Below are positions 1 through 64,000 of a stretch of 64,000 nucleotides of DNA, one piece after another. A model generated the notes under the pieces. The model had not been told where the DNA came from. It saw only the letters and a program-made list of their open reading frames with translations, and searched no databases. The translations under genes and the position numbers were made by a program. Each line of letters opens with the position of its first letter. The first letter of the stretch is position 1. This DNA comes from a virus: positions 77,277 through 141,276 of the IMG/VR virus record IMGVR_UViG_3300015371_000001; one strand, 5' to 3'.

Positions 1-442
1 GTACTTGGCACGTCCAGCGGTTTCACATGTCACTAGGTATGAGTTCCTGGACGATCCCAACCCGGCGAAGGACGACTCGGAATCCAACTTCGGCTTGGTT
101 CGTACTGACGTTGTCGGCAACACCTCGGGCTGGACGTTCAAGCCGGAGTACAGCACGATGCAGGACTTCCTGGGGACTCTGAAGGACACTGCTGGGAGCT
201 ATGCGCCTCCTCCGATCCCGCTTCAGGTGACGGCTGGCGCGAATGAGATCGACTACATCGTCACCAAGACGACGACCGGCCACAACTTCTTGTGGGTGTG
301 GCGTCCCGACACCACCGTGTGGAACATCAGCACGCTGGCCAACATCTCTGTCCCGAGCATCCCGGTGACGTACACCACGCAGCTTGGCACCTTCCAGGTG
401 AACGTCGCTGGAGCCGCCGTGAAGGTCGACTTGGGGTTCTGA
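1..442 (+). CDS. C-terminal part of a glycoside hydrolase (GH-A clan-like), probably virion-associated; runs off the window start
   Basis: YEFLDD..ESNFGLVRTD..FKPEY resembles the last strand region of GH5/GH39-like TIM barrels, followed by a beta-rich tail; abuts the tail gene. Confidence 0.55.
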   Translation, partial: YLARPAVSHVTRYEFLDDPNPAKDDSESNFGLVRTDVVGNTSGWTFKPEYSTMQDFLGTLKDTAGSYAPPPIPLQVTAGANEIDYIVTKTTTGHNFLWVWRPDTTVWNISTLANISVPSIPVTYTTQLGTFQVNVAGAAVKVDLGF

Positions 443-443
443 C

Positions 444-3400
444 ATGGCCATCTCACTAGTAGGAGTCACCAACGCGCCAGGCGCGACGGCGGCGGTCACG
501 ACGTTCGCCACCAACGTTCCCGCAGGCGTGGCGAATGGCGATCTCCTGCTGTGGACGCTGGTCACCAACAGCATCAACCCCGCGACAGCGCAGGCTGGGT
601 GGAGCACCTGGTCGACGGGGACGACGACAGGTCTGAGCCAGACGACGTTCTGGCGGTACGCCTCCTCTGAGCCAGCGAGCTACACAGCCACGGGGCTGGG
701 TTCTGGTCGTTGGGGTGGCGCGATGGTGGCCTACCGAGGCGTCGACCAGACGACGCCTCAGGACATCAGCTTCCCTGCTTCGAACCAGGGCACGACGGCG
801 ACGACGTATCCACAGGTTTCACCGATCACCTCGGGAGCCTGGATCGTTCCGATTGGCTCGATTGTTGGTCCGTCAGCCGTGGTTGATGTCACCTGGGTGG
901 CAGGGAACGTCGATGTACTCGACACCGACGCTGGATCGAACACCGGCTCGACCAACGAGTTCGTCTGCCACGGGCACGAGTTGTGGACCTCCGGCTCCTT
1001 TACGCCGACCGGTCCTACGACTGGCACCACGTCGACCCGGACTTTGGGTACGACGACGGTCATCCGGCCTAGCGTTGGGGCGAGCAACGCCGTCGATCAC
1101 CCGACTAGTGCAACGTTCGGTGGTCCGGCTGAGGTTGTGCTGATCGAGACGATTGACATTGTCACCACCGCAGGGGCGACAGTCTCGGTTGGTAACCCGA
1201 GCCGTGAGATCGTGCAGGTCGTCTCCGCTGGCGACACCGTCGTCATTGACCGGCCAACTGCCTTCACTGTTGGAGAGGGAGCGACTGAGACAGTTTCGGC
1301 TCCGGTCATCCCGACGGTGTCGGTGATTGATACGCCAAACGGCGTTCTCATTGGAGGTCGTAGCTCTGGTGAGGCTGTTGATCAGGGCGTCACGATCACC
1401 CCAGCGCCAGGTACCGGTACCGGGCTGAACGTTGAGGTACGCCGATACCTCGATGATACGAATTGGGTCCTGATCGAGTCCTCCACTACTGAGCGCAAGG
1501 GCTACATCAGCGTTGAGGCATCGCTGTTGTACGACGAGCCGGGATTCATGAACCTGGTGGTCGACTCACAGTGCGCGGCAGAGCAGGGCTTGGCAGACCA
1601 GGTCGTGATCGGTATTGGCTTGATCTACCCGCAGTCGGCCAGTCAAGAGTTCGCTCGGTACACCATCGAGTCCAGCCAGAAGGAGGTTCTGTTCGATGGC
1701 CGGGTGGCCTGGACCTTCAGTGGACGGAGTTTCTTCGCTCGGCTAGAGGATGCCAAGGTCTACCCGAGCGCCTGGCCGAGCCCGATTCCCGCAGGGCACG
1801 GCTTCGTGAACGCCACGGCTGGCACCCAGATGCGTACGCTCGGGGCTCGTGCGCAGGAGCGTGGCACGATCATCGATCTGGACTTCGAGACCTTCACAGG
1901 CGTCAAGACTTCAGACAACCAGGCGTGGGACAAGATCACCTCGGTCGAGTTCGGCAGTGGTCAGTCGTACCTCGAAGCGCTCCAGGACATGATCACCAAG
2001 GGTCTGTGCGAGGCAGAGATGGTGGGCAAGTCCCTCCGGCTCTACAACGCCGACTCGACGCTCTCGGTGCATCACAGCGACATCTTCTTCCAGAGCGGAG
2101 ACAACCTCGCGCAGATGGACCGGGAGACCGACTCTCGGGATCTCGGCAACGTCATCCTCATCGAGGGCGACCAGGGAGCGGCGCAGGAGTACGTCGATAC
2201 CGGGGCCGTCAACAACTTGGGTCGTCGACGTGAGCGCTACGTCAGTCACGGCGGCATCACCGACACCGGCACGCTGAGGGTGCTGGCACAGGCAGAGGCC
2301 GACCAGTACAAGCAGGTCCTCGAAGAAGTCAACATCGAGATCGCTGAGTTCGCGGACTACCCCCAGCCGTTCAAGGACTACAAGCCTGGCCATTGGGTGT
2401 GGCTCCAGCGCGACACCGGGTACCAGGAAGTCCGCGTCCGGCAGTTGTCGGTGTCGGCTTCGGGCGACAAGGTCAGTGCCGCTGTCACGCTGAACGACAA
2501 GATCGCCGAGCAGTTGCTTGTGCTCCAGCGCAAGATCGACGCGATCACGGGAGAGACGCAGTACGGCGCGATCTCCAACCCCGACAAGGCAGACACCTCG
2601 ACCCCGAGCCCGCCGCTTGGGGTGACGCTGACTTCGTCGGCCTACACCTTGCCGTCCGGTACGACCAATGCGCAGATCACCGTGCAGTGGCTCGCGCCGG
2701 TCACCAACATCGATACGACGACGTTGGACGACCTGGGTGGCTTCGACATTCAGTACAAGCTGGGCACTGAAGCCTGGACCCCGATGGGCGAGGTTGACTC
2801 AGCTACGTTGTCGGCGTACGCCAGCGGCCTGCCGACGGGGAAGCAGGTGCAGGCTCGGGTCCGGGCCAAGGACACGAGCATTCACGTCTCGGACTGGACG
2901 TTCTCGAACACCACGACGACGGCAGGGGACGGAGATCCCCCTGACCAGCCATCGACTCCGGTGGTCTCCTCGGCTCCGTTGGCGCTGCGGGTCGATTGGG
3001 ATGGGCTGTCGGCGACCGGTGGCTCGATGCCGAACGACGTGTATCAGGTGTGGGTCTGCGCTTCCAAGACATCTGGGTTCATTCCGAGCGCAGCCAACCG
3101 TCAGCAGATCATGGGCAAGGGTCAGCAGACGGTCTACCTGATTGACCTGGAGTACGGCGCGACGTACTACGTCCGGCTGGTCGCGATTGACTTCATGGGC
3201 AACACCTCGCCTCCCTCGAACGAGGGCAGCGCTGTCATGCCACAGATCCACACCGAGGATGTGGCCGACGGGCTGATCACTGAGTTGAAGCTGGCGCAGA
3301 ATGCCGTCACGACCGACAAGATCTTCCCGGAGGCTGTGACCACCGAGAAGTTGGTGGTCGGTGCCTTCGCTCCGACGGCGATCCCCAACGCCGGGTTTGA

Positions 3401-5693
3401 GGATGCGAAGTCAGGCAACCCGACCGAGCCTGCCGCTTGGTTCCGGAACGGTCAGGTAGGAGCCGGTGTCCCGATGGTGCGGGATACCTCCAGCCCGATC
3501 TCTGGTGGTGCCAGTGTCCGACTGGACCCGACGCCTACAGACGGCCAGACGATTGTCTCCTCGCCCATTGACGTGACACCTGACACTGCGTACCAGGTGT
3601 CCGTTCGGTTGAAGTCCAGCAACGACCCGCCGACGACCACGCCACCATCGCCTCAGACGGTGGGCACGGTTGCTTCCGGTACGGCGGGTGTGACCCCAGG
3701 GCTCCCTTCAGGTACGTCGACCAACGACATCCTCTTGCTCTACACGCAGTGCGCCGGAGGAGAGACGGTTGCGACACCGTCGGGTTACACGCTGGAGGCG
3801 TCCTCCTCGGTGGGCAGTGGTGCTACCGGCACCAAGGCGCAGTTGTTCTGGAAGCGCGCAGGTGGCTCGGAGACGGCCCCAACGATTGCTGACCCAGGAG
3901 ATCACGTCATCGCCATCATGCAGCGCGTGAGCGGCTGTGTGACGACAGGAAGCCCCTTCTCTGGCACTTCGGTGGCCAGCAATGAGGGCTCTGCCGATAC
4001 CTCCGGCACCGTGACCGGCATGACGACGTTGCACAACAACACGTTGGTCATGTCGTTCACTACTGGTCAGCGCACGGTGGCAGCCGACGGTACGACGGAG
4101 TATTCGGCGTACGCCAACTCGGACCTCGCTTCCATCACGGAGTACATCGACCAAGTCCGGAACATCGGAATCGATGGCTCGATTGGTGTGGCTGGCGGTG
4201 TGGTCTCCGCTGCCGGAATGGTCGGCGACACGACGTACACGCAGGCTGGTGCGGCGCTCAAGGCGAGCATCATGTTCGCTCTGCAACCTGTTCCGATCAT
4301 CGGTAGCGTCAACGTCAAGGTCGAAGTCCAGACGGCCCCGAACGAGACTGGTTTGGACACGGCACCGACGGTCCAGACGATCTACGCCTCGGGTGCAGGC
4401 ACGACACCGATCACCGCAGAGATCGACGGTGGAGTATCGATCCCGAGTACGCATAAGTTCGCCAGGATCGCGCTCACTGGAAACCCGTTGGCCAGCCCGT
4501 ACTCGGTCTGGTTTGACGATGTCGTCTTGGCCAAGATCGTCGGCACCGCGCAGATCGCTAACCTGGCTGTGATTGACGCCAAGATCCAGAACATGTCGGC
4601 CAGCAAGATCACGGTCGGCACGCTCCTGGCAGACATCACGTTGTCGGCCAGGATCAAGACAGCCGATGTAGGCCAGCGCTTCGAGGCCAACACCACGGGC
4701 GCGCAGGTCTACCGTTCCGATGGCACCAAGGCGGCGGAGTTGTCGCCGTCGCAGTTGGCTACCTTCGCGATGGACGGCACGACAGCACTGTTCCAGGCGC
4801 TCTCGTCTACTGGCGCGATCATCCTTCGGTCGGGAACCAGCGGTCCTCGCATCGAGATCAACTCAACGGTGGACGCGGCGAGCTTCCGGCTCTACACCGG
4901 CTCAGCGGACCAGACGGCGACTCCGGCCAAGATCACCACGGACTTCAATGACGCTGCGAGTCCTCGTGAGGCCGAGCTAGACATCATCGGCCCGAACATC
5001 GGCCAGGACATCCCGCCGAAGATCGTGTTGCTCGGGAAGAAGGAGCTTGTCGGCGGTAACCCGAACAACAACACGGTTCAGGTCACTGGTGTCCGATCCT
5101 TCAAGGTGACGACGGCTAATCACGCGACTGATGCGATCTTGGTCAACGAGCAGACCGAGCGTGTGAACGTCGAGCCGCCGTGGGTCCTCCACACCCGCGA
5201 CATTGCGTCGGACTCCTACATCGGTATGTCCGGTGATAGCTGGAATATGCGAGCTAGGAACCCACCGAGCGCGCCGGGTGCGTGGGGTCAGTGGTGGGGC
5301 ACCAATGGCAACGTCGCGATGACGCTCGGCGGTGATGACTCGGTCCGTTCAACCAACGCCGCAGGTGGAACGTTCAAGCCGATGCAGGCCAGTGCGTACC
5401 AGACGCCTTCCGACATCAACATCAAGCGCAAGGTCAAGGACCTGCCTGCGGGGCAACTGGAGAAGCTGAAGAACCTCCGTACCATCAGCTTCGAATACAA
5501 GAACGACCCCGAGCAGGGCACCAAGCGTGGAGTCGTCGCGCAAGAGATCGCGGAGCACATCCCAGAGGCGCACTACGTCAACGACGAGGGCGCGCAAATG
5601 GTGGACATGATGGGTCTGACGACCACCATCTTGGAAGCCATCAAGGAGTTGGCCGTCCGGATTGAGGTACTGGAGGAGAACAATGGAGCTTGA
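444..5693 (+). CDS. Large minor tail protein / central fibre with Fn3-like domains and C-terminal peptidase S74 chaperone domain
   Basis: 1749 aa; siphovirus minor-tail core (GNVILIEGD..RRERYV), Fn3-like W/Y repeats, IPNAGFE CBM-like domain, C-terminal SDINIKRKVKDL..GVVAQEI..coiled coil. Confidence 0.85.
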   Translation: MAISLVGVTNAPGATAAVTTFATNVPAGVANGDLLLWTLVTNSINPATAQAGWSTWSTGTTTGLSQTTFWRYASSEPASYTATGLGSGRWGGAMVAYRGVDQTTPQDISFPASNQGTTATTYPQVSPITSGAWIVPIGSIVGPSAVVDVTWVAGNVDVLDTDAGSNTGSTNEFVCHGHELWTSGSFTPTGPTTGTTSTRTLGTTTVIRPSVGASNAVDHPTSATFGGPAEVVLIETIDIVTTAGATVSVGNPSREIVQVVSAGDTVVIDRPTAFTVGEGATETVSAPVIPTVSVIDTPNGVLIGGRSSGEAVDQGVTITPAPGTGTGLNVEVRRYLDDTNWVLIESSTTERKGYISVEASLLYDEPGFMNLVVDSQCAAEQGLADQVVIGIGLIYPQSASQEFARYTIESSQKEVLFDGRVAWTFSGRSFFARLEDAKVYPSAWPSPIPAGHGFVNATAGTQMRTLGARAQERGTIIDLDFETFTGVKTSDNQAWDKITSVEFGSGQSYLEALQDMITKGLCEAEMVGKSLRLYNADSTLSVHHSDIFFQSGDNLAQMDRETDSRDLGNVILIEGDQGAAQEYVDTGAVNNLGRRRERYVSHGGITDTGTLRVLAQAEADQYKQVLEEVNIEIAEFADYPQPFKDYKPGHWVWLQRDTGYQEVRVRQLSVSASGDKVSAAVTLNDKIAEQLLVLQRKIDAITGETQYGAISNPDKADTSTPSPPLGVTLTSSAYTLPSGTTNAQITVQWLAPVTNIDTTTLDDLGGFDIQYKLGTEAWTPMGEVDSATLSAYASGLPTGKQVQARVRAKDTSIHVSDWTFSNTTTTAGDGDPPDQPSTPVVSSAPLALRVDWDGLSATGGSMPNDVYQVWVCASKTSGFIPSAANRQQIMGKGQQTVYLIDLEYGATYYVRLVAIDFMGNTSPPSNEGSAVMPQIHTEDVADGLITELKLAQNAVTTDKIFPEAVTTEKLVVGAFAPTAIPNAGFEDAKSGNPTEPAAWFRNGQVGAGVPMVRDTSSPISGGASVRLDPTPTDGQTIVSSPIDVTPDTAYQVSVRLKSSNDPPTTTPPSPQTVGTVASGTAGVTPGLPSGTSTNDILLLYTQCAGGETVATPSGYTLEASSSVGSGATGTKAQLFWKRAGGSETAPTIADPGDHVIAIMQRVSGCVTTGSPFSGTSVASNEGSADTSGTVTGMTTLHNNTLVMSFTTGQRTVAADGTTEYSAYANSDLASITEYIDQVRNIGIDGSIGVAGGVVSAAGMVGDTTYTQAGAALKASIMFALQPVPIIGSVNVKVEVQTAPNETGLDTAPTVQTIYASGAGTTPITAEIDGGVSIPSTHKFARIALTGNPLASPYSVWFDDVVLAKIVGTAQIANLAVIDAKIQNMSASKITVGTLLADITLSARIKTADVGQRFEANTTGAQVYRSDGTKAAELSPSQLATFAMDGTTALFQALSSTGAIILRSGTSGPRIEINSTVDAASFRLYTGSADQTATPAKITTDFNDAASPREAELDIIGPNIGQDIPPKIVLLGKKELVGGNPNNNTVQVTGVRSFKVTTANHATDAILVNEQTERVNVEPPWVLHTRDIASDSYIGMSGDSWNMRARNPPSAPGAWGQWWGTNGNVAMTLGGDDSVRSTNAAGGTFKPMQASAYQTPSDINIKRKVKDLPAGQLEKLKNLRTISFEYKNDPEQGTKRGVVAQEIAEHIPEAHYVNDEGAQMVDMMGLTTTILEAIKELAVRIEVLEENNGA

Positions 5694-5916
5694 GTCGAGT
5701 GAGGCGTTCCTGCTTGACCAGACGCAGGTGTTCATCGCGCAGATCGAGGAGTGTCAGGCGATGGTGCAGCACGCCGTGGCTCGGTCGGCTCACAACGCGG
5801 CGCTGGCCAGTCACTACCGGACTGAGTTGACCAAGACGAAAGAGGCGTTGCAGGAAGCTCAGACCCTCCTCGCCACGCTCCGTGGCACCCCGGATACCAG
5901 CGACACCGATAATTAA
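5683..5916 (+). CDS. Small coiled-coil protein after the tail gene
   Basis: GGAGGAG SD then ATG at 5683; helical sequence. Confidence 0.65.
   Translation: MELESSEAFLLDQTQVFIAQIEECQAMVQHAVARSAHNAALASHYRTELTKTKEALQEAQTLLATLRGTPDTSDTDN
5906..5912 (+). promoter_or_regulatory. Putative late promoter -10 element CCGATAA
   Basis: Matches the sigma-28/WhiG -10 core (GCCGATAA); one of five copies, all at gene boundaries. Confidence 0.6.
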
Positions 5917-5980
5917 GGCGTGTTCCCCCCGCTCTAGACCTTGGTGGGGGAAGCCGAGGTGTCCCGTCTAGGAGGCTGGG

Positions 5981-6388
5981 GTGAGAAACAAGTGGCTGCG
6001 CTGGGCGATGGTTGCGGTGTTGCCGGTCTCCATGTCCGCCATTGGGCTGGTCTACATCTTCGGGGACCCCGAGAGGACGACAAACTCCGTGGCCTACGAC
6101 GTGCATAAGGCGGTACTTCCGGTTCCGGTGTGGGGATTGTTCTTCCTGGCCATTGGGCTCTGGGAGTTGGCGGCTGCCGTCTTGAAGAACCAGTCACAGA
6201 TGGTCCTAGCTAAGAGTGCCGGTGCTGGTTTTTGCTTCCTGTGGGCGTTGATGTTGGCCGGTAGCTTGCTGTTGAACCCGGACGAGGCTCCTCTGATTGC
6301 TCCTCTGTTGTTCTTGATCGTAGGTTTGTACCATCTTGTCGTTGCCGGTGTTCTCCTGCGTGACCCTGACGTGATGAGCGGGGAGTAG
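5981..6388 (+). CDS. Four-TM membrane protein (holin-like); paralog of 27296-27733
   Basis: Four hydrophobic segments; shared VLP..IGL..FGDP.R..WG..FL..G..EL.A pattern. Confidence 0.75.
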   Translation: MRNKWLRWAMVAVLPVSMSAIGLVYIFGDPERTTNSVAYDVHKAVLPVPVWGLFFLAIGLWELAAAVLKNQSQMVLAKSAGAGFCFLWALMLAGSLLLNPDEAPLIAPLLFLIVGLYHLVVAGVLLRDPDVMSGE

Positions 6389-6745
6389 ATGAACCCCCAG
6401 ATCTTCAGCTATGTCGGCCTGGTCCTGGGCATCCTCGGGTTTGTTGCTGCTGGCTTGGTTTACTTCCGTGGAGCTTGGGATAAGGCCACGATCTCCAGCT
6501 TGAAGGAGTCTCGGGATGCGCTGCTTGTCTTGGACAAGCAGAAGGGCGACCAGATCGAAAAGTTGTCGAACCGGGTCGATCATCTAGAGACGGAGAACCA
6601 GCTACTCACTGCGCTGACCACCAAGGCACCGGACGTGGAGCGCCTGACCGAGACGCTGGAAGGTTACACCGAGGCCGTTGAGTCACAGACCAAGATGATC
6701 CAGGTGGGGCTGGGCAAGGTGCTGGAGGCGATCAATGGCCAGTGA
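6389..6745 (+). CDS. Single-TM coiled-coil protein (lysis-cassette-like)
   Basis: N-terminal TM followed by heptad coil. Confidence 0.7.
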   Translation: MNPQIFSYVGLVLGILGFVAAGLVYFRGAWDKATISSLKESRDALLVLDKQKGDQIEKLSNRVDHLETENQLLTALTTKAPDVERLTETLEGYTEAVESQTKMIQVGLGKVLEAINGQ

Positions 6746-7190
6746 GCGTGATCTGACCACCAAGGTCCTGGAGAAGGAGCAGGAAGTCCTGCACCTGGAG
6801 CGCCGGAAGGAACTGCTCCGACGCGCGTGGCGCATCATCGTGGTGGTGCTGGCTTGCGGACTGGTCGTTCTTTTGTCGTCCGTACTGCTGAAGATTAAGG
6901 ACGCGGCTGAGTCGGCGGAGCACGCAGCCAAGTCAGCCGACGAGACGACCGCGATCATCAAGTCCTGTACGACGCCCAACGGGAAGTGCGCCAAGGAGGG
7001 ACAGGAGGCGCAGCGTGATGCTATCGGCAAGATCGGTGAGATCATCTACTTCTCGGCCATCTGTCAGACGCAGTTGGAGCACGAGTTCGAGCCGAACAAT
7101 TACCCGGACAGTAAGTTGATCGATTGTGTAGCTGCGAAGCTGTTCCCGGCGCAGGCACGGGATGGTTCTGTCTCAAACAGCGAAGGATAG
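6735..7190 (+). CDS. Single-TM protein with Cys-containing outer domain
   Basis: TM then IKSCTTPNGKC motif, a type seen near actinophage lysis genes. Confidence 0.7.
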   Translation: MASERDLTTKVLEKEQEVLHLERRKELLRRAWRIIVVVLACGLVVLLSSVLLKIKDAAESAEHAAKSADETTAIIKSCTTPNGKCAKEGQEAQRDAIGKIGEIIYFSAICQTQLEHEFEPNNYPDSKLIDCVAAKLFPAQARDGSVSNSEG

Positions 7191-7226
7191 TTGGCAGTAC
7201 TGAGGAGTAGGTTCTACCCTGGCAGC

Positions 7227-7526
7227 ATGAAGCGTGTGCTCATCGGAGCGGCGCTCGCAGCTACCGCTCCCCTCATCATGACATCTCCGGCCCAAGCGGA
7301 CACGGAGAACTGCGCCTCTATGGCGGAGTACGACCAACTCCACTCTCTGATGTCTCCGGGATCGGTTTCGGCGTTGTTTGACATCGACGGCTGGTACATC
7401 GGCGAGAACGACAACGTGTTCAAGCGCGGCTACAAGCCGTGCTGGAACCCCGATGACAAGAAGATCGTTGTGGCCTACGACATCGATACGGCGCTGTCTG
7501 TTTGGTGGGACGTTCGCGACCGGTAG
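7227..7526 (+). CDS. Secreted small protein, copy 1 of a tandem pair
   Basis: Signal peptide MKRVLIGAALA..AQA; near-identical to next gene. Confidence 0.75.
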   Translation: MKRVLIGAALAATAPLIMTSPAQADTENCASMAEYDQLHSLMSPGSVSALFDIDGWYIGENDNVFKRGYKPCWNPDDKKIVVAYDIDTALSVWWDVRDR

Positions 7527-7552
7527 TGGTACGGTCCTTCTAGGATTGGCCC

Positions 7553-7852
7553 ATGAAGCGCGTCCTCGTGGGGGCGGCGCTTACGGTGATTGCTCCCGTA
7601 CTTGTCTGTCCGTCAGCCCAGGCGGACACGCCGAACTGTGCGTCGCGCCTGGAGTACACCGTCTTGCATCTGCTGATGTCTCCCACCTCCGTGGCGAACC
7701 TGTTCGATGTCTCCGGCTGGCGGATCGGGGAGACCGACAACGTGTTCAAACGGGGGTATAAGCCATGCTGGGCTCCCAAGCGCAAGAAGATCGTGGTCGT
7801 CTACGACATCGACACCGGGCTCTCCATTCGGTGGCACATTCGCGACCGGTGA
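7553..7852 (+). CDS. Secreted small protein, copy 2 of a tandem pair
   Basis: Same 99-aa length; shared DNVFKRGYKPCW and KKIVV.YDIDT. Confidence 0.75.
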   Translation: MKRVLVGAALTVIAPVLVCPSAQADTPNCASRLEYTVLHLLMSPTSVANLFDVSGWRIGETDNVFKRGYKPCWAPKRKKIVVVYDIDTGLSIRWHIRDR

Positions 7853-7853
7853 T

Positions 7854-7860
7854 CCGATAA
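7854..7860 (+). promoter_or_regulatory. Putative late promoter -10 element CCGATAA
   Basis: Directly after a stop codon, upstream of holin-like gene. Confidence 0.6.
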
Positions 7861-7905
7861 GCCTTGTTGAGGCTGGGCAACCTGCTCGGCACCGGGAGGT
7901 ATCGG

Positions 7906-8283
7906 ATGGATAGTCAACTCGGAGGAGAGCCGGTCACCCTGACGACGGCGCTCCAGGCGTTGCTCGCCGCCCTGGTGGCGTGGAACACCTTCGACCTGTC
8001 CCAGGAGCAGGCCGGTCTCATCATGGCCGTCGCTGCGGCTGTGATCGCGGTCTATCGTGCCTGGGTCACTCGGGACACGATCCTGTCGGTCGGCCTTGGA
8101 GCAGTGAGCGCCATCATCGCGCTCGCGGCTGGGTACGGATACGTCCTCACCGACAATCAGATGGCGGCGGTGACCGGACTGGCAGCCGTGATCATCGGAC
8201 TCGTCCAGCAGAATCGGACTGATCCGCTGGCATCTCCAACGTTCGCCAACGGTGCTGCGGCAGGCCCCAGATACGGCACGTAA
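7906..8283 (+). CDS. Holin-like membrane protein
   Basis: GGGAGG SD; EPV start, internally repeated two-TM unit (LSQEQAG / LTDNQMA), like actinophage holins. Confidence 0.7.
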   Translation: MDSQLGGEPVTLTTALQALLAALVAWNTFDLSQEQAGLIMAVAAAVIAVYRAWVTRDTILSVGLGAVSAIIALAAGYGYVLTDNQMAAVTGLAAVIIGLVQQNRTDPLASPTFANGAAAGPRYGT

Positions 8284-8301
8284 GCACTGCGTTGTATGGC
8301 G

Positions 8302-8338
8302 TCAGCCCCGTGTCCCTCTCGGAAGGACACGGGGCTGA
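8302..8338 (+). terminator. Stem-loop terminator ending the tail/lysis unit
   Basis: 14-bp perfect stem TCAGCCCCGTGTCC / GGACACGGGGCTGA. Confidence 0.75.
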
Positions 8339-8377
8339 TGGTTGCCTATCGGACAACAACGATGTAATTCTTAGGGC

Positions 8378-8770
8378 ATGACGAAGCAGCTAATGGTTGA
8401 GGTTGAGCCTTTTGCTGCTGTTCGAAACCAGGCGCTCATGGCCTTCGGAGAGGACCCGGCCTACGCCGTCTCGATGGCGAAGCAGGCCAACACGATCCTC
8501 AACAAGCGGGCGGTGTGGCAGCTTCGCCTGGAGCTACGGGAAGCAGAAGCCAAGGCTCGGACGCTGTGTAATGCGTCCGGGTCTTTCGTATGTCGGGCTA
8601 CGACTCCATGCGGGACCGGGGACTGCAAGTTCGCTGTCGGCGACTTGACGCTCCTGGAGGTGGACGACCCCACGGGGGACACCAGACGGCCACAGCGGAG
8701 TCAAGCCGGTCCGTACTCACTGGAGTCTGCCTTGCCGTCGCTCAAAGCGCTCCGGTCCTCGGCGGCGTAG
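8378..8770 (+). CDS. Hypothetical protein
   Basis: ORF fills the gap; Cys cluster; no family recognised. Confidence 0.5.
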   Translation: MTKQLMVEVEPFAAVRNQALMAFGEDPAYAVSMAKQANTILNKRAVWQLRLELREAEAKARTLCNASGSFVCRATTPCGTGDCKFAVGDLTLLEVDDPTGDTRRPQRSQAGPYSLESALPSLKALRSSAA

Positions 8771-8810
8771 AACAGCAACACTTTTGGAACGGCCCTAGGT
8801 ATCAGTGAGT

Positions 8811-10460
8811 GTGGCACTCGACGTAGCCGCCCTCCAGAAGCTCATGGCCGATGACAAGGCCCGTACTGAGGCTGCCCAGAGGGTCAAGCAGGCTCATGAC
8901 TTCGATCTGCCAGCACTTCAATCCTGGAACTACGAGCCGTGCCGTCGGCACAGGGGTGAACGGACGCCTGTCCCCCTGTGCCGTCAGTGTGGGATCGTGT
9001 TCCGGCGACACCAACGTGTCGGCATCCCTTGGCTCTACCTGACCAAGATGGCGCTGCTGGCTGACTTCGTCGGCTCGGGTAAGACGGTTCACGCCGGGGG
9101 ACTGTTCGCCTTGATGCAGGAGACCGGCGAGTTCGAGCACCGACGGGGTGTGGTTGTGGTGGGTCGACCGGCAGCCATTCTTCAGTGGCAGTCGGAGTTG
9201 AACCGGATGGTGCCTCGGCTCGACGTGGCGGCGGCTGTCGGCTCTCGGCAGCGCCGGATCGAAACGTACCTGCATCCGTGGGACGTAATGTTGATCGGTC
9301 CGCAGATGTTGATTAACGACTACGACACTCTGACGAGGTTTCCGATCAGCACCTTGGTGCTGGACGACCTGGACCCGCTGCGGAACCGTGAGACCAAGAC
9401 GGCCTACACGATCCGGCAGTTGAACCGGGAGGTCATGCTGGACCGGCTCGTGGTGATGTCGGCGACGCCGCTCCAGAAGAAGCTCCACGAGCTTTACCAC
9501 ATCCTGGAGATCGTCGGCGGTGACTCGGTGCTGGGAACGCCGAAGCAGTTCGATCTTCGGTACGTCCGGCGCGAGAAGGTGACGGTCTACAACGAGGAGT
9601 CAGGCCGCACCTCGCAGCAAGAGCAGTTCCAGGGCTACAAGCGGTTGCCGGAGTTCAAGCGCCGGATCGCTCCCTTCACGCTGCGGCGTACGCCGGACGA
9701 TCTCGATGACGTGTCGATCCCGAGGATCAATCCGGTTGATCACTGGCTGACGCTTCACGAGGGACAGGCCGAGCGGTACGCCGAGCTTCAGAGCGGCATC
9801 GTCTCCTACATTCGATCTGACGAGTTCGGACGCGCTTCAGAGATCAAGCGACAGGCTGGAGCGATGAAGCGGCTCCATGCTGCGGCTGCCATCTGTGATG
9901 GGCTCGGGACGCTGGGTCTGCCCGACGGGCCGGGGGCTTCGGTCAAACTCGACTGGTTGATTGATGAGTTGACCGGCGACCTGGCCGACGAGAAGGCAGT
10001 CACCTTCGCGCTCTACAAGCCGACGATCCAGGTGATTCAAGCTCGACTTGAGGTTGAGGGTATCGGGTACGAGACGATCTGGGGTCAGGACCGCAATCCC
10101 GAGCACCGCAAGGCAGCGATTGAGCGGTTCTGGGATGACCCGAGTTGTCGGATCATGCTCGGGACCACGGCCATCGAGCAGTCTGTCAACCTTCAGTGCG
10201 CTCGTCACTTGGTCAATGTCGGCCAGATCATGAACCCGGCCAGGATGCTTCAGCTTGCTGGTCGGATCGCACGGGACGGCTCGGCGTACCAGCACGTCTG
10301 GGTCCACAACCTTCGCTGTGTCGGCACTCATGAGGAGCGCTGGCTGCGCAAGCTGGAGCGCGAGCAGGCGTTGGCCAACTACATTTGGGATGAGTCGAAC
10401 GATCTGTTCAAGGCCATCTCTCCGCTAGAGCTACTACAAATGATTGGTGATGTGGGATGA
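8811..10460 (+). CDS. SNF2-like superfamily 2 helicase
   Basis: ADFVGSGKT Walker A, LVLDDLD Walker B variant, MSATP motif III, QSVNLQ, QLAGRIAR; N-terminal C/H zinc motif. Start 8811 chosen by alignment with the dnaB upstream motif (8805 possible). Confidence 0.9.
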   Translation: MALDVAALQKLMADDKARTEAAQRVKQAHDFDLPALQSWNYEPCRRHRGERTPVPLCRQCGIVFRRHQRVGIPWLYLTKMALLADFVGSGKTVHAGGLFALMQETGEFEHRRGVVVVGRPAAILQWQSELNRMVPRLDVAAAVGSRQRRIETYLHPWDVMLIGPQMLINDYDTLTRFPISTLVLDDLDPLRNRETKTAYTIRQLNREVMLDRLVVMSATPLQKKLHELYHILEIVGGDSVLGTPKQFDLRYVRREKVTVYNEESGRTSQQEQFQGYKRLPEFKRRIAPFTLRRTPDDLDDVSIPRINPVDHWLTLHEGQAERYAELQSGIVSYIRSDEFGRASEIKRQAGAMKRLHAAAAICDGLGTLGLPDGPGASVKLDWLIDELTGDLADEKAVTFALYKPTIQVIQARLEVEGIGYETIWGQDRNPEHRKAAIERFWDDPSCRIMLGTTAIEQSVNLQCARHLVNVGQIMNPARMLQLAGRIARDGSAYQHVWVHNLRCVGTHEERWLRKLEREQALANYIWDESNDLFKAISPLELLQMIGDVG

Positions 10461-10702
10461 CAGATCGACTCATGACAGGGACGGCCTACCTCCAGGTCCG
10501 GAAGGATTGGGGCTCGACGTGCCGAGTCGTTCGAGCGACGCAGAACAGTCCCAGCGTGCTCGCCGATGGGTGCATCGTCGTCAAGGTCCGTATTTCTGTT
10601 CCGGCTAAAGCGTGGGAGCCACTGACCATCGAGTTGCCGGTCGAGGTCCCTGCGGAGAAGGTTGTTCGCCCGACGCTAGAGGTGGAGGACGCCGATGGCT
10701 GA
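10457..10702 (+). CDS. Hypothetical protein
   Basis: ATGA-coupled to helicase. Confidence 0.65.
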   Translation: MTDRLMTGTAYLQVRKDWGSTCRVVRATQNSPSVLADGCIVVKVRISVPAKAWEPLTIELPVEVPAEKVVRPTLEVEDADG

Positions 10703-11057
10703 CTGTGTGTTCTGTGAGTTGGCCGACGAGGCTCGTGAGCGCGGCGAGACAACCTGGTCGAGCGATCAGCCGTGGTTCATCATCGAGGAGAGTGAGAACT
10801 ACCCGGAGTTCTCGCCGGTCGTGCCTGGCCATTTCATGACGGTGCCGACGTATCACTACGACACTGCGATCTCCGAGCCGTACATCGCCGGGTATGCGGT
10901 CACTCGTGCTGTGGCGGAGGCCGAGAGTCGGTCGATTGATGACTTCAACGTGATCATCAACAACGGGGCGGCGGCTGGGCAGACGGTGTTCCACCTGCAT
11001 GTGCATGTCGTTCCACGCTCGGCGGACGACGGAGTGGCGATGCCCTGGAGTCCGTAA
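10695..11057 (+). CDS. HIT family nucleotide hydrolase
   Basis: DCVFC start, PVVPGH, AGQTVFHLHVHVVPR histidine triad. Confidence 0.95.
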   Translation: MADCVFCELADEARERGETTWSSDQPWFIIEESENYPEFSPVVPGHFMTVPTYHYDTAISEPYIAGYAVTRAVAEAESRSIDDFNVIINNGAAAGQTVFHLHVHVVPRSADDGVAMPWSP

Positions 11058-12014
11058 GTGACTGAGATGACGGTCGAGCAGCAGAGGCTCGTTACTGACC
11101 ACATCTACATCGCCGACACGATGGCGGTGAAGGTGTGGCGGACCGCTCCATACGCGCTGGAGCTAGACGAGTTGAAGTCTCTGGCCTACATGGGGCTGGT
11201 CATGGCGGCGGTGCGGTGGGAGCCGTACTGCGAGGAGCGAGGCTTCGATCCAACGCACCTCCAGTACTTCGTGGCGTTCGCTCAGCGTCGGTCCAAGGGT
11301 GCTGTCATGGACGCCTTGCGGACTCAGGATTGGGCCAATCGGTCGTTGCGCTCGCGTTACAAGATGCTTCAGGAGGCAGGACTAGAGCGGGGAGCCACCG
11401 AGACGGAGATGGCTTCGAAGTCAGGGCTATCGATGGCGGAGGTGCGCAGCACCAAGCTCGGGATGGCTCGCAGGCCGGTCAGTCTCGACACGAGTGAGGT
11501 GGACGTAGGGGGAGCACCGGGGACGGTCGAGTCCTCGGTGCTGGCGACCGAGTTGCTGAAGTCGACGGTGGCAGCGGTCGAGCAGTTGGACGAAGTCAGT
11601 CAGACGGTGATTGCGCTCCGCTACTACTCCGGCATGGAGATCAAAGAGGTGGCGGCTCAGATGGGGCTCACCGAGTCGAGGGCGTCGCACATTCACACCG
11701 ACGCCGTCCTCAAAGTGCATGAGGTTCTGAAGCAGACGGCGATGGGAGAGCGGAACGTGGAGATCATCTACAACGTGCAGTCGGTCAAGAACGTGGACCC
11801 CGGCAAGTGGAAGTGGTTCCGTAAGACGACGCCGACCAAGATGTTGCCAGCCAGGGGGCCGTGCAAGATCATCACCGTGGGGAACGTGCCGGTCTCCCTG
11901 CCAGCGGGTTGGGAGGGGTTTGTTGCAGTGGACAGTGAAGGATTCCCTTACCCGGTGGACGGGCTGGTCCATGCGGACACGTACGAGGAGACGGAGGCAC
12001 CCGATGAGCCGTGA
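11058..12014 (+). CDS. Sigma-70 family, FliA/WhiG-like sigma factor with extra C-terminal domain
   Basis: Region 2 DELKSLAYMGLV..FA..R.KGAVMDALRTQDW.NRSLR; region 4 VIALRYY..KEVAAQMGLTESRASHIH. Confidence 0.9.
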   Translation: MTEMTVEQQRLVTDHIYIADTMAVKVWRTAPYALELDELKSLAYMGLVMAAVRWEPYCEERGFDPTHLQYFVAFAQRRSKGAVMDALRTQDWANRSLRSRYKMLQEAGLERGATETEMASKSGLSMAEVRSTKLGMARRPVSLDTSEVDVGGAPGTVESSVLATELLKSTVAAVEQLDEVSQTVIALRYYSGMEIKEVAAQMGLTESRASHIHTDAVLKVHEVLKQTAMGERNVEIIYNVQSVKNVDPGKWKWFRKTTPTKMLPARGPCKIITVGNVPVSLPAGWEGFVAVDSEGFPYPVDGLVHADTYEETEAPDEP

Positions 12015-12227
12015 GGAGCAACTGGCGCTGGCCGAGCATCTGGCCGATACTTACCCTGACCGACCTGTCTACGCGAGGCGTGTGGAGACGCTGCGCTGGC
12101 TGATGGAGCACTTCCCCTACGAGGGGTCGAAGATCTTGGTATGGGACTAGACAGAAAAGCCGATATAGAGGTAGCATGTCTCCTAGCGGCCCAAGTGGGC
12201 TGACTACAACTAGGAGAACAAAACAGG

Positions 12228-12767
12228 ATGAAGAACCCAATTAGCATCACTAGTAACACCACACGGATTTCGGTCACGTTCCGCTGGGAGCCTGGGACCG
12301 GCCCGCACTTCGCTCGGCCTGGCTACGAAGCTCCCGAGGTGTCGTTTCACGAGATCACGGCAGTTTCGAACTGCCCTGTGCGCCACCAGGAAATCACCAT
12401 CGACGGTCGTGGCCACTACATCGACTCTGACGGCAACCTTCAGGCGGACCTTGGTCCGCGCAGCATGGGGACGACTGGCATCGAGCACCCCAACATCCCC
12501 GAGGTGCTTCGGCACATGCTGTTCGAGGCGCTGCTTGAGGAGGCCGGGAAGGTCCTGGAAGGTAGCCGTGCGAACCACGGCGACTGCCCTGGCGGCTTGG
12601 GTTGTATCTGCAACCAGCCTGATGAGCCTGTTGCGCCCGACGACCTGGAGCAGGTCGTGGACGAGGCGATCCGCACGCGGAAGCCTGCGATCCCGGTCCA
12701 CGACTGTGACGACTGGCACGACGGCGAGTGCTCTCGTTGTGGTCCGACGGGCAGGTGGAGTCGATGA
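12228..12767 (+). CDS. Hypothetical protein
   Basis: Preceded by TAGACA-N18-TAGCAT and AGGAG. Confidence 0.6.
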   Translation: MKNPISITSNTTRISVTFRWEPGTGPHFARPGYEAPEVSFHEITAVSNCPVRHQEITIDGRGHYIDSDGNLQADLGPRSMGTTGIEHPNIPEVLRHMLFEALLEEAGKVLEGSRANHGDCPGGLGCICNQPDEPVAPDDLEQVVDEAIRTRKPAIPVHDCDDWHDGECSRCGPTGRWSR

Positions 12768-13162
12768 ACCTCAACGACTACTACTGTCACGACTGCCGTG
12801 ACTGGCAGGCTGCCAGGCGCACCTCCGGTAAGGGCCGGGAGTGCCTGACCTGTGGCCACCAGATCCAGTGCGATGACTGCGGAGCAGGCTGGCACGACGA
12901 TCATGTCTGCTACACCCCGCCGATCACTCCGGATGGCCTGGAGAACGAGATCAAGGACTTGGTCTACAACGGCTTCACCCGTGAGGAGGCGGCGGCGCAG
13001 GTCGCCGACGCCAACGGTGGAGGCGACGGCTTCAGGGAACGGCTTCTGTCGCTCCTGCCGGAGGGTCCCCTTCCGGGCGAGGGTCCGATGGACAAGGGCC
13101 TGGAGATCGACGCCGGGATCTACTCGGCTGCGGTCGCCGCTGTGAGGAGGCGACGCCGATGA
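12764..13162 (+). CDS. Zinc-ribbon hypothetical protein
   Basis: Three CxxC motifs; ATGA-coupled. Confidence 0.65.
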   Translation: MNLNDYYCHDCRDWQAARRTSGKGRECLTCGHQIQCDDCGAGWHDDHVCYTPPITPDGLENEIKDLVYNGFTREEAAAQVADANGGGDGFRERLLSLLPEGPLPGEGPMDKGLEIDAGIYSAAVAAVRRRRR

Positions 13163-13449
13163 ACGCACCTGACGGTCTTTACACCGATACGGTCGTGGAC
13201 CTGTTCCTTCTCTGGAGTAAGGAAGGTGACGGCCCGAAGTTCAAGCGGCAGGGCTCGGACGTGGAGTACGAGTACAAGTCGATGAAGCTGACTGGCCGAC
13301 TTCCCCTTGTCCGCGAGGCCGTGATCATTACGGCCAATCCGCGAGGCTACCCGCTCAGCGCAAGCCACCAGTTGCTTTGGTCGGATTTGCCGGAGGACGT
13401 GTTCGAAGGACTTTGGGATCTCCTGACGAAGGAGGTGGCCAAGAAATGA
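13159..13449 (+). CDS. Hypothetical protein
   Basis: ATGA-coupled. Confidence 0.6.
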   Translation: MNAPDGLYTDTVVDLFLLWSKEGDGPKFKRQGSDVEYEYKSMKLTGRLPLVREAVIITANPRGYPLSASHQLLWSDLPEDVFEGLWDLLTKEVAKK

Positions 13450-13727
13450 GACCAATCATGATGTGCCCTGGTGCTCCTGCCGGAGGGCATCTGTCAGGGG
13501 GTTACTGGCACCCCGGAGCTATCGAGACGTGCTCCAAAGGCCGGTGCGAGGACTACAACAAACAGGATGTGAAGCAGCATGATCAACGAGCAGCATGACG
13601 CGCTGGCTGAAGCGCTCTACAACGCCTGGAATCGGCGTACGGCGTTCCAGTGGAAGCTGGAGCACTGGCGCGAGGTCGTCGGCGACGACGAGGTTCAGGC
13701 GCTCCTGTCGGAGGGAGGTGAGCGTGC

Positions 13728-14078
13728 ATGAAGTGGCTGAAAATGCTTCTGGCTAGTGCGCTGGTCGTACTCACCTTCGGGTGTGCCCACGCTGACAGCG
13801 AGCCGTCTAAGCCCAGCGTCGACTATGACTCCTGGCGGACCCAGATGAGGTCGCAGGCGATGACGCAGGGACAGGACTTGGATCTGACGGTGTACCGCGA
13901 CGTGTTCCAGAACGATGTCTGCAAGATGGACGATGGTTCGTTCGATTACTTCGTTGCCGGGTCGGTCGATGACGGCACTGTCGAGTACGCCCGTATCAGC
14001 ATCAAGTACTTCTGTTCTGACCGGACAGCGGACCTGGAAGATGCGCTCGACATAGTCGGCTACACGCCGCCCTCATAG
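13728..14078 (+). CDS. Secreted or lipoprotein-like protein
   Basis: GGAGGTG SD; signal peptide ending LTFGC. Confidence 0.7.
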   Translation: MKWLKMLLASALVVLTFGCAHADSEPSKPSVDYDSWRTQMRSQAMTQGQDLDLTVYRDVFQNDVCKMDDGSFDYFVAGSVDDGTVEYARISIKYFCSDRTADLEDALDIVGYTPPS

Positions 14079-14081
14079 ACC

Positions 14082-14192
14082 GAGTGCCGGGGCGTCAACG
14101 GAGTTTCCTATGGGACCTTTCCTTCGAAGGGCGGTCATGATGGAGGTTTTTCATCCCTGTTCCCTCCTAGCCGTACCTGCGCCCCGGCACTC
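14082..14192. ncRNA. Candidate structured intergenic RNA
   Basis: 13-bp perfect closing stem enclosing further hairpins; no credible ORF. Confidence 0.45.
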
Positions 14193-14260
14193 TCCCGATT
14201 CGATGCACATGGTGTTGTAGATCGTCTACATCGCCTAGTACGCTGGCTGTTGGAGGCAGC

Positions 14261-14596
14261 ATGAATCTTGTTCTTGACATCCTCGATTGGGTCCTTGCCG
14301 TCGTCATCCTGGTCATCTTCGTGTTCTTCACCGCGTCGGCGCTGTACCCGTGGTGGAACAAGACGAAGCAGGTTCGACTGCTCGGCTGGCCGACTCTGGT
14401 GGCATGGCTCGCCTCGTGGGCGATTCTGTTCTACTTCGTGGACGTGATCGTGGACGGCTTCAAGGAGTTCGTCGGCTTCATGCTCGGGGTCGTTCTGATC
14501 CTCGGGATTGAGCGCATGTACCGGCGTGCCGATACAGCACATTTGAACTATTTGTTGAAGAACGCACCTAAGCGGGAGCCTGACGACGATGAGTGA
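14261..14596 (+). CDS. Membrane protein
   Basis: Three TM segments; GGAGGCAG SD. Confidence 0.7.
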   Translation: MNLVLDILDWVLAVVILVIFVFFTASALYPWWNKTKQVRLLGWPTLVAWLASWAILFYFVDVIVDGFKEFVGFMLGVVLILGIERMYRRADTAHLNYLLKNAPKREPDDDE

Positions 14597-14906
14597 GTCC
14601 TACGTCGAGATCGACCGGATGCGTCTGGTCGCCGAGCGCCTGCGTACCAAGTGGCGCATGGTGTCTCAGAAGGGGTTGCCGAAGTACCAAGTCAGGAATC
14701 GAGCCGCCGACTTCGCGCTGGCTGACTGGCTGGACTTCGTGGCCAACACGCACGAGGAGGACCCGACCGACTACTGCCGAGGCGGTGGTCATGCCGATTT
14801 TGTGTTGGGCGACCCCGGTCCGGTTCACCCTTGCACCTCGTGGTGGTGCCAGAACATGGACCAAGCGTTGAAGTTCACCAACGCCTTTTTGATGGAGACG
14901 ACATGA
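14589..14906 (+). CDS. Hypothetical protein
   Basis: Coupled ORF. Confidence 0.6.
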   Translation: MSESYVEIDRMRLVAERLRTKWRMVSQKGLPKYQVRNRAADFALADWLDFVANTHEEDPTDYCRGGGHADFVLGDPGPVHPCTSWWCQNMDQALKFTNAFLMETT

Positions 14907-15035
14907 TTGAGATTGGAATGCACCTGGCCTGGACCATCTGCATCTCCGTTATCGCGATGGCCTTCGCGATCAGCGAGTTGGGCCACAAGAACTGCGTGCC
15001 CAAGGACCATAAGTGTCTCGCTGAGGACGACAACG

Positions 15036-15473
15036 ATGGCTAGGTTGTCCACCGGGATCTGCTTGGTCGCTGGCACTTGTACTGGCACTGTGTTCGGTCA
15101 GTCGTGGTGGCTCTTGACGATCCCGTACGTCTTGTACTCCGTGTTCGTGATCGTGTGGGCGGAGAGCTTCGTGGAGTTCTATCGGTGGGACGGCGAGGCG
15201 TTGCTGCTTTCGTCTGGCTTCGTGGCGCTCGGCACCTTGTTCCTGGCGTTCGCCATGACGACCGGTCCTGGCTGGCTGTTCGCGATGGTCGTGCTGATGT
15301 ATGGGTTGACGATGATCAATCAGATGTATACTCCACACATCATGCGAGTAGGTTGGCAGAGGCAGCGGCGAGGGCTCGACACCGAGCTTGCTGACAAGCT
15401 GCCCTACACTACCGACCTGGGCGCGATGCGCGACCGGTTCCGGCTCGGTCTGAAGGAGCACGCAGGCCGATGA
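15036..15473 (+). CDS. Membrane protein
   Basis: Multiple TM segments. Confidence 0.65.
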   Translation: MARLSTGICLVAGTCTGTVFGQSWWLLTIPYVLYSVFVIVWAESFVEFYRWDGEALLLSSGFVALGTLFLAFAMTTGPGWLFAMVVLMYGLTMINQMYTPHIMRVGWQRQRRGLDTELADKLPYTTDLGAMRDRFRLGLKEHAGR

Positions 15474-15718
15474 AGGCATACGTACTGGTTCAGATCGAGG
15501 CCGACGACGCCGAGCACACCCGTATCCGAGTGGGCTCGATTCGGAAGGCGATCCACGGGATGGCGGAGTCCTTCGGGTACGAGAAGCAGGTCGCCGACAT
15601 GCCGTTCTACGAGGACGAGGAGCGTACCTACGTCGGCACGCTCTCGTCGTATCCCGCGCTCGACAAGGAGTTCGAGCGGCACCGGAAGGTATGGCGAGGC
15701 GTGAAGGGGCAGCGATGA
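15470..15718 (+). CDS. Hypothetical protein
   Basis: ATGA-coupled on both sides. Confidence 0.6.
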   Translation: MKAYVLVQIEADDAEHTRIRVGSIRKAIHGMAESFGYEKQVADMPFYEDEERTYVGTLSSYPALDKEFERHRKVWRGVKGQR

Positions 15719-16185
15719 AGGATCGGCTTCAGTCGGCGGTTGACTCCGCCCGCGACCTCGGTGGTTTCTTTCTCTACAACTGGCCCATGTGGATCTTCAC
15801 GGCAGTGTGGTGCGGCGGTCAGTTGGTGTTCTTGATGACGACCGTGGTCAACAACATCTTCTTCGACTCGGAGACGTACGCCAAGTACGAGTCCATCGTC
15901 TCCTTGACGTGGTTCGTGGTTGGTGGTGTCTGGCTCTTGATGCGCTCGCTCCTCTGGCCAGATCGGACCAGGCTGCGACAGGAACAGTGGAGGCGTCGGT
16001 GGCCGCTCTACATTTGTGGACGGACGCAGACCGAGGGCGATGTCACCCACACCTGCGATCTGAAGAAGCACCACCCAGGCTTTCGGCACTCATGCCAGTG
16101 CCTCAGGGCTGGACATGCTTCAGGCCATGCTGGGATCTTCATGTGGGTCTACACCCAGCATGGCGTTCCCGTCGACCTGCTGTGA
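15715..16185 (+). CDS. Membrane protein with C-terminal Cys/His motif
   Basis: Two TMs; C..H..H repeats. Confidence 0.6.
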   Translation: MKDRLQSAVDSARDLGGFFLYNWPMWIFTAVWCGGQLVFLMTTVVNNIFFDSETYAKYESIVSLTWFVVGGVWLLMRSLLWPDRTRLRQEQWRRRWPLYICGRTQTEGDVTHTCDLKKHHPGFRHSCQCLRAGHASGHAGIFMWVYTQHGVPVDLL

Positions 16186-16303
16186 AAAACGGCTCGAAGT
16201 GAGTATCTAGACGATAGTCGTCCGGCTCCGGTGCGATAGGGACAGCTAAGGGTTTTGAAGTACCAGAGCATTGTGGAAGTACCTGCTACAAGGAGGCAGA
16301 GTA

Positions 16304-16594
16304 GTGAGTGAGGCAGTCGGCGCGGGAGCGCTGAGCGAGGACGAGGCGCAGCGCGCCCTCCAGAACGCCATCAACACCGAGATCTCGTCGGGGTGGCGTG
16401 TGGAATCCCAGATCCCCGGTCAGGCGACCCTGGCGAAGGGCCGTCACATCAATCACATCGGGCACGGTGTGGCCACCGTGTTGACCTGCGGGTTGTGGGC
16501 CCCGGTGTGGGCCATCTCCTGGGCGGTCAACAGGCGTCAGGTGCAAAGCCTGTCGGTCGACCAGTACGGCAACGTCCAGCGGCAGAAGCTCTGA
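16304..16594 (+). CDS. Small membrane protein of a common phage type
   Basis: GWRVESQ..NHIGH..LTCGLW..VW..SVDQYGNV. Confidence 0.7.
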   Translation: MSEAVGAGALSEDEAQRALQNAINTEISSGWRVESQIPGQATLAKGRHINHIGHGVATVLTCGLWAPVWAISWAVNRRQVQSLSVDQYGNVQRQKL

Positions 16595-16601
16595 GGTCAT
16601 C

Positions 16602-16838
16602 GTGGAGACCGTGTTCTGGAGCGCCGTGTTCGCCGTAGCGGTGTGCGCGCCGAGCGCGTTGCTGTGTTGGGCGATGAGCCGGAGGATCAAGGCGGACTAC
16701 CGCGAGGCACGGGCCAAGGCGAAGGCCGAGCACCAGGCGCGGATGGCCGCGATCCTGGCAGAGTTCGACCGAGAGCTTGAGCGACAAGGACTTCTGAGCG
16801 AGGTCAAGAACACCGAACAAGAGAGGCAGCAACCGTGA
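16602..16838 (+). CDS. TM plus coiled-coil protein
   Basis: N-terminal TM, helical tail. Confidence 0.6.
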   Translation: METVFWSAVFAVAVCAPSALLCWAMSRRIKADYREARAKAKAEHQARMAAILAEFDRELERQGLLSEVKNTEQERQQP

Positions 16839-17377
16839 GCGTAGAGAAGCGAGCAGCGCGCGTCCTGGCCGAGGCCGAGGAGCTATTGGACCAGGGCTGG
16901 ATTCAGGGCACCGAGTGGGACGCCAATGGGAACCACTGCATGAGGGGCGCGATCAACGAGGTGATCGACAACCAGGTCACCCTCCGGGTCCGTCCGGGAC
17001 TGCGGAAGAAGGTGCTTCACGCAGCGGTGGGAGCCACCAACACCGTGGTCACCAAGCAGTCGAGTTATCTCGGCGACGACACCCTGGTCTCCAAGCTGTG
17101 CTACGGGATGGAGTCGTACAACGACACTTCCGGACGCACCAAGGAGCAGTGCCAGGGCGCGTTCAGGGCGGCGCGGCGCGGGTTGCTGGACGGACGGTTC
17201 GTGTTCGACCGGCACGCGCTACGCGCGATCACCGTGCAGGAGCCGAAGAAGGCCAAGGCACCTGCGCTGCCACCGGCTCCTCCGGAGCCCAGCTACAAGG
17301 GTGTGCCCAGCTTCGCGCCGTCGGCCAAGAAGCCGGTGAGCGAGAAGAAGGCACGCCGGGAGAAGGTCCACGCATGA
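16835..17377 (+). CDS. DUF6197-like protein, paralog 1
   Basis: VL..A..LL..GWIQG..G.HCMRGAI..YND..RTKEQ. Confidence 0.75.
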   Translation: MSVEKRAARVLAEAEELLDQGWIQGTEWDANGNHCMRGAINEVIDNQVTLRVRPGLRKKVLHAAVGATNTVVTKQSSYLGDDTLVSKLCYGMESYNDTSGRTKEQCQGAFRAARRGLLDGRFVFDRHALRAITVQEPKKAKAPALPPAPPEPSYKGVPSFAPSAKKPVSEKKARREKVHA

Positions 17378-17829
17378 GCCCCGAGCCGGAGCAGGTCGCC
17401 GAGGTCCTGGAGGACGCCGCCGACCTGATCGAGTCCGGGTGGTGCCAGGGGACCTGGACGCGCAAGGCGGTGACCTGGAACGGGCAGGATGCCGGGGAGG
17501 AGGTCTGCGCGTCGGAGGCGATCTCGCGGATGGTCTGGAACAACACCAGCACCAAAGCCGAGCAGGTCGAGTTGTCGACTGCTGCGCACCGAGCGGTGCT
17601 CGAACACCTGGGCCCTGAGGAGTTGAAGCACCTGACCGAGCGGCTGGAGGTCGACCGGCAGCATGGTGATGGCTTCTTGACACCACACATCGTGCTTTCG
17701 CGGACTCGCGACCCTGTCATCGCCTGGAACGACCGTCCGTCCATCGACGGCGGGCCGAATAAGCAGGAGGTCCTGGACACCTTCCGAGGTGCGGCCAAGG
17801 ACGTACTGAAGCCTGAGGAGGCAGCATGA
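17374..17829 (+). CDS. DUF6197-like protein, paralog 2
   Basis: VLEDAADLIESGWCQG..VCASEAI..AWND..EVLDTFR. Confidence 0.75.
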   Translation: MSPEPEQVAEVLEDAADLIESGWCQGTWTRKAVTWNGQDAGEEVCASEAISRMVWNNTSTKAEQVELSTAAHRAVLEHLGPEELKHLTERLEVDRQHGDGFLTPHIVLSRTRDPVIAWNDRPSIDGGPNKQEVLDTFRGAAKDVLKPEEAA

Positions 17830-18371
17830 GTGAGGCGCGACTGAGCGCAATCGACCAGGTCATCGTGGACGCGATCCGGGGCGGGGCCGAGATCATCGAG
17901 CGGGACGGCTGGACCAAGGGCGACCTGCACGCACCGACCGGTGAGCACTGCGCGTTGGGCGCGCTCGACGCCTGGCTGACCGAGCACACCCGTCACGGGA
18001 CGGCGCTTGAGTACCTGAGGCTTCGTGAGCAGGTGCAGCAGGTGGTGAACCTGCATGTGCAGGACACGACGCGGTACTCCAACGTGGCGAGGTTCAACGA
18101 CGCCACCCGGACCACCTACGCCGGTCAGGTGACTCGCAAGCTGCGGGAGGCGGCTGCCTGGTACGAGCGGACCCGGCTCGCTCAGGTCATGGGTTCGCTG
18201 ACTGAGGTCGAGGCTGCGCTGAAGGCGGAGGCCAAGGCTGAGAAGAAGGCAGCAAAGGCCGAGCGCCGTGAGCAGCGCAAGATCAAGCGCAAGGCGCGGC
18301 GTTGGGGCCGGTCGCCGGTCACCTGGCCAGCCGAGGAGCAGGTCACCGACAAGGCCGAGGAGCGGGTGTGA
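17826..18371 (+). CDS. DUF6197-like protein, paralog 3
   Basis: GWTKG..GEHCALGAL..RFND..QV..LREAA. Confidence 0.75.
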   Translation: MSEARLSAIDQVIVDAIRGGAEIIERDGWTKGDLHAPTGEHCALGALDAWLTEHTRHGTALEYLRLREQVQQVVNLHVQDTTRYSNVARFNDATRTTYAGQVTRKLREAAAWYERTRLAQVMGSLTEVEAALKAEAKAEKKAAKAERREQRKIKRKARRWGRSPVTWPAEEQVTDKAEERV

Positions 18372-18832
18372 GCACGACGATGGCGATTTCGGCGCTGGAC
18401 ATCCTGCCGGTCTATGACTCGGAGACTTCGGAGGTCATCGGCGGGTTCGACCGGACGGTTCAGCGGGACGACTCCGAGCGGACCGCCGAGATCTGTGAGA
18501 ACGCGGCCAAGCTCATCGAGGAGCGAGGTTGGACCCAGGACACCGCCGTCGGCGCGAACGGCGGTGTCTGTCTGGTCGAGGCGCTGACCCGCGCCGCGCT
18601 GGACAAGGTGATCTTCACCAGTGGCGGGGCCGACGAGTCGGTTCGGGCGGCGTTCCAGAGGGCGCTGGACCACATGGAGTGGACGCTGTTCGGCTCCAAG
18701 ACGCTGGACGAGGGCTACAACATGGCGCGCTGGAACGACCGGATAGGGCGTCGGGAGCAAGAGGTCCTGGACGCGCTCCACACCGGAGCCAAGCTCGCAC
18801 TCAACCCGGAGGCAGACCGTGGCGATGCATGA
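18368..18832 (+). CDS. DUF6197-like protein, paralog 4
   Basis: AAKLIEERGWTQ..GVCLVEAL..RWNDRIGR..EVLDAL. Confidence 0.75.
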   Translation: MSTTMAISALDILPVYDSETSEVIGGFDRTVQRDDSERTAEICENAAKLIEERGWTQDTAVGANGGVCLVEALTRAALDKVIFTSGGADESVRAAFQRALDHMEWTLFGSKTLDEGYNMARWNDRIGRREQEVLDALHTGAKLALNPEADRGDA

Positions 18833-19304
18833 TCATTCGGTCCTTTGTCCTCTGTGCAGTCCGACGATTGATCTGACCGAGCAGGAGGAGGCCAACCACA
18901 TCGCGTCCGGGGTGAACCCGTCCACCGGTACTCCGGCTGACCCTGGCATCAACACGCCGGAGCGTCGTCACGAGGACGAGCAGTTGGCTGACATCCTGGA
19001 CCGGGCTGCCGATCTATTGGAGACGCACGGTCGTTGCACCGAGCAGTTGGTCGACAAGGCGACCGGCGAGTTGTGTCTGGTCGGTGCGCTGATGAAGGCG
19101 AGCGACGAGCACGAGGTGGTCGGCAAGCGTCGTCGCCGGGTCTACCGGCACATGCTCGACACCACCTGGCTGGAGATGGATTTGCCTCGACTGTGGTTGT
19201 CGTCGTGGAACGACTCTAAATGGACCACCGACCAACAAATCCTCGACGCCCTGCGTCTGGGAGCCAAGAACGCAAGAATGCCAAAACCGATGGAGGCAGA
19301 ATGA
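18819..19304 (+). CDS. DUF6197-like protein, paralog 5
   Basis: ILDRAADLLETHG..GELCLVGAL..SWND..QILDALR. Confidence 0.75.
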   Translation: MAMHDHSVLCPLCSPTIDLTEQEEANHIASGVNPSTGTPADPGINTPERRHEDEQLADILDRAADLLETHGRCTEQLVDKATGELCLVGALMKASDEHEVVGKRRRRVYRHMLDTTWLEMDLPRLWLSSWNDSKWTTDQQILDALRLGAKNARMPKPMEAE

Positions 19305-19852
19305 ATACCACAATCGGGACGTTGACCGAGTCCCCCACCGTGCAGTTGTCGATCACCAAGAAGCTGATCGATGAGGCCGTCGTGGGAGACTCCTCCCACT
19401 GCATGGTCGCCAACGCGGTCAAGCAGGCCATCCCCCACGCGCGGCACGTCAGCGCCGACATTCAGTCGATTCGCTTCAGCGATCCGAGCAAGGGTGTCCG
19501 CTACATCTACCTGACGCCGCGCAAGGCGCAGGAGGCGATCCTGTCCTTCGACCGGGGCAACAAGCCCAAGCCGTTCCGGACTACGATTCGGAATGCCCAT
19601 GTGACCGAGATGGGCAAGAAGAAGTCGCCGAAGAAGATGGTCAGGCGGACGAAGGACGGCCCGCGCAGCACGCCGATGGTCGTCGGTGGCAAGCCTGCGC
19701 CGATGGGAGCGCTGTCCGGTACGGCACGGACCAAGGCCACCAAGAAGGCGGCGGCGCGCAAGGTCGGCAAGCTCAACCAGCGTCGGGCAGGCGAGGCCAC
19801 GGGCCGGATCGGTCGTCGCCGTGAGTTCGGCCTTCGGGCGATGGTCAAGTAG
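19301..19852 (+). CDS. Basic hypothetical protein (possible nucleic-acid binding)
   Basis: K/R-rich C-terminal half. Confidence 0.65.
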   Translation: MNTTIGTLTESPTVQLSITKKLIDEAVVGDSSHCMVANAVKQAIPHARHVSADIQSIRFSDPSKGVRYIYLTPRKAQEAILSFDRGNKPKPFRTTIRNAHVTEMGKKKSPKKMVRRTKDGPRSTPMVVGGKPAPMGALSGTARTKATKKAAARKVGKLNQRRAGEATGRIGRRREFGLRAMVK

Positions 19853-19926
19853 CGCTTGGAGGTGAACCGAGTGCTGAGATTGGACGAGTGGGTCTACCCT
19901 GCGTGGTGGGACCCCAAGGAGGCAGC

Positions 19927-20448
19927 ATGAATCCCTTCGGCCAAGAGCCGGAAGATGCCGAGCTAGGCAAGAACACTACGGTCATGGATCGGTCCGGTGG
20001 GCATTCGGGTGTGGTGGCCAAATACTACGTGGCTCCGCCGCAAGTCGGCTCGGACGAGTACGACGTGCTGGACGCTGCGTGGCTAGACCACTTTCCCGGT
20101 CGGTCGAAGAAGCCGATCATCTCCGACTTGGTTGCCGACGTGATGGAGGCGTGCGCGGACTACATGACCGAGGTCGGTCACACCAAGTACACGCTCATCG
20201 ACAACGACGGCTCGGTGTGTTTGACCGGCGCGGTTGACGGTGTCACGAACGGTTGGCCGTCGTGGCAGCGGACGCTGTTCATGGATCACATGGAGGCCGT
20301 GGTTCGGCCTCCACAGAGGCCGATGGCGCTGATCATGTGGAACGACTATCCCGAGACGACGCAGGAGCAGGTGGTCGAGGGCTTCCGGAAGGCTGCCAAG
20401 GTCGCTCGTGGAGCACCATTGGAGGATGCCTCCGATGGATCTCAATGA
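19927..20448 (+). CDS. DUF6197-like protein, paralog 6
   Basis: GSVCLTGAV..MWND.PETTQEQVVEGFRKAA. Confidence 0.75.
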   Translation: MNPFGQEPEDAELGKNTTVMDRSGGHSGVVAKYYVAPPQVGSDEYDVLDAAWLDHFPGRSKKPIISDLVADVMEACADYMTEVGHTKYTLIDNDGSVCLTGAVDGVTNGWPSWQRTLFMDHMEAVVRPPQRPMALIMWNDYPETTQEQVVEGFRKAAKVARGAPLEDASDGSQ

Positions 20449-20806
20449 CCCGAAGCGAAAGCGGTACTACCCTCCCCGGCGTCCGACCGAAGTCTTTATG
20501 GCCAAGCTCGCGGCTGCGATCCAGGACTACCGGGAGTGGACCGGGCTGTCCCAGCGCGAGCTAGGCGAGCGGATCGGTCTAGAGCACTCCTCGGTGTCCA
20601 AGCTGGAGAAGGGCCAACGGATGCCGTCGATGTGGATTCTGGAGAACCTGGCCAGGGCCGGGGTCATCACCATCTTCATCTCGAAAAGCGGCACACAGAT
20701 CAAGGCAGTCAAGAGTGAGCAGAACAAGAGCCCGGATCATCAACCCGCGCCAGGCGGACCTGGCGCAAGCTCGGGAGTTCGTCCGCTCCCTGGTGGCTCT
20801 GCGTAA
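20435..20806 (+). CDS. XRE-family HTH regulator
   Basis: GLSQRELGERIGLEHSSVSKLEKGQRMPS. Confidence 0.85.
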   Translation: MDLNDPKRKRYYPPRRPTEVFMAKLAAAIQDYREWTGLSQRELGERIGLEHSSVSKLEKGQRMPSMWILENLARAGVITIFISKSGTQIKAVKSEQNKSPDHQPAPGGPGASSGVRPLPGGSA

Positions 20807-20984
20807 GATCCAGGGACTTACGCAGGCGCAGGTCGCCAAGCGGATGGGCGTGCCGCAGTCACAGATCTCGGTCCTGGAGAACGAGCACCACGTACTTCGG
20901 CTCGACACCCTTCAGCGTTACGCCAGAGCCATCGGGGCCACGCTTCACTTCACCTACACCGTGGACGAGGCCAAGGTCGAGTAG
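20715..20984 (+). CDS. XRE-family HTH regulator
   Basis: GLTQAQVAKRMGVPQSQISVLEN..LDTLQRYARAIG. Confidence 0.85.
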   Translation: MSRTRARIINPRQADLAQAREFVRSLVALRKIQGLTQAQVAKRMGVPQSQISVLENEHHVLRLDTLQRYARAIGATLHFTYTVDEAKVE

Positions 20985-21013
20985 GCTGGAGCCCTATCTA
21001 TTTGGAGGCAGCA

Positions 21014-21505
21014 ATGTGTGAATACTGTGGTGACCCGACGGTGGCGGCTGATCTTCCGACGCCAGACATCCCCAAGCTCCGCAAGCTCTATGAGTGGGCG
21101 TGCGAGCAGGATGCGTTGCGGAAGAAGTCGTTTCGTGCAGGCGACTACGACTTGACCGAATGGGCTCAGGGGCAGTGGGCGCAGAAGATCGTGGGTGTAG
21201 AAGGCGTCTGCGGTACGGCGTACTGCATAGCCGGGAAGGCGGCGGCGGAGGCTGGCGCGACCTGGACCGAGCAGCAGTTGAGCGGTGAGCACGGTGGGTC
21301 GACCTGCACGCTGCCGAATGGCAGGGTCATGACCGTACGCATTTTTGCGCAGCAGGACTTGGGTCTGTCGCATAGCGAGGCCAGCCGGTTGTTCCACGGC
21401 ACGAACGACATCGGCACGATCCACCATGTCCTGAGGGACATCTGGGAGCGGGCTGGGGAGAAGTTCGACCTGACGCTTCCAGAGCATTTGACTGATTCGG
21501 ACTGA
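21014..21505 (+). CDS. Phage hypothetical protein with CGTAYCIAG motif
   Basis: WAQGQW..CGTAYCIAG..LGLSHSEASRLF. Confidence 0.7.
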   Translation: MCEYCGDPTVAADLPTPDIPKLRKLYEWACEQDALRKKSFRAGDYDLTEWAQGQWAQKIVGVEGVCGTAYCIAGKAAAEAGATWTEQQLSGEHGGSTCTLPNGRVMTVRIFAQQDLGLSHSEASRLFHGTNDIGTIHHVLRDIWERAGEKFDLTLPEHLTDSD

Positions 21506-21508
21506 ACG

Positions 21509-21913
21509 ATGGGACGCTTTGCCGATACGTTGCGCAAGGAGATGGAGCCTGAAAATCCTCTGCGCAGCGGCGATACCCAGGTGGCGTTGATCCACTTCCT
21601 GGCGCGTCTGGAGGCGTTGGAGGCCGAGGAGCAGCAGGCCATCGAGCAGGCCACCGACAAGGCGCTGGAGCGGATGGGTCACCCACCGTACCGAGGGCCG
21701 TTGATCAGAGACGTACGTGCCGTTCTGAAGCGTCGTAGGGATCGCCGGGGGGAGATGGTCACCGAGCCTGAGATCGAGGCTCCAGCGCCCGTAGACGACG
21801 ATCCTGAGGGTGGCTGGTTCTTCTCCGTGCAGGGGATGATCAGGTTCGAGGACGGAGAGGGGATCTTCGATGAACAGGAAGCCCCCGAATTGGAAAAAGA
21901 TGCCACCGGATGA
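21509..21913 (+). CDS. Hypothetical protein
   Basis: ORF in gene train. Confidence 0.55.
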   Translation: MGRFADTLRKEMEPENPLRSGDTQVALIHFLARLEALEAEEQQAIEQATDKALERMGHPPYRGPLIRDVRAVLKRRRDRRGEMVTEPEIEAPAPVDDDPEGGWFFSVQGMIRFEDGEGIFDEQEAPELEKDATG

Positions 21914-22247
21914 GCAGTCGCAGTACCTAGCCGATCTGTACTACGTCTCGGCTCAGATGAGGAGCGACCAACCTCACCCGTGGGCAGGACCGTTCTCAGC
22001 GACTCGGTTCGTGCAGGTGGAGTCCATCTTCGGGATCGCCGCCGCGTTGTTCGGCTTCTGGATCTGGAGTCAGCCCAGCGGTCAACTCCTTGCTGGCGTC
22101 TCGTGGGTGGTCGCTGTCGTTTGTCTGTGGGAGCCCGCGTGGCTGATCGCGTCGTACTTTGCGGCGATTGGCTACGCCAGGAAACACCCAGAGCGATATG
22201 AGGTTCGGGGGTCGAAGTTCCGACTACGACTGGAGGCGATGAAGTGA
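21870..22247 (+). CDS. Membrane protein
   Basis: Two to three TM segments. Confidence 0.6.
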   Translation: MNRKPPNWKKMPPDEQSQYLADLYYVSAQMRSDQPHPWAGPFSATRFVQVESIFGIAAALFGFWIWSQPSGQLLAGVSWVVAVVCLWEPAWLIASYFAAIGYARKHPERYEVRGSKFRLRLEAMK

Positions 22248-22447
22248 CAGACGAGAACGATCTGCTAGATGCTGACGCTGCGTGGGAGCGTGCCAGTGCT
22301 CTGCTCCGGCAAGCCGACCGGAGCTTGCGGGGCGGAACCCCCGGCATCGCCGACACGCAGGCCAACCTGGCGATGGCCTACACCTTGTACGCCACCGGCA
22401 GGCAGGAAGGCAGCATCATCTTCGAACCTGCTGAAGAAAACAGGTAG
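22244..22447 (+). CDS. Hypothetical protein
   Basis: GTGA-coupled. Confidence 0.55.
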   Translation: MTDENDLLDADAAWERASALLRQADRSLRGGTPGIADTQANLAMAYTLYATGRQEGSIIFEPAEENR

Positions 22448-22496
22448 AACCGAGTACCAGGGTTCGAGAGGGTATCTATTCACAGGAGGCGCACCA

Positions 22497-22757
22497 GTGA
22501 GCGTTGACACCCAGACGGCCCCGGAAGGCAAGGCAACCTTGTCGATTCCGGACCCCACCGGGGACACCCGCATTCTGTGGGACCCCACCAACCGTGACGA
22601 GGTCGACCTGGCCCGAGCCGCTTTCGAGCAGGCGAAGGCAAAGGGAATGGCAGCGTTCGCAGTCAACCCGGCTGACGGCTCTCAGGGCGGTCAGATCCGT
22701 GAGTTCGACCCGGAGGCGAAGGCCATCGTCATGGTGCGGCAGTTGCAGGGAGGCTAG
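22497..22757 (+). CDS. Putative ubiquitin-like (beta-grasp) protein ending in Gly-Gly
   Basis: 86 aa; AGGAGG SD; apparent beta-beta-alpha-beta-beta-beta pattern; ends AIVMVRQLQGG-stop. Confidence 0.6.
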   Translation: MSVDTQTAPEGKATLSIPDPTGDTRILWDPTNRDEVDLARAAFEQAKAKGMAAFAVNPADGSQGGQIREFDPEAKAIVMVRQLQGG

Positions 22758-22762
22758 TCCCC

Positions 22763-23740
22763 TTGCCGGACCGCGATGAGGACCGAGGCCCGGATGTGTC
22801 CCTGAAAGCTGGGACCATCCGGGCTTCGGATTTATCAGACTTTGCAATCAGCCTGAAGCACGTACAACGAGGGATCGAGAACATGGCCATCACCATCCGG
22901 GACTTGGACGGCGCGTTCCGTACGGCGGCGGGGCAGATCACGACCAACACCACGACGGGGACCTACACGGGTCGGATCGTCAACAACACCAACGCGACGG
23001 TCACCTTCAACGATATGTATACCAACACTTGGACCACTGGCTACAACGGCTACGACCGGATCACGTACGACGACTTCGGGTGGGACCAACGGTTGGAGGA
23101 CTATCGACGTTGGTATACGACGCCCCCACGGGATACGCGGACGCCGGAGGAGATTCAGGAGGCTGCGGCGCGACTTCAGCGTGAGCTAGACGAGCGGCAG
23201 TACCGGCGTGAGGAGCAGAGCCGTCGTCGGCTGGAGCGAGCCCAGCGTGAGGAGGAGAACCGGCAGGCGGCGCACAACCGTGGCCTGGAGGTCCTGGAGT
23301 GGATCTTGACGCCCGAGGAGCGCGAGCAGTGGGCCAAGGACAGTCAGGTCGTGGTCAAGGGCTCTGAGGGCAACCTGTACCGGGTGAACACCTCTGGGGT
23401 CCACGGCAATCTCACCGAGGTCGATGAGCACGGCTGCGAGTTGGCCCACATCTGCGTCGCGCCTCAGATGTACGTGGGTCGGAACGACCACGAGGACGAC
23501 TATGGACGAGTAATGCCGTCGTCAGATGGCTGGGTGGGTCAGATCCTCATGATCAAGAACAGCGAGCGGGAGATTCAGGCCAGGGGTAACTACTCGCGTC
23601 GTAATCCGTGCCGTCGAGACCGGAACCGGACCGCGCGGATCAACCGTGAGCCGATGCCTGGAGACCGGATGGAGCTTGCTCACGTCATCCGTGAACAGCG
23701 TGAGCGGATGGAGCACAACTGGAACGTGAACGCCGCGTGA
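22763..23740 (+). CDS. Partner protein A of the GG-terminated protein (coiled coil plus conserved Cys domain)
   Basis: LT.EE..GS.G..YRV..N..E.D.HGCE...C.AP.MY..P..G..GQ.L shared with next gene; start uncertain. Confidence 0.65.
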   Translation: MPDRDEDRGPDVSLKAGTIRASDLSDFAISLKHVQRGIENMAITIRDLDGAFRTAAGQITTNTTTGTYTGRIVNNTNATVTFNDMYTNTWTTGYNGYDRITYDDFGWDQRLEDYRRWYTTPPRDTRTPEEIQEAAARLQRELDERQYRREEQSRRRLERAQREEENRQAAHNRGLEVLEWILTPEEREQWAKDSQVVVKGSEGNLYRVNTSGVHGNLTEVDEHGCELAHICVAPQMYVGRNDHEDDYGRVMPSSDGWVGQILMIKNSEREIQARGNYSRRNPCRRDRNRTARINREPMPGDRMELAHVIREQRERMEHNWNVNAA

Positions 23741-24315
23741 GTGAGGATCTGTGGCGCAAGCTGCTCGTACAGGAGGGCATCGTGCAGGCTCCGATGGAAG
23801 CCGATGTGTTGTGGAAGATGTGGGTCGACCGGTACTTGAAGCCGTGGCAGCCGTCGGCTCGCGAACGTGAACGGCACGCCGCTCAGGCTGAGCGAACCCG
23901 GCAACGACTCCGGCAGGACTTGGCTGAGCAGCGTGGTCACGAGCGCAATGAGCGTGCGGCGTGGGAGGAGTTGGACTCGCATCTCACCAAGGATGAGGTC
24001 GCTCAGCGAAAGAAGGACGGTTACGTCGACTTCATGGGCTCGAACGGTCGGCGGTACCGGGTCTATATGAGTGACGAGTTCGGGATCACCGACAACGTCT
24101 GGGAGATCGACCAGCATGGGTGCGAGATCCGGAACTACTGTGGAGCGCCGGAGATGTACGCCAACGACATGAGGTTCGCGCGTACGAAAGCCATTCCTGA
24201 GCCGTTGGGATACTTGGGACAGGTTTTGACGTTGAGGTTCAATGCCGAGGCATTTTTGGCAGCGGCGTACGCAGGCGAAGTATGGCAATGTGAGAGGCAG
24301 CAAGGCAGTGGCTAA
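23737..24315 (+). CDS. Partner protein B, paralog of 22763-23740
   Basis: GSNGRRYRV..NVWEIDQHGCEIRNYCGAPEMY..GYLGQVL. Confidence 0.7.
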   Translation: MSEDLWRKLLVQEGIVQAPMEADVLWKMWVDRYLKPWQPSARERERHAAQAERTRQRLRQDLAEQRGHERNERAAWEELDSHLTKDEVAQRKKDGYVDFMGSNGRRYRVYMSDEFGITDNVWEIDQHGCEIRNYCGAPEMYANDMRFARTKAIPEPLGYLGQVLTLRFNAEAFLAAAYAGEVWQCERQQGSG

Positions 24316-24447
24316 CAGGTACCGGACCAGGCAGCGTCCGGCAAGACAGCGGGGTCATCTGGCGGACAAGCTCCACCACCCTGTTTCGATCCTCGTGATG
24401 GGCGTGGCGGTGTTCACCATCTTGGTGTGGCTTCCACGCTGCGCGGG

Positions 24448-24954
24448 ATGACGAAGAAGGCTCCGCCGAATCCCGAGACGGTTCGTCTCATCGAGGCGAC
24501 TCGTGAGGCTCACGAGGTTCTGGCTGATCTGAAGGCGGAGCGGAAGGCTATCGAGGACCTGGTTGAGAACGCTTCGGCGAAGCTCGCCGAGGAGCTTCAG
24601 GCGATGCATGACGGTTTCGTCGCGGCGCTGGTCGAGCAGGGCTTGGAGAACTACAGGTCCACGATTGAGCAGGCTCAAGAGGATGGCGTAAGGACGATCC
24701 TCGAAGGGTTTGATGAGATGGTCAGCAAGTTGTTGATCGCGACCAAGAAGGATCAGCGCCGAGGACTGCCGTCGATTCCTGATCTGGTAGAGCAGATGGC
24801 GTCCGGCAACCTGGATTTCGACTCTGAGGCGATGAAGCGCAAGGTCCAGGAGATTGAGGCGGAGATGGCCGCTGAACAGCGGTTGCGTGACCGGGAGGAG
24901 CGACGTGCCCGAGCTAAGGCAGAAGCTAAGTCCCGAAGAAAAGGTCGCCGGTAG
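24448..24954 (+). CDS. Coiled-coil protein
   Basis: Long amphipathic helices. Confidence 0.65.
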   Translation: MTKKAPPNPETVRLIEATREAHEVLADLKAERKAIEDLVENASAKLAEELQAMHDGFVAALVEQGLENYRSTIEQAQEDGVRTILEGFDEMVSKLLIATKKDQRRGLPSIPDLVEQMASGNLDFDSEAMKRKVQEIEAEMAAEQRLRDREERRARAKAEAKSRRKGRR

Positions 24955-25249
24955 GAAGTTCCGGGACGAGCAGCAGGCGTACCTCGACAGGCTGAATGAG
25001 ACAGACCCGCCGACGTACGACGAAGGTGTGGACACGCTCCAGCGATACATCCGCCACGAGTGTGCCAAGCAGGGAGGCCGGAAGGCGTTGTCGATGCAGG
25101 AGGTCTACATCTTCAGCGATGACAAGAAGTTCGGCTTCATATTCAAGGAAGGCAAGTGCCGGTGCGGAGAGACAGCACGAACGGCAACAGGTCGGTTCGT
25201 GATCGCATCGGAGAGACCACCACTGGAAGGAAGGGTGGCACGTAGATGA
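24905..25249 (+). CDS. Hypothetical protein
   Basis: GGAGG SD, GTG start; Cys motifs. Confidence 0.55.
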   Translation: MPELRQKLSPEEKVAGRKFRDEQQAYLDRLNETDPPTYDEGVDTLQRYIRHECAKQGGRKALSMQEVYIFSDDKKFGFIFKEGKCRCGETARTATGRFVIASERPPLEGRVARR

Positions 25250-25575
25250 CTGATCCGTGGGACATGCCAGAGATGAAGGAGTGGGCCGACCACATCCGGA
25301 AGGAGTTGGTCCCTAAGCTTGTCGGCTCGGCAGCGACGGTGTCGATTGTGCCGAAGGGTGAGACCGACGTGAAGTACGCGGTCGAGCTAGGCATGTCGAT
25401 CATGTTGGAGAAGCCGCTAGTGCTGATGGTCTCTCCTGGCGCGCATGTGCCGGACAAGCTGGCGCAGATCGCCGACGCCATCATCGAGATCGACTTCGAT
25501 GACGCTGACAGTCAGCACCAGGCAGGCGAACGGCTCCAAGAGTTCCTGATCTCGGTGGCGAACGATGGATCTTGA
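25246..25575 (+). CDS. Hypothetical protein (small Rossmann-like pattern)
   Basis: AVELGMSIMLEKPLVL recalls nucleoside deoxyribosyltransferase-like folds. Confidence 0.55.
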   Translation: MTDPWDMPEMKEWADHIRKELVPKLVGSAATVSIVPKGETDVKYAVELGMSIMLEKPLVLMVSPGAHVPDKLAQIADAIIEIDFDDADSQHQAGERLQEFLISVANDGS

Positions 25576-25750
25576 CGATCCGTACATCGACCTCGGGTGG
25601 TGGGCGATGTCGGGTCGAAACCTCATGGAGGCGCTTCAGCGGGCTCATAATGGCGAGGACCCTGACCTGATCTACGCCGAGCTATACGCCAACTCGCGGA
25701 CGGAGATCCCTCCAGTCGCGGAGTAGGCTCGCAGTAGGAGGCAGTCCCCG

Positions 25751-25975
25751 ATGAGCATGTTCCCTGGCAGGTTCACCCTGCGGTGTTGGCACTGTGGTCT
25801 GTGGCGCACCTTCCGGAACGGTAAGACCAACGAGGAGATCGATCAGGCGCTCCGTGACAAGGAGTGGGTCGTACGCCGGAACGAATCTGGTGACCTGACC
25901 GGATTGGCTTGTCCGGAGTGTTCCAGCCGCTACTTCCTGACAGGGGAGGTGGCTCATGAAACCGACCAAGCGTGA
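25751..25975 (+). CDS. Zinc-ribbon protein
   Basis: CWHC..W..CPEC. Confidence 0.65.
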   Translation: MSMFPGRFTLRCWHCGLWRTFRNGKTNEEIDQALRDKEWVVRRNESGDLTGLACPECSSRYFLTGEVAHETDQA

Positions 25976-26621
25976 GGTCATCGGCTTGAGTGCGGTGGTG
26001 CTCGGCTTCATCGGCTTGATCATGGCTTGGATCTTCACCGATCACGGCAGTGCTGACGAGCAGACCAAAGATCCTCCCATCGTGGAGATCGCCGTGGGGC
26101 AACCGGCGTACCCAGGGGTCTCTGGGTTTGGTACCCGTACAGGTGGTGGTCGAGGAGGACCGGTCTGTCAGGTGACGGACGCCGATTCCTTCACGGAGTG
26201 CGTCGCGCAGGACGGTCCGCGCATCGTCGTTTTTGAGAAGGGCGGCACCTACGTCTTGGATCAGCCGGTGGAGATCACCGAGCCGTACTTGACCATCGCC
26301 GGTCAGACGGCACCTGGAGGGATCAAGCTGACTCAGCCGCTCAAGGTCATGACGCATGACGTGGTGATCCGGTGGGTTGACTGCAACGTGTACCTGAGCC
26401 GATATGCAATGCTCCCCCGAGCCAATGTGGTCCTGGACCGGATCGGACCGAGCGCCGTGCCGGTGATCCCAAAGCCGCTCATCGACAGCGATGATGACGG
26501 GATGCCTGACGACTTCGAGATCTGGCATCACAACGATCTCAACGCCGACGATGCGGCGTATGACGTGGACAAGAACGGCTATGCCGATATTGAGGACTGG
26601 TTCAACCAGTTGTTGTCGTGA
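25956..26621 (+). CDS. Membrane-anchored pectate-lyase-like protein lacking the central catalytic part
   Basis: AYPGVSGFG..TGGGRGG..GPRIVVF..TIAGQTAPGGI..DVVIR joined almost directly to DSDDDGMPDDFE..NGYADIEDWFN. Confidence 0.75.
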   Translation: MKPTKREVIGLSAVVLGFIGLIMAWIFTDHGSADEQTKDPPIVEIAVGQPAYPGVSGFGTRTGGGRGGPVCQVTDADSFTECVAQDGPRIVVFEKGGTYVLDQPVEITEPYLTIAGQTAPGGIKLTQPLKVMTHDVVIRWVDCNVYLSRYAMLPRANVVLDRIGPSAVPVIPKPLIDSDDDGMPDDFEIWHHNDLNADDAAYDVDKNGYADIEDWFNQLLS

Positions 26622-26926
26622 ACCAACCGCGAGGCGTAGGCGACATCTTCGGGGAGGACATCCCTCCGCTGAGGGGTACGCCCGCGTGTGACGGTGTGGA
26701 CCCCAAGCTGTTCGACTCGGTCCATGAGGAGGACCACATCACGGTCGCCGTGGAGTACTGCGCTGGGTGTCCGGCGAAGCGGTCGTGTCTGGAGCGCCGG
26801 GAGTGGTTGGCGAATCTCCACCCGTATGCCAAGCCGGAGGGGACCTGGGGCGGCAGGCTCTACAACACCAAGGGCCGTCAGAAGCGAGTCAAGCCGAACA
26901 AGTACATCCGATACCGAGCGGCGTGA
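26618..26926 (+). CDS. whiB: WhiB-family transcription factor
   Basis: ACDGVDPKLF..YCAGCPAKRSC..GTWGG: four Cys plus GxWGG. Confidence 0.85.
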   Translation: MNQPRGVGDIFGEDIPPLRGTPACDGVDPKLFDSVHEEDHITVAVEYCAGCPAKRSCLERREWLANLHPYAKPEGTWGGRLYNTKGRQKRVKPNKYIRYRAA

Positions 26927-26933
26927 CCGATAA
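26927..26933 (+). promoter_or_regulatory. Putative late promoter -10 element CCGATAA
   Basis: Directly after whiB stop, 7 nt before a GTG. Confidence 0.55.
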
Positions 26934-26940
26934 TCTTGTC

Positions 26941-27147
26941 GTGGAGATCGACCCGGCTCACGAGAGTACGTGGGGAGCAACCCCGGAGTACAAAGCGGCG
27001 TGGGAAGCCAAGCATGGTGAGAGCGCCCTACGTCCGGCTGAGAGCGCTCCCAAGGCCGAGTGGGTCGATTGGGCTGTCGCGCATACTGACCTTGACCGGA
27101 AGCAGGCCGAGGGTCTGACGACGAAGGCACTGAAGGAACTGGAATGA
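26941..27147 (+). CDS. Small HeH/LEM-like protein
   Basis: RPAESAPKAEWVDWAV..AEGLTTKAL; start could be 26923. Confidence 0.6.
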   Translation: MEIDPAHESTWGATPEYKAAWEAKHGESALRPAESAPKAEWVDWAVAHTDLDRKQAEGLTTKALKELE

Positions 27148-27293
27148 GAGGTAGCCCGCTCGTCTGGACGATTGTCGGCATTCTGCTGATCATCCTGTTG
27201 GTGATCATTCTGATCAGGGCGTTTGACGACAACGGCGATGGCGGCAAGGGAGATGACGGCGTTCTCACACCTCGCCTCGTCCTTGTGAGGTAG
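27144..27293 (+). CDS. Small single-TM protein (49 aa)
   Basis: ATGA-coupled; LVWTIVGILLIILLVIILI. Confidence 0.6.
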   Translation: MRGSPLVWTIVGILLIILLVIILIRAFDDNGDGGKGDDGVLTPRLVLVR

Positions 27294-27295
27294 CC

Positions 27296-27733
27296 GTGGC
27301 TGATCTCGGGCAGCCGATTTCGAACCAGAGTCTCTTGGTGGCAGCAAAGATTGTGCTGCCAGGTTTCCCTGCCGTGTCCATCTGGATCGGCCTGGCGTTC
27401 CTGTTCGGTGATCCGTCTCGTTACACCTCGCCTTCGCTCGATGTGGCCAAGGACATCATGCCGATTCGGACCTGGGGCGTGTTGTTCTTGTTGGTCGGCG
27501 CGATTGAGTTGTCTGCGCTGATCTTCGGAGGCAATCGGTTTTGGTTCTCTGCTGCGCTCGCCATCGGAGCGGCCATGTTCGCCGTCTGGACCGTGGTGTT
27601 GACGGTGGCCATCTTCACGGTGCCGGACGCCTCGCTGACCGGTCCGGTCTACCCTGCATTCATCGCGCTCGTCCACCTGTCATTCATCCGCTACTTGAGC
27701 TACGACTGGTACCAGATCGAGCGCAGCCGTTAG
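27296..27733 (+). CDS. Four-TM membrane protein; paralog of 5981-6388
   Basis: Shared motif pattern. Confidence 0.75.
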   Translation: MADLGQPISNQSLLVAAKIVLPGFPAVSIWIGLAFLFGDPSRYTSPSLDVAKDIMPIRTWGVLFLLVGAIELSALIFGGNRFWFSAALAIGAAMFAVWTVVLTVAIFTVPDASLTGPVYPAFIALVHLSFIRYLSYDWYQIERSR

Positions 27734-27763
27734 ATCCTCGAACAGCTAGGTATTAGAGAGTGT
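27731..27763 (+). promoter_or_regulatory. Putative middle (replication-gene) promoter, probably giving a leaderless dnaB mRNA
   Basis: GAACAGCTAGGTATTAGAGAGTGT is identical at 58394-58417. Confidence 0.65.
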
Positions 27764-29234
27764 GGCTACGGCAATCGAGCATGGGCAGAAGGTCCTGGCC
27801 TCGATTGTCCCGAATGGTCGCGATGAGCTTGACCTAGCGCTGCGGTACCTGCTGCCCGAGCACTTCCAGGACCCGACCCAGCGCAATCTGTTCCTGATGC
27901 TGGAGCGGTACGCCGACATCACGGGCGCGGTCATGACCCGTGACGCCTTCGATGATTTGATCTCGAAGGCTACGGCGGACGCAGGCAAGGCCGCGCTCTA
28001 TCTGGAGACCTACGACCTGCTGGTTGCGATGCCGTCCTCTCCGGCTGAGTTCCGCTGGAGCATGAACGAGCTACGGGACCTGGCTGCTCAGCGAGAGACT
28101 GGCCGGGTCATCACCGAGGCTATGGGCATCCTCCAGACCGGGCTCGATGGGGAGCACGGGAAGCGTCTCAAAGGCCATGAGGATGCCCGTACGCATGTGC
28201 TGGCGGAGTTCGCCGAGATCGACCGCTCCCTGGCCATGCAAGAGGCCCCAGAGGGCGCTATCCGGCATCAGCAGGAGGAGATCCTTCAGGACTATGCCGA
28301 CCGGAAGCGAGCCACCTCAGAGGGCCGGAACGTCGGCGTCGACTTCGGCTTGCGTGCGCTTGACTACAAGATCGGTGGGCTCCAGCCTGGCGACTTCGCC
28401 CTGATCGCCGGGTACTCCAGCGACGGCAAGACATCTCTGGTGGTCCAGCTTGCTTGGGCAGCGGCGGTCCAGCAGGGCAAGAACGTGGTCATCGCCACCA
28501 CGGAGACCACGCAGCCTCAGGTCCGGCGCAAGCTGGTCGCTCGGCACTCCACCCTGGAGCAATTCGGTCTGACCGACGGCCTCAACTCCAGGGCGCTGCG
28601 GGACGGCACGTTGGACGCCGATGAGGAGCGGGTCCTTCCGGAGGTGGTCACCGACCTCACCCGGAATCCGGCGTACGGGGAGGTCTACATCAAGCAGATC
28701 CCGAGGGGGCAGACCCTCGCGCAGTTGGAGTCGGCGCTGTATCGGATTCACCGGAGCTTCCCCATCGACGTGTGCGTGATGGACTACTTGGCTCTGCTGA
28801 AGGCCGAGCGCCGGAGGGAATCCATCCGGGACGAGCTTGGCACGCTGATGAAGGAGTCCAAGCAGATCGCTACTACGTTCGATGATGGCCGTGGTCTCAT
28901 CTTCGTGAGCCCCTGGCAGGTCAACCGGACGGCGTACGACAACGCGCTGCGGCTGGGCTACTACACCACGCTGGCGCTGTCAGAGACGGCAGAGGCGACC
29001 AACTCCCCCGACATCATCGTCAGCGTACTCAACCAGATTGCCGATAGCGATGCACGGTTCGCCGAATTGAAGCTCCAGCTACTCAAGAACCGGGACGGCG
29101 AGACGGCGTCGAGTTTGATGATGGCCGTCGACTACGCCACCTGTAACTTTTCCGAGAAGGTGTCGAACACCGGCATTGAGGGCGTCCTGGACGGCACGGA
29201 GGACCAAGAGTTCGGCGGTCTCCTCGGCATGTGA
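27762..29234 (+). CDS. dnaB: DnaB-like replicative helicase
   Basis: L.PEHF N-domain, GGLQPGDFALIAGYSSDGKT, VMDYLAL, WQVNR, LLKNRDG. Confidence 0.92.
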   Translation: MATAIEHGQKVLASIVPNGRDELDLALRYLLPEHFQDPTQRNLFLMLERYADITGAVMTRDAFDDLISKATADAGKAALYLETYDLLVAMPSSPAEFRWSMNELRDLAAQRETGRVITEAMGILQTGLDGEHGKRLKGHEDARTHVLAEFAEIDRSLAMQEAPEGAIRHQQEEILQDYADRKRATSEGRNVGVDFGLRALDYKIGGLQPGDFALIAGYSSDGKTSLVVQLAWAAAVQQGKNVVIATTETTQPQVRRKLVARHSTLEQFGLTDGLNSRALRDGTLDADEERVLPEVVTDLTRNPAYGEVYIKQIPRGQTLAQLESALYRIHRSFPIDVCVMDYLALLKAERRRESIRDELGTLMKESKQIATTFDDGRGLIFVSPWQVNRTAYDNALRLGYYTTLALSETAEATNSPDIIVSVLNQIADSDARFAELKLQLLKNRDGETASSLMMAVDYATCNFSEKVSNTGIEGVLDGTEDQEFGGLLGM

Positions 29235-29235
29235 T

Positions 29236-29242
29236 CCGATAA
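29236..29242 (+). promoter_or_regulatory. Putative late promoter -10 element CCGATAA
   Basis: Directly after dnaB stop, upstream of the structural module. Confidence 0.6.
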
Positions 29243-29274
29243 CTCCCACGAGTGACCAGACTCCGGGAGTTTGC

Positions 29275-29589
29275 ATGGCTGACGAGCGGTTGAAGCGCCC
29301 TTGTGACGTGTGTCTTGAGGTGGACGACCACCCTCGCCATGTCCACGGGTTGGCTCCGGATGATCCCAACGCTGTAGCGCCGAACGACACCGACTTTGAG
29401 TTGGTCGTGGGTCAGCCAGGCGTGTCTGCGGCGTCCCTCCAGCAGTTCTTGGACCCACTGACCCAGATTCGTCACCTTGACTGCTGCGCGGACAAGGGAT
29501 GCCCGACCGGTACCTGTGGTCCTCAGCTTGAGGCAGCAGATCACGCTCACGGCGACGAGCTTCTTGCTGCGATTCAGAAGGAGGGCTAG
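29275..29589 (+). CDS. Cys/His-rich protein leading the fibre module
   Basis: CDVC..DDHPRH..RHLDCC. Confidence 0.65.
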   Translation: MADERLKRPCDVCLEVDDHPRHVHGLAPDDPNAVAPNDTDFELVVGQPGVSAASLQQFLDPLTQIRHLDCCADKGCPTGTCGPQLEAADHAHGDELLAAIQKEG

Positions 29590-29592
29590 GGA

Positions 29593-29991
29593 ATGGCTGG
29601 TTTGGTTCAGGCGCACGCGAACGCGATTCTTGATGCGTCGCTGGACGGAGGCTCGGTCACGCTGTCGACCTCCGCGATCAAGTGCCGTCTGATGACGGCC
29701 AATGGCTCTGCTACGTCGGCAGGAACGGAGCTTTCGACCAGCGGTGGTTACACCTCGGGTACTGGCGCTCCGACGGTCACGTTCGCAGCAGCGTCGTCGG
29801 GCTCGAAGGCGTCGAACGCCGCAGTTACGGTGACCAACATGCCAGCGGCCACCATCGTCGGCGTTGAGCTTTGGGACTCGGCTGGTACTCCGCTGCGGAA
29901 GTGGTGGGGAGCACTGAGCGCCAACAAGACGACCAACTCCGGCGACACCTTCTCCATCGCCTCGGGCAGCCTGACCGCGTCCCTGACCTAG
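29593..29991 (+). CDS. Virion fibre/appendage base protein
   Basis: ANAILD..GTEL..GGY..VTFAAASSG..LWDSAG..GAL..KT..GDTFSI..GSLT pattern common in phage structural genes. Confidence 0.75.
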   Translation: MAGLVQAHANAILDASLDGGSVTLSTSAIKCRLMTANGSATSAGTELSTSGGYTSGTGAPTVTFAAASSGSKASNAAVTVTNMPAATIVGVELWDSAGTPLRKWWGALSANKTTNSGDTFSIASGSLTASLT

Positions 29992-30000
29992 GGAGGGACC

Positions 30001-30453
30001 TTGGCTGAGTACTGGTTGAGCGTCGATGCCATCGCGCTCTCCGCGTCTACGGCGAAGTCAGTGTTGGAGATTGCGGCTGGCTCGAACGACCCTGTCTCCA
30101 TCGTGGAGTGGTGGGTCGAGTTCGATGGCACGTCCAGCACGGCGGTGCCGGTCAAGGTCGAGGTCGGTCGATTCAGCGCTGGAGTGACGACGGCGACCAC
30201 CGGCACGGCGGAGAAGCGAGACACTGGAACATCCGGTGGCGGCACGGCGGCGACGGTGAAGCACACCACAACGACCGAGGGTGCCGGTACGGCGGACGAC
30301 ATTCAGTTCCACCGGGTTCCGCCCACTTCAGGTCTGTGGTACATCGCTCCGATGGGTCGCGAGGTCATCATCGCGGGTTCGGGATTCTGGCGGATGCGGT
30401 TGAATGCTGCGGCCACCGTGAACGCCACGGTGGGAGTGGTTTGGCAGGAGTGA
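30001..30453 (+). CDS. Virion structural protein (beta-sandwich)
   Basis: T/A/G-rich; in module. Confidence 0.65.
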   Translation: MAEYWLSVDAIALSASTAKSVLEIAAGSNDPVSIVEWWVEFDGTSSTAVPVKVEVGRFSAGVTTATTGTAEKRDTGTSGGGTAATVKHTTTTEGAGTADDIQFHRVPPTSGLWYIAPMGREVIIAGSGFWRMRLNAAATVNATVGVVWQE

Positions 30454-30459
30454 TCCTGC

Positions 30460-31203
30460 GTGGCGAACCCGACCTTCAGCAACCTCACCTCTGGTACCGA
30501 CAACGTTGACCGCGCGACGTACACCACGGCATCGGTTTCGCCGACGGCCAACCGGCTGATCTTCGTCTCGATCAGCGCCTTTGACACGTCTACGACGACG
30601 CCAGGCACACCGGCTGTCACCGGCAACGGCATCACTTACGACTTGGTCGAAGATTGTCTCGTGGACGTGGCTGGATCAGACCGAGCCGGTGCATGGATTT
30701 TCCGGGGGATGAGTGCGAGCCCTTCGAGCGGGACCATCTCCATTGCGTTCTCCGGTATCCCATCCGACGGCGTGCTCAACTGTTGTGTGTGGTCAGTGGA
30801 TCAGTCGAGCAGTGACGTGGATACTTCCGGCTCGAACGGCTCTGGCGCGATTGGCAACACAGCGTTTCAGGATGACGACGGCACCGGAACGTCGGCCACC
30901 GCGAGCATCACGATTGGAGCAAGTAACAGCGGGTTCGCGGCATGTGGTATCCAGGTTTCGACGCCTGGTACGACGGCACGGTCGTCTCCAGCTTGGACTG
31001 AGCTAGCTGACGTGGCGCTGAGTTCTACTGGATTGCAGACGCAGTACTACGCAGGTGGAGCGGACACGGCTGTCTCTGCTACACATGCGAGCGCTCGGTC
31101 TGGGATCATCGGAGTTGAGGTTAAGCAGGCAGTTGCGGCAGGCAACCCTCGGTCGATTTACCGACCGAATCGTGCTGCGGTAGAGCGAGCGAGTAGGTGG
31201 TGA
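30460..31203 (+). CDS. Virion structural protein
   Basis: S/T/G/A-rich beta protein; ends RAAVERASRW. Confidence 0.65.
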   Translation: MANPTFSNLTSGTDNVDRATYTTASVSPTANRLIFVSISAFDTSTTTPGTPAVTGNGITYDLVEDCLVDVAGSDRAGAWIFRGMSASPSSGTISIAFSGIPSDGVLNCCVWSVDQSSSDVDTSGSNGSGAIGNTAFQDDDGTGTSATASITIGASNSGFAACGIQVSTPGTTARSSPAWTELADVALSSTGLQTQYYAGGADTAVSATHASARSGIIGVEVKQAVAAGNPRSIYRPNRAAVERASRW

Positions 31204-31206
31204 CAC

Positions 31207-34200
31207 ATGGCTCGTCTAGGACGTAGTCGACCGATCACCCCTCGTCTGATCGTTCCGAACAAGGCGCGACCGAACGGTTTTTGGTTCAGGGAGCGCTTCG
31301 AGGGTGGAGCGCCGTACGCCAACGAGACGATGATCTGGGGCGGCACTGCCAGCCACCCGTACACCACCACGGGCGGCACCGGAAGCACGTTCGATCTCAA
31401 CCACACGGCTGATTTCGCGCTTGGTGACCGGTCCATCAAGATCACCACCAACGGCACCAATGCCAACACCTTCGTGCGGAAGCTCAACGGCACGGCGATG
31501 GACTTCACCAACCGGGTGCCGCGTATCTGGATCAAGGTGGACACCAACGCCAACTTCCTGGACGGACAGTTGTGGTTGGGCTCCGGTGGTGCGTTGGCCA
31601 ATGCCTACAAGTTCAAGTTCAGTCCGGATGACGCGGTTGTCCCGCAGTACTTCGGCGGTGAGTGGCAATCCATCACGTTTCCGTGGTCGTACGCGACAAC
31701 GACAGGTACGCCGACGCGGAGCGCTTTGACAGACCTTAACTTCCAGATTTTCGACGGTAGCGCCGGAGTGTTGAACGTCTGGTGGGGTGGCATCTCCTCG
31801 ATCCCCGATACCACGGTGCCGTACCCCAACGGCGTGGTGAGTTTCACCTTCGATGACGGCTTCGCATCTACCACCAATGAGGCCGCGAGCTACATGGACC
31901 CCAAGCACATGCGGGGCACCTGTTTCATCATCGATGACGTGCTGGGGACCGGCGTCTACATGACGACTAGCCAGGTGCAGGCGCTTGAGAGTACCTACGG
32001 GTGGGAGATCGGTCTGCACTCACATACGGCGGCGGATCACAATGCCGGTGGCGGTCTCACATCATTGACCGAAGCTCAGCTACGCGCCAACATGGCGGCG
32101 AACCGAGCGAACCTGCTCTCGCTGGGGATCAAAGATCCGGTGTCGATGGCGTGGCCACAGGGGCTCACGAATGTGGCGACCGGCAACGTCATGAAGGACA
32201 TCGTCTCCGGCGTCGCACGGACGACGAAAGGTGCGCACACCAACACCTTCCCGCCGTACGACCGTGTCAGAGCGTATTCGCGTGCTGTCGATGCCTCTGA
32301 TTCGTCGTCCACGATCAACACGATTATCGACAACGCAGTGACCAACAAGGATTGGTTGATTCTGCTGTTCCATGACATCGTGTCGTCGGGAGCGACAGGG
32401 AACCAATGCAACCGGTCGACTTTCCGCGCCATTGTGGACCACGCGGAGACGGCTGGGATCGCGGTATTGCCGGTCAAAGAGGTCTACGACGGTCGGCCTC
32501 CTGGCCGGGACACCATCACGATCAGTAACACTGATTTCAACACGGTCACACAGAGCGATACGGCGCATGGCTCGTTGACGATGGACCCGGAGAACCGGGT
32601 GCATGGTCGGTTCGGAGCCAACGTCAAGGCAGATGCCACCGGCTCTCAGATCACGATGGAGCGGACCTTCCCGACCGGGAGCATTTACGTTCGCTTCTAT
32701 CTCACGATTGGTGATGACACCACGACGGCCACCATCGTGAGATGTCGAGCTTCGCCGACGACCAACGTGTGTGGACTTCGCCGCCGTAGTGACGGGGTGG
32801 GTAACACCTCTATCGAGCTACGTAACGGTACGACGAACACCGGTACGAAAACGACCGCTCTTGGGGTTGATACTCCAGCCCGGATTGAGTGGTTCGTTGA
32901 TGCAGTGAACAACACGCAGACGCTCAGGCTCTACAAGGGTGCGAACGTCGAAGGTACGACGTTCGATGAGGAGATCACTGACGCGACGGCGACGAATGAT
33001 CCGAACATCCTCCAGTTCGGTACGCCGAACACCGTTGAGACCACTGCTGACGATTCGTGGGATGACATCGCGCTCGACACAGCAGGGTGGATTGGTCCTC
33101 TTGCGTACGAGCTAACACCTCCGGTTGAGGGCGTTGCTCCTCTGACGGCGACTTCGAACCTGGTGACAGCAGCTTCGGTCACTGAGGTGGCGACGGCTAC
33201 GTTGGCTGCGACCTCCAACTTGGTGACAGCCGGAACGGTGACGACTCCGTACCCGGCTGTGCTGGGAGCTAACGGTCAGTTTGATGAGGCTGAGACTCAA
33301 GCCTTCATGGGTGTCCTTCAGGACTCCAATGGCAACCTCTACCGAGTCCTTGAATCCACGTTGGCGGATAACAACCAGCCCAGGATGATGAAGTCCACCG
33401 ATGAGGGCTTGACCTGGACCGAGCAGGATGCTGCGAACCGGCCAGGTACGAGTGCTGGCGTGATCTGTGACCTGGAGTCCGGCCATGTGACGTGGGACCA
33501 CGTCGACAAGACGATCACCTTTACCTGGCAGCGGTCCGGCAATGTGGCGTACTCGAAGTTCAAGACTTCGGATGCCGCGAGCAACCCGGACACCTGGACC
33601 TCCAACGTCCGAGAGCTTCACACCACGGTGACGGCAGCGGCTCCGCAGTACACGTCGCATACTTCACCGCAGGACCAGGCGTACGAGTGGTTGTTCTGGG
33701 GATCGAACACTCCCAAGCCGCAGTTCCGGAGCCGGACCAACTCCTCTACGTTGGGCTCGGTCACCGATGTCGATTCGACCGGGGTCAACCCGTCGGCGGT
33801 GCTTTTGCCGAACGAGCACGACACCATGATCATCTACGAGAAGTCGAACCAGGTTCACTACAAGAAGCTGACCTCGTCCGGCACGCTCGACTCAAGTTCC
33901 ACCCGTGTCGATGCCTCCGGGTTGCAGACTGGTAGCTCAGGTGCGGTTGTGGCGTACGCCGCTCCGGTGGCGTACCTCGGACCGAACGGCACCGATGTGG
34001 TGGTCTCGGTGCTGTTCATCGACGTGAACGGCGACTTGCGGTCGGTGGACATCGTCAATGGGACCCCCGGCTCTGAGTCGGTGGTGACGACGAACAACCC
34101 GGCAGCCGATGTGGGCACGACCACGTCTCTGCAAGGTGTGATCGCACTCGCCGTTCACGGCACCACGCTCCATGCGGTGTGGGCAGACGGCACGAGTTAC

Positions 34201-35958
34201 GACGTACTCCACGCCAGCAAGCCGTACGGCCAGTCGTGGAGCGGCACTGACACGCTCTACAACACAGCGGGCGGCGAGGACGTTGATTGGGTGTCGGCTG
34301 CGGTCGTGACGCACAGCGGTCAGACGTACTTGGGCTACACCTACTACGTCGGGCCGTTCACCGAGGATGCTGGTACCACGTACTACAACCGGCTTTCGCT
34401 GGTCTCGAACATTGCCGGTTCCGCCACGCTGGCGGCGACTTCGAACCTGACGACGACTGCGTTGGTCACCGAGGTGGCCGCTGCCACGTTGGCCGCGACC
34501 AGCAACTTGGTGCCGACAGCGTTGGTCACCGAGCTTGCAGCGGCGACGCTGGCGTCCACATCGAACCTGGTCTCTGTCCCAAGCATCACGACAGTTGCGG
34601 TTGCTTCACTTCCGGCGACTTCGAACCTGGTGACCGTACCGAGTGTGACGGTGTTCGTCATCGCCAACTTGGACTCGACGGCGGACCTGGTGACGACAGC
34701 GTTGGTCACCGAAATCGCGTCGGCGACGCTGGCGGCTACGTCGAACCTTTCGACAACGGCGGTCCTGACGGTCCCGGCCACGGCCACGTTGGCGGCGACC
34801 TCCAACTTGGTGACAACGGCGTTGGTCACCGAGGTGGCCACCGCCACGTTGGCAGCCACCTCGGACCTGGTCACGAGTGCCGCTGGAGCAGTATCCGGCA
34901 CGGCGGATCTGGCAGCTACGTCGGATTTGACTACGACTGGAACGGTGTCGCGCGAAGGCGCAGCGACGCTGGCAGCTACGTCTGATCTCACGACAGCGGC
35001 GGTCCTAACGGTCCCGGCCACGGCCACGCTGGCTGCGACTTCGGACCTTGTGACTGCTAGCATTGTCACAGCGGTGGCCTCGGTAACCATTCCAGCTACT
35101 TCGAACCTCTCGGTGACAGCGGTTCCTACGGTTCTGGCGTCGGCGACGTTGGCGGCGACCTCTGATTTGGTGACGGCAGCGACGCTCACCAGACTCGGTA
35201 CGGCCACGCTGGCAGCCGTCTCAGACCTGTTTGCAGAGGTGCAGGGTGAGGTCGGTGGCACAGCCACCTTGGCGGCTACCTCAGATCTCTCAGTGGTTGC
35301 AGAGCCGTTGGACATTCAGGCGACGGTTGATCTCGATTCGGCTTCGGATCTGTCCACGGGCGGCGAGGTCATCAAGCTTGCCGATCTATTCATCTCGGCG
35401 CTATCGGACCTCACCATCACATCTGAGGTCGAAGTTTTTGCCGACATGGATCTGGCAGCTTCATCGGATCTGGTGACCGAAGCTGAGGTTGGAGGTCTGG
35501 CTGACGCTACAGCCGCACTGACGGCGACTTCGAACCTGGTGATTGGTGGAGTCGTCACCAAGCTCGGTGTCGTGTTCATGCAGGGCCAGCACCATCTGTC
35601 GGCGGTGCCACAGGTCGCCACGGTCCAAGCGGTGGCGTTTATCCCGGCAGTGTCCGACATGACCACGGTGGCATTCCGTGGTCAGTTCGCCACGGCGGCG
35701 ATGCAGCAGACCTCGGACCTGACGACGCACGCCTTCGAGCCGAAGTTTGGCATCGCCTCGATGGTGGCCATCTCGTACTTGCTCATCGGCGAACCCACTC
35801 TCGCTGTGGTGCGGATGCATCAGTACTCCTGGCTCCACGCCACGGCGGAGGAGCCATTCGGCAACGTTCATCCGAGCGCTGTTCTAACCGCTAGAAGATG
35901 GAGGGCGGGTCTTGCTGTGTCGCATGGACGAACCCGCTGGCGGGCCACACTCGACTAG
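31207..35958 (+). CDS. Large fibre protein: polysaccharide deacetylase, lectin-like domain, Asp-box propeller and 20-aa repeat shaft
   Basis: SFTFDDGF, WEIGLHSH, AWPQG, LILLFH (NodB motifs); KSTDEGLTW Asp-box; ATLAATS(N/D)L repeats. Confidence 0.8.
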   Translation: MARLGRSRPITPRLIVPNKARPNGFWFRERFEGGAPYANETMIWGGTASHPYTTTGGTGSTFDLNHTADFALGDRSIKITTNGTNANTFVRKLNGTAMDFTNRVPRIWIKVDTNANFLDGQLWLGSGGALANAYKFKFSPDDAVVPQYFGGEWQSITFPWSYATTTGTPTRSALTDLNFQIFDGSAGVLNVWWGGISSIPDTTVPYPNGVVSFTFDDGFASTTNEAASYMDPKHMRGTCFIIDDVLGTGVYMTTSQVQALESTYGWEIGLHSHTAADHNAGGGLTSLTEAQLRANMAANRANLLSLGIKDPVSMAWPQGLTNVATGNVMKDIVSGVARTTKGAHTNTFPPYDRVRAYSRAVDASDSSSTINTIIDNAVTNKDWLILLFHDIVSSGATGNQCNRSTFRAIVDHAETAGIAVLPVKEVYDGRPPGRDTITISNTDFNTVTQSDTAHGSLTMDPENRVHGRFGANVKADATGSQITMERTFPTGSIYVRFYLTIGDDTTTATIVRCRASPTTNVCGLRRRSDGVGNTSIELRNGTTNTGTKTTALGVDTPARIEWFVDAVNNTQTLRLYKGANVEGTTFDEEITDATATNDPNILQFGTPNTVETTADDSWDDIALDTAGWIGPLAYELTPPVEGVAPLTATSNLVTAASVTEVATATLAATSNLVTAGTVTTPYPAVLGANGQFDEAETQAFMGVLQDSNGNLYRVLESTLADNNQPRMMKSTDEGLTWTEQDAANRPGTSAGVICDLESGHVTWDHVDKTITFTWQRSGNVAYSKFKTSDAASNPDTWTSNVRELHTTVTAAAPQYTSHTSPQDQAYEWLFWGSNTPKPQFRSRTNSSTLGSVTDVDSTGVNPSAVLLPNEHDTMIIYEKSNQVHYKKLTSSGTLDSSSTRVDASGLQTGSSGAVVAYAAPVAYLGPNGTDVVVSVLFIDVNGDLRSVDIVNGTPGSESVVTTNNPAADVGTTTSLQGVIALAVHGTTLHAVWADGTSYDVLHASKPYGQSWSGTDTLYNTAGGEDVDWVSAAVVTHSGQTYLGYTYYVGPFTEDAGTTYYNRLSLVSNIAGSATLAATSNLTTTALVTEVAAATLAATSNLVPTALVTELAAATLASTSNLVSVPSITTVAVASLPATSNLVTVPSVTVFVIANLDSTADLVTTALVTEIASATLAATSNLSTTAVLTVPATATLAATSNLVTTALVTEVATATLAATSDLVTSAAGAVSGTADLAATSDLTTTGTVSREGAATLAATSDLTTAAVLTVPATATLAATSDLVTASIVTAVASVTIPATSNLSVTAVPTVLASATLAATSDLVTAATLTRLGTATLAAVSDLFAEVQGEVGGTATLAATSDLSVVAEPLDIQATVDLDSASDLSTGGEVIKLADLFISALSDLTITSEVEVFADMDLAASSDLVTEAEVGGLADATAALTATSNLVIGGVVTKLGVVFMQGQHHLSAVPQVATVQAVAFIPAVSDMTTVAFRGQFATAAMQQTSDLTTHAFEPKFGIASMVAISYLLIGEPTLAVVRMHQYSWLHATAEEPFGNVHPSAVLTARRWRAGLAVSHGRTRWRATLD
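34411..35790 (+). repeat. Coding tandem repeat, about 60-bp / 20-aa period, about 23 degenerate units
   Basis: ATATLAATSNLVTTALVTEV consensus. Confidence 0.85.
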
Positions 35959-35967
35959 GAGGACGAC

Positions 35968-36282
35968 GTGCCGATCTCAGACACGTACCCAAGAGAGACA
36001 CGGGAGTTTGTCGGGGTGCTTGTGTTCATGGACGAAACAGCCTTCGTCCCCACGAAGTTGCAAGTGGTCCGGAGGTTCGATAGGCCCGCCGACGCGGACT
36101 GGCTAGACCCTCAGCAGATCGCTGGTCCCGACGAGTCGACGGACTATGGCTTCTACCTGGACGACCCGTGGCTGCCTGACTCAGATCCGGACCGGGTCGG
36201 TACCTGGTCGGTTTGGGCCAAGGCTGATGTGCCTGCTGAGGGCTCCGTCGTGATGCTCGCTGGCAGGTTCACGTTGACCTAG
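35968..36282 (+). CDS. Virion protein closing the fibre module
   Basis: RETREFV..RP..ADW..GTWSVWAK. Confidence 0.65.
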   Translation: MPISDTYPRETREFVGVLVFMDETAFVPTKLQVVRRFDRPADADWLDPQQIAGPDESTDYGFYLDDPWLPDSDPDRVGTWSVWAKADVPAEGSVVMLAGRFTLT

Positions 36283-36429
36283 GGCAACTATGTGGTAAAC
36301 CTGATGATGTGCCTCAGGAAGCCAAGATGGAAGTCCTTCAACCACCGAGCAAGTGGGGGAGCGGTTGTCCTCGTGTGATGGTCGTGCCGGTCGTACTCGC
36401 CGTGGCTCTGCTACTGATTCGGAGGCGTC

Positions 36430-36675
36430 GTGGCACTGCACGGTGAGGTCAAGATCAACGGCACCGACATCTACGAGTGGTCGGCGGTCCGACAGAGCCG
36501 CCGTGCGTATGGGCTCAACGAGTACGAGTGGACCGTCTGGCGAGCAGGCACCGATGAACGCTGGACGGGGCGACTCAAGCATGAGTACGACGACGGGGCG
36601 TTGGTGCTGACGGCCAAGGTCATGCGAGCCGCGCAAAGAAAAATGACCAAGGTGTTGACCACCGACACCGGATAG
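36430..36675 (+). CDS. Hypothetical protein
   Basis: GGAGG SD; H.YDDGALVL. Confidence 0.65.
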   Translation: MALHGEVKINGTDIYEWSAVRQSRRAYGLNEYEWTVWRAGTDERWTGRLKHEYDDGALVLTAKVMRAAQRKMTKVLTTDTG

Positions 36676-36683
36676 GTTACCTT
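36655..36683 (+). promoter_or_regulatory. Host housekeeping-sigma-type promoter
   Basis: TTGACC-N17-TACCTT. Confidence 0.55.
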
Positions 36684-36724
36684 CATCTCATAGACCTATT
36701 TGGCGAGCTTGGAGGCAGCCACCT

Positions 36725-36934
36725 ATGAGCATCATGGACACATTCCCTCAGTCGGCAGACGGACCGGATGAGGACGCCGTCCACAAGGCACGAGAACTGA
36801 TCGCGAAGCACCTGTCAGCGGCGGTGATGGAGGCCATGCGTCTCCCGTACCCCGACAAGCCGGAGCAGGTGGCTGAGGAGATCACGACGGTCGTGCAGAC
36901 GTTGGTCGTTTCGTGGAAGGGAGTGATCGTCTGA
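36725..36934 (+). CDS. Hypothetical protein
   Basis: GGAGGCAG SD. Confidence 0.6.
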   Translation: MSIMDTFPQSADGPDEDAVHKARELIAKHLSAAVMEAMRLPYPDKPEQVAEEITTVVQTLVVSWKGVIV

Positions 36935-37353
36935 TGAAGCTCAGCGAGCGCATTGAGCGCGACAAGATCACTGTCGATCTGGAGTACGGCGATCCGCCAT
37001 CAACGCCCCTGCCGTGGCAGGACCACAACGGTCGGCTGATCCCGACCATCGACTACGAGGTCACTTTGTTCCACGGTGACGAGTCGATGACCTTCGACTT
37101 CCACACCGGCATCGGCTGGGACCGCGAGCCGTCGGTCAGGGACATCCTGGACGCTCTGCTCTCCGACGCAGCGGGCATCGAGAACGCCGGGTGCTTCAGT
37201 GATTGGGCGTCGGAGTACGGCTACGGGATCGATGACGACCCCGCTTCGGTCCGCGTGATCTACGACAAGTGCGAGGAGAGTGCCGAGAACCTACGGCGCG
37301 TCCTCGGTGACAAGTACGACGACTACCTCTGGGAGACCGAGCACGACCGGTGA
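36934..37353 (+). CDS. Hypothetical phage protein
   Basis: EPSVRDILDALLSDA..FSDWASEYGY. Confidence 0.7.
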   Translation: MKLSERIERDKITVDLEYGDPPSTPLPWQDHNGRLIPTIDYEVTLFHGDESMTFDFHTGIGWDREPSVRDILDALLSDAAGIENAGCFSDWASEYGYGIDDDPASVRVIYDKCEESAENLRRVLGDKYDDYLWETEHDR

Positions 37354-37390
37354 GCAGTACGGAACTGCAAGAACTGAGTAGAAGGTAACC

Positions 37391-37765
37391 ATGCGTATGC
37401 GTCAAGAGACATTGCAGACCACGATGGACAAGAGCGAACTACTCGCCATCATCGAGGCCAATCGGGACAACCACAACGAGGAGTTCGACCGCGCTGTCGA
37501 GGTGTACCGAGGTCGTGCCGTCGATGAGTTGCAGCGGACGATCAAGCGGTTGGGCGACGGCGAGACGCTGGATCTCCACTTCACTTTGCCGAAGCCGGTC
37601 AACTACTCCAACGAGTACAACACCGTCATCGGGATGCTAAAGCATCACCAGGGCTCCAGCATCACGTTGGACTACGACGAGTACCAGCGGTTCGTGGAGA
37701 ACAAGTGGGAGTGGTCAGCGCACTTCGCCGCCAACTCTCAGGTGTACCTCGCCGAATACGAGTGA
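37391..37765 (+). CDS. Hypothetical phage protein
   Basis: ELLAIIEANRDNH..P.NY..EY..I.ML..EYQRFV..WEW. Confidence 0.7.
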   Translation: MRMRQETLQTTMDKSELLAIIEANRDNHNEEFDRAVEVYRGRAVDELQRTIKRLGDGETLDLHFTLPKPVNYSNEYNTVIGMLKHHQGSSITLDYDEYQRFVENKWEWSAHFAANSQVYLAEYE

Positions 37766-37770
37766 GGCTG

Positions 37771-38028
37771 ATGGACTATCGAGCAGTCACCGTTTCCCCG
37801 TTCACCTTGGAGTGGAGCGGGGAACGTGAGGTGTTCGAGGTCCGGTGCGCGCACTGTCCCGACTGGAAGCCGTCACTGATCTTTCATGACTACGCGGCGG
37901 AGCGCTTACGGGTTCAGCACATCGTGGACTGCCCGAACGCGGAGCCGGACGAGAAGGCTCAGGTCCGTGACTTCCTGCATCAAGAGCGCGTACTGCGCGA
38001 GGAGATCCTGGCCGAGAGGATGGAATGA
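37771..38028 (+). CDS. Hypothetical protein (zinc-finger-like)
   Basis: CAHC..H...C. Confidence 0.55.
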   Translation: MDYRAVTVSPFTLEWSGEREVFEVRCAHCPDWKPSLIFHDYAAERLRVQHIVDCPNAEPDEKAQVRDFLHQERVLREEILAERME

Positions 38029-38273
38029 GCGAGGGCTACAAGTGCCCGGTCTGCGGCATGGTCTCCCATCACCCGATGGATCGAAAGTACGGGTGGTGCG
38101 CGTCCTGTAACGATTTCACTGGCGACACCGATGGACAGTGGGAGGACTGTGTTCTCCCTTGCCGGTGTACCCACATCCGGCACCGGTCTCCGAATGGTGA
38201 GCTAGAGCATCGCGTCGACCGTTGGCAGGGCTTCCAGCCGCTCCGCGATGTTGACGATCAACAACGTCCTTGA
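38025..38273 (+). CDS. Zinc-finger protein
   Basis: CPVC..SHHP.D...WC..C. Confidence 0.6.
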   Translation: MSEGYKCPVCGMVSHHPMDRKYGWCASCNDFTGDTDGQWEDCVLPCRCTHIRHRSPNGELEHRVDRWQGFQPLRDVDDQQRP

Positions 38274-38287
38274 TACGATTGACTCAC

Positions 38288-38554
38288 ATGGTCAATTTGG
38301 AAAGGAACCACAGAGCCGTGGTTTACCAGGAGGCAGTCACCACGTTGGAGCGGCTTGCTCGCTCCGGAGATCACGTCATGGTGCGCATCGAGGCGGAGGG
38401 CGTCGGGTCACTCGACCTGTTCGATTCTCCGGTCGATGCCCATGACGGGCTGATCGGACTCAAGTCCGCTCACGATGCGCTCGACGCGCATGGCGGACAC
38501 CTCACGCACGTCAGTGTCCGGAGGGACGAGACGGGCTTGGGGATCACTCACTAG
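38288..38554 (+). CDS. Hypothetical protein
   Basis: ORF in gene train. Confidence 0.5.
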   Translation: MVNLERNHRAVVYQEAVTTLERLARSGDHVMVRIEAEGVGSLDLFDSPVDAHDGLIGLKSAHDALDAHGGHLTHVSVRRDETGLGITH

Positions 38555-38571
38555 AACAGGATGCGAGCTAC

Positions 38572-38847
38572 ATGAAGAACTACGAGGGCGTCGCCGATGA
38601 CTGGAACTCGATCCGGCTCGGCACGCTCAGAGCATGGGCGCAGACAGAGGAGACCGTCCGCGTCCGTTACGCCAGCCCCAAGATTTTTGAGGAGGAGCGC
38701 ACCGGTCCGATGACCGCACAGGACGCTCTGACCTTTGCGTGGGGCGTCGTCAATGACGGTGGCGTACTGACCGGCATCGAGCGGGTCCGTACTGCGGACC
38801 TGGAAGCGCTGGAGGCAGTGTTGCGGGAGCAGGTGGCTGATGGCTGA
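38572..38847 (+). CDS. Hypothetical protein
   Basis: ORF in gene train. Confidence 0.55.
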   Translation: MKNYEGVADDWNSIRLGTLRAWAQTEETVRVRYASPKIFEEERTGPMTAQDALTFAWGVVNDGGVLTGIERVRTADLEALEAVLREQVADG

Positions 38848-39451
38848 CACTACTCTGCAAGTTCCTACGCACTCAGAGATTGAGAAGGTCCTGGGTGACT
38901 TCGACCGGTGGTCTCATAATTGTCACTCGGCGTCGCTCCACCTCGTGCAGTCCGGCATCTTCGGACCCGAGGCAAGAGTCGCCCGAGGTTCCGCAATCGG
39001 CGTCATCGGCCAGCATTCTTGGCTGGTCGTTGGAGATCCGTACGACGAGGACGCGCCCATCGTGGACGTGACTCTCTGGAGCTACGACGACAACCAGCCG
39101 AAGATCTGGCGCGGCACCCTGCGGGATGGTGTTCACCGTCCCCAAGGCTCCGGGTCGATCTGGTTGATCGGTGGCCCACCACCGGACCCGGAGGGCGAGA
39201 TCATCGAGCTACAGCCACCTGAGGACGGTTGGTCCTTCGGTGCGATTTCCTGGCTCGACATGATTGGTCCTCTGGACCTGCGTGGCTGGCATCACTTGTT
39301 CAACGGTCCCGTGGAGGGTTGGCCCGCACGGGAGATCATCACTCAGGCCGCGTCTGACAAGCGGCTCAAGGCGCTCATCCCCATTGACATCTTGGGGATG
39401 GTCACCGATCTTGACCCTTCGGGGTTGTACCTAGGAGGCAGCACAGAATGA
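38840..39451 (+). CDS. Hypothetical protein with papain/transglutaminase-like Cys-His-Asp pattern
   Basis: NCHSAS..RVARG..QHSWLV..IVDVT. Confidence 0.55.
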   Translation: MADTTLQVPTHSEIEKVLGDFDRWSHNCHSASLHLVQSGIFGPEARVARGSAIGVIGQHSWLVVGDPYDEDAPIVDVTLWSYDDNQPKIWRGTLRDGVHRPQGSGSIWLIGGPPPDPEGEIIELQPPEDGWSFGAISWLDMIGPLDLRGWHHLFNGPVEGWPAREIITQAASDKRLKALIPIDILGMVTDLDPSGLYLGGSTE

Positions 39452-40029
39452 GCTACAGCAACAGCAAGCTGCTGAACGACCTTCGGTCGCAGCTATACCG
39501 CCATGAAGGTGGCACCATTCCGGCGACGTTGATCAACGACTTCGAGCGCGAAGCTCGGCTTGAGGGTCGTCGGCAGATGACTCGCGAGAACGGCTTCACT
39601 CACGGACAACGGTTCTCTCTGCCAGAGATCGCCGAGGTGATTCGGGACGCGGCGAAGCGGAGGTACCACGGCTCCGACAACCGACGCGAGGGCATGTTCG
39701 CTGCGATCAACACCTTGCACGACGAGTTGGAGCTACCGCGCGCATCCTCTCGCATCCGTGGGCACGATGACCGCTGGAACACCACGTCGCTCGCGCTCGA
39801 CCTGCGGGATGTCCCTCGGGTCGGCGACCTTCGGGACCGGGCATACGCGGAGATCGAGCGTCAGTTCGTCGGTCAGGACTACACGATCCTGAGCTTGGAG
39901 CAGGACGGCAGCGCTTATCAGGGCTACAGCGGGAACAAGTACTGGAGCGCTCGCTTCACGGCCAAGGTCCGGCACTCTCGCTACGACAGTTCCGGTCGCG
40001 CTACCAACCTTGTTGATCAGGCGACATGA
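39448..40029 (+). CDS. Hypothetical protein
   Basis: ATGA-coupled; GGAGGCAG SD. Confidence 0.6.
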   Translation: MSYSNSKLLNDLRSQLYRHEGGTIPATLINDFEREARLEGRRQMTRENGFTHGQRFSLPEIAEVIRDAAKRRYHGSDNRREGMFAAINTLHDELELPRASSRIRGHDDRWNTTSLALDLRDVPRVGDLRDRAYAEIERQFVGQDYTILSLEQDGSAYQGYSGNKYWSARFTAKVRHSRYDSSGRATNLVDQAT

Positions 40030-40433
40030 GTGTTCAGATCAGCGTTCAGTTCGATCCGTCGACTGACGACATCAGCGATGTGATGGGTCAGGTCCGGGCT
40101 GCGTATGAGGCATATGGCTCCGCGCACGTCTCTGGTGACCTGGCTCGTCGCCAAGAGGCGATCTACGCCAGGCGCGATCAGGACAACACCAAGGAGGACA
40201 TCGAGGACCGTATCCGAACGTGGACTGCCTCGTTGATCCATGAGACCAGTCTGGCTGCGGTCGCTCAGCAAGCCGGTCTGACTCGTCTCACGGTGGAGAA
40301 GTTCATTAACCGAGAGACGGTGCCGCACATCAACACCCTGGGCAAGCTCGACAACCTCATCTATGCCTGGGAGAACGGTGCTCTGACCCTCAAGGGGAAG
40401 GACATCTTCAGGAAGGGCTCGGTCCGACCGTGA
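40026..40433 (+). CDS. HTH-containing protein
   Basis: SLAAVAQQAGLTRLTVEKFINRETVPHINTL. Confidence 0.7.
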   Translation: MSVQISVQFDPSTDDISDVMGQVRAAYEAYGSAHVSGDLARRQEAIYARRDQDNTKEDIEDRIRTWTASLIHETSLAAVAQQAGLTRLTVEKFINRETVPHINTLGKLDNLIYAWENGALTLKGKDIFRKGSVRP

Positions 40434-40630
40434 CCCTGCACAACAACGATCTGGTCATCAACAACGAGGAGTGCCCCAAGTGTCACTCCGAGGAGGAGAA
40501 GCCGTGCGTCAAGTTGACGCGACGTGGAGTCCGCACCGTGATTCCACTGCGGCGATCCCACCCAGAGCGGGTGCTGAAGGCGATTGACGACGGCTACCTG
40601 CCGATGGGTGCAACAGTCGAGGAGGACTAG
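40430..40630 (+). CDS. Small zinc-finger protein
   Basis: CPKC.....PC..HPER. Confidence 0.65.
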   Translation: MTLHNNDLVINNEECPKCHSEEEKPCVKLTRRGVRTVIPLRRSHPERVLKAIDDGYLPMGATVEED

Positions 40631-40633
40631 GAG

Positions 40634-41107
40634 ATGAGCGCTCCGATTGAGGAGCCCGTGCTTCCCGTGTGGGAGGCCACCAAGCGAATCGAGGGCTGGA
40701 ACCCGCACGAGATCTGGACGGCTTCGGTTGGTCCAGCACCAACGGCGGAGGATGTCCAGCGCGAGGACGAGAACCGCACGCACGAGATCCTGCTGTCGTC
40801 ATCGCCGAATGTGCCGACGGCTCCGATGCCGACGATCATCTACGAGGGGCCGGTGATCAAGGACGAGGAGGTCGACACCAAGGTCATTGAGGGCCAGGTG
40901 ATTGATGTCATCGAGACGCACGACACGGTCGTTCCGCCCAATCCACCGATGACTGACGAGGAGCTAGACCAGGCGGTGATCGACGCGGTCGAGCTAGGCA
41001 GCTTCAAGAGCGCCAACGCGCTTCACAGTCATCTGCGGAAGTCCAACGCCATCTCCTACGACCGAGTCAACAAGGCGTGGAAGGCAGCGCATGACGGATC
41101 GGCGTAG
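40634..41107 (+). CDS. Acidic hypothetical protein with possible C-terminal wHTH
   Basis: DEELDQAV..SANALHSHL..ISYDR. Confidence 0.55.
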   Translation: MSAPIEEPVLPVWEATKRIEGWNPHEIWTASVGPAPTAEDVQREDENRTHEILLSSSPNVPTAPMPTIIYEGPVIKDEEVDTKVIEGQVIDVIETHDTVVPPNPPMTDEELDQAVIDAVELGSFKSANALHSHLRKSNAISYDRVNKAWKAAHDGSA

Positions 41108-41576
41108 GCGGCGAGCACTGACGGGGCCTGGAGGCCGGACCATCTGGTACGGCTTCCACCTCAACCGTGTTCGGCCTGAGCCGTTGTTGGTCAGCCTGAT
41201 GAAGTACGACCCGCGAGAAGATCGCATCCCGGTCGTACGCAGTGATCAGCAGGCCAACCTTTTGTCGTCGGAGACCCGACGAGGGACACACAAGCCGGTG
41301 ATCGATCTCGATGTGCCGGTCAAGATGATGTCGTCCACTGACAGGGACAAGCACCATCTCTACATCGACGTGGAGATGTCGTGGCTGAGATACGCCACGC
41401 TTCTCACGGCGCTCCGGTTCGCCGGGGTGATTGAGACCGGCTTCTGGGTTTGGTCTCTGCGCCGAGGGGCGAGCTTCGTTCGTCCTGTCGGCGTGATCAA
41501 GACACCTGAGGAGTACGCCCGTGCTCGGAACATCACGCACGGCTGGATTCGCAGGAGGAAGGAGGGGTCAGGTTGA
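41091..41576 (+). CDS. Hypothetical phage protein with DxD and His motifs
   Basis: HKPVIDLDVP..SST..HHLYID. Confidence 0.65.
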   Translation: MTDRRRRRALTGPGGRTIWYGFHLNRVRPEPLLVSLMKYDPREDRIPVVRSDQQANLLSSETRRGTHKPVIDLDVPVKMMSSTDRDKHHLYIDVEMSWLRYATLLTALRFAGVIETGFWVWSLRRGASFVRPVGVIKTPEEYARARNITHGWIRRRKEGSG

Positions 41577-41830
41577 GAGCTATCCCGCTCGTCCTGCTGG
41601 CCATGTTGTTCATCGCTGCGGCAATCTTCGTGGTCGCTCGGGTCATCCCGAGCAAGCGTCGCGAGGAGACCCGACAGTTGCGGGCGCAAGCTCACGCTCA
41701 TGTCGCCACGTTGATGGCGATTGAGACGCACGCCAAGCAGGCTATCGACGCTGACCCGAGCGATGTGCTGGCTCAGCAGATCCAGTACGAACTACAAGGG
41801 CTCAAGAGAGAGCTTGGAGGCAGTGAATGA
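41573..41830 (+). CDS. Single-TM protein
   Basis: N-terminal TM; precedes SPFH gene. Confidence 0.65.
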   Translation: MRAIPLVLLAMLFIAAAIFVVARVIPSKRREETRQLRAQAHAHVATLMAIETHAKQAIDADPSDVLAQQIQYELQGLKRELGGSE

Positions 41831-42828
41831 GTTACGGCTACAACGAGCCTTGGTCCAAGAGGGCCAAGATCGGAGTCTGGGCAGTGGTGGGCTTTTGCCT
41901 GCTACTAGTGTTCGGACTCGTGAGTTGCGGCGCGATGTCGCACTACGAGACAGGTCCGGGAGAGACCGCTGTCCACGAGAGTGGCGGCATCATGTTTCCG
42001 GTCGACGCAAAGATCGTGGGGTGTATCCCTCCGTCGAGCAACGGTTATGAAGGGCTCGGCGAGAAGTACATCAACTATCCGATCACACAGCGTACGTTCG
42101 AGTTCAGTGCGGACCAGGACGCGGACTCCGGTCCGATTCAGGTGGTCGCGCCGAACAGCATCGACCCCAAGACGCATCAGAGCACCGGCACGGTGACGAT
42201 GTCGGTCAGCGGAGTCGCGACGTTCACGCTCAACTCCATCTGTGACATCTTGAAGGAGTTCCAGCAGGACATCGGTCAGAAGCTCAACGCCGACACCGAC
42301 GACGGCTGGACACGGTTGCTGAACACCTACTTCAAGCCCAGCATGGAGAAGGCACTGGACACCGCGACCAAGCAGTTCGAGTTCAACGGGCTGTACGCGA
42401 ATCCGGACGTGAAGGAGCAGTGGGAGAACAAGGTCGGCGAGTTGTTCGCGCAGTACCTTCAGGCGTCAGCCGGAGGACCGTATTTCTGCGGACCTGACTT
42501 CCCTGGTCCCGGCGCGACCGAGGACCAGTGCGGTGACGTGGCGCTGTTGATTCAGTCGCCGGACATCAGTGATGACCTGGAAGCGTCTATCGAGCAGCAG
42601 CAGATCGCGACCCAGGAGAACCTGGCAGCCAAGCGTCAGAAGGCGACGACGTTGACCCAGGCGCAAGCGCTCGCTCAGGCCGTCAAGCAGTGTCACTGCA
42701 CCCCGCAGGAGTACGCGGCTCTGCTGGACGCTCAGGCGCGCGCTCAGGCCGTCCAGAACGGTGATGTGACGATGATCCTGCCTGGCGGGACCCCGTTGGC
42801 CATGTCGCCACCTGCGGCGCAGCGGTAA
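41827..42828 (+). CDS. SPFH / band-7-like membrane protein
   Basis: N-terminal TM, YPITQRTFEF, beta-alpha core, C-terminal coil. Confidence 0.7.
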   Translation: MSYGYNEPWSKRAKIGVWAVVGFCLLLVFGLVSCGAMSHYETGPGETAVHESGGIMFPVDAKIVGCIPPSSNGYEGLGEKYINYPITQRTFEFSADQDADSGPIQVVAPNSIDPKTHQSTGTVTMSVSGVATFTLNSICDILKEFQQDIGQKLNADTDDGWTRLLNTYFKPSMEKALDTATKQFEFNGLYANPDVKEQWENKVGELFAQYLQASAGGPYFCGPDFPGPGATEDQCGDVALLIQSPDISDDLEASIEQQQIATQENLAAKRQKATTLTQAQALAQAVKQCHCTPQEYAALLDAQARAQAVQNGDVTMILPGGTPLAMSPPAAQR

Positions 42829-42847
42829 GAGAATCGAGTTGTCGGTC

Positions 42848-42884
42848 ATCTACACCTTGGCCTGATAGGCTTCAAGGTGTAGAT
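42848..42884. promoter_or_regulatory. 12-bp perfect inverted repeat (operator or terminator)
   Basis: ATCTACACCTTG-N13-CAAGGTGTAGAT. Confidence 0.55.
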
Positions 42885-42907
42885 TGATCGGCAAGGAGGC
42901 AGTACAC

Positions 42908-43969
42908 ATGGCAACTACCAAGAGCAAGACCGGCACTGACTACCTGCGGAAGCAGAGCGGTGCCACATCACAACCCAAGCAAGTTCTTCCCGACGACCCG
43001 TACAACTCCATTCAGACGGAGAAGTGGCTTCAGACCTTCGAGGGTCTGGAGTACGAGCCGCTGACGAAGATCAAGCGCACCGACATCGACATCCGTGCGA
43101 GCCGGGACAACCAGGCTCGTCCGGAGGCCGTCATTCAGGAAGTCGCCGAGCGATACGCGCTGGCGATGAAGAACGGTGCAGTGTTCCCGCCCGTTGTCGC
43201 GAAGCGCGAGAAGGGCAAGCTGGTCCTGATCGACGGCAACCACCGTGAGGCGGCGTCGAAGATCGCGCAAGGCACCGATGCCACGCTGATGGCGTTCATC
43301 GTCGCCGACGACACCGACTCCAGCATCCTCTACGCGATGATGGTGGAGGCGAACGCGCTCCACGGCGAGGCAGCCGACGACGACTGGCGGCTCCAGCAGG
43401 CGGTTCGCTTGCAGTCGATGGGGTACGACCCTATCCAGGCGTGCGCGCTGGCCGGAGTCAAGGAAGGTTCACTTCGGCGCTACAAGAGCCAGGTTACGGC
43501 GGAGCGGCGCGCTGAGCGTTTGCACGTCCCTGGGTTCAAGGGCATCAAGTCGTCCATGACCAAGGTCGAGCTTGGCCGAATCAAGCTCGACACCGTGTTC
43601 GCGGCAGCGACGCAGTGCGTCCGGGAAACCGCGATGACGCACATGGAGGCGCAGCGGTTCGTCCGCGACATCAACCGGCTCAGCAATGAGGACGCGATGA
43701 TCGCGCTCATCGCTGAGACGGCCAAGACGCGCAAGGCTCGTTTGCGCGAGGAGAAGGCCAAGGGCAGCGGCAAGTCGCCTCTGTCTAGTCCTCGTACGCA
43801 GTTCGCCACCAAGATCGGTGGGCTCCTCGCCATTGATGCGACTGAGCTTCGTGCGGCGGCGCTGACTGACATCGACCGTGTCACCATTTACCGTCGGGCG
43901 GAAGCAGGTCTCGAAAAGCTCATGGCCATCATGGCGCTGTTCGAGGAGGACGGAGTCGAAGGTGGCTGA
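42908..43969 (+). CDS. ParB/Srx-like domain protein
   Basis: NQAR..YALAMKNGAVFPPVV..LIDGNHREAA..ANALHG. Confidence 0.8.
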   Translation: MATTKSKTGTDYLRKQSGATSQPKQVLPDDPYNSIQTEKWLQTFEGLEYEPLTKIKRTDIDIRASRDNQARPEAVIQEVAERYALAMKNGAVFPPVVAKREKGKLVLIDGNHREAASKIAQGTDATLMAFIVADDTDSSILYAMMVEANALHGEAADDDWRLQQAVRLQSMGYDPIQACALAGVKEGSLRRYKSQVTAERRAERLHVPGFKGIKSSMTKVELGRIKLDTVFAAATQCVRETAMTHMEAQRFVRDINRLSNEDAMIALIAETAKTRKARLREEKAKGSGKSPLSSPRTQFATKIGGLLAIDATELRAAALTDIDRVTIYRRAEAGLEKLMAIMALFEEDGVEGG

Positions 43970-44471
43970 TCCTGGAGGACGTGAAGCTCGTCTGAGCAAG
44001 ATGAGCGAAACGACCCGGTGGCTTTGGAGCCAGATGAGCTTCGAGTGGCAGCCGTTGGCTCCGCTCAAGGACCGGGCTCTGGATCTGTGCAACCCAGGAA
44101 CAGCGTTCAAGCGCTACGAGCGGAACGACGAGTCGTACCGGCGTAAGGCCGGAGCGAACGTGGCTGCTCCTCGACAACTCACCCGAGATCAGAAGGTGGA
44201 GTCGGGGAAGAAGATCATCGTCAACGGCTCGTTGGCGACGCTGGTCGGACGCAACTCGCAGTATGGCGAGAAGCGCGAGATCGACGGGGTCACGATGATC
44301 CGGAAGAAGGCGGCGCGGATCGCGCCCGGAGACAACTGCCCGCACTGTGGCACTCCGGGTGAGCGAGCCGGTGTCGATGACGACGCCGTCATGGTGGCGG
44401 AGGTTGCTGAGGAGGCAGCCTTCGTCCCAAAAGATCTGCTCCCGAGAGGGAGCCTGAGCCAAGCAGCGTAG
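43962..44471 (+). CDS. Hypothetical protein; possible -1 frameshift extension to 44662
   Basis: Coupled to ParB-like gene; CPHC; frameshift signal at 44410-44453. Confidence 0.7.
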   Translation: MADPGGREARLSKMSETTRWLWSQMSFEWQPLAPLKDRALDLCNPGTAFKRYERNDESYRRKAGANVAAPRQLTRDQKVESGKKIIVNGSLATLVGRNSQYGEKREIDGVTMIRKKAARIAPGDNCPHCGTPGERAGVDDDAVMVAEVAEEAAFVPKDLLPRGSLSQAA

Positions 44472-44694
44472 CTCCTCCCCTGAACGACTCGACGCGGCAC
44501 GGCGTACGCGCCAAGATGTTGCGCGAGGTGGTCCGGGAGATCGAGCGGCAGCACCGAGACATTCGGATTCAGCAGCGTGGTCCGGTGGCGACATTCGCCG
44601 ATCAACCACTTCGAGACCTGGAGGACACCTTCCGGGACTGGATTCGAGAGGAGGGTGGCTGATGCGCGGCTCTCATTGGGACTGAACCAAGACA

Positions 44695-44727
44695 GGAATC
44701 CCCGGCCTCACGCAGGCCGGGGATTCC
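44695..44727 (+). terminator. Stem-loop terminator
   Basis: 14-bp perfect stem GGAATCCCCGGCCT / AGGCCGGGGATTCC. Confidence 0.75.
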
Positions 44728-44733
44728 GCGTTG

Positions 44734-44762
44734 TTGAAGGTCGGCAACTGCTAATCTATGCT
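44734..44762 (+). promoter_or_regulatory. Host-type promoter
   Basis: TTGAAG-N17-TATGCT. Confidence 0.55.
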
Positions 44763-44810
44763 GTCTAGTAACACATGGTCTCTTTGGAGACTGAACTGGA
44801 GGCAGCACCC

Positions 44811-45290
44811 ATGCCAGCAACCACCAAGGCAATCAACACCAACCGGTACCGGATTCGTCGTGGCGACAGCGAGACGCTGAAGGCGATCCTCGCTGAGGCC
44901 GAGCACCGGCACCGTGATCTCAAGCGGCACGCTCCTGACGCCTACGCCCACCGTGTGTGGGAGGACGTGATCAAGGAGGCCGACGAGAAGAAGATCGCGG
45001 ACCAGATCCCCGGCACCGTCGGCTACACGTTCAAGGTCAAGTACGGGCGTCAGGGCAAGCCTGGTCGTCCCCCGGCTCACCGTGAGGTCCGGCTGGGCTC
45101 GAAGCAGGTCGAGTTGGTCGACAACATGGATCTCCCTGAGCACGCCACCCTGGACAGGGTCGGCAAGAAGCTCGTGTTCCGTGCTCGTACTCCGGTCGTT
45201 CGCGCCGTCCGTTCGGCGGCTCGTTCTGCGCCGGACAGCAAGTCCCGAGAGTCGCTGGACCGGCTCCTGAAGTCCGTGCTCGAAACCTGA
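44811..45290 (+). CDS. Basic hypothetical protein, monocistronic
   Basis: Own promoter, GGAGGCAG SD and downstream hairpin. Confidence 0.7.
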   Translation: MPATTKAINTNRYRIRRGDSETLKAILAEAEHRHRDLKRHAPDAYAHRVWEDVIKEADEKKIADQIPGTVGYTFKVKYGRQGKPGRPPAHREVRLGSKQVELVDNMDLPEHATLDRVGKKLVFRARTPVVRAVRSAARSAPDSKSRESLDRLLKSVLET

Positions 45291-45311
45291 GTCCGGCCTT
45301 CGTCCCCCTGG

Positions 45312-45343
45312 TCGGCCCGTCATCTACTGTGATGGCGGGCCGA
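45312..45343 (+). terminator. Stem-loop terminator
   Basis: TCGGCCCGTCATC / GATGGCGGGCCGA. Confidence 0.65.
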
Positions 45344-45384
45344 TCTTCATGTTCGGCGGTATTAAACCAAGCAGGAGGTCGTGC

Positions 45385-46209
45385 ATGAGGTACCTAGAGG
45401 TTGATCCGGAGTCATTCATTCATCCGGAGCAGGAGGAGCCAGCCCACGGGCGTGGAGCCTGGAACCGGAACGGGATGGAGTGGACCTGGCGCTACGAGTA
45501 CAACCGGGGCGAGACGGTGTTGGGGTCCGAGTGCGAGAAGTCCCTGGACCATTGGGCCGTCGGTGCCGGAGTACGAGCTATCCAGTACCGGCTGTCGTCG
45601 CTGGGGATCGATCACTTCCCGGTGGAGGCTCGGGGCGTGTTCAACCGGCGTACGCAAGAGGCCGTCAGAACGTTCCAGGGGCTCCACAAGGACCCGAAGG
45701 ACGGTAAGCCCCTGGAGGCGGACGGAACGGTCGGCACAAGCGACGCCAGGGCGTTGTGGACGCCGGTCATCGACAACGCCGAGGACTCCAACCGCATCCC
45801 CAACCACTACTGCCGAGGTCAGATCGCCCATGAGTCACAGCTAGACCCAGGCGCTCTGGGATCGCTGGCGTACGACGAGGACGACCCAGACAATCCACGT
45901 CCTCCGGAGGACCGGTACAACGGCTTCGACCGAGGGCTCGCGCAGATCAACAGCGAGGCGCTTCACACCATCGAGTGGGTCTGGTGCTTTAGGCCGTGGT
46001 TCGCGATCAACTTCGCGGCGGAGAAGCTGCGCGACTCGCGTAACGCGCTGGGCGTCAAGTATCCGGACCAGGACCCGGCTGTGTTGTGGGATGCCGCGAT
46101 CTGCTCCCACAACTCTCCGGTGCGTGGTGATCTCTGGGCGAAGCACGGTGAGGCTCCGACGGCGCAGGCAGCGGCGTACGTCCAGGGCGTGAAGGATGCC
46201 ATCTACTAG
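45385..46209 (+). CDS. Peptidoglycan-binding domain plus lytic-transglycosylase-like domain
   Basis: VRAIQYRL..GVF..TQEAVRTFQ..LEADGTVG; HESQLDP..DRGLAQIN..AICSHN. Confidence 0.8.
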   Translation: MRYLEVDPESFIHPEQEEPAHGRGAWNRNGMEWTWRYEYNRGETVLGSECEKSLDHWAVGAGVRAIQYRLSSLGIDHFPVEARGVFNRRTQEAVRTFQGLHKDPKDGKPLEADGTVGTSDARALWTPVIDNAEDSNRIPNHYCRGQIAHESQLDPGALGSLAYDEDDPDNPRPPEDRYNGFDRGLAQINSEALHTIEWVWCFRPWFAINFAAEKLRDSRNALGVKYPDQDPAVLWDAAICSHNSPVRGDLWAKHGEAPTAQAAAYVQGVKDAIY

Positions 46210-46822
46210 GCTCCGGAAGCCGAGTCCGGTCACCCTCGCCAACGAGAAGGTGCCCATCGTCGCGCTCTGCCGGTACCTGGGGATGGACCTGCCGGACTAC
46301 ACCTCCGGCAACATCAAGACGTACTGCCCGTTCGGCGACGTGGAGCACTCCGATCAGGGGATGGAGGCTGCGTTCCGCGTCTACCCCGAGCCGAACAACG
46401 CCTACTGCTTCGCCTGTGGTCTGTTCTTCTCGCCGGTCAGCCTTGCGGCCAAGGCGTGGGACATGACGCGGCGAGAAGCTGCGGTCAATCTCTTGGATTG
46501 GATCGGGTTTAAACCGCTATCTCTGGCAGAGGAGTGGGAGAATGTCGTCAACCCGGTGCCGGTCATCGACAAGGAGTCGTTGGGGCTCGCACTCAGGGTG
46601 TATGTCGAGAGGATCAGCCCAGGGTGGGCTGCGCAAGAGGTGGAGGACGGCTATCCCCAGCGTCAACTGACCAGGTGTTTGGCGCTGCTCGATAGAGTCA
46701 CGACAGAGGCGGAGGCGCAAGTATGGCTGGCTCGCTGTCGTGAGGTCATGTCTGACGCGATAGGAGTAGCGACGGATGCCACGCAAGATCAAGCCGGTGC
46801 CAGGGTGGATCACCCTAGCTGA
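46196..46822 (+). CDS. Primase-type CHC2 zinc-finger protein without TOPRIM domain
   Basis: YCPF...HSD..AFRVY..YCFACG. Confidence 0.75.
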   Translation: MPSTRLRKPSPVTLANEKVPIVALCRYLGMDLPDYTSGNIKTYCPFGDVEHSDQGMEAAFRVYPEPNNAYCFACGLFFSPVSLAAKAWDMTRREAAVNLLDWIGFKPLSLAEEWENVVNPVPVIDKESLGLALRVYVERISPGWAAQEVEDGYPQRQLTRCLALLDRVTTEAEAQVWLARCREVMSDAIGVATDATQDQAGARVDHPS

Positions 46823-47015
46823 GGCGGCAGAGGAGCTAGGACTATCCAAACAAGCCGTCCACAAGTGGGTCAAAGACGACAAGTTCAAGACTCTGGCCAC
46901 CCTAGGGAAGAAGCGAATCTACTGCGTACGACCAAAAGAGGTCGCGGAAATAAAGGCGGCGCGCGAGGCCGTTGCTCAGCTAAGACAGACTTCCCAGCCT
47001 GCGGGGAGCGACTGA
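46776..47015 (+). CDS. Excisionase-like HTH DNA-binding protein
   Basis: WITLAEAAEELGLSKQAVHKWV. Confidence 0.8.
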   Translation: MPRKIKPVPGWITLAEAAEELGLSKQAVHKWVKDDKFKTLATLGKKRIYCVRPKEVAEIKAAREAVAQLRQTSQPAGSD

Positions 47016-47023
47016 TCCGGTCA

Positions 47024-47122
47024 CGGGTTACAGCCGAAAGAGCAGGAAGCGCTACACCGCTGTCAGGTGGGAGGGTGGGCGGTCCACCCGTACGCAACCA
47101 CGTCAGCACAGGTCAAGGCCCG
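47024..47122 (+). ncRNA. Candidate multi-stem intergenic RNA
   Basis: Nested stems CGGGTT/GGCCCG, ACAGC/GCTGT, GGGTGG/CCACCC. Confidence 0.35.
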
Positions 47123-47126
47123 AGTT

Positions 47127-47152
47127 GCCCCAGGCGAGTAGGAGCCTGGGGC
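47127..47152 (+). terminator. Stem-loop terminator
   Basis: GCCCCAGGC / GCCTGGGGC. Confidence 0.65.
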
Positions 47153-47217
47153 TTCACGATGTAGACGGTCGGCAACTAGGCGACAGGTACACTAGAGCGG
47201 TATGAAGGAGGCAGCAT

Positions 47218-47490
47218 ATGGCTGAGACAGTCCAGGGGTTTAAGTTCCCTAGTCGGTATCCGTGGGACCAGTGGGCCAACGGTGAGCAGTGGAAGTTGAA
47301 GCAGGGCGAGGACTTCCATGTGGGTACCAAGTCGTTCCGAGGAGCGGCCTGGCAGCACGCTCGGAGTAACAACCTTGGTCTCAGCACGTCCGTTGTTCGC
47401 GAGGACGGGGCGACCTACATGGTGGTTCAGTTCTCCAAGTCTGAGTCGGACCGGATTAGTCCGGGGTGGTCATCGACCCCCGAAGGTTGA
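47218..47490 (+). CDS. Small phage DNA-binding-type protein
   Basis: RYPWDQWANGEQWKLKQGEDF. Confidence 0.65.
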   Translation: MAETVQGFKFPSRYPWDQWANGEQWKLKQGEDFHVGTKSFRGAAWQHARSNNLGLSTSVVREDGATYMVVQFSKSESDRISPGWSSTPEG

Positions 47491-47533
47491 CATCTGTCTA
47501 CCTGAGCTATTATGGGCTCAGGAGGCAGTAATC

Positions 47534-48106
47534 ATGACTAATCACACACAAAACCGAGGGCGCGTTGCGCTCCTCAAGCTCCTCAGGATTCCGCTGTGGG
47601 TGGCGGTCGCCGCTTTGATGACTCCGACCTTGTCGAGCGCCGATGAGTCGTTGTCGGCACGGCAGGTGACTTCGGTCCCGCAGGCGACGCCTGATTTCAA
47701 GTCCAGCAATACGGTCGTGTTCGATTTGGCTCCGTCGGTCGACGGTGCCTGGAAGGTCGGCGCGGCGGTTCACTCGATGGAGAACAAGGCACCGGCTCTG
47801 CCGAACCTGATCATCGGGAACTGTGGGGCTCACCCGAGCGCCGGATGCGTCAAGGTGAATCAGATCAATAAGGCCAAGCCGTGGTGGTACCGCTGGGACA
47901 CCCAGGAGGCCATCGACTACGGCAAGATCACCCTCAACGCGCGACACGGGAAGTCCAAGCGCGCCTCGTGTGACGCCACGGCTCAGGTCATCGCTATCGT
48001 GGCCCACCACAGGCGAGGCAAGGGCTGTACTCGGGTCAACGCTCCGGCGTCAGCCAAGGAGTTGGGTGGGGCGGCAGCCTTGGCGATTCAGAACGCCTAC
48101 AACTAG
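47534..48106 (+). CDS. Secreted protein
   Basis: Signal peptide; paired Cys; GGAGGCAG SD. Confidence 0.65.
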   Translation: MTNHTQNRGRVALLKLLRIPLWVAVAALMTPTLSSADESLSARQVTSVPQATPDFKSSNTVVFDLAPSVDGAWKVGAAVHSMENKAPALPNLIIGNCGAHPSAGCVKVNQINKAKPWWYRWDTQEAIDYGKITLNARHGKSKRASCDATAQVIAIVAHHRRGKGCTRVNAPASAKELGGAAALAIQNAYN

Positions 48107-48127
48107 GGGAAGTCTCCGCAAAAGCCG

Positions 48128-48349
48128 ATGATCTACCTAGGGGTAGCTGTGGCTATTCCGGCTCTCCTCGCCCTTTGGTATCACCTACTACTCGTTTTGG
48201 AGAGAAGGGACCGGACGTGGTTCAGAAAACAGCCACGGCACCGACAACGACGGCGCTCGCGCCGACGGCTGATCAGACCGGCGTTCTCTGGCCTGGTGGT
48301 CGGCCTGATGCTGGCGTGGGTGGCGGCTGGAATCTGGGCTTCAGGATGA
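48128..48349 (+). CDS. Two-TM small protein
   Basis: TM, basic loop, TM. Confidence 0.55.
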   Translation: MIYLGVAVAIPALLALWYHLLLVLERRDRTWFRKQPRHRQRRRSRRRLIRPAFSGLVVGLMLAWVAAGIWASG

Positions 48350-48532
48350 CGGACCAGGCTCACTCGGAGGGTAGTCACCAGCCGAGGGAGTCGTCGGTCC
48401 GTTGTCTGCGTTGTCTGGTGCGGAACACCTACAACGTGCATGGGATCTGTGACCGTTGTGGACCGGAGACTTGCGACTTCTGCCGGTAGATATTCTTGGC
48501 CTCATCGTCTAAGATTGCGGTGGAGGCAGCAG

Positions 48533-48739
48533 ATGATCACACACGCACCGCGCAACCCGGATGTCACTCAGTGCGGTCAGGAATTGACCAAGGTGGCGAC
48601 CGCGTACAACCCAACGTGCTTCAGGTGTAAGCACAAGGAGCAGCGGCGTCTGAGGGAGTGGCGAGAGGCCAACGACCCCACGGAGGGCCGTGACGAACGA
48701 CCCACACCTTCGACGCACTGGCCCAGGCAGGATGCATGA
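48533..48739 (+). CDS. Small zinc-finger protein
   Basis: TAGATA-N17-TAAGAT promoter, GGAGGCAG SD; H..CG..TC..C. Confidence 0.6.
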   Translation: MITHAPRNPDVTQCGQELTKVATAYNPTCFRCKHKEQRRLREWREANDPTEGRDERPTPSTHWPRQDA

Positions 48740-48830
48740 CGTACGCTGGGTACGTAGCTCAGTCGTGCAGTGTGGCTGCCTCCAACTCGCCTAGCGGCGA
48801 GCCAGTTATCACACGGCGTTCTGAGCGCCA

Positions 48831-48879
48831 GTGGCCCCGCGCCCGGTTTCTCCGGAGAGCGCGGGGCCGCTCTTTTTTT
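48831..48879 (+). terminator. Intrinsic terminator
   Basis: GTGGCCCCGCGC / GCGCGGGGCCGC followed by TCTTTTTTT. Confidence 0.85.
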
Positions 48880-48920
48880 GAACTGCTAGAGAAATATGTC
48901 TCCGGTGAGTAGAAGGTGGT

Positions 48921-49205
48921 GTGCCTGGTCGCTGCGCTGGTTGTGGGGAGACGGACTCCTCGTGCAAGCGAGTGAAGCAGCACGTCATGAACTGCGCGTC
49001 GTACCTGGATCTGTTCCGGTCTCATCCGGAGCGAGCGCTGGAGCCGAAGGCGGAGTATGACCGGTGGCGTCGAGAGGACATGTCGCCGGAGGCGAAGGAT
49101 CAGCGGAAGGCCAAGCGGCTGGCTGGCACCTTCGCCCGTCTCGACCGAGAGCGGGACAAGCAGGCTAGGCGGTGGGAGACCCCGCCCGATCCTCTGGAGG
49201 ACTGA
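48921..49205 (+). CDS. Zinc-finger protein
   Basis: CAGC..H...C. Confidence 0.65.
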   Translation: MPGRCAGCGETDSSCKRVKQHVMNCASYLDLFRSHPERALEPKAEYDRWRREDMSPEAKDQRKAKRLAGTFARLDRERDKQARRWETPPDPLED

Positions 49206-49462
49206 TGTCGCGTAGTGCGTCGATGAAGCAGAGTCGACAAGACAAGCTGGACCGGATCTTCAAGGGCCGTCGGTGGCGGCTGGAGCGTGAGGTCCATCTG
49301 CCGGAGGGTCAGGTCTTTCAGACTCCCCTCGGAACGAAGGGCCGACACGGGTATCTGATCTTCGATCCGGACGACCCTGGCACGAAGTACGTGGTTGGCG
49401 CTAGGCTCATGCGCCTGGTCCACGATGAGTACGACCAGGACCTTCCAATCCCGAACAGCTAG
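49205..49462 (+). CDS. Hypothetical protein
   Basis: TGATG-coupled. Confidence 0.6.
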   Translation: MSRSASMKQSRQDKLDRIFKGRRWRLEREVHLPEGQVFQTPLGTKGRHGYLIFDPDDPGTKYVVGARLMRLVHDEYDQDLPIPNS

Positions 49463-49498
49463 GGTTATCGTACGGACATCCGTCCGGGGGCGACGGTG

Positions 49499-49528
49499 TT
49501 GATCTTCGGCAACCTGATTCAGTAGGGT
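49499..49528 (+). promoter_or_regulatory. Host-type promoter for the ECF-like sigma / clamp-loader unit
   Basis: TTGATC-N18-TAGGGT. Confidence 0.55.
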
Positions 49529-49555
49529 CTGGTCCTGTTCAGGAGGCAGCCAGTT

Positions 49556-50260
49556 GTGAACGCTTATCTCGATGACGAGACGCTGACCGAGGTCGACCCG
49601 TACGCGGCCCCAGCCAACGACGAGGAGGTGTTCAGGAAGTACTACCGGTACGTCCAACACCTTGTCGGCAAGCTCGGTGTTCCGGAGGGGATGAAGGAGG
49701 ACGTAGCCGCTGACATCTTGTGTCGCTTCTACGAGCGTCACATGTTGGAGGAGTACGACCCAGAGCTTGAGTTCGAGATCGACGGACGGAAGCGACCGGC
49801 GCGGTTCCTGACGTTCCTGTCCGGCTTCGTGACCACCTACACCCTGGGGAAGAAGGAACGTCATCTGAAGCGTGAGGGCCGGGAGCCCAAGATCGCTGAC
49901 GCACCGTATCGAGACACCGGGTCTCCCTGGATTGAGATGTTCGGCCCGGTCCAGCCGTCGGACCACTCCGAGGTAGAAGCAGCGGATCTGATCTCGTGCA
50001 TCCGCGCCTTCCTTGTTGAGGTGCCGCGCAAGTCGGATCGTGACCGTTGTGACCTCCCCCGGCTGTTCGATCTCGTCACTGAGATGACTTGGAACGACGG
50101 CAAGATCGACGCCAAGGAGTTGATGCGCGAGTTCGGGATCTCGTACTCCGCGATCCACTCGTGGCTGCGCTACCTCCAGACGCAGGTTCAGGAGGCGATG
50201 GAGTCGTTGGGCTTCGAGCGCACTGAGCGGCGTGGCTGGGTTCTAGCTCGGCCTTGCTGA
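49556..50260 (+). CDS. Divergent sigma-70 (ECF-like) factor
   Basis: Region 2-like FRKYYRYVQHLV..EDVAADI..YDP..RFLTFL; C-terminal HTH AKELMREFGISYSAIHSW. Confidence 0.65.
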   Translation: MNAYLDDETLTEVDPYAAPANDEEVFRKYYRYVQHLVGKLGVPEGMKEDVAADILCRFYERHMLEEYDPELEFEIDGRKRPARFLTFLSGFVTTYTLGKKERHLKREGREPKIADAPYRDTGSPWIEMFGPVQPSDHSEVEAADLISCIRAFLVEVPRKSDRDRCDLPRLFDLVTEMTWNDGKIDAKELMREFGISYSAIHSWLRYLQTQVQEAMESLGFERTERRGWVLARPC

Positions 50261-51075
50261 TGCGCTTCTACGGCCACGAGAAGCAGCGGCAAGCCCTGGA
50301 GTCGCACCTACCGCCAGTCGTGCTCCTACGAGGCCCACAGAGCGTTGGGAAGTACACCTTGGGTCTCTGGCTCCACGAGTACCACCGGTTCTCCTCGTCT
50401 GACCTGAGATTGGTCGAGAAGCTGTACGTGGAGGAGGCCCGTGATCTACAGCGATTCGCTGTAACGTCCCCGGTAGGCCGACACAAGCTGGCACTGGCCC
50501 GGCTGGACGGCGCGAGCGAACCGGCGCTCAACGCCATGCTCAAGACGTTGGAGGAGCCGCCGCCGACGATCAGCTTCGTGCTGACCGCGTCGGACTCCAC
50601 GTTGGACACCGTGATGTCGAGGGCTCACCTCGTCAACATGGGATTGCTCGCCGATGAGGATGTCCGAGGAGTCTTGGTCCAGCGGATGGGACTTGACCCG
50701 GCTCTCGCCGCCAGGGCCGCACGGCGAGGCCGAGGCCAGGTTGGGACCGCTTTGAAGTCTATCGAGGAGGAGTCGGCCAAGGCTCTTGTGTTGTCGGTGT
50801 TGAAGGCGTTGGCCGATGGCGATGAGGTCCTACTGAAGAAGGTGGCGACGAGCACCGGTATCAAGTGGGATGCCTCAGCTAGTTCCCTTCTTAACCGTTG
50901 GGTGGTCGAGGCCATCACCGGTCAGTGGTTGGTGTTCTCGCCTGGAGAGGACTTCGGTCTGGCGAAGGAGCGCGCGTTGTTGCGTCGGCTACTTCTTGCC
51001 CTTTCGAGTACGGCTCGGCCCCGGCTCGCCATGTACGCGGCCATGCAGCCGTTGGTTGCTTCGAGGAGGAGTTGA
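50260..51075 (+). CDS. holB: DNA polymerase III clamp-loader subunit delta'-like
   Basis: YGHE..LLRGPQSVGK..ALNAMLKTLEEPP..FVL..TVMSR. Confidence 0.85.
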   Translation: MRFYGHEKQRQALESHLPPVVLLRGPQSVGKYTLGLWLHEYHRFSSSDLRLVEKLYVEEARDLQRFAVTSPVGRHKLALARLDGASEPALNAMLKTLEEPPPTISFVLTASDSTLDTVMSRAHLVNMGLLADEDVRGVLVQRMGLDPALAARAARRGRGQVGTALKSIEEESAKALVLSVLKALADGDEVLLKKVATSTGIKWDASASSLLNRWVVEAITGQWLVFSPGEDFGLAKERALLRRLLLALSSTARPRLAMYAAMQPLVASRRS

Positions 51076-51230
51076 TGGAGTTCACCGGAGGATTCATCTT
51101 CTGCCCGGTCTGTGTCACCAAGATCGACTTGGTCTCTGAGGATCAGACCGAGTGGAGTTGCTACCAGTGCGACCAGCAGTGGACGTTGGTACTCGACCCG
51201 GCTCGCCTCGCTCGGTACTCCATTGCCTAG
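51075..51230 (+). CDS. Small zinc-ribbon protein
   Basis: CPVC..CYQC. Confidence 0.6.
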   Translation: MEFTGGFIFCPVCVTKIDLVSEDQTEWSCYQCDQQWTLVLDPARLARYSIA

Positions 51231-51443
51231 AGACTCGGTTGACCCTGAGTCGCCGACGGCGGGCTTGCGGATTGTACGGCAGGCAACCGCGAAGTTCCGA
51301 GGGTCGTGTTGTTTGGTTGACGATCATACAATCGGTAGAGGCGACAAGATCGTCCGTGTGATCGACAAGGAGGCTGTCGGCATGGAGATGGAACTTGGTT
51401 GGGCTTGCTCGACGTGTCGGGACCGGATTGCTCAGGGCTTGTG

Positions 51444-51716
51444 ATGGCGAAGCAGGCACGGCAGGAAGCCGCCGAGCGTCGGCTGAAGGAGATGCGCAAG
51501 CTCAACGGGGAGACGTACCTGGAGCTACAGGAGCGCGGCTACCCCATCACGGACTACGAGGTGTTGATGGTCCGGCTCGAAGCCGTCATCGAGCACTTCG
51601 TTCCCAAGGACTCACCAGACCGGCTCAACCTGGAGATCTACTTCGAGGGAGCCGTGAGCGAGTACCTGGCCGGTCGGCTCCGTCAGGTTGAGACCCAAGA
51701 GTCTCGTACCGGCTGA
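51444..51716 (+). CDS. Hypothetical protein
   Basis: TGATG-coupled on both sides. Confidence 0.6.
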   Translation: MAKQARQEAAERRLKEMRKLNGETYLELQERGYPITDYEVLMVRLEAVIEHFVPKDSPDRLNLEIYFEGAVSEYLAGRLRQVETQESRTG

Positions 51717-52705
51717 TGGCCAACTACACCCGCTTCATGCAGCGTGGCCGTGATCCTGGCCGGGTGACGTGGGTCTGCGGTACCGAGTGGGTGCTGCGCG
51801 AGGAGGTCGTTGATCACGTTAGAGATCAAGTGGGGGCGGCTGACTATGACAGCATGGCCTTCGTCGGAGGGGGTGACGCTGACCGCGACATCTGGGCGGG
51901 CGCGAATCAGTATCCGGTTGACCCTAGTGCTCCGCGATTCGTCCTGGTCCGTGAAGCTGAGCGGATTCGACATTGGCTCCCTCTGAAGGATTGGATCACC
52001 AACAGTCGAGCCCTGCCGACGGTCCACCTGGTGTTCGTGTCCTCGGAACCAGATTTCACAAAGGAGGACGACAAGCTGGCTCCTCCCTGCTCCTGGATTC
52101 GACAGTGGTCCTCCGGTGACCTGGTTCGGTGTTCTCCACTCGCGGCTACGGTGCCGACCAAGAACGGTCGCCCGACGAGAGCGGGACCCTCAGACGCGGT
52201 GGCCTGGGTGCAGAACATCTGCCCGATGAGCGAGCGGACCGCAATCTACCTGCTGACAAAGTCTGGTGGCGATCTCTCCAGGGCGAAGAACACTGCGATC
52301 AAGGCACGGATGTTCGGCGGACTCACAGAGCGAGCGGTGGATCTGCTCGGGACCAACGCGCCGGAGGAGGACTTCGTCCTTCGGCTCATCGCGCTCGACA
52401 AGGCGGAGGCGATCAAGGCGGCTCCGTTGGTACCCCCTTCGGAGTACCCTCGGGTGCTCGGTGAGGTGGAGTATCGGCTTCAGACGGTGAGCAAGGTGCA
52501 GGATCTCCTCCGGCAACGCCGGTCGGCGCATGAGGCCGGTGCTGTGGGACTGCCGGTGTTCGCCGCCAAACAGGTTTGGACCAGCGCCAAGCACTACGAC
52601 GACCGGAAGCAGGAGCACTGCCGGAAGGTGCTGGCGATGCTGGACGAGTACGTACAGAGCGGGAGCCGAGACGGGGTACTGGAAGGACTAGTGGCGCTGT
52701 GGTGA
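51716..52705 (+). CDS. holA: Clamp-loader subunit delta-like
   Basis: VTWVCGTEWVLREEVV..RFVLVREAE..AVAWV..LL.KSGGDL..; size and position fit. Confidence 0.7.
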   Translation: MANYTRFMQRGRDPGRVTWVCGTEWVLREEVVDHVRDQVGAADYDSMAFVGGGDADRDIWAGANQYPVDPSAPRFVLVREAERIRHWLPLKDWITNSRALPTVHLVFVSSEPDFTKEDDKLAPPCSWIRQWSSGDLVRCSPLAATVPTKNGRPTRAGPSDAVAWVQNICPMSERTAIYLLTKSGGDLSRAKNTAIKARMFGGLTERAVDLLGTNAPEEDFVLRLIALDKAEAIKAAPLVPPSEYPRVLGEVEYRLQTVSKVQDLLRQRRSAHEAGAVGLPVFAAKQVWTSAKHYDDRKQEHCRKVLAMLDEYVQSGSRDGVLEGLVALW

Positions 52706-53154
52706 AGGACGAGAGGTCGGCGATTGTCGACCGGCGTGAGCAGATTTCAGAGGAGCCCAGGCCCAAGCCGATGTACGGCAAGGCCGAGATCGAGGACACC
52801 CCCGAGGTCAAGGAGATCTGGCGGGTGTACCACCACGAATGGATCACGGTGTTCCGGTCGCAGCATCATGGTCTCTTGGCTCGGAAGGAGATCGACAACT
52901 TCTACGGCGTGAAGTACAAGGGTCGAGTCAAGCCTGAGGACGTGCGTGTGATCCCTACGTCACCGAAGAACCAGGACGAGTGGCCGTGGCTCCTCCAGTT
53001 GTTCTTGCCGAACATGCGAGGTGAGTTCCGTGATGAGGTGGACGCGAGGGCGTACGCCAAGTCGATGGACTTCACCGCACCCGTTGTGGTGATCAAAAAC
53101 TCTCTGCTAGATCACCAGATTCGGCAGTACGGCGTGAAGATGTTGGTCGGCTGA
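52702..53154 (+). CDS. Hypothetical protein
   Basis: GTGA-coupled. Confidence 0.55.
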   Translation: MKDERSAIVDRREQISEEPRPKPMYGKAEIEDTPEVKEIWRVYHHEWITVFRSQHHGLLARKEIDNFYGVKYKGRVKPEDVRVIPTSPKNQDEWPWLLQLFLPNMRGEFRDEVDARAYAKSMDFTAPVVVIKNSLLDHQIRQYGVKMLVG

Positions 53155-53173
53155 AACAGCTAGGGATTTCCGA

Positions 53174-53198
53174 CACGTAGGAGTATCACTCCTACGTG
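53174..53198 (+). promoter_or_regulatory. Hairpin covering the SD and start codon of the polymerase
   Basis: CACGTAGGAGT-ATC-ACTCCTACGTG. Confidence 0.6.
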
Positions 53199-55769
53199 AG
53201 TGGTAAGAACTATGGGCTCTTGCTGGACCCCGAGCAGTTCGAGGGGTTCATCAAGCGCATCGAGGACGAACAGCTTCCGTTCGGCTTCGACATCGAGACG
53301 GGCTACGACGGCGAGCCCAAGCAGAACGCCTCGCTCACATGTGAGGACCCGGTTAACAAGTTGGCCGGTGCGTCGTTCACTCCGAGCCTGGAGTGGGCTC
53401 GTTACATCCCGGTGCATCATGACCTCGGTCCGAACATGGACGAGTTGCCGTTCGCCGAGTTGTGGTGGCGTCTGCTCCAGACCGGCCTCGGGGTTCCGCA
53501 CAACGCTTCGTTCGAGGAGCGGCACCTGGCGACCTTCTTTCGGAAGGTCCTGTGGAATCACCCTGAGCTAGGTCCAGCCGTTCGAGCGTCGATGGGGTAC
53601 TTCCCTATCCGCTCCGACACGCTCATCGAGCTATACGTCGAGGCTGAGATCCGTGAGTTCAATCTGAAGCAGGCGACGTATGACAAGTACGGCCACCGGA
53701 TGACTGAACTGATCGAGTTGTTCCCTGATCTGCCCAAGAACCAGGCCAAGTCGCTTCGCTTCACGGTGTTGGAGTCCAGCCGTTCGGACGTGGTCGAGTA
53801 CGCCTGCGAGGACTCGCTGTGGACGTTGCAGCACCATATCGACACCTACCCCAAGGTGAAGGACAAGTTCATCTACAAGGTCGAGATGGGTGTCACTCCC
53901 ATCGTCTGTGCGATGGAGGACTTCGGTCTCCAGTACGACTGGTCCGCGATGCAGGCCGTCGCGATGCAGGCGGAGGCGTTCTTGATCAAGATGGGGGCAG
54001 AGATCCAGGAGGACCTGTCGGAGGCGGTGGGTGAGCTAGTCACCATCAACCTCGGGTCTCCGGCGCAGCTTCAGAAGATCCTCTACAGCAAGGTGGAGGA
54101 GGGTGGGCTGGGTCTCACCACCCGACGGCGGTCGAAAAAGACGAAGAAGCCGTCGACCGATGCTCAGGCACTCACCGGCCTGGCGAAGCAGCATCCGGTG
54201 GTCAAGCGCATCGTGGAGTGGAAGGAGATGCGCAAGCTCCTCGGTTCGTATCTGCGAAAGTACGAGAAGGAGTACTCCTACGCGCTGGACGGTCGTACGC
54301 ATCCCAACACGATCCAGACTGGCACCATCACTGGTCGCTTCGCTGTGACCAAGCCGCCGTACCAGCAGACGCCGAAGAAGTACGACTACAAGCTGCGGAC
54401 CGGTGAGACGTTCAAGATCGACTTCCGCGACTTCATCATCGCGCCTGCGGGCCACTACATCCTTGGGTTCGACTACAGCCAGGTCGAGCTACGGGTCATG
54501 GCCGGGGAGGCGCAGGAGCCGTCTCTGCTGTCGGCGTTCCGCAAGGCGGAGGACGTGCATGTGACGACGGCGAGCTTGATGCTCAGCCTTCCCAAGGACC
54601 AGGTCACCGAGGACCAGCGCTCTATTGGCAAGACGATGAACTTCGCGCTGCTCTACGGCATGGGGGCTCAGTCGTTGGCCGAGAAGCTGGGCATCGACAA
54701 GGCGGAGGCTGAGGGTCTGTATGCACAGTTCTTCTCGGCGTACTCCGCGATCTCCCTGTGGTCGCAGCGCCAGGAGGAGGCAGGTAAGTCGAAGGGCTAC
54801 ACCTACAGCCGGATGGGTCGTCGGCACACCATCTGGGAGTTGATGAGCGACGACGATTACATGTACTCCAAGGGCGAGCGCATGTGTGTCAACTGTCCGA
54901 TCCAGGGTGGTGCCGCCGACTACATGAAGGTGTCGATGATCCGAGCCGACAAGGCGTTGAAGGAGGCCGGTCTGATCGACAAGGTCCATCTGGTCATGAA
55001 TATCCACGACGCTCTTGAGTACTACGTAAGAGAGGACGTAGATCCTCAGGAGGTCATCGATGTTCTGCTGCCAGCCGTCACGCCACCGATCAAGGACTAC
55101 CCGCCCATCGTGGCGGAGTGGCATGTCGGTCAGAAGTGGGGCTCGGTGACCAAGCTGAAGCTGGACGAGAACGGTCAGATTGTTGGGGAGGATGAGAACG
55201 TCGAGGAGGACGACATCCCCGAGGAGCTACCGACTCCGTCGGCCAACCGTATGCGTCCGTGGTCTGAGGTGTTCCCGGACTTCATCGGAGACGTGGAGAC
55301 CAAGGGAGCCAAGCGAGCCCTCAACGTGGTTCGGTGGCAGCCAGGGCAGGACTACATCGGTGAGGTTCAATTCGATGCAGGCTATCCACATCCCCTAGAG
55401 ACTGAGACCGGGATGGAAGGCCGATGTATTCATTGCGGTTTGCTGCGCTCACCCCTTCACAAGCAGGCTTCTGAGATGTCACAGTCAGACGAGGGGAAGG
55501 AGGCAGCTTCGGGTAGATCGGTGCATATCCGGCTTCGCAAGATGCCTGACCCTGAGCAGTTCCAGGACTTCGTCCAGTGGATGGATCAGCGAGAGGGAAC
55601 CAACTCAGTGGTGTTGGAGACACCAGAGGGACCGTTGGTACTCGACAATGGCACCGCGCTTGACCTGTCAGACCAGGGAGCTATCAGCTTGATCTTCGGT
55701 GGGGCCGAGTTGTACTACCCGACCGAGGGAGTCTCGGTCGAGGAGATCACGGCTGGTATGGATCTATGA
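53196..55769 (+). CDS. polA: Family A DNA polymerase (3'-5' exonuclease plus polymerase) with C-terminal extension
   Basis: FDIET, HNASFE, YACED; GTITGR; DYSQVELRVMA; RSIGKTMNFALLYG; NCPIQG; NIHDA. Confidence 0.95.
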   Translation: MSGKNYGLLLDPEQFEGFIKRIEDEQLPFGFDIETGYDGEPKQNASLTCEDPVNKLAGASFTPSLEWARYIPVHHDLGPNMDELPFAELWWRLLQTGLGVPHNASFEERHLATFFRKVLWNHPELGPAVRASMGYFPIRSDTLIELYVEAEIREFNLKQATYDKYGHRMTELIELFPDLPKNQAKSLRFTVLESSRSDVVEYACEDSLWTLQHHIDTYPKVKDKFIYKVEMGVTPIVCAMEDFGLQYDWSAMQAVAMQAEAFLIKMGAEIQEDLSEAVGELVTINLGSPAQLQKILYSKVEEGGLGLTTRRRSKKTKKPSTDAQALTGLAKQHPVVKRIVEWKEMRKLLGSYLRKYEKEYSYALDGRTHPNTIQTGTITGRFAVTKPPYQQTPKKYDYKLRTGETFKIDFRDFIIAPAGHYILGFDYSQVELRVMAGEAQEPSLLSAFRKAEDVHVTTASLMLSLPKDQVTEDQRSIGKTMNFALLYGMGAQSLAEKLGIDKAEAEGLYAQFFSAYSAISLWSQRQEEAGKSKGYTYSRMGRRHTIWELMSDDDYMYSKGERMCVNCPIQGGAADYMKVSMIRADKALKEAGLIDKVHLVMNIHDALEYYVREDVDPQEVIDVLLPAVTPPIKDYPPIVAEWHVGQKWGSVTKLKLDENGQIVGEDENVEEDDIPEELPTPSANRMRPWSEVFPDFIGDVETKGAKRALNVVRWQPGQDYIGEVQFDAGYPHPLETETGMEGRCIHCGLLRSPLHKQASEMSQSDEGKEAASGRSVHIRLRKMPDPEQFQDFVQWMDQREGTNSVVLETPEGPLVLDNGTALDLSDQGAISLIFGGAELYYPTEGVSVEEITAGMDL

Positions 55770-56014
55770 CTTGGGGAGAGAGGGTGACCGATGTGTGCTC
55801 AGACCCGGCTGCGCGCATCGAGTTTCGTCTGCCGGTTGAAGCCACAGCCGACGGATTGCAAATCAGTGGAGAGATCGAGGAGGAGGCCCTGCGCATCGTG
55901 CGGGAGGACCCCCCGAAGGGACCGGCTCATCGTTGGTTCCCGCATGTGCTGAGGAGAGCGTCGGAGAATGTTCGCCGTCGTCGGCGCTGGCGAGAGCGGA
56001 AGGCGTCGAAGTGA
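55766..56014 (+). CDS. Hypothetical protein
   Basis: ATGA-coupled. Confidence 0.5.
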   Translation: MTWGERVTDVCSDPAARIEFRLPVEATADGLQISGEIEEEALRIVREDPPKGPAHRWFPHVLRRASENVRRRRRWRERKASK

Positions 56015-56298
56015 AGGTGATGGTGGGCGGCAGCTTCGTCTTTGCCGATGAATCTTGGCGCAAGTGTGACGTGGAGTGCAGTGAGGAGGACCTACATCGC
56101 CTTGGTGGCGAGCATGGGTTCGATCCGAGCAAGCTCACCTTGCGTCAGGCGTTTCGGCTACTGGAGCTAGAGGCAAGTATCTGCTGGTATACCGAGATGA
56201 TCGGTCGCTACGACATCATCTGGGACACGCCGTCGAACCGTGGCAAGCTCGCTGGGTTCAAGACGGCCAAAGAGAAGCTGTTGGCCGACATTGGCTGA
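56011..56298 (+). CDS. Hypothetical protein
   Basis: GTGA-coupled. Confidence 0.55.
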   Translation: MKVMVGGSFVFADESWRKCDVECSEEDLHRLGGEHGFDPSKLTLRQAFRLLELEASICWYTEMIGRYDIIWDTPSNRGKLAGFKTAKEKLLADIG

Positions 56299-56779
56299 CG
56301 AGTTGGAGGTCCTGGTCACTGAGGCAGTAGAGCTTCGCTTCGGTGCCAGGTCCTTCCCAGAGGACGTGCAGATCCATCCCGACCTAGTCCAGTTGATCCT
56401 GCTCGACGCTCGGAAGCGGTTGGACCGGATGGAGGAGTTGTTGGTCACCGCCATCAGGGTCCGTGGTCGAGCGCGAGGCGCGGCCAGCGCTCGGCAGAAC
56501 GAGGTGGACGACGAGTGGGCACGGGCCATCGACCGTTCCCGCAAGGACGCGCGGCGTACGAGCGGGAACGACTACAGCGGCGCGAAAGAGCGATACGCTG
56601 AGGCCGACCTAGCGGTGTTGGAGCTACGGATCAAGCAACGGCAAGCTCAGGCGTTCGCCGATCAGGCTCAGGTGGCCTACGACGTGGTCCGGGTGTGTCA
56701 CCGAGGGCTCGACACCCTCCGAGGAGACTGTGTGGCGTACCTGCGCAGCCTTCAGTTCGAATCGAGCTTGGAACGATGA
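56291..56779 (+). CDS. Coiled-coil protein, possibly a UvsY-like recombination mediator
   Basis: All-helical, SGAKERYAEAD; in replication cluster; weak call. Confidence 0.5.
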   Translation: MADELEVLVTEAVELRFGARSFPEDVQIHPDLVQLILLDARKRLDRMEELLVTAIRVRGRARGAASARQNEVDDEWARAIDRSRKDARRTSGNDYSGAKERYAEADLAVLELRIKQRQAQAFADQAQVAYDVVRVCHRGLDTLRGDCVAYLRSLQFESSLER

Positions 56780-57453
56780 GATGCCATAGCTGCGGGCGTC
56801 AGATCTCGAAGGTGCTTCAGGCCAAGATGATCGCCGACTACATGAAGGACGGTCAGGTCAAGACGTATGGCTTCATGGCTCCCGACGGACCGCTGTCGGC
56901 GGCGAAGGGCACCGTGGTCCACGTCTACCACTTCAAGTGCTGGCAGATCCTTCGGAAGCGTGAGGCGCGTGGGGGAGACATGCGCTCTGGTCGTCTCTTG
57001 GGTACTGACGTGGTGCCGTCGGCGTACGACATCGGGCGCTTGATGATGAACCGCGACGACATGGAGCAGATGGGGCTCAGCGAGGAGGAGGCTCGTGAGC
57101 AGACGACGGCACAGTTCACCGAGCGGGCCAATGAGATCCGCAAGAGCGCTCAGGATGCCGGAGCAGCGGTCGAGGAGGTAGCCGAGCGCGAGCGGCGTCA
57201 TGCCGTGGAGAAGGGCGGGCCGTACGAGCACACCCACTACGGAGCCATCGACCGGCAGCGTCTTGAGGCGCATCTGCTCTGGGCTCATGGTCATGTGGCT
57301 GAGGATCGGTCGTACGGCTACATGGGAGTGACCCACGGCCAGCTACACGCGCTCATGACGCAGTACGCCAAGCAGCAGGAGCGTCAGGCCGATCCAGGTC
57401 ACCAGGAGCCGGAGGAGCGTGACTGGCGCGAGCAGTTCGTGACAGACATCTGA
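56776..57453 (+). CDS. Cys/His-rich hypothetical protein
   Basis: RCHSC..YHFKC; His-rich C-terminus. Confidence 0.65.
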   Translation: MRCHSCGRQISKVLQAKMIADYMKDGQVKTYGFMAPDGPLSAAKGTVVHVYHFKCWQILRKREARGGDMRSGRLLGTDVVPSAYDIGRLMMNRDDMEQMGLSEEEAREQTTAQFTERANEIRKSAQDAGAAVEEVAERERRHAVEKGGPYEHTHYGAIDRQRLEAHLLWAHGHVAEDRSYGYMGVTHGQLHALMTQYAKQQERQADPGHQEPEERDWREQFVTDI

Positions 57454-57456
57454 CAA

Positions 57457-57463
57457 CCGATAA
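57457..57463 (+). promoter_or_regulatory. Putative late promoter -10 element CCGATAA
   Basis: Intergenic, upstream of endolysin unit. Confidence 0.6.
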
Positions 57464-57485
57464 GGGCAAGTAGGGAGGTTGAAAC

Positions 57486-57620
57486 ATGGCAACTGATGTC
57501 ATCGAGCCGACGAACGACAAGTTCGAGGACCCCGACGACGATCCGGTGAAGGACGAACCGGACGGCGACTACCAAGAGCCAGACAGTGGCAGGCAGGACG
57601 ACACAGAGGAGTCGGGATGA
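57486..57620 (+). CDS. 44-aa highly acidic peptide
   Basis: GGGAGG SD; 18 D/E residues; ATGA-coupled to endolysin. Confidence 0.6.
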   Translation: MATDVIEPTNDKFEDPDDDPVKDEPDGDYQEPDSGRQDDTEESG

Positions 57621-58297
57621 CGCACGTCGGACCGGAGGAGGCAATCGCGTGGTGCCGTGACCATCAGACGTGGCAGGTGGGTTACTGCCAGCAGTACGTC
57701 CGCACCTCGTTTGGCGTCGGCTCGCTGTACGGCAGCGCGGCGGAGGCGTGGGAGCACGTCAACCACAAGCACCGGACGGAGAACGGGAACAACTGTCCTC
57801 GCGGCGTTCCGGTGTTCTGGACCGGTGGTTCGCACGGCTACGGCCACGTCGCCGTGTCGACCGGCAATGGCTACTGCTGGAGCACCGATGCAGGAGGCCC
57901 AGGCCAGGTCGCCAAGGTGTCGATCAACGGACTCACGTCCCGTTGGGGTCTGAACTTCCAGGGCTGGGCTGAGGACATCAATGAGCACCAGGTCTACGTG
58001 ATCCCGGAGCCGAAGAAGCCAGCCGAGGGTTGGGACCGCGTTCGCGCATCCCAGGTTGGTCCGGGCAAGGACAACCTGGACGTGGCTCGGGTGAAGTTCG
58101 CGCTGCGAAAGATGGTCGGCAACGAGTTCGGGATGGATCTCGAAGGCAAGGGCACGAACATCTGGGGCGATAAGACAACGGAGGCGTACAAGGCATGGCA
58201 GAAGCGGCTCGGCTTCTCGGGTCGTGACGCCAATGGCAAGCCTGGTGACACTTCTATGCGACGATTGGCGAGGAGTGCAGGCTTCGAGCTAGTCTGA
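57617..58297 (+). CDS. Endolysin: CHAP/NlpC-P60-like peptidase plus peptidoglycan-binding domain
   Basis: GYCQQYVR..SAAEAW..PRGVPVFW..GYGHVAVS; WGDKTTEAYKAWQKRLGFSGRDANGKPG. Confidence 0.85.
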   Translation: MTHVGPEEAIAWCRDHQTWQVGYCQQYVRTSFGVGSLYGSAAEAWEHVNHKHRTENGNNCPRGVPVFWTGGSHGYGHVAVSTGNGYCWSTDAGGPGQVAKVSINGLTSRWGLNFQGWAEDINEHQVYVIPEPKKPAEGWDRVRASQVGPGKDNLDVARVKFALRKMVGNEFGMDLEGKGTNIWGDKTTEAYKAWQKRLGFSGRDANGKPGDTSMRRLARSAGFELV

Positions 58298-58330
58298 GGT
58301 CGCTCCTAGTGACTGAGTGAGCACCCTGCA

Positions 58331-58367
58331 ACGAAGCCCCCGCCCTGGCAGAGCGCGGGGGCTTCGT
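58331..58367 (+). terminator. Stem-loop terminator
   Basis: 13-bp perfect stem ACGAAGCCCCCGC / GCGGGGGCTTCGT. Confidence 0.75.
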
Positions 58368-58383
58368 CATGTTCGAACCGCAG

Positions 58384-58417
58384 TAGATTTCCAGAACAGC
58401 TAGGTATTAGAGAGTGT
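58384..58417 (+). promoter_or_regulatory. Putative middle promoter for ssb-rusA-recA
   Basis: 24-bp identity with the dnaB upstream sequence. Confidence 0.65.
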
Positions 58418-58460
58418 CAGGCAACGTCGCTACGGCGACCATCGACCAGGAGCACTCAAA

Positions 58461-59423
58461 ATGCCGCGAGACACCTTTGATCCCGAGAACCGAGCCAAGG
58501 ACTTCACCAACTACCCCAAGCTGAAGCTGGACGAGAACGAGAAGAAGCGAATCGTCGTCATCGAGGAGACCCCATTCTTCGAGTGGGTCCACCGGCTGGA
58601 GATGCCGAAGATTGGCCCTCAGGGTCAAGCGATCATGACGAACAAGGAGCGCAAGAACGGGGAGACGTACCAAGTCCACTCGATGGAGTTCCTGTCGCAG
58701 CCGATCTGCCTAGGCGATCTGGCCACGATGAAGGAGGAGGGCTCCGACGAGGAGCACTGCCCGATGTGCAAGATCGGTCGTCAGACCGACATGCTCAAGC
58801 CAGCGACGCGACGGTACGCCTCGCATGTGCTGGTCTACAACACCAAGCCTGGGACGTTCGACATCACCGAGCCGTTCATGCTCCAGTGCATCCTCTGGGT
58901 CTACGGGGAGCGGCGATACAACCGGTTGCTTGACATCATCAGCGAGTTCGGGCCGCTGCGCGAGCACGACCTGACGTTGGGGCCGTGCTCCAACGCCTCG
59001 TATCAGAACTACGACATTAACGGTTCGAACAAGGCGGAGTGGGCGACCACCAAGGACCGGCAGCGGATGGCTGTTATGGCGTTCAAGGAGAACAAGCTGG
59101 ACGACAAGCAGATCAAGGACATGCTGGGCCGCACCATTGCTCGGGAGTTCATCCTGGAGGACCTTCAGCGAATCCAGGATCGCTGGCGGCGGATCAAGGG
59201 TGTCACCGGACCGTCGTCCGGCGACCAGACGATTCAGGGTGCGTCCTTGGAGGACGGCCTGGCTGGTCTCCTGGACGATGAGGAGAAGAAGCCAGACCCG
59301 ATGACCGAGGCTCCAGGTAAGGCCGTGCCGGATGACTCGGATGAATCGACGGCAGAGGCTACGCCTGACAAGGGCGAGGAGTCGGTCAACTTCGATGACC
59401 TGCTTGGCGAGTTCTCCAAGTGA
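58461..59423 (+). CDS. Single-stranded DNA-binding protein (gp32-like)
   Basis: KLKL..RIVVI..WVH..CLG..CPMC; acidic tail ending FDDLLGEFSK; precedes rusA and recA. Confidence 0.7.
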   Translation: MPRDTFDPENRAKDFTNYPKLKLDENEKKRIVVIEETPFFEWVHRLEMPKIGPQGQAIMTNKERKNGETYQVHSMEFLSQPICLGDLATMKEEGSDEEHCPMCKIGRQTDMLKPATRRYASHVLVYNTKPGTFDITEPFMLQCILWVYGERRYNRLLDIISEFGPLREHDLTLGPCSNASYQNYDINGSNKAEWATTKDRQRMAVMAFKENKLDDKQIKDMLGRTIAREFILEDLQRIQDRWRRIKGVTGPSSGDQTIQGASLEDGLAGLLDDEEKKPDPMTEAPGKAVPDDSDESTAEATPDKGEESVNFDDLLGEFSK

Positions 59424-59923
59424 GGATCGAGGTCTACGGCTTGCCGACGGCTCAAGGCTCCAAGCGAGCCTTCGTCAACAAGCACACCGGACGTGCTCAT
59501 GTCACAGAGACCAACGACAGCAAGGTCAAGACGTGGCGTGAGGACGTGAAGCAGGCAGCGCTTCAGGCGCTCGACGGCGGGGCCAGGTTCACCGGCCCCG
59601 TCAAGGTGTCGGTCGACTTCTACTTCCTACGTCCTAAGGGCCATTACCGGACGGGTAGGAACGCTCACCTGTTGAAGGACACTGCGCCGCCGTACCCGGC
59701 GTCGAAGCCGGATGTGGACAAGCTCCTCCGGAGCACCTTCGACGCGATCACGACGACCGGGCTGTGGGAGGACGACTGTCGAGTGGTCGAGGTCTGGGCG
59801 ACGAAGCGGTACGTCGCTGAGGGCAGGCACCAGGGAGCCCACATCTGGATCAGAGAGGCAATGAACGACGATGCCGAAGTCAGCTACTCCGAGCTTCCAG
59901 TCGATTCTGTCCAAAGCGTCTAA
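59420..59923 (+). CDS. rusA: RusA-like Holliday junction resolvase
   Basis: PTAQGSKR..KPDVDKLLRSTFDAIT..WEDDCRVV. Confidence 0.9.
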   Translation: MRIEVYGLPTAQGSKRAFVNKHTGRAHVTETNDSKVKTWREDVKQAALQALDGGARFTGPVKVSVDFYFLRPKGHYRTGRNAHLLKDTAPPYPASKPDVDKLLRSTFDAITTTGLWEDDCRVVEVWATKRYVAEGRHQGAHIWIREAMNDDAEVSYSELPVDSVQSV

Positions 59924-61046
59924 GACGTACGAGTTGCCCATCGGTCCTATGACCGATGTGGAGCCTGTCCCGGCACTGTCCACCGGCAACTTGGGCATCG
60001 ACTACATCACAGGTGTGGGTGGTCTACCGTATGGCCGATCTGTAGAGCTATACGGTCACCCCTCGTGCGGCAAGACGACCACGGCGCTTCAGGCGGCAGC
60101 CGAGCTACAGCACGAGATCATCTCCTCTGGCGCGGAGGAGTACATCTGCTACTTCGATCATGAGCAGGCGTTGGACCCGGAGTACTGCGAGGCGTTGGGG
60201 CTCGACCTGGCGCACCCAAGCTGGTTGTTCGCACAGCCGGATTCGCTCCAGCAGTCGACCAACGTCTCGCGGCACCTGATCGACACCGGCAAGGTCCGGC
60301 TGGCCATCTGGGACTCGGTCGCCTCCATGACCCCGGAGGACATGCTGACTCAGGAGTCCGGCAAGGCGACGGTGGCGATGCAGGCGCGGCTGATGGCGGA
60401 GTTCATGAAGCAGTTGAACCCTCTGCTACGGAAGCACAAGTGCGTCGCGGTGTTCCTGAACCACATCCGAGACGTGATCGACATGAGTGGTCCCCCTGGC
60501 GTGAAGCGCACCACGACACCAGGCGGGACCGCGCTGAAGTACTACGCCTCGCTGCGGATGGAGTACGCCCAGACGAAGAAGAACTACCGGGATGTGATCG
60601 ACCCGCTCACCCAGGCCAAGGTGAAGCGTATCGACTCGGTCGAGGTGAAGATCAAGGTCGTCAAGAACAAGGTGGCCGTCCCGTTCCGGCAGGCTGAGGC
60701 TCGGGTCCGGTTCGGGCGAGGGTTCGACAACGGCTTCACCGCGTTCTGCATCCTGCGGGACCACGGTGTGATCGCCAAGGGCGACGGTCAGTTCTTCTAC
60801 TTCCACCAGGACGCGGCAGCGCCGCTCCGAACTGATGACATGCCCCGGAAGCAGGGCTCAGATCGTCCGTACCTGCGGGGCGAGCCGGGAGTGATCCAGA
60901 AGCTCGATGAGGATGAGGGCTGGCGGCTAAAGGTGATCCAGATGGCCGGAGAGGTCGTCGCCGAGGCCGGTCTGGTGGCTCCGAAGCAGCCGGAGGAGGC
61001 TCCCGAGATCCCCAACTTGGAAGAATTGGCAAGATCGTCCTCATAG
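59871..61046 (+). CDS. recA: RecA recombinase
   Basis: STG..GVGGLPYGRSVELYGHPSCGKTT..DHEQALD..WDSVA..QARLM..TPGGTALKYYAS..KNKVAVPF. Confidence 0.95.
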   Translation: MPKSATPSFQSILSKASKTYELPIGPMTDVEPVPALSTGNLGIDYITGVGGLPYGRSVELYGHPSCGKTTTALQAAAELQHEIISSGAEEYICYFDHEQALDPEYCEALGLDLAHPSWLFAQPDSLQQSTNVSRHLIDTGKVRLAIWDSVASMTPEDMLTQESGKATVAMQARLMAEFMKQLNPLLRKHKCVAVFLNHIRDVIDMSGPPGVKRTTTPGGTALKYYASLRMEYAQTKKNYRDVIDPLTQAKVKRIDSVEVKIKVVKNKVAVPFRQAEARVRFGRGFDNGFTAFCILRDHGVIAKGDGQFFYFHQDAAAPLRTDDMPRKQGSDRPYLRGEPGVIQKLDEDEGWRLKVIQMAGEVVAEAGLVAPKQPEEAPEIPNLEELARSSS

Positions 61047-61121
61047 ACCTTGTCAAACATGTCTCTGCTGTATTAGTGTGTTTGAGAGAGGCAGACACAC
61101 CACGAACAGAGGAGCTACACA

Positions 61122-62249
61122 GTGTCTAACACCATCACCGCACAGGACGTGCGGGAGGCTGGCAATCTGATCAGCCTGGACGATCTCACCACCATCCTCG
61201 GGTCGACCGAGCCGTTGAACACGGTGCCGTTCGACACGGGCAAGGACGTGAAGTTCCGCATCAACACGGACTGGAACGTCAACATCGAGTCCAAGAGCGG
61301 CGACGAGGCCGTCAACGCCTTCGTCTCCGTCGGCGACAAGGAAGTCCAGCTTTCCAAGGACGCACTCCTGGAGGCCACCTCGCGTTGCGGGATGCCGAAG
61401 AAGTGGGTCGAGCGGTACCCCGCGCAGTACATCGAGGGGCCGCTGAACTGGCACATGCACCAGTCCGGCGAGGGCGAGCTTCACTACCAGGTGCTCCAGG
61501 CCGGTCCTGACCAGCTTGGTGTCGCCGTTATCCGGCAGACCCTTCGGCCCTTCTCCAACCTGCGTCTCGTGGACGAGGCGGTCCAGGGCATCCGGAGCCA
61601 CTACGGCTCCGACACCGAGGTCATGGCCGACCCCCACCTGTACCACTCGCTCCGTCGGAGCGACTTCAAGCTCGTCGTTCCCGGCGACAGCCGGATCATC
61701 GAGTCCAAGCGCAACACCGACGACAACCCCGACAAGTGGTGCGCAGGTCTGGACTTCCACAACTCGCTCATCGGCGAGGACCAGACGGCCATCACCGGCC
61801 ACATGTTCTGCTTCTGGTGCGCCAACGGTTGCACTACCGAGCACGACGCGGTGACCCCCTGGAGCCGGAAGTCCAGCGGCCAGGAGGAGGACGACGTGAT
61901 GGCGTGGGCCAAGGCGTCGGTCGAGGAGATCCTGGGTGGACAGGAGCACCAGTTCGACATGCTGGACGCGCTCCAGCAGGAGCAGTTGTCCGGCGACGTG
62001 AACACGGTGCTGGCTGACATCTTCCGCACCTACGACGTGCCGGTCACGTCGCGTCCGACGATCATCGAGAACATGGTCGAGTCCGAGGACACGTCGAGCT
62101 ACGGCGTCATGAACGCCATCACGGCAGCGGCGAACGACCCGGACCTCGGTCCGAAGCAGGCGGCGCAGCTTCAGCGCGTCGGCGGTCGGCTGGCAGTCGC
62201 AGCGCACCACCGTTGCAACGAGTGTGGTCGGCTGGATCTGACCAGCTAG
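61122..62249 (+). CDS. DUF932-like protein
   Basis: PFSN..GLDFHNSLIGE..FCFWCANG..YGVMNAIT. Confidence 0.65.
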   Translation: MSNTITAQDVREAGNLISLDDLTTILGSTEPLNTVPFDTGKDVKFRINTDWNVNIESKSGDEAVNAFVSVGDKEVQLSKDALLEATSRCGMPKKWVERYPAQYIEGPLNWHMHQSGEGELHYQVLQAGPDQLGVAVIRQTLRPFSNLRLVDEAVQGIRSHYGSDTEVMADPHLYHSLRRSDFKLVVPGDSRIIESKRNTDDNPDKWCAGLDFHNSLIGEDQTAITGHMFCFWCANGCTTEHDAVTPWSRKSSGQEEDDVMAWAKASVEEILGGQEHQFDMLDALQQEQLSGDVNTVLADIFRTYDVPVTSRPTIIENMVESEDTSSYGVMNAITAAANDPDLGPKQAAQLQRVGGRLAVAAHHRCNECGRLDLTS

Positions 62250-62278
62250 CAATTCGCAGGCTGTCTGAGTATCAAGTA

Positions 62279-62322
62279 GTGAGCCCCAGGGTCCGGAAGG
62301 GGAAGTCGGTCCTGGGGCTCAC
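62279..62322 (+). terminator. Stem-loop
   Basis: GTGAGCCCCAGG / CCTGGGGCTCAC. Confidence 0.6.
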
Positions 62323-62343
62323 GCATGTCCTGAGGGAGGTCCC

Positions 62344-62709
62344 GTGATCCAGCCGTACCGTGAGCACCGTCCTTGGGGGAGGTTCACGCAGTACGTCAAG
62401 AACCAGCCTTGTACGGTCAAGCTGCTCCACCTCCGTCCCGCTCAACGCCTGTCGCTTCAAGTCCATGAGCATCGAGACGAGTTCTGGGTGATCCTTCAGG
62501 GGTACGGACGGGCGGAGGTGGGCACCGACGAGTTCTGGGTCCACAGTGCTGATCATCCCGAGGTGTGGATTCCCCGTGATACGGTCCATCGCCTGACCGC
62601 GTCCGAGTTGGAGACCGGTCTGACGTTCCTGGAGATCGCCGTCGGTGAGTTCGATGAGGACGACCAAACTCGTCTCGAAGATGACTACGGAAGGGTTGAC
62701 TCCGGCTAG
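62344..62709 (+). CDS. Cupin, type II mannose-6-phosphate isomerase-like domain
   Basis: RPWG..VKLL..RLSLQVHEHRDEFW..HRL..EDD..RLEDDYGR. Confidence 0.85.
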   Translation: MIQPYREHRPWGRFTQYVKNQPCTVKLLHLRPAQRLSLQVHEHRDEFWVILQGYGRAEVGTDEFWVHSADHPEVWIPRDTVHRLTASELETGLTFLEIAVGEFDEDDQTRLEDDYGRVDSG

Positions 62710-62725
62710 GCCGTATAGATAGGCT
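62696..62725 (+). promoter_or_regulatory. Host-type promoter
   Basis: TTGACT-N18-TAGGCT. Confidence 0.55.
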
Positions 62726-62745
62726 TGGCTGTATTGGAGGCAGTA

Positions 62746-63045
62746 ATGAACGATCTCAGTTCTGACCGTCTGCTCGAAATGGCCGAGACGCTGGAGAACC
62801 AGTGCGAGGCCATCGTGGCGGACCAGGTCAAGGCATTCGAGGAGAGCGGGCTGACCGCTGACGAGTACTCCCCGTCCGAATTGGACGGTGGGCACTTCCA
62901 GTTGGCTCAAGCGCTCCTCACCGCCGTGCTCACCACCCTGCGTGAACAGCACGGCATCAAGCTCACCTCGGAGTGGGCATTTCACTGTGAGCACAACCCG
63001 ATGGTGGAGTCTTACCGTCGGACCAAGGAGGCAGCAACCGCATGA
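62746..63045 (+). CDS. Hypothetical protein
   Basis: GGAGGCAG SD. Confidence 0.6.
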   Translation: MNDLSSDRLLEMAETLENQCEAIVADQVKAFEESGLTADEYSPSELDGGHFQLAQALLTAVLTTLREQHGIKLTSEWAFHCEHNPMVESYRRTKEAATA

Positions 63046-63494
63046 CAGAAACCACTACACTTCAGCCGATTAAGCTGGAGCACGACGCGGTCGAGCGCGC
63101 TCTGGACGAGATTCTGGACGAGTTCGGTCACGACCACATCTTCGAAGGCTGGAAGGCTGGAGCCTGTTTCTACTTCAAACCCAGCCCCAGCGACACCATC
63201 CCCGACGATGCCGACGCTCAATGCTTGGTCGGGCAGGTGTTCAAGAAGCTCGGGATCACCATGTCGATGCTCGCGGCTCGGACGGACCTGAGCGCCAGCG
63301 GCGATAACTTGAAGGTTCGGATCAACTCGTGCCGGTTCACCAAGCTGTGCCAGGAGGGCATCTTCGACATCGAGCCTCGGACCAGGGTCCTCTTGTCCAC
63401 TGCGCAAGGCGAGCAGGACAACGGCAATTCGTGGGGCGTTGCCGTCGACCAGGGTCGCAAGCGCGTGCGCGAGTTGGAGGAGCGCGATGAGTGA
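63042..63494 (+). CDS. Phage hypothetical protein (C.Y..CLVG..AQ..QD...WG type)
   Basis: ACFYF..QCLVGQVF..AQGEQDNGNSWG. Confidence 0.7.
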   Translation: MTETTTLQPIKLEHDAVERALDEILDEFGHDHIFEGWKAGACFYFKPSPSDTIPDDADAQCLVGQVFKKLGITMSMLAARTDLSASGDNLKVRINSCRFTKLCQEGIFDIEPRTRVLLSTAQGEQDNGNSWGVAVDQGRKRVRELEERDE

Positions 63495-63969
63495 GTTCCA
63501 CTACGCGCTCGGCGAGCTTGTTCTGGAGACTCGTGAGCAGGAGGACGGCACCGTCAAGGCGTCGACCGGAAACGGCGGCGTCATCATGATGACGCCGTCC
63601 AACATCGGTGGCGACTACTGGAACTTCCGGGTGCGCTTGGGTGACAAGCAGGCCATCATCGGCTTCCAGAAGTTTGGGACCATCGGCATCGGCTTCGCCG
63701 AGGAGGAGGACTGGAACAGTAACCTCCCCTACGGTGACGACCGTGAGGACGCCGAGAAGATCTTCGACCACATCAAGCACAACAAGGGCGACAACCGGAT
63801 CTCGGACGAGGACTGCATCACCGCGATCATGATGATCCAGGACGCGGTCAACAAGGTCCGTGACCGAGGCGAGGGTCGCAACCCTTACAAGGATGAGCAA
63901 GTCCAGGACGCGGTCAACAAGGTCCGTGACATGGGTAAGGATCTGAACGGCGGTGACCAAGATGCGTAA
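63487..63969 (+). CDS. Hypothetical protein with internal duplication
   Basis: DYW.FRV..QAIIGF.KFGTIGIGFA.E.DWN.NLP; QDAVNKVRD twice. Confidence 0.7.
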   Translation: MSEFHYALGELVLETREQEDGTVKASTGNGGVIMMTPSNIGGDYWNFRVRLGDKQAIIGFQKFGTIGIGFAEEEDWNSNLPYGDDREDAEKIFDHIKHNKGDNRISDEDCITAIMMIQDAVNKVRDRGEGRNPYKDEQVQDAVNKVRDMGKDLNGGDQDA

Positions 63970-64000
63970 GGTCATCATCGTCTTTGCCGCGCTCAGCGCG

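Follow-up and report, generated by a model that had tools for sequence, protein, structure and literature searches.

A gene next to a ParB-like gene in a phage genome, read on the plus strand from 43962 to 44471, probably carries a genuine programmed -1 frameshift site of the dnaX/IS911 type that would give isoforms of 169 and 233 amino acids. The stretch of DNA analysed, referred to below as the window, is 64,000 nucleotides long and corresponds to bases 77277-141276 of a 141,276-bp virus record (61.5% G+C, estimated to be 96% complete). Coordinates are those of the window unless given as genome positions. The first-pass annotation had interpreted the gene in this way, and the interpretation is supported by two assemblies, by a relative (P0005) in which both frames are fused, and by a -1 architecture with conserved heptamers in the gene family.

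The 0-frame ORF begins at GTG 43962 and has a coding log-likelihood of +84/+94. The database gene call starts instead at ATG 44001, but the GTG is the better start since homology to relatives begins upstream of that ATG. A TAG at 44469-44471, read directly, ends the frame; 12 sense codons lie between it and the AAA of the slippery heptamer, which makes the stop the 13th codon. In the -1 frame the last TGA before the shift site is at 44408-44410 and sets the 5' limit of the shift window. From 44411 this frame is open for 83 codons, to a TGA at 44660-44662. Any shift is therefore confined to the 61 nt (44411-44471) over which the 0 and -1 frames overlap, and the heptamer C CCA AAA falls inside this interval. 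The conceptual shifted product has 157 + 76 = 233 residues with the junction FVPK/RSAPER. Its last 76 codons and the TGA occupy 44432-44662 (plus strand) and are predicted to encode a linker, a long helix and a short helix; this extension is likely to be the C-terminus of the long isoform. The positions of the 0-frame stop and of the end of the -1 frame, the junction peptide FVPKRSAPER and the size of 233 residues had all been given correctly in the first-pass annotation.

The assembled sequence at the shift site is CCCAAAAG, with short homopolymers (C3 and A4). A Shine-Dalgarno (SD)-like 5' stimulator, AGGAGGCAGC, is found on the plus strand at 44410-44419, where AGGAGG takes up 44410-44415. 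A 10-nt spacer (44416-44425) leads to the slippery heptamer at 44426-44432, which is in phase as GTC CCA AAA (V-P-K) and would place CCA in the P site and AAA in the A site. After another 5 nt (44433-44437) comes the putative 3' stimulatory hairpin, GCUCCC-GAGA-GGGAGC (44438-44453, plus strand), with a GNRA loop. The 28 nt that follow the heptamer fold at -12.4 kcal/mol (z -2.15). Each of these elements lies where it was first annotated, and the proposed likeness to the dnaX/IS911 arrangement holds, with the SD-like element, the heptamer and the downstream hairpin at dnaX-like spacings. Two properties of the structure count against a frameshift. The hairpin is short, only 6 bp, and a larger 95-nt structure after the heptamer is no better than its shuffled versions (z 0.11), so only the local hairpin was counted.

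Other roles for the same nucleotides were rejected. Initiation from AGGAGGCAGC would lack a start, as there is no ATG, GTG, TTG or in-frame near-cognate codon within 20 nt. For transcriptional slippage the A run is only 4 nt long. A terminator scan also offered the hairpin with its T-run as a minus-strand terminator; the stem has 6 bp and the run 4 T, and the site is inside a plus-strand gene of a genome where 142 of 149 called ORFs are on the plus strand.

A chance origin of these elements is unlikely. In-phase heptamers of the form X XXY YYZ occur only 18 times in the 37,244 codons of the genome. Both codons of this one are rare, AAA making up 3.7% of the Lys codons and CCA 13.8% of the Pro codons in genome usage, and the probability of GTC CCA AAA given V-P-K is 0.0022 from codon usage. 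A fold as stable as that of the 28 nt following the heptamer is reached by only 1.06% of coding 28-mers. Positions 44411-44419 form the full 9-nt consensus ribosome-binding motif of the phage, GGAGGCAG, with no start codon within 20 nt. This motif has 35 plus-strand copies; a start codon is found within 10 nt in 29 of them, and six are orphans, in about 107 kb of coding sequence. The copy in the frameshift gene is one of the six. An orphan 8-14 nt before a given site has an expected probability of ~4e-4. The joint probability of the features in the 61-nt interval is far below 0.01, even when multiplied by 79, the number of gene ends that have a long -1 continuation.

The -1 frame has been described as reading like protein, and both codon statistics and homology agree. 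Under a codon model trained on the genome's 149 ORFs, the -1 frame has a coding score over 44474-44659 (+34/+27 nats), and the 14 codons from the 0-frame stop to ATG 44516 also score as coding. P0005, the syntenic ortholog on contig L003, is a single ORF of 222 aa, and is the kind of in-frame fusion among homologs that had been put forward as a check on the frameshift. Contig L003 is colinear with the window over six genes and has one ORF where the window has the 169-aa ORF and the -1 ORF. Identities along this stretch are 36% for the ParB-like gene, 29% for the frameshift gene, 40% for the next gene, 53% for the primase-like gene, 38% for the HTH_17 gene and 50% for the one that follows. Residues 4-149 of P0005 match the 0-frame product (E 4e-19) and residues 156-216, in the colinear C-terminus, match the -1 peptide (E 3e-7, 31% identity); the conceptual 233-aa fusion aligns with residues 4-216 in a single HSP (E 1e-23). 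The AlphaFold model of P0005 has helices at 169-197 and 207-217, the first of which begins about 4 residues before the position aligned to ATG 44516.

P0005 is the only fused homolog that matches the C-terminal type of the -1 ORF. When a profile was made from the C-terminal domain in the 'QWH' clade (A3) and compared with the -1 peptide, the probability was 0.2, which is no match, and homology of the extension to that domain is therefore not claimed. When the -1 peptide was used in a word-based search for longer proteins, there were no matches.

Relatives of the gene provide a wider comparison. An exhaustive HMMER search gave 28 of them, 131-269 aa in length, with none above 36% identity. The family has an N-domain of the form WEWQPLEP...PPGKALRRY...SGAR...CPxCG, then a linker, then either a short basic tail or a helical C-terminal region, and many members are simply fused. 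DNA was obtained for nine distinct short-form relatives (L004=L008, L005, L009, L010, L041, L042, L044, L045 and L046). In all nine an ORF in the -1 frame extends past the 0-frame stop, for 62-162 codons in eight of them, while in L005 it is truncated where the contig ends. These -1 ORFs are similar to one another and to the C-terminal parts of fused forms, partly upstream of the 0-frame stop.

In six lineages with pairwise identities of 28-48%, an in-phase xxC CCT TTC is found at one alignment column, where it encodes a conserved (R/H)-P-F after the CxxC motif (L008:2857, L009:2026, L010:2111, L011:2854, L041:2869 and L042:2869). CCT represents only 7-19% of the Pro codons in these contigs, and other invariant residues with 4- to 6-fold degeneracy vary freely in codon across the six lineages. 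A seventh lineage, L045 (52% G+C), has A AAT TTT at the same place (L045:1667). In these seven the -1 ORF extends 74-162 codons beyond the stop (that of L011 is cut by the contig end), and the gene calls are split into two hypothetical proteins. Among five tested C CCT TTC sites, three are closely followed by unusually stable structure. No canonical heptamer is present in the short-form relatives L005, L044 and L046. A comparison of homologs for a conserved heptamer, as first suggested, extends only to relatives of at most 36% identity: these distant relatives keep heptamers, but other ones (six C CCT TTC and one A AAT TTT) and at another position, three have none, and some are fused. The site in the window is lineage-specific and lies 25 codons after the CxxC motif.

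Several relatives have plausible starts of their own for the downstream ORF. These are NTGA overlaps (ATGA or GTGA) in L042, L009 and L010, and GGAG-N7-ATG in L044, so that in the family the C-part is translated separately, instead of or alongside the shifted form. With heptamers, own starts and fused members all occurring, the family shows fused, frameshift-linked and possibly split states, and -1 frameshifting appears to be common in it. As a separate observation, L004/L008 and L005 (1175-1195), roughly 35% identical, share a 10-nt stop context, GGCCTGACGG, in which the -1 frame reads G-L-T and then continues into sequence homologous to the fused forms; L005 has this context without a canonical heptamer.

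Of the other explanations for the broken frame, the one that survives best is a split gene, although it is unlikely. An ancestral fusion would have been broken by a 1-nt deletion, and the two products would now be made separately, the 169-aa N-protein together with a 48-aa C-peptide (ATG 44516-44662) that is initiated weakly de novo or is made when ribosomes re-initiate past TAG 44471, and the slippery cassette would be incidental. The gene caller used for the JGI record did call the 48-aa ORF, and the downstream starts in L042, L009, L010 and L044 are credible. Genes without an SD also occur in the phage. About one quarter of its genes lack an obvious one, so an SD-less start at ATG 44516 is not impossible. 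However, there is no GGAG, GAGG or AGGA in the 25 nt before this ATG, no GGAGGCAG motif ahead of it, and a gap of 44 nt after the stop. The leaderless-promoter motif CCGATAA does not occur upstream of it either. The absence of an SD for the -1 ORF had been seen in the first-pass annotation, where independent initiation at ATG 44516 was named as an outcome that would refute frameshifting. Besides the missing SD, the coding signal, the homology to P0005 and the ortholog's helix all start upstream of the ATG. A split gene also leaves unexplained the rare-codon heptamer, the orphan ribosome-binding site at 10 nt and the top-1% hairpin within 61 nt.

A real but inactivating frameshift mutation is very unlikely. 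Here the C-part would be unexpressed and decaying, and only the 169-aa protein would matter. Relatives do have short forms that end soon after the linker, and the break itself is real in two assemblies. Decay is hard to reconcile with a -1 ORF that keeps full coding statistics and 31% identity to P0005 and is open exactly to the end of the ortholog. All short forms for which DNA was examined keep the -1 ORF, and the stimulatory elements would have to be a coincidence.

Least probable is a sequencing or assembly indel in what is really a single 233-aa ORF: a second contig from another JGI sample (Ga0132255_100002015, 21.5 kb, locus L006) is identical to the window over 41001-47471, with no gaps and with substitutions only at 43628 and 43662, and a one-off error is unlikely when two contigs told apart by 2 SNPs agree elsewhere over about 6.5 kb. 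This makes improbable the assembly indel that had been listed among the possible refutations. Metagenome contigs do carry indels. For example, L024 and L008 come from the same relative and are 99.9% identical, and a 2-nt gap between them breaks the N-domain ORF in L024, so indels or variants do occur in such assemblies. The shift site also has its C3 and A4 homopolymers, but short-read platforms are not prone to errors in homopolymers of 3-4 bases.

The neighbourhood of the gene is that of DNA-handling functions. The ParB-like gene (42884-43969, plus strand, 361 aa; phrog_1033 ParB-like, E 3.6e-6) has a stop that overlaps GTG 43962 of the frameshift gene (GTGGCTGA), and the pair with overlapping stop and start is kept in L003, L004, L041 and L042. 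PG-binding/primase-like genes flank the frameshift gene on the other side and an HTH_17 gene is nearby. Two minus-strand ORFs across the locus (43929-44609 and 44189-44605) were rejected as non-coding by codon statistics. A 14-bp G+C-rich hairpin at 44695-44727, between the -1 ORF and the next gene, is likely to be the end of the transcription unit. It coincides with the terminator first annotated at 44695; a consensus terminator scan favours the minus strand, where the T-run is better, and the plus-strand tail is GCGTTGTT. The DNA of the region had no match among phage and plasmid records, nor did the protein and alignment have one among IMG/VR contigs.

The 0-frame product consists of a winged-helix-like N-domain (residues ~10-120), a CPHC motif, an acidic linker and a short tail. 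The AF2 model of the N-domain has a pLDDT of 83, with residues 10-120 above 90. In a VIA-align structural search the top 50 matches were almost all winged-helix domains, although Z was only 6.3-8.0 with 60-78 residues aligned; they include TubR, MecI, Rpa2, ORC and ArsR/MarR/Fur. Foldseek against the PDB gave only weak winged-helix-like rows with E above 0.4. No family was found in Pfam or PHROGs for the protein or its 27 relatives, and ESM Atlas gave no usable match for the protein. On these models the protein is probably winged-helix-like and DNA-binding, and probably works with its ParB-like neighbour. By analogy with the P0005 model, the long isoform would add a disordered linker, a long helix of ~29 residues and a short helix.

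A programmed frameshift in this gene could operate as follows. Translation would be coupled to that of the ParB-like gene, and most ribosomes would read 43962-44471 and release the 169-aa protein. A fraction of them, with tRNA-Pro on CCA and tRNA-Lys on the rare AAA, may be held by the hairpin at the mRNA entrance while pairing of the anti-SD with AGGAGG 10 nt upstream pulls on the ribosome. The ribosome would then move back by one base, onto CCC AAA, and translate 76 further codons in the -1 frame. The product would be the 233-aa isoform with an added linker and helical C-terminal region, the form seen in the single-frame ortholog P0005. We infer that the shift occurs, and the same applies to its efficiency and to the function of both isoforms.

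The mechanism is of the known dnaX/IS911/G-GT kind, and no new mechanism is involved. For dnaX of E. coli, the SD-like element described by Larsen and colleagues in 1994 reportedly lies ~10 nt 5' of the site, with the stem-loop 5-6 nt 3' of it. The phage gene resembles dnaX in its internal SD-like element, its X XXY YYZ heptamer with Lys in the A site, its simple stem-loop and its two predicted isoforms with a common N-terminus. It differs in the heptamer (A AAA AAG in dnaX, C CCA AAA here), in a shorter hairpin of 6 bp and in encoding an unrelated protein. The shift in E. coli dnaX gives the shorter gamma product, whereas the shifted product here would be the longer form; a 'reversed' dnaX arrangement has been mentioned for a few bacteria (PMC5009743). 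The orfA-orfB pairs of IS911 and the IS3 family have the same upstream SD-like element, heptamer and downstream structure, and there, as proposed here, shifting joins a DNA-binding (HTH-type) product at the N-terminus to a -1 ORF that has no efficient start. Unlike those elements, the phage gene is no transposase and has no inverted repeats, and its downstream part is 76 aa of linker and helices in place of a catalytic domain.

The G/GT genes of lambda and most long-tailed phages also use a -1 shift near the 3' end of a short ORF to make a minor, C-terminally extended isoform. The frameshift gene belongs to another family and region, beside ParB-like, primase-like and HTH_17 genes, and does not lie between the major tail protein and tape measure genes. 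The genome has its own tail-chaperone G/GT pair elsewhere, at genome 65978-66682, so the first description of the frameshift gene as non-tail is right. The G/GT site, G GGA AAA AAG at genome 66601 (L040:2602-2650 = genome 66601-66650), has GGAGGA 13 nt upstream and a hairpin of -14.6 kcal/mol, and serves as an internal positive control. It precedes a 2618-aa ORF (genome 67087-74943) that is presumed, given its size and its place behind the G/GT pair, to be the tape-measure gene.

Frameshifts outside tail genes are known in other phages. In T7, gene 10A/10B gives a C-terminally extended isoform by a non-tail -1 frameshift. PMC10885494 cites a case of the same kind, the major head protein of Lactobacillus phage A2. 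Both of these are capsid proteins, in contrast to the predicted winged-helix protein here. Non-tail phage frameshifts are already documented (PMC10885494, PMC5009743). Among the joined coding sequences in the SEA-PHAGES set that served PRFect, tail assembly chaperones form the overwhelming majority (PMC10885494).

What is new is the gene family, the recurrent recoding suggested across it, and the apparent use of C CCA AAA at several sites in one phage. Annotated phage frameshifts are nearly all in tail chaperones, and here a complete dnaX-like cassette is found in an early or DNA-handling gene. The predicted long isoform is invisible in databases because gene callers split the gene into 'hypothetical proteins' of 156 and 48 aa, and, judging by the family comparison, at least eight other metagenomic phages may be mis-annotated in the same way. 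Together, C CCU UUC, A AAU UUU and C CCA AAA would make a compact test set of heptamers for work on frameshifting in hosts of high G+C; such hosts have two tRNA-Lys species, and the A AAG rule of E. coli does not apply to them. If confirmed, the frameshift would also provide a functional handle on a ParB-like protein and its two-isoform winged-helix partner.

The heptamer of the frameshift gene recurs elsewhere in the genome. In-phase C CCA AAA is found three times, against ~0.16 expected from codon usage (Poisson p ~6e-4), and the other two copies, both outside the window, sit at a gene end or a domain border. The copy at genome 30241 (L039:2742-2970 = genome 30241-30470) is 5 codons before the stop of a 799-aa ORF (DUF6582) and opens into a -1 ORF of 1358 codons whose first ATG is at codon 75. 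The 68 codons directly after the stop precede any ATG and score as coding, and the site is a candidate for a frameshift that would fuse two giant ORFs.

The third copy, at genome 38605 (L039:11106-11150 = genome 38605-38650), falls at residue ~798 of an ORF of 1987 aa in which a Mu-like portal (PF06074) is joined to an ADP-ribosyltransferase domain (PF03496). A spacer of 6 nt separates the heptamer from a hairpin, GCCCCC-GCUA-GGGGGC (-15.4 kcal/mol), and a stop closes the -1 frame immediately (AGC TGA), a layout like that of dnaX gamma. A shift of the dnaX-gamma kind at this place would yield a portal product of ~800 aa without the C-terminal cargo domains.

A broader reading, which must be regarded as doubtful, would join these sites to the family comparison. 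It would see a phage-wide recoding family of ParB-associated winged-helix proteins, covering the heptamers C CCU UUC, A AAU UUU and C CCA AAA in many lineages, in which the isoform ratio is set by -1 frameshifting. C CCA AAA would in addition be a dedicated shift codon pair at three loci, namely the frameshift gene, the junction of the 799-aa ORF and the 1358-codon ORF, and the truncation site in the portal-ADP-ribosyltransferase gene. Under such a reading phage-encoded rare-codon tRNAs (Lys-UUU and Pro-UGG) would read all three, so that the phage could tune the shifts together during infection.

Two further features of translation in this phage may be mentioned. ARAGORN detects 37 tRNA genes (genome 5722-11593 and 59116-59211), 36 of them in one cluster, and these include Lys(UUU), Lys(CUU), Pro(UGG), Pro(GGG) and Pro(CGG). 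The ribosome-binding motif, in the form GGAGGCAG(C), is strikingly uniform genome-wide, with 35 plus-strand and 2 minus-strand copies; those in the window are found, for example, at 41816, 42895, 44798, 47207 and 48522. The CAGC extension of the motif is not complementary to the usual anti-SD.
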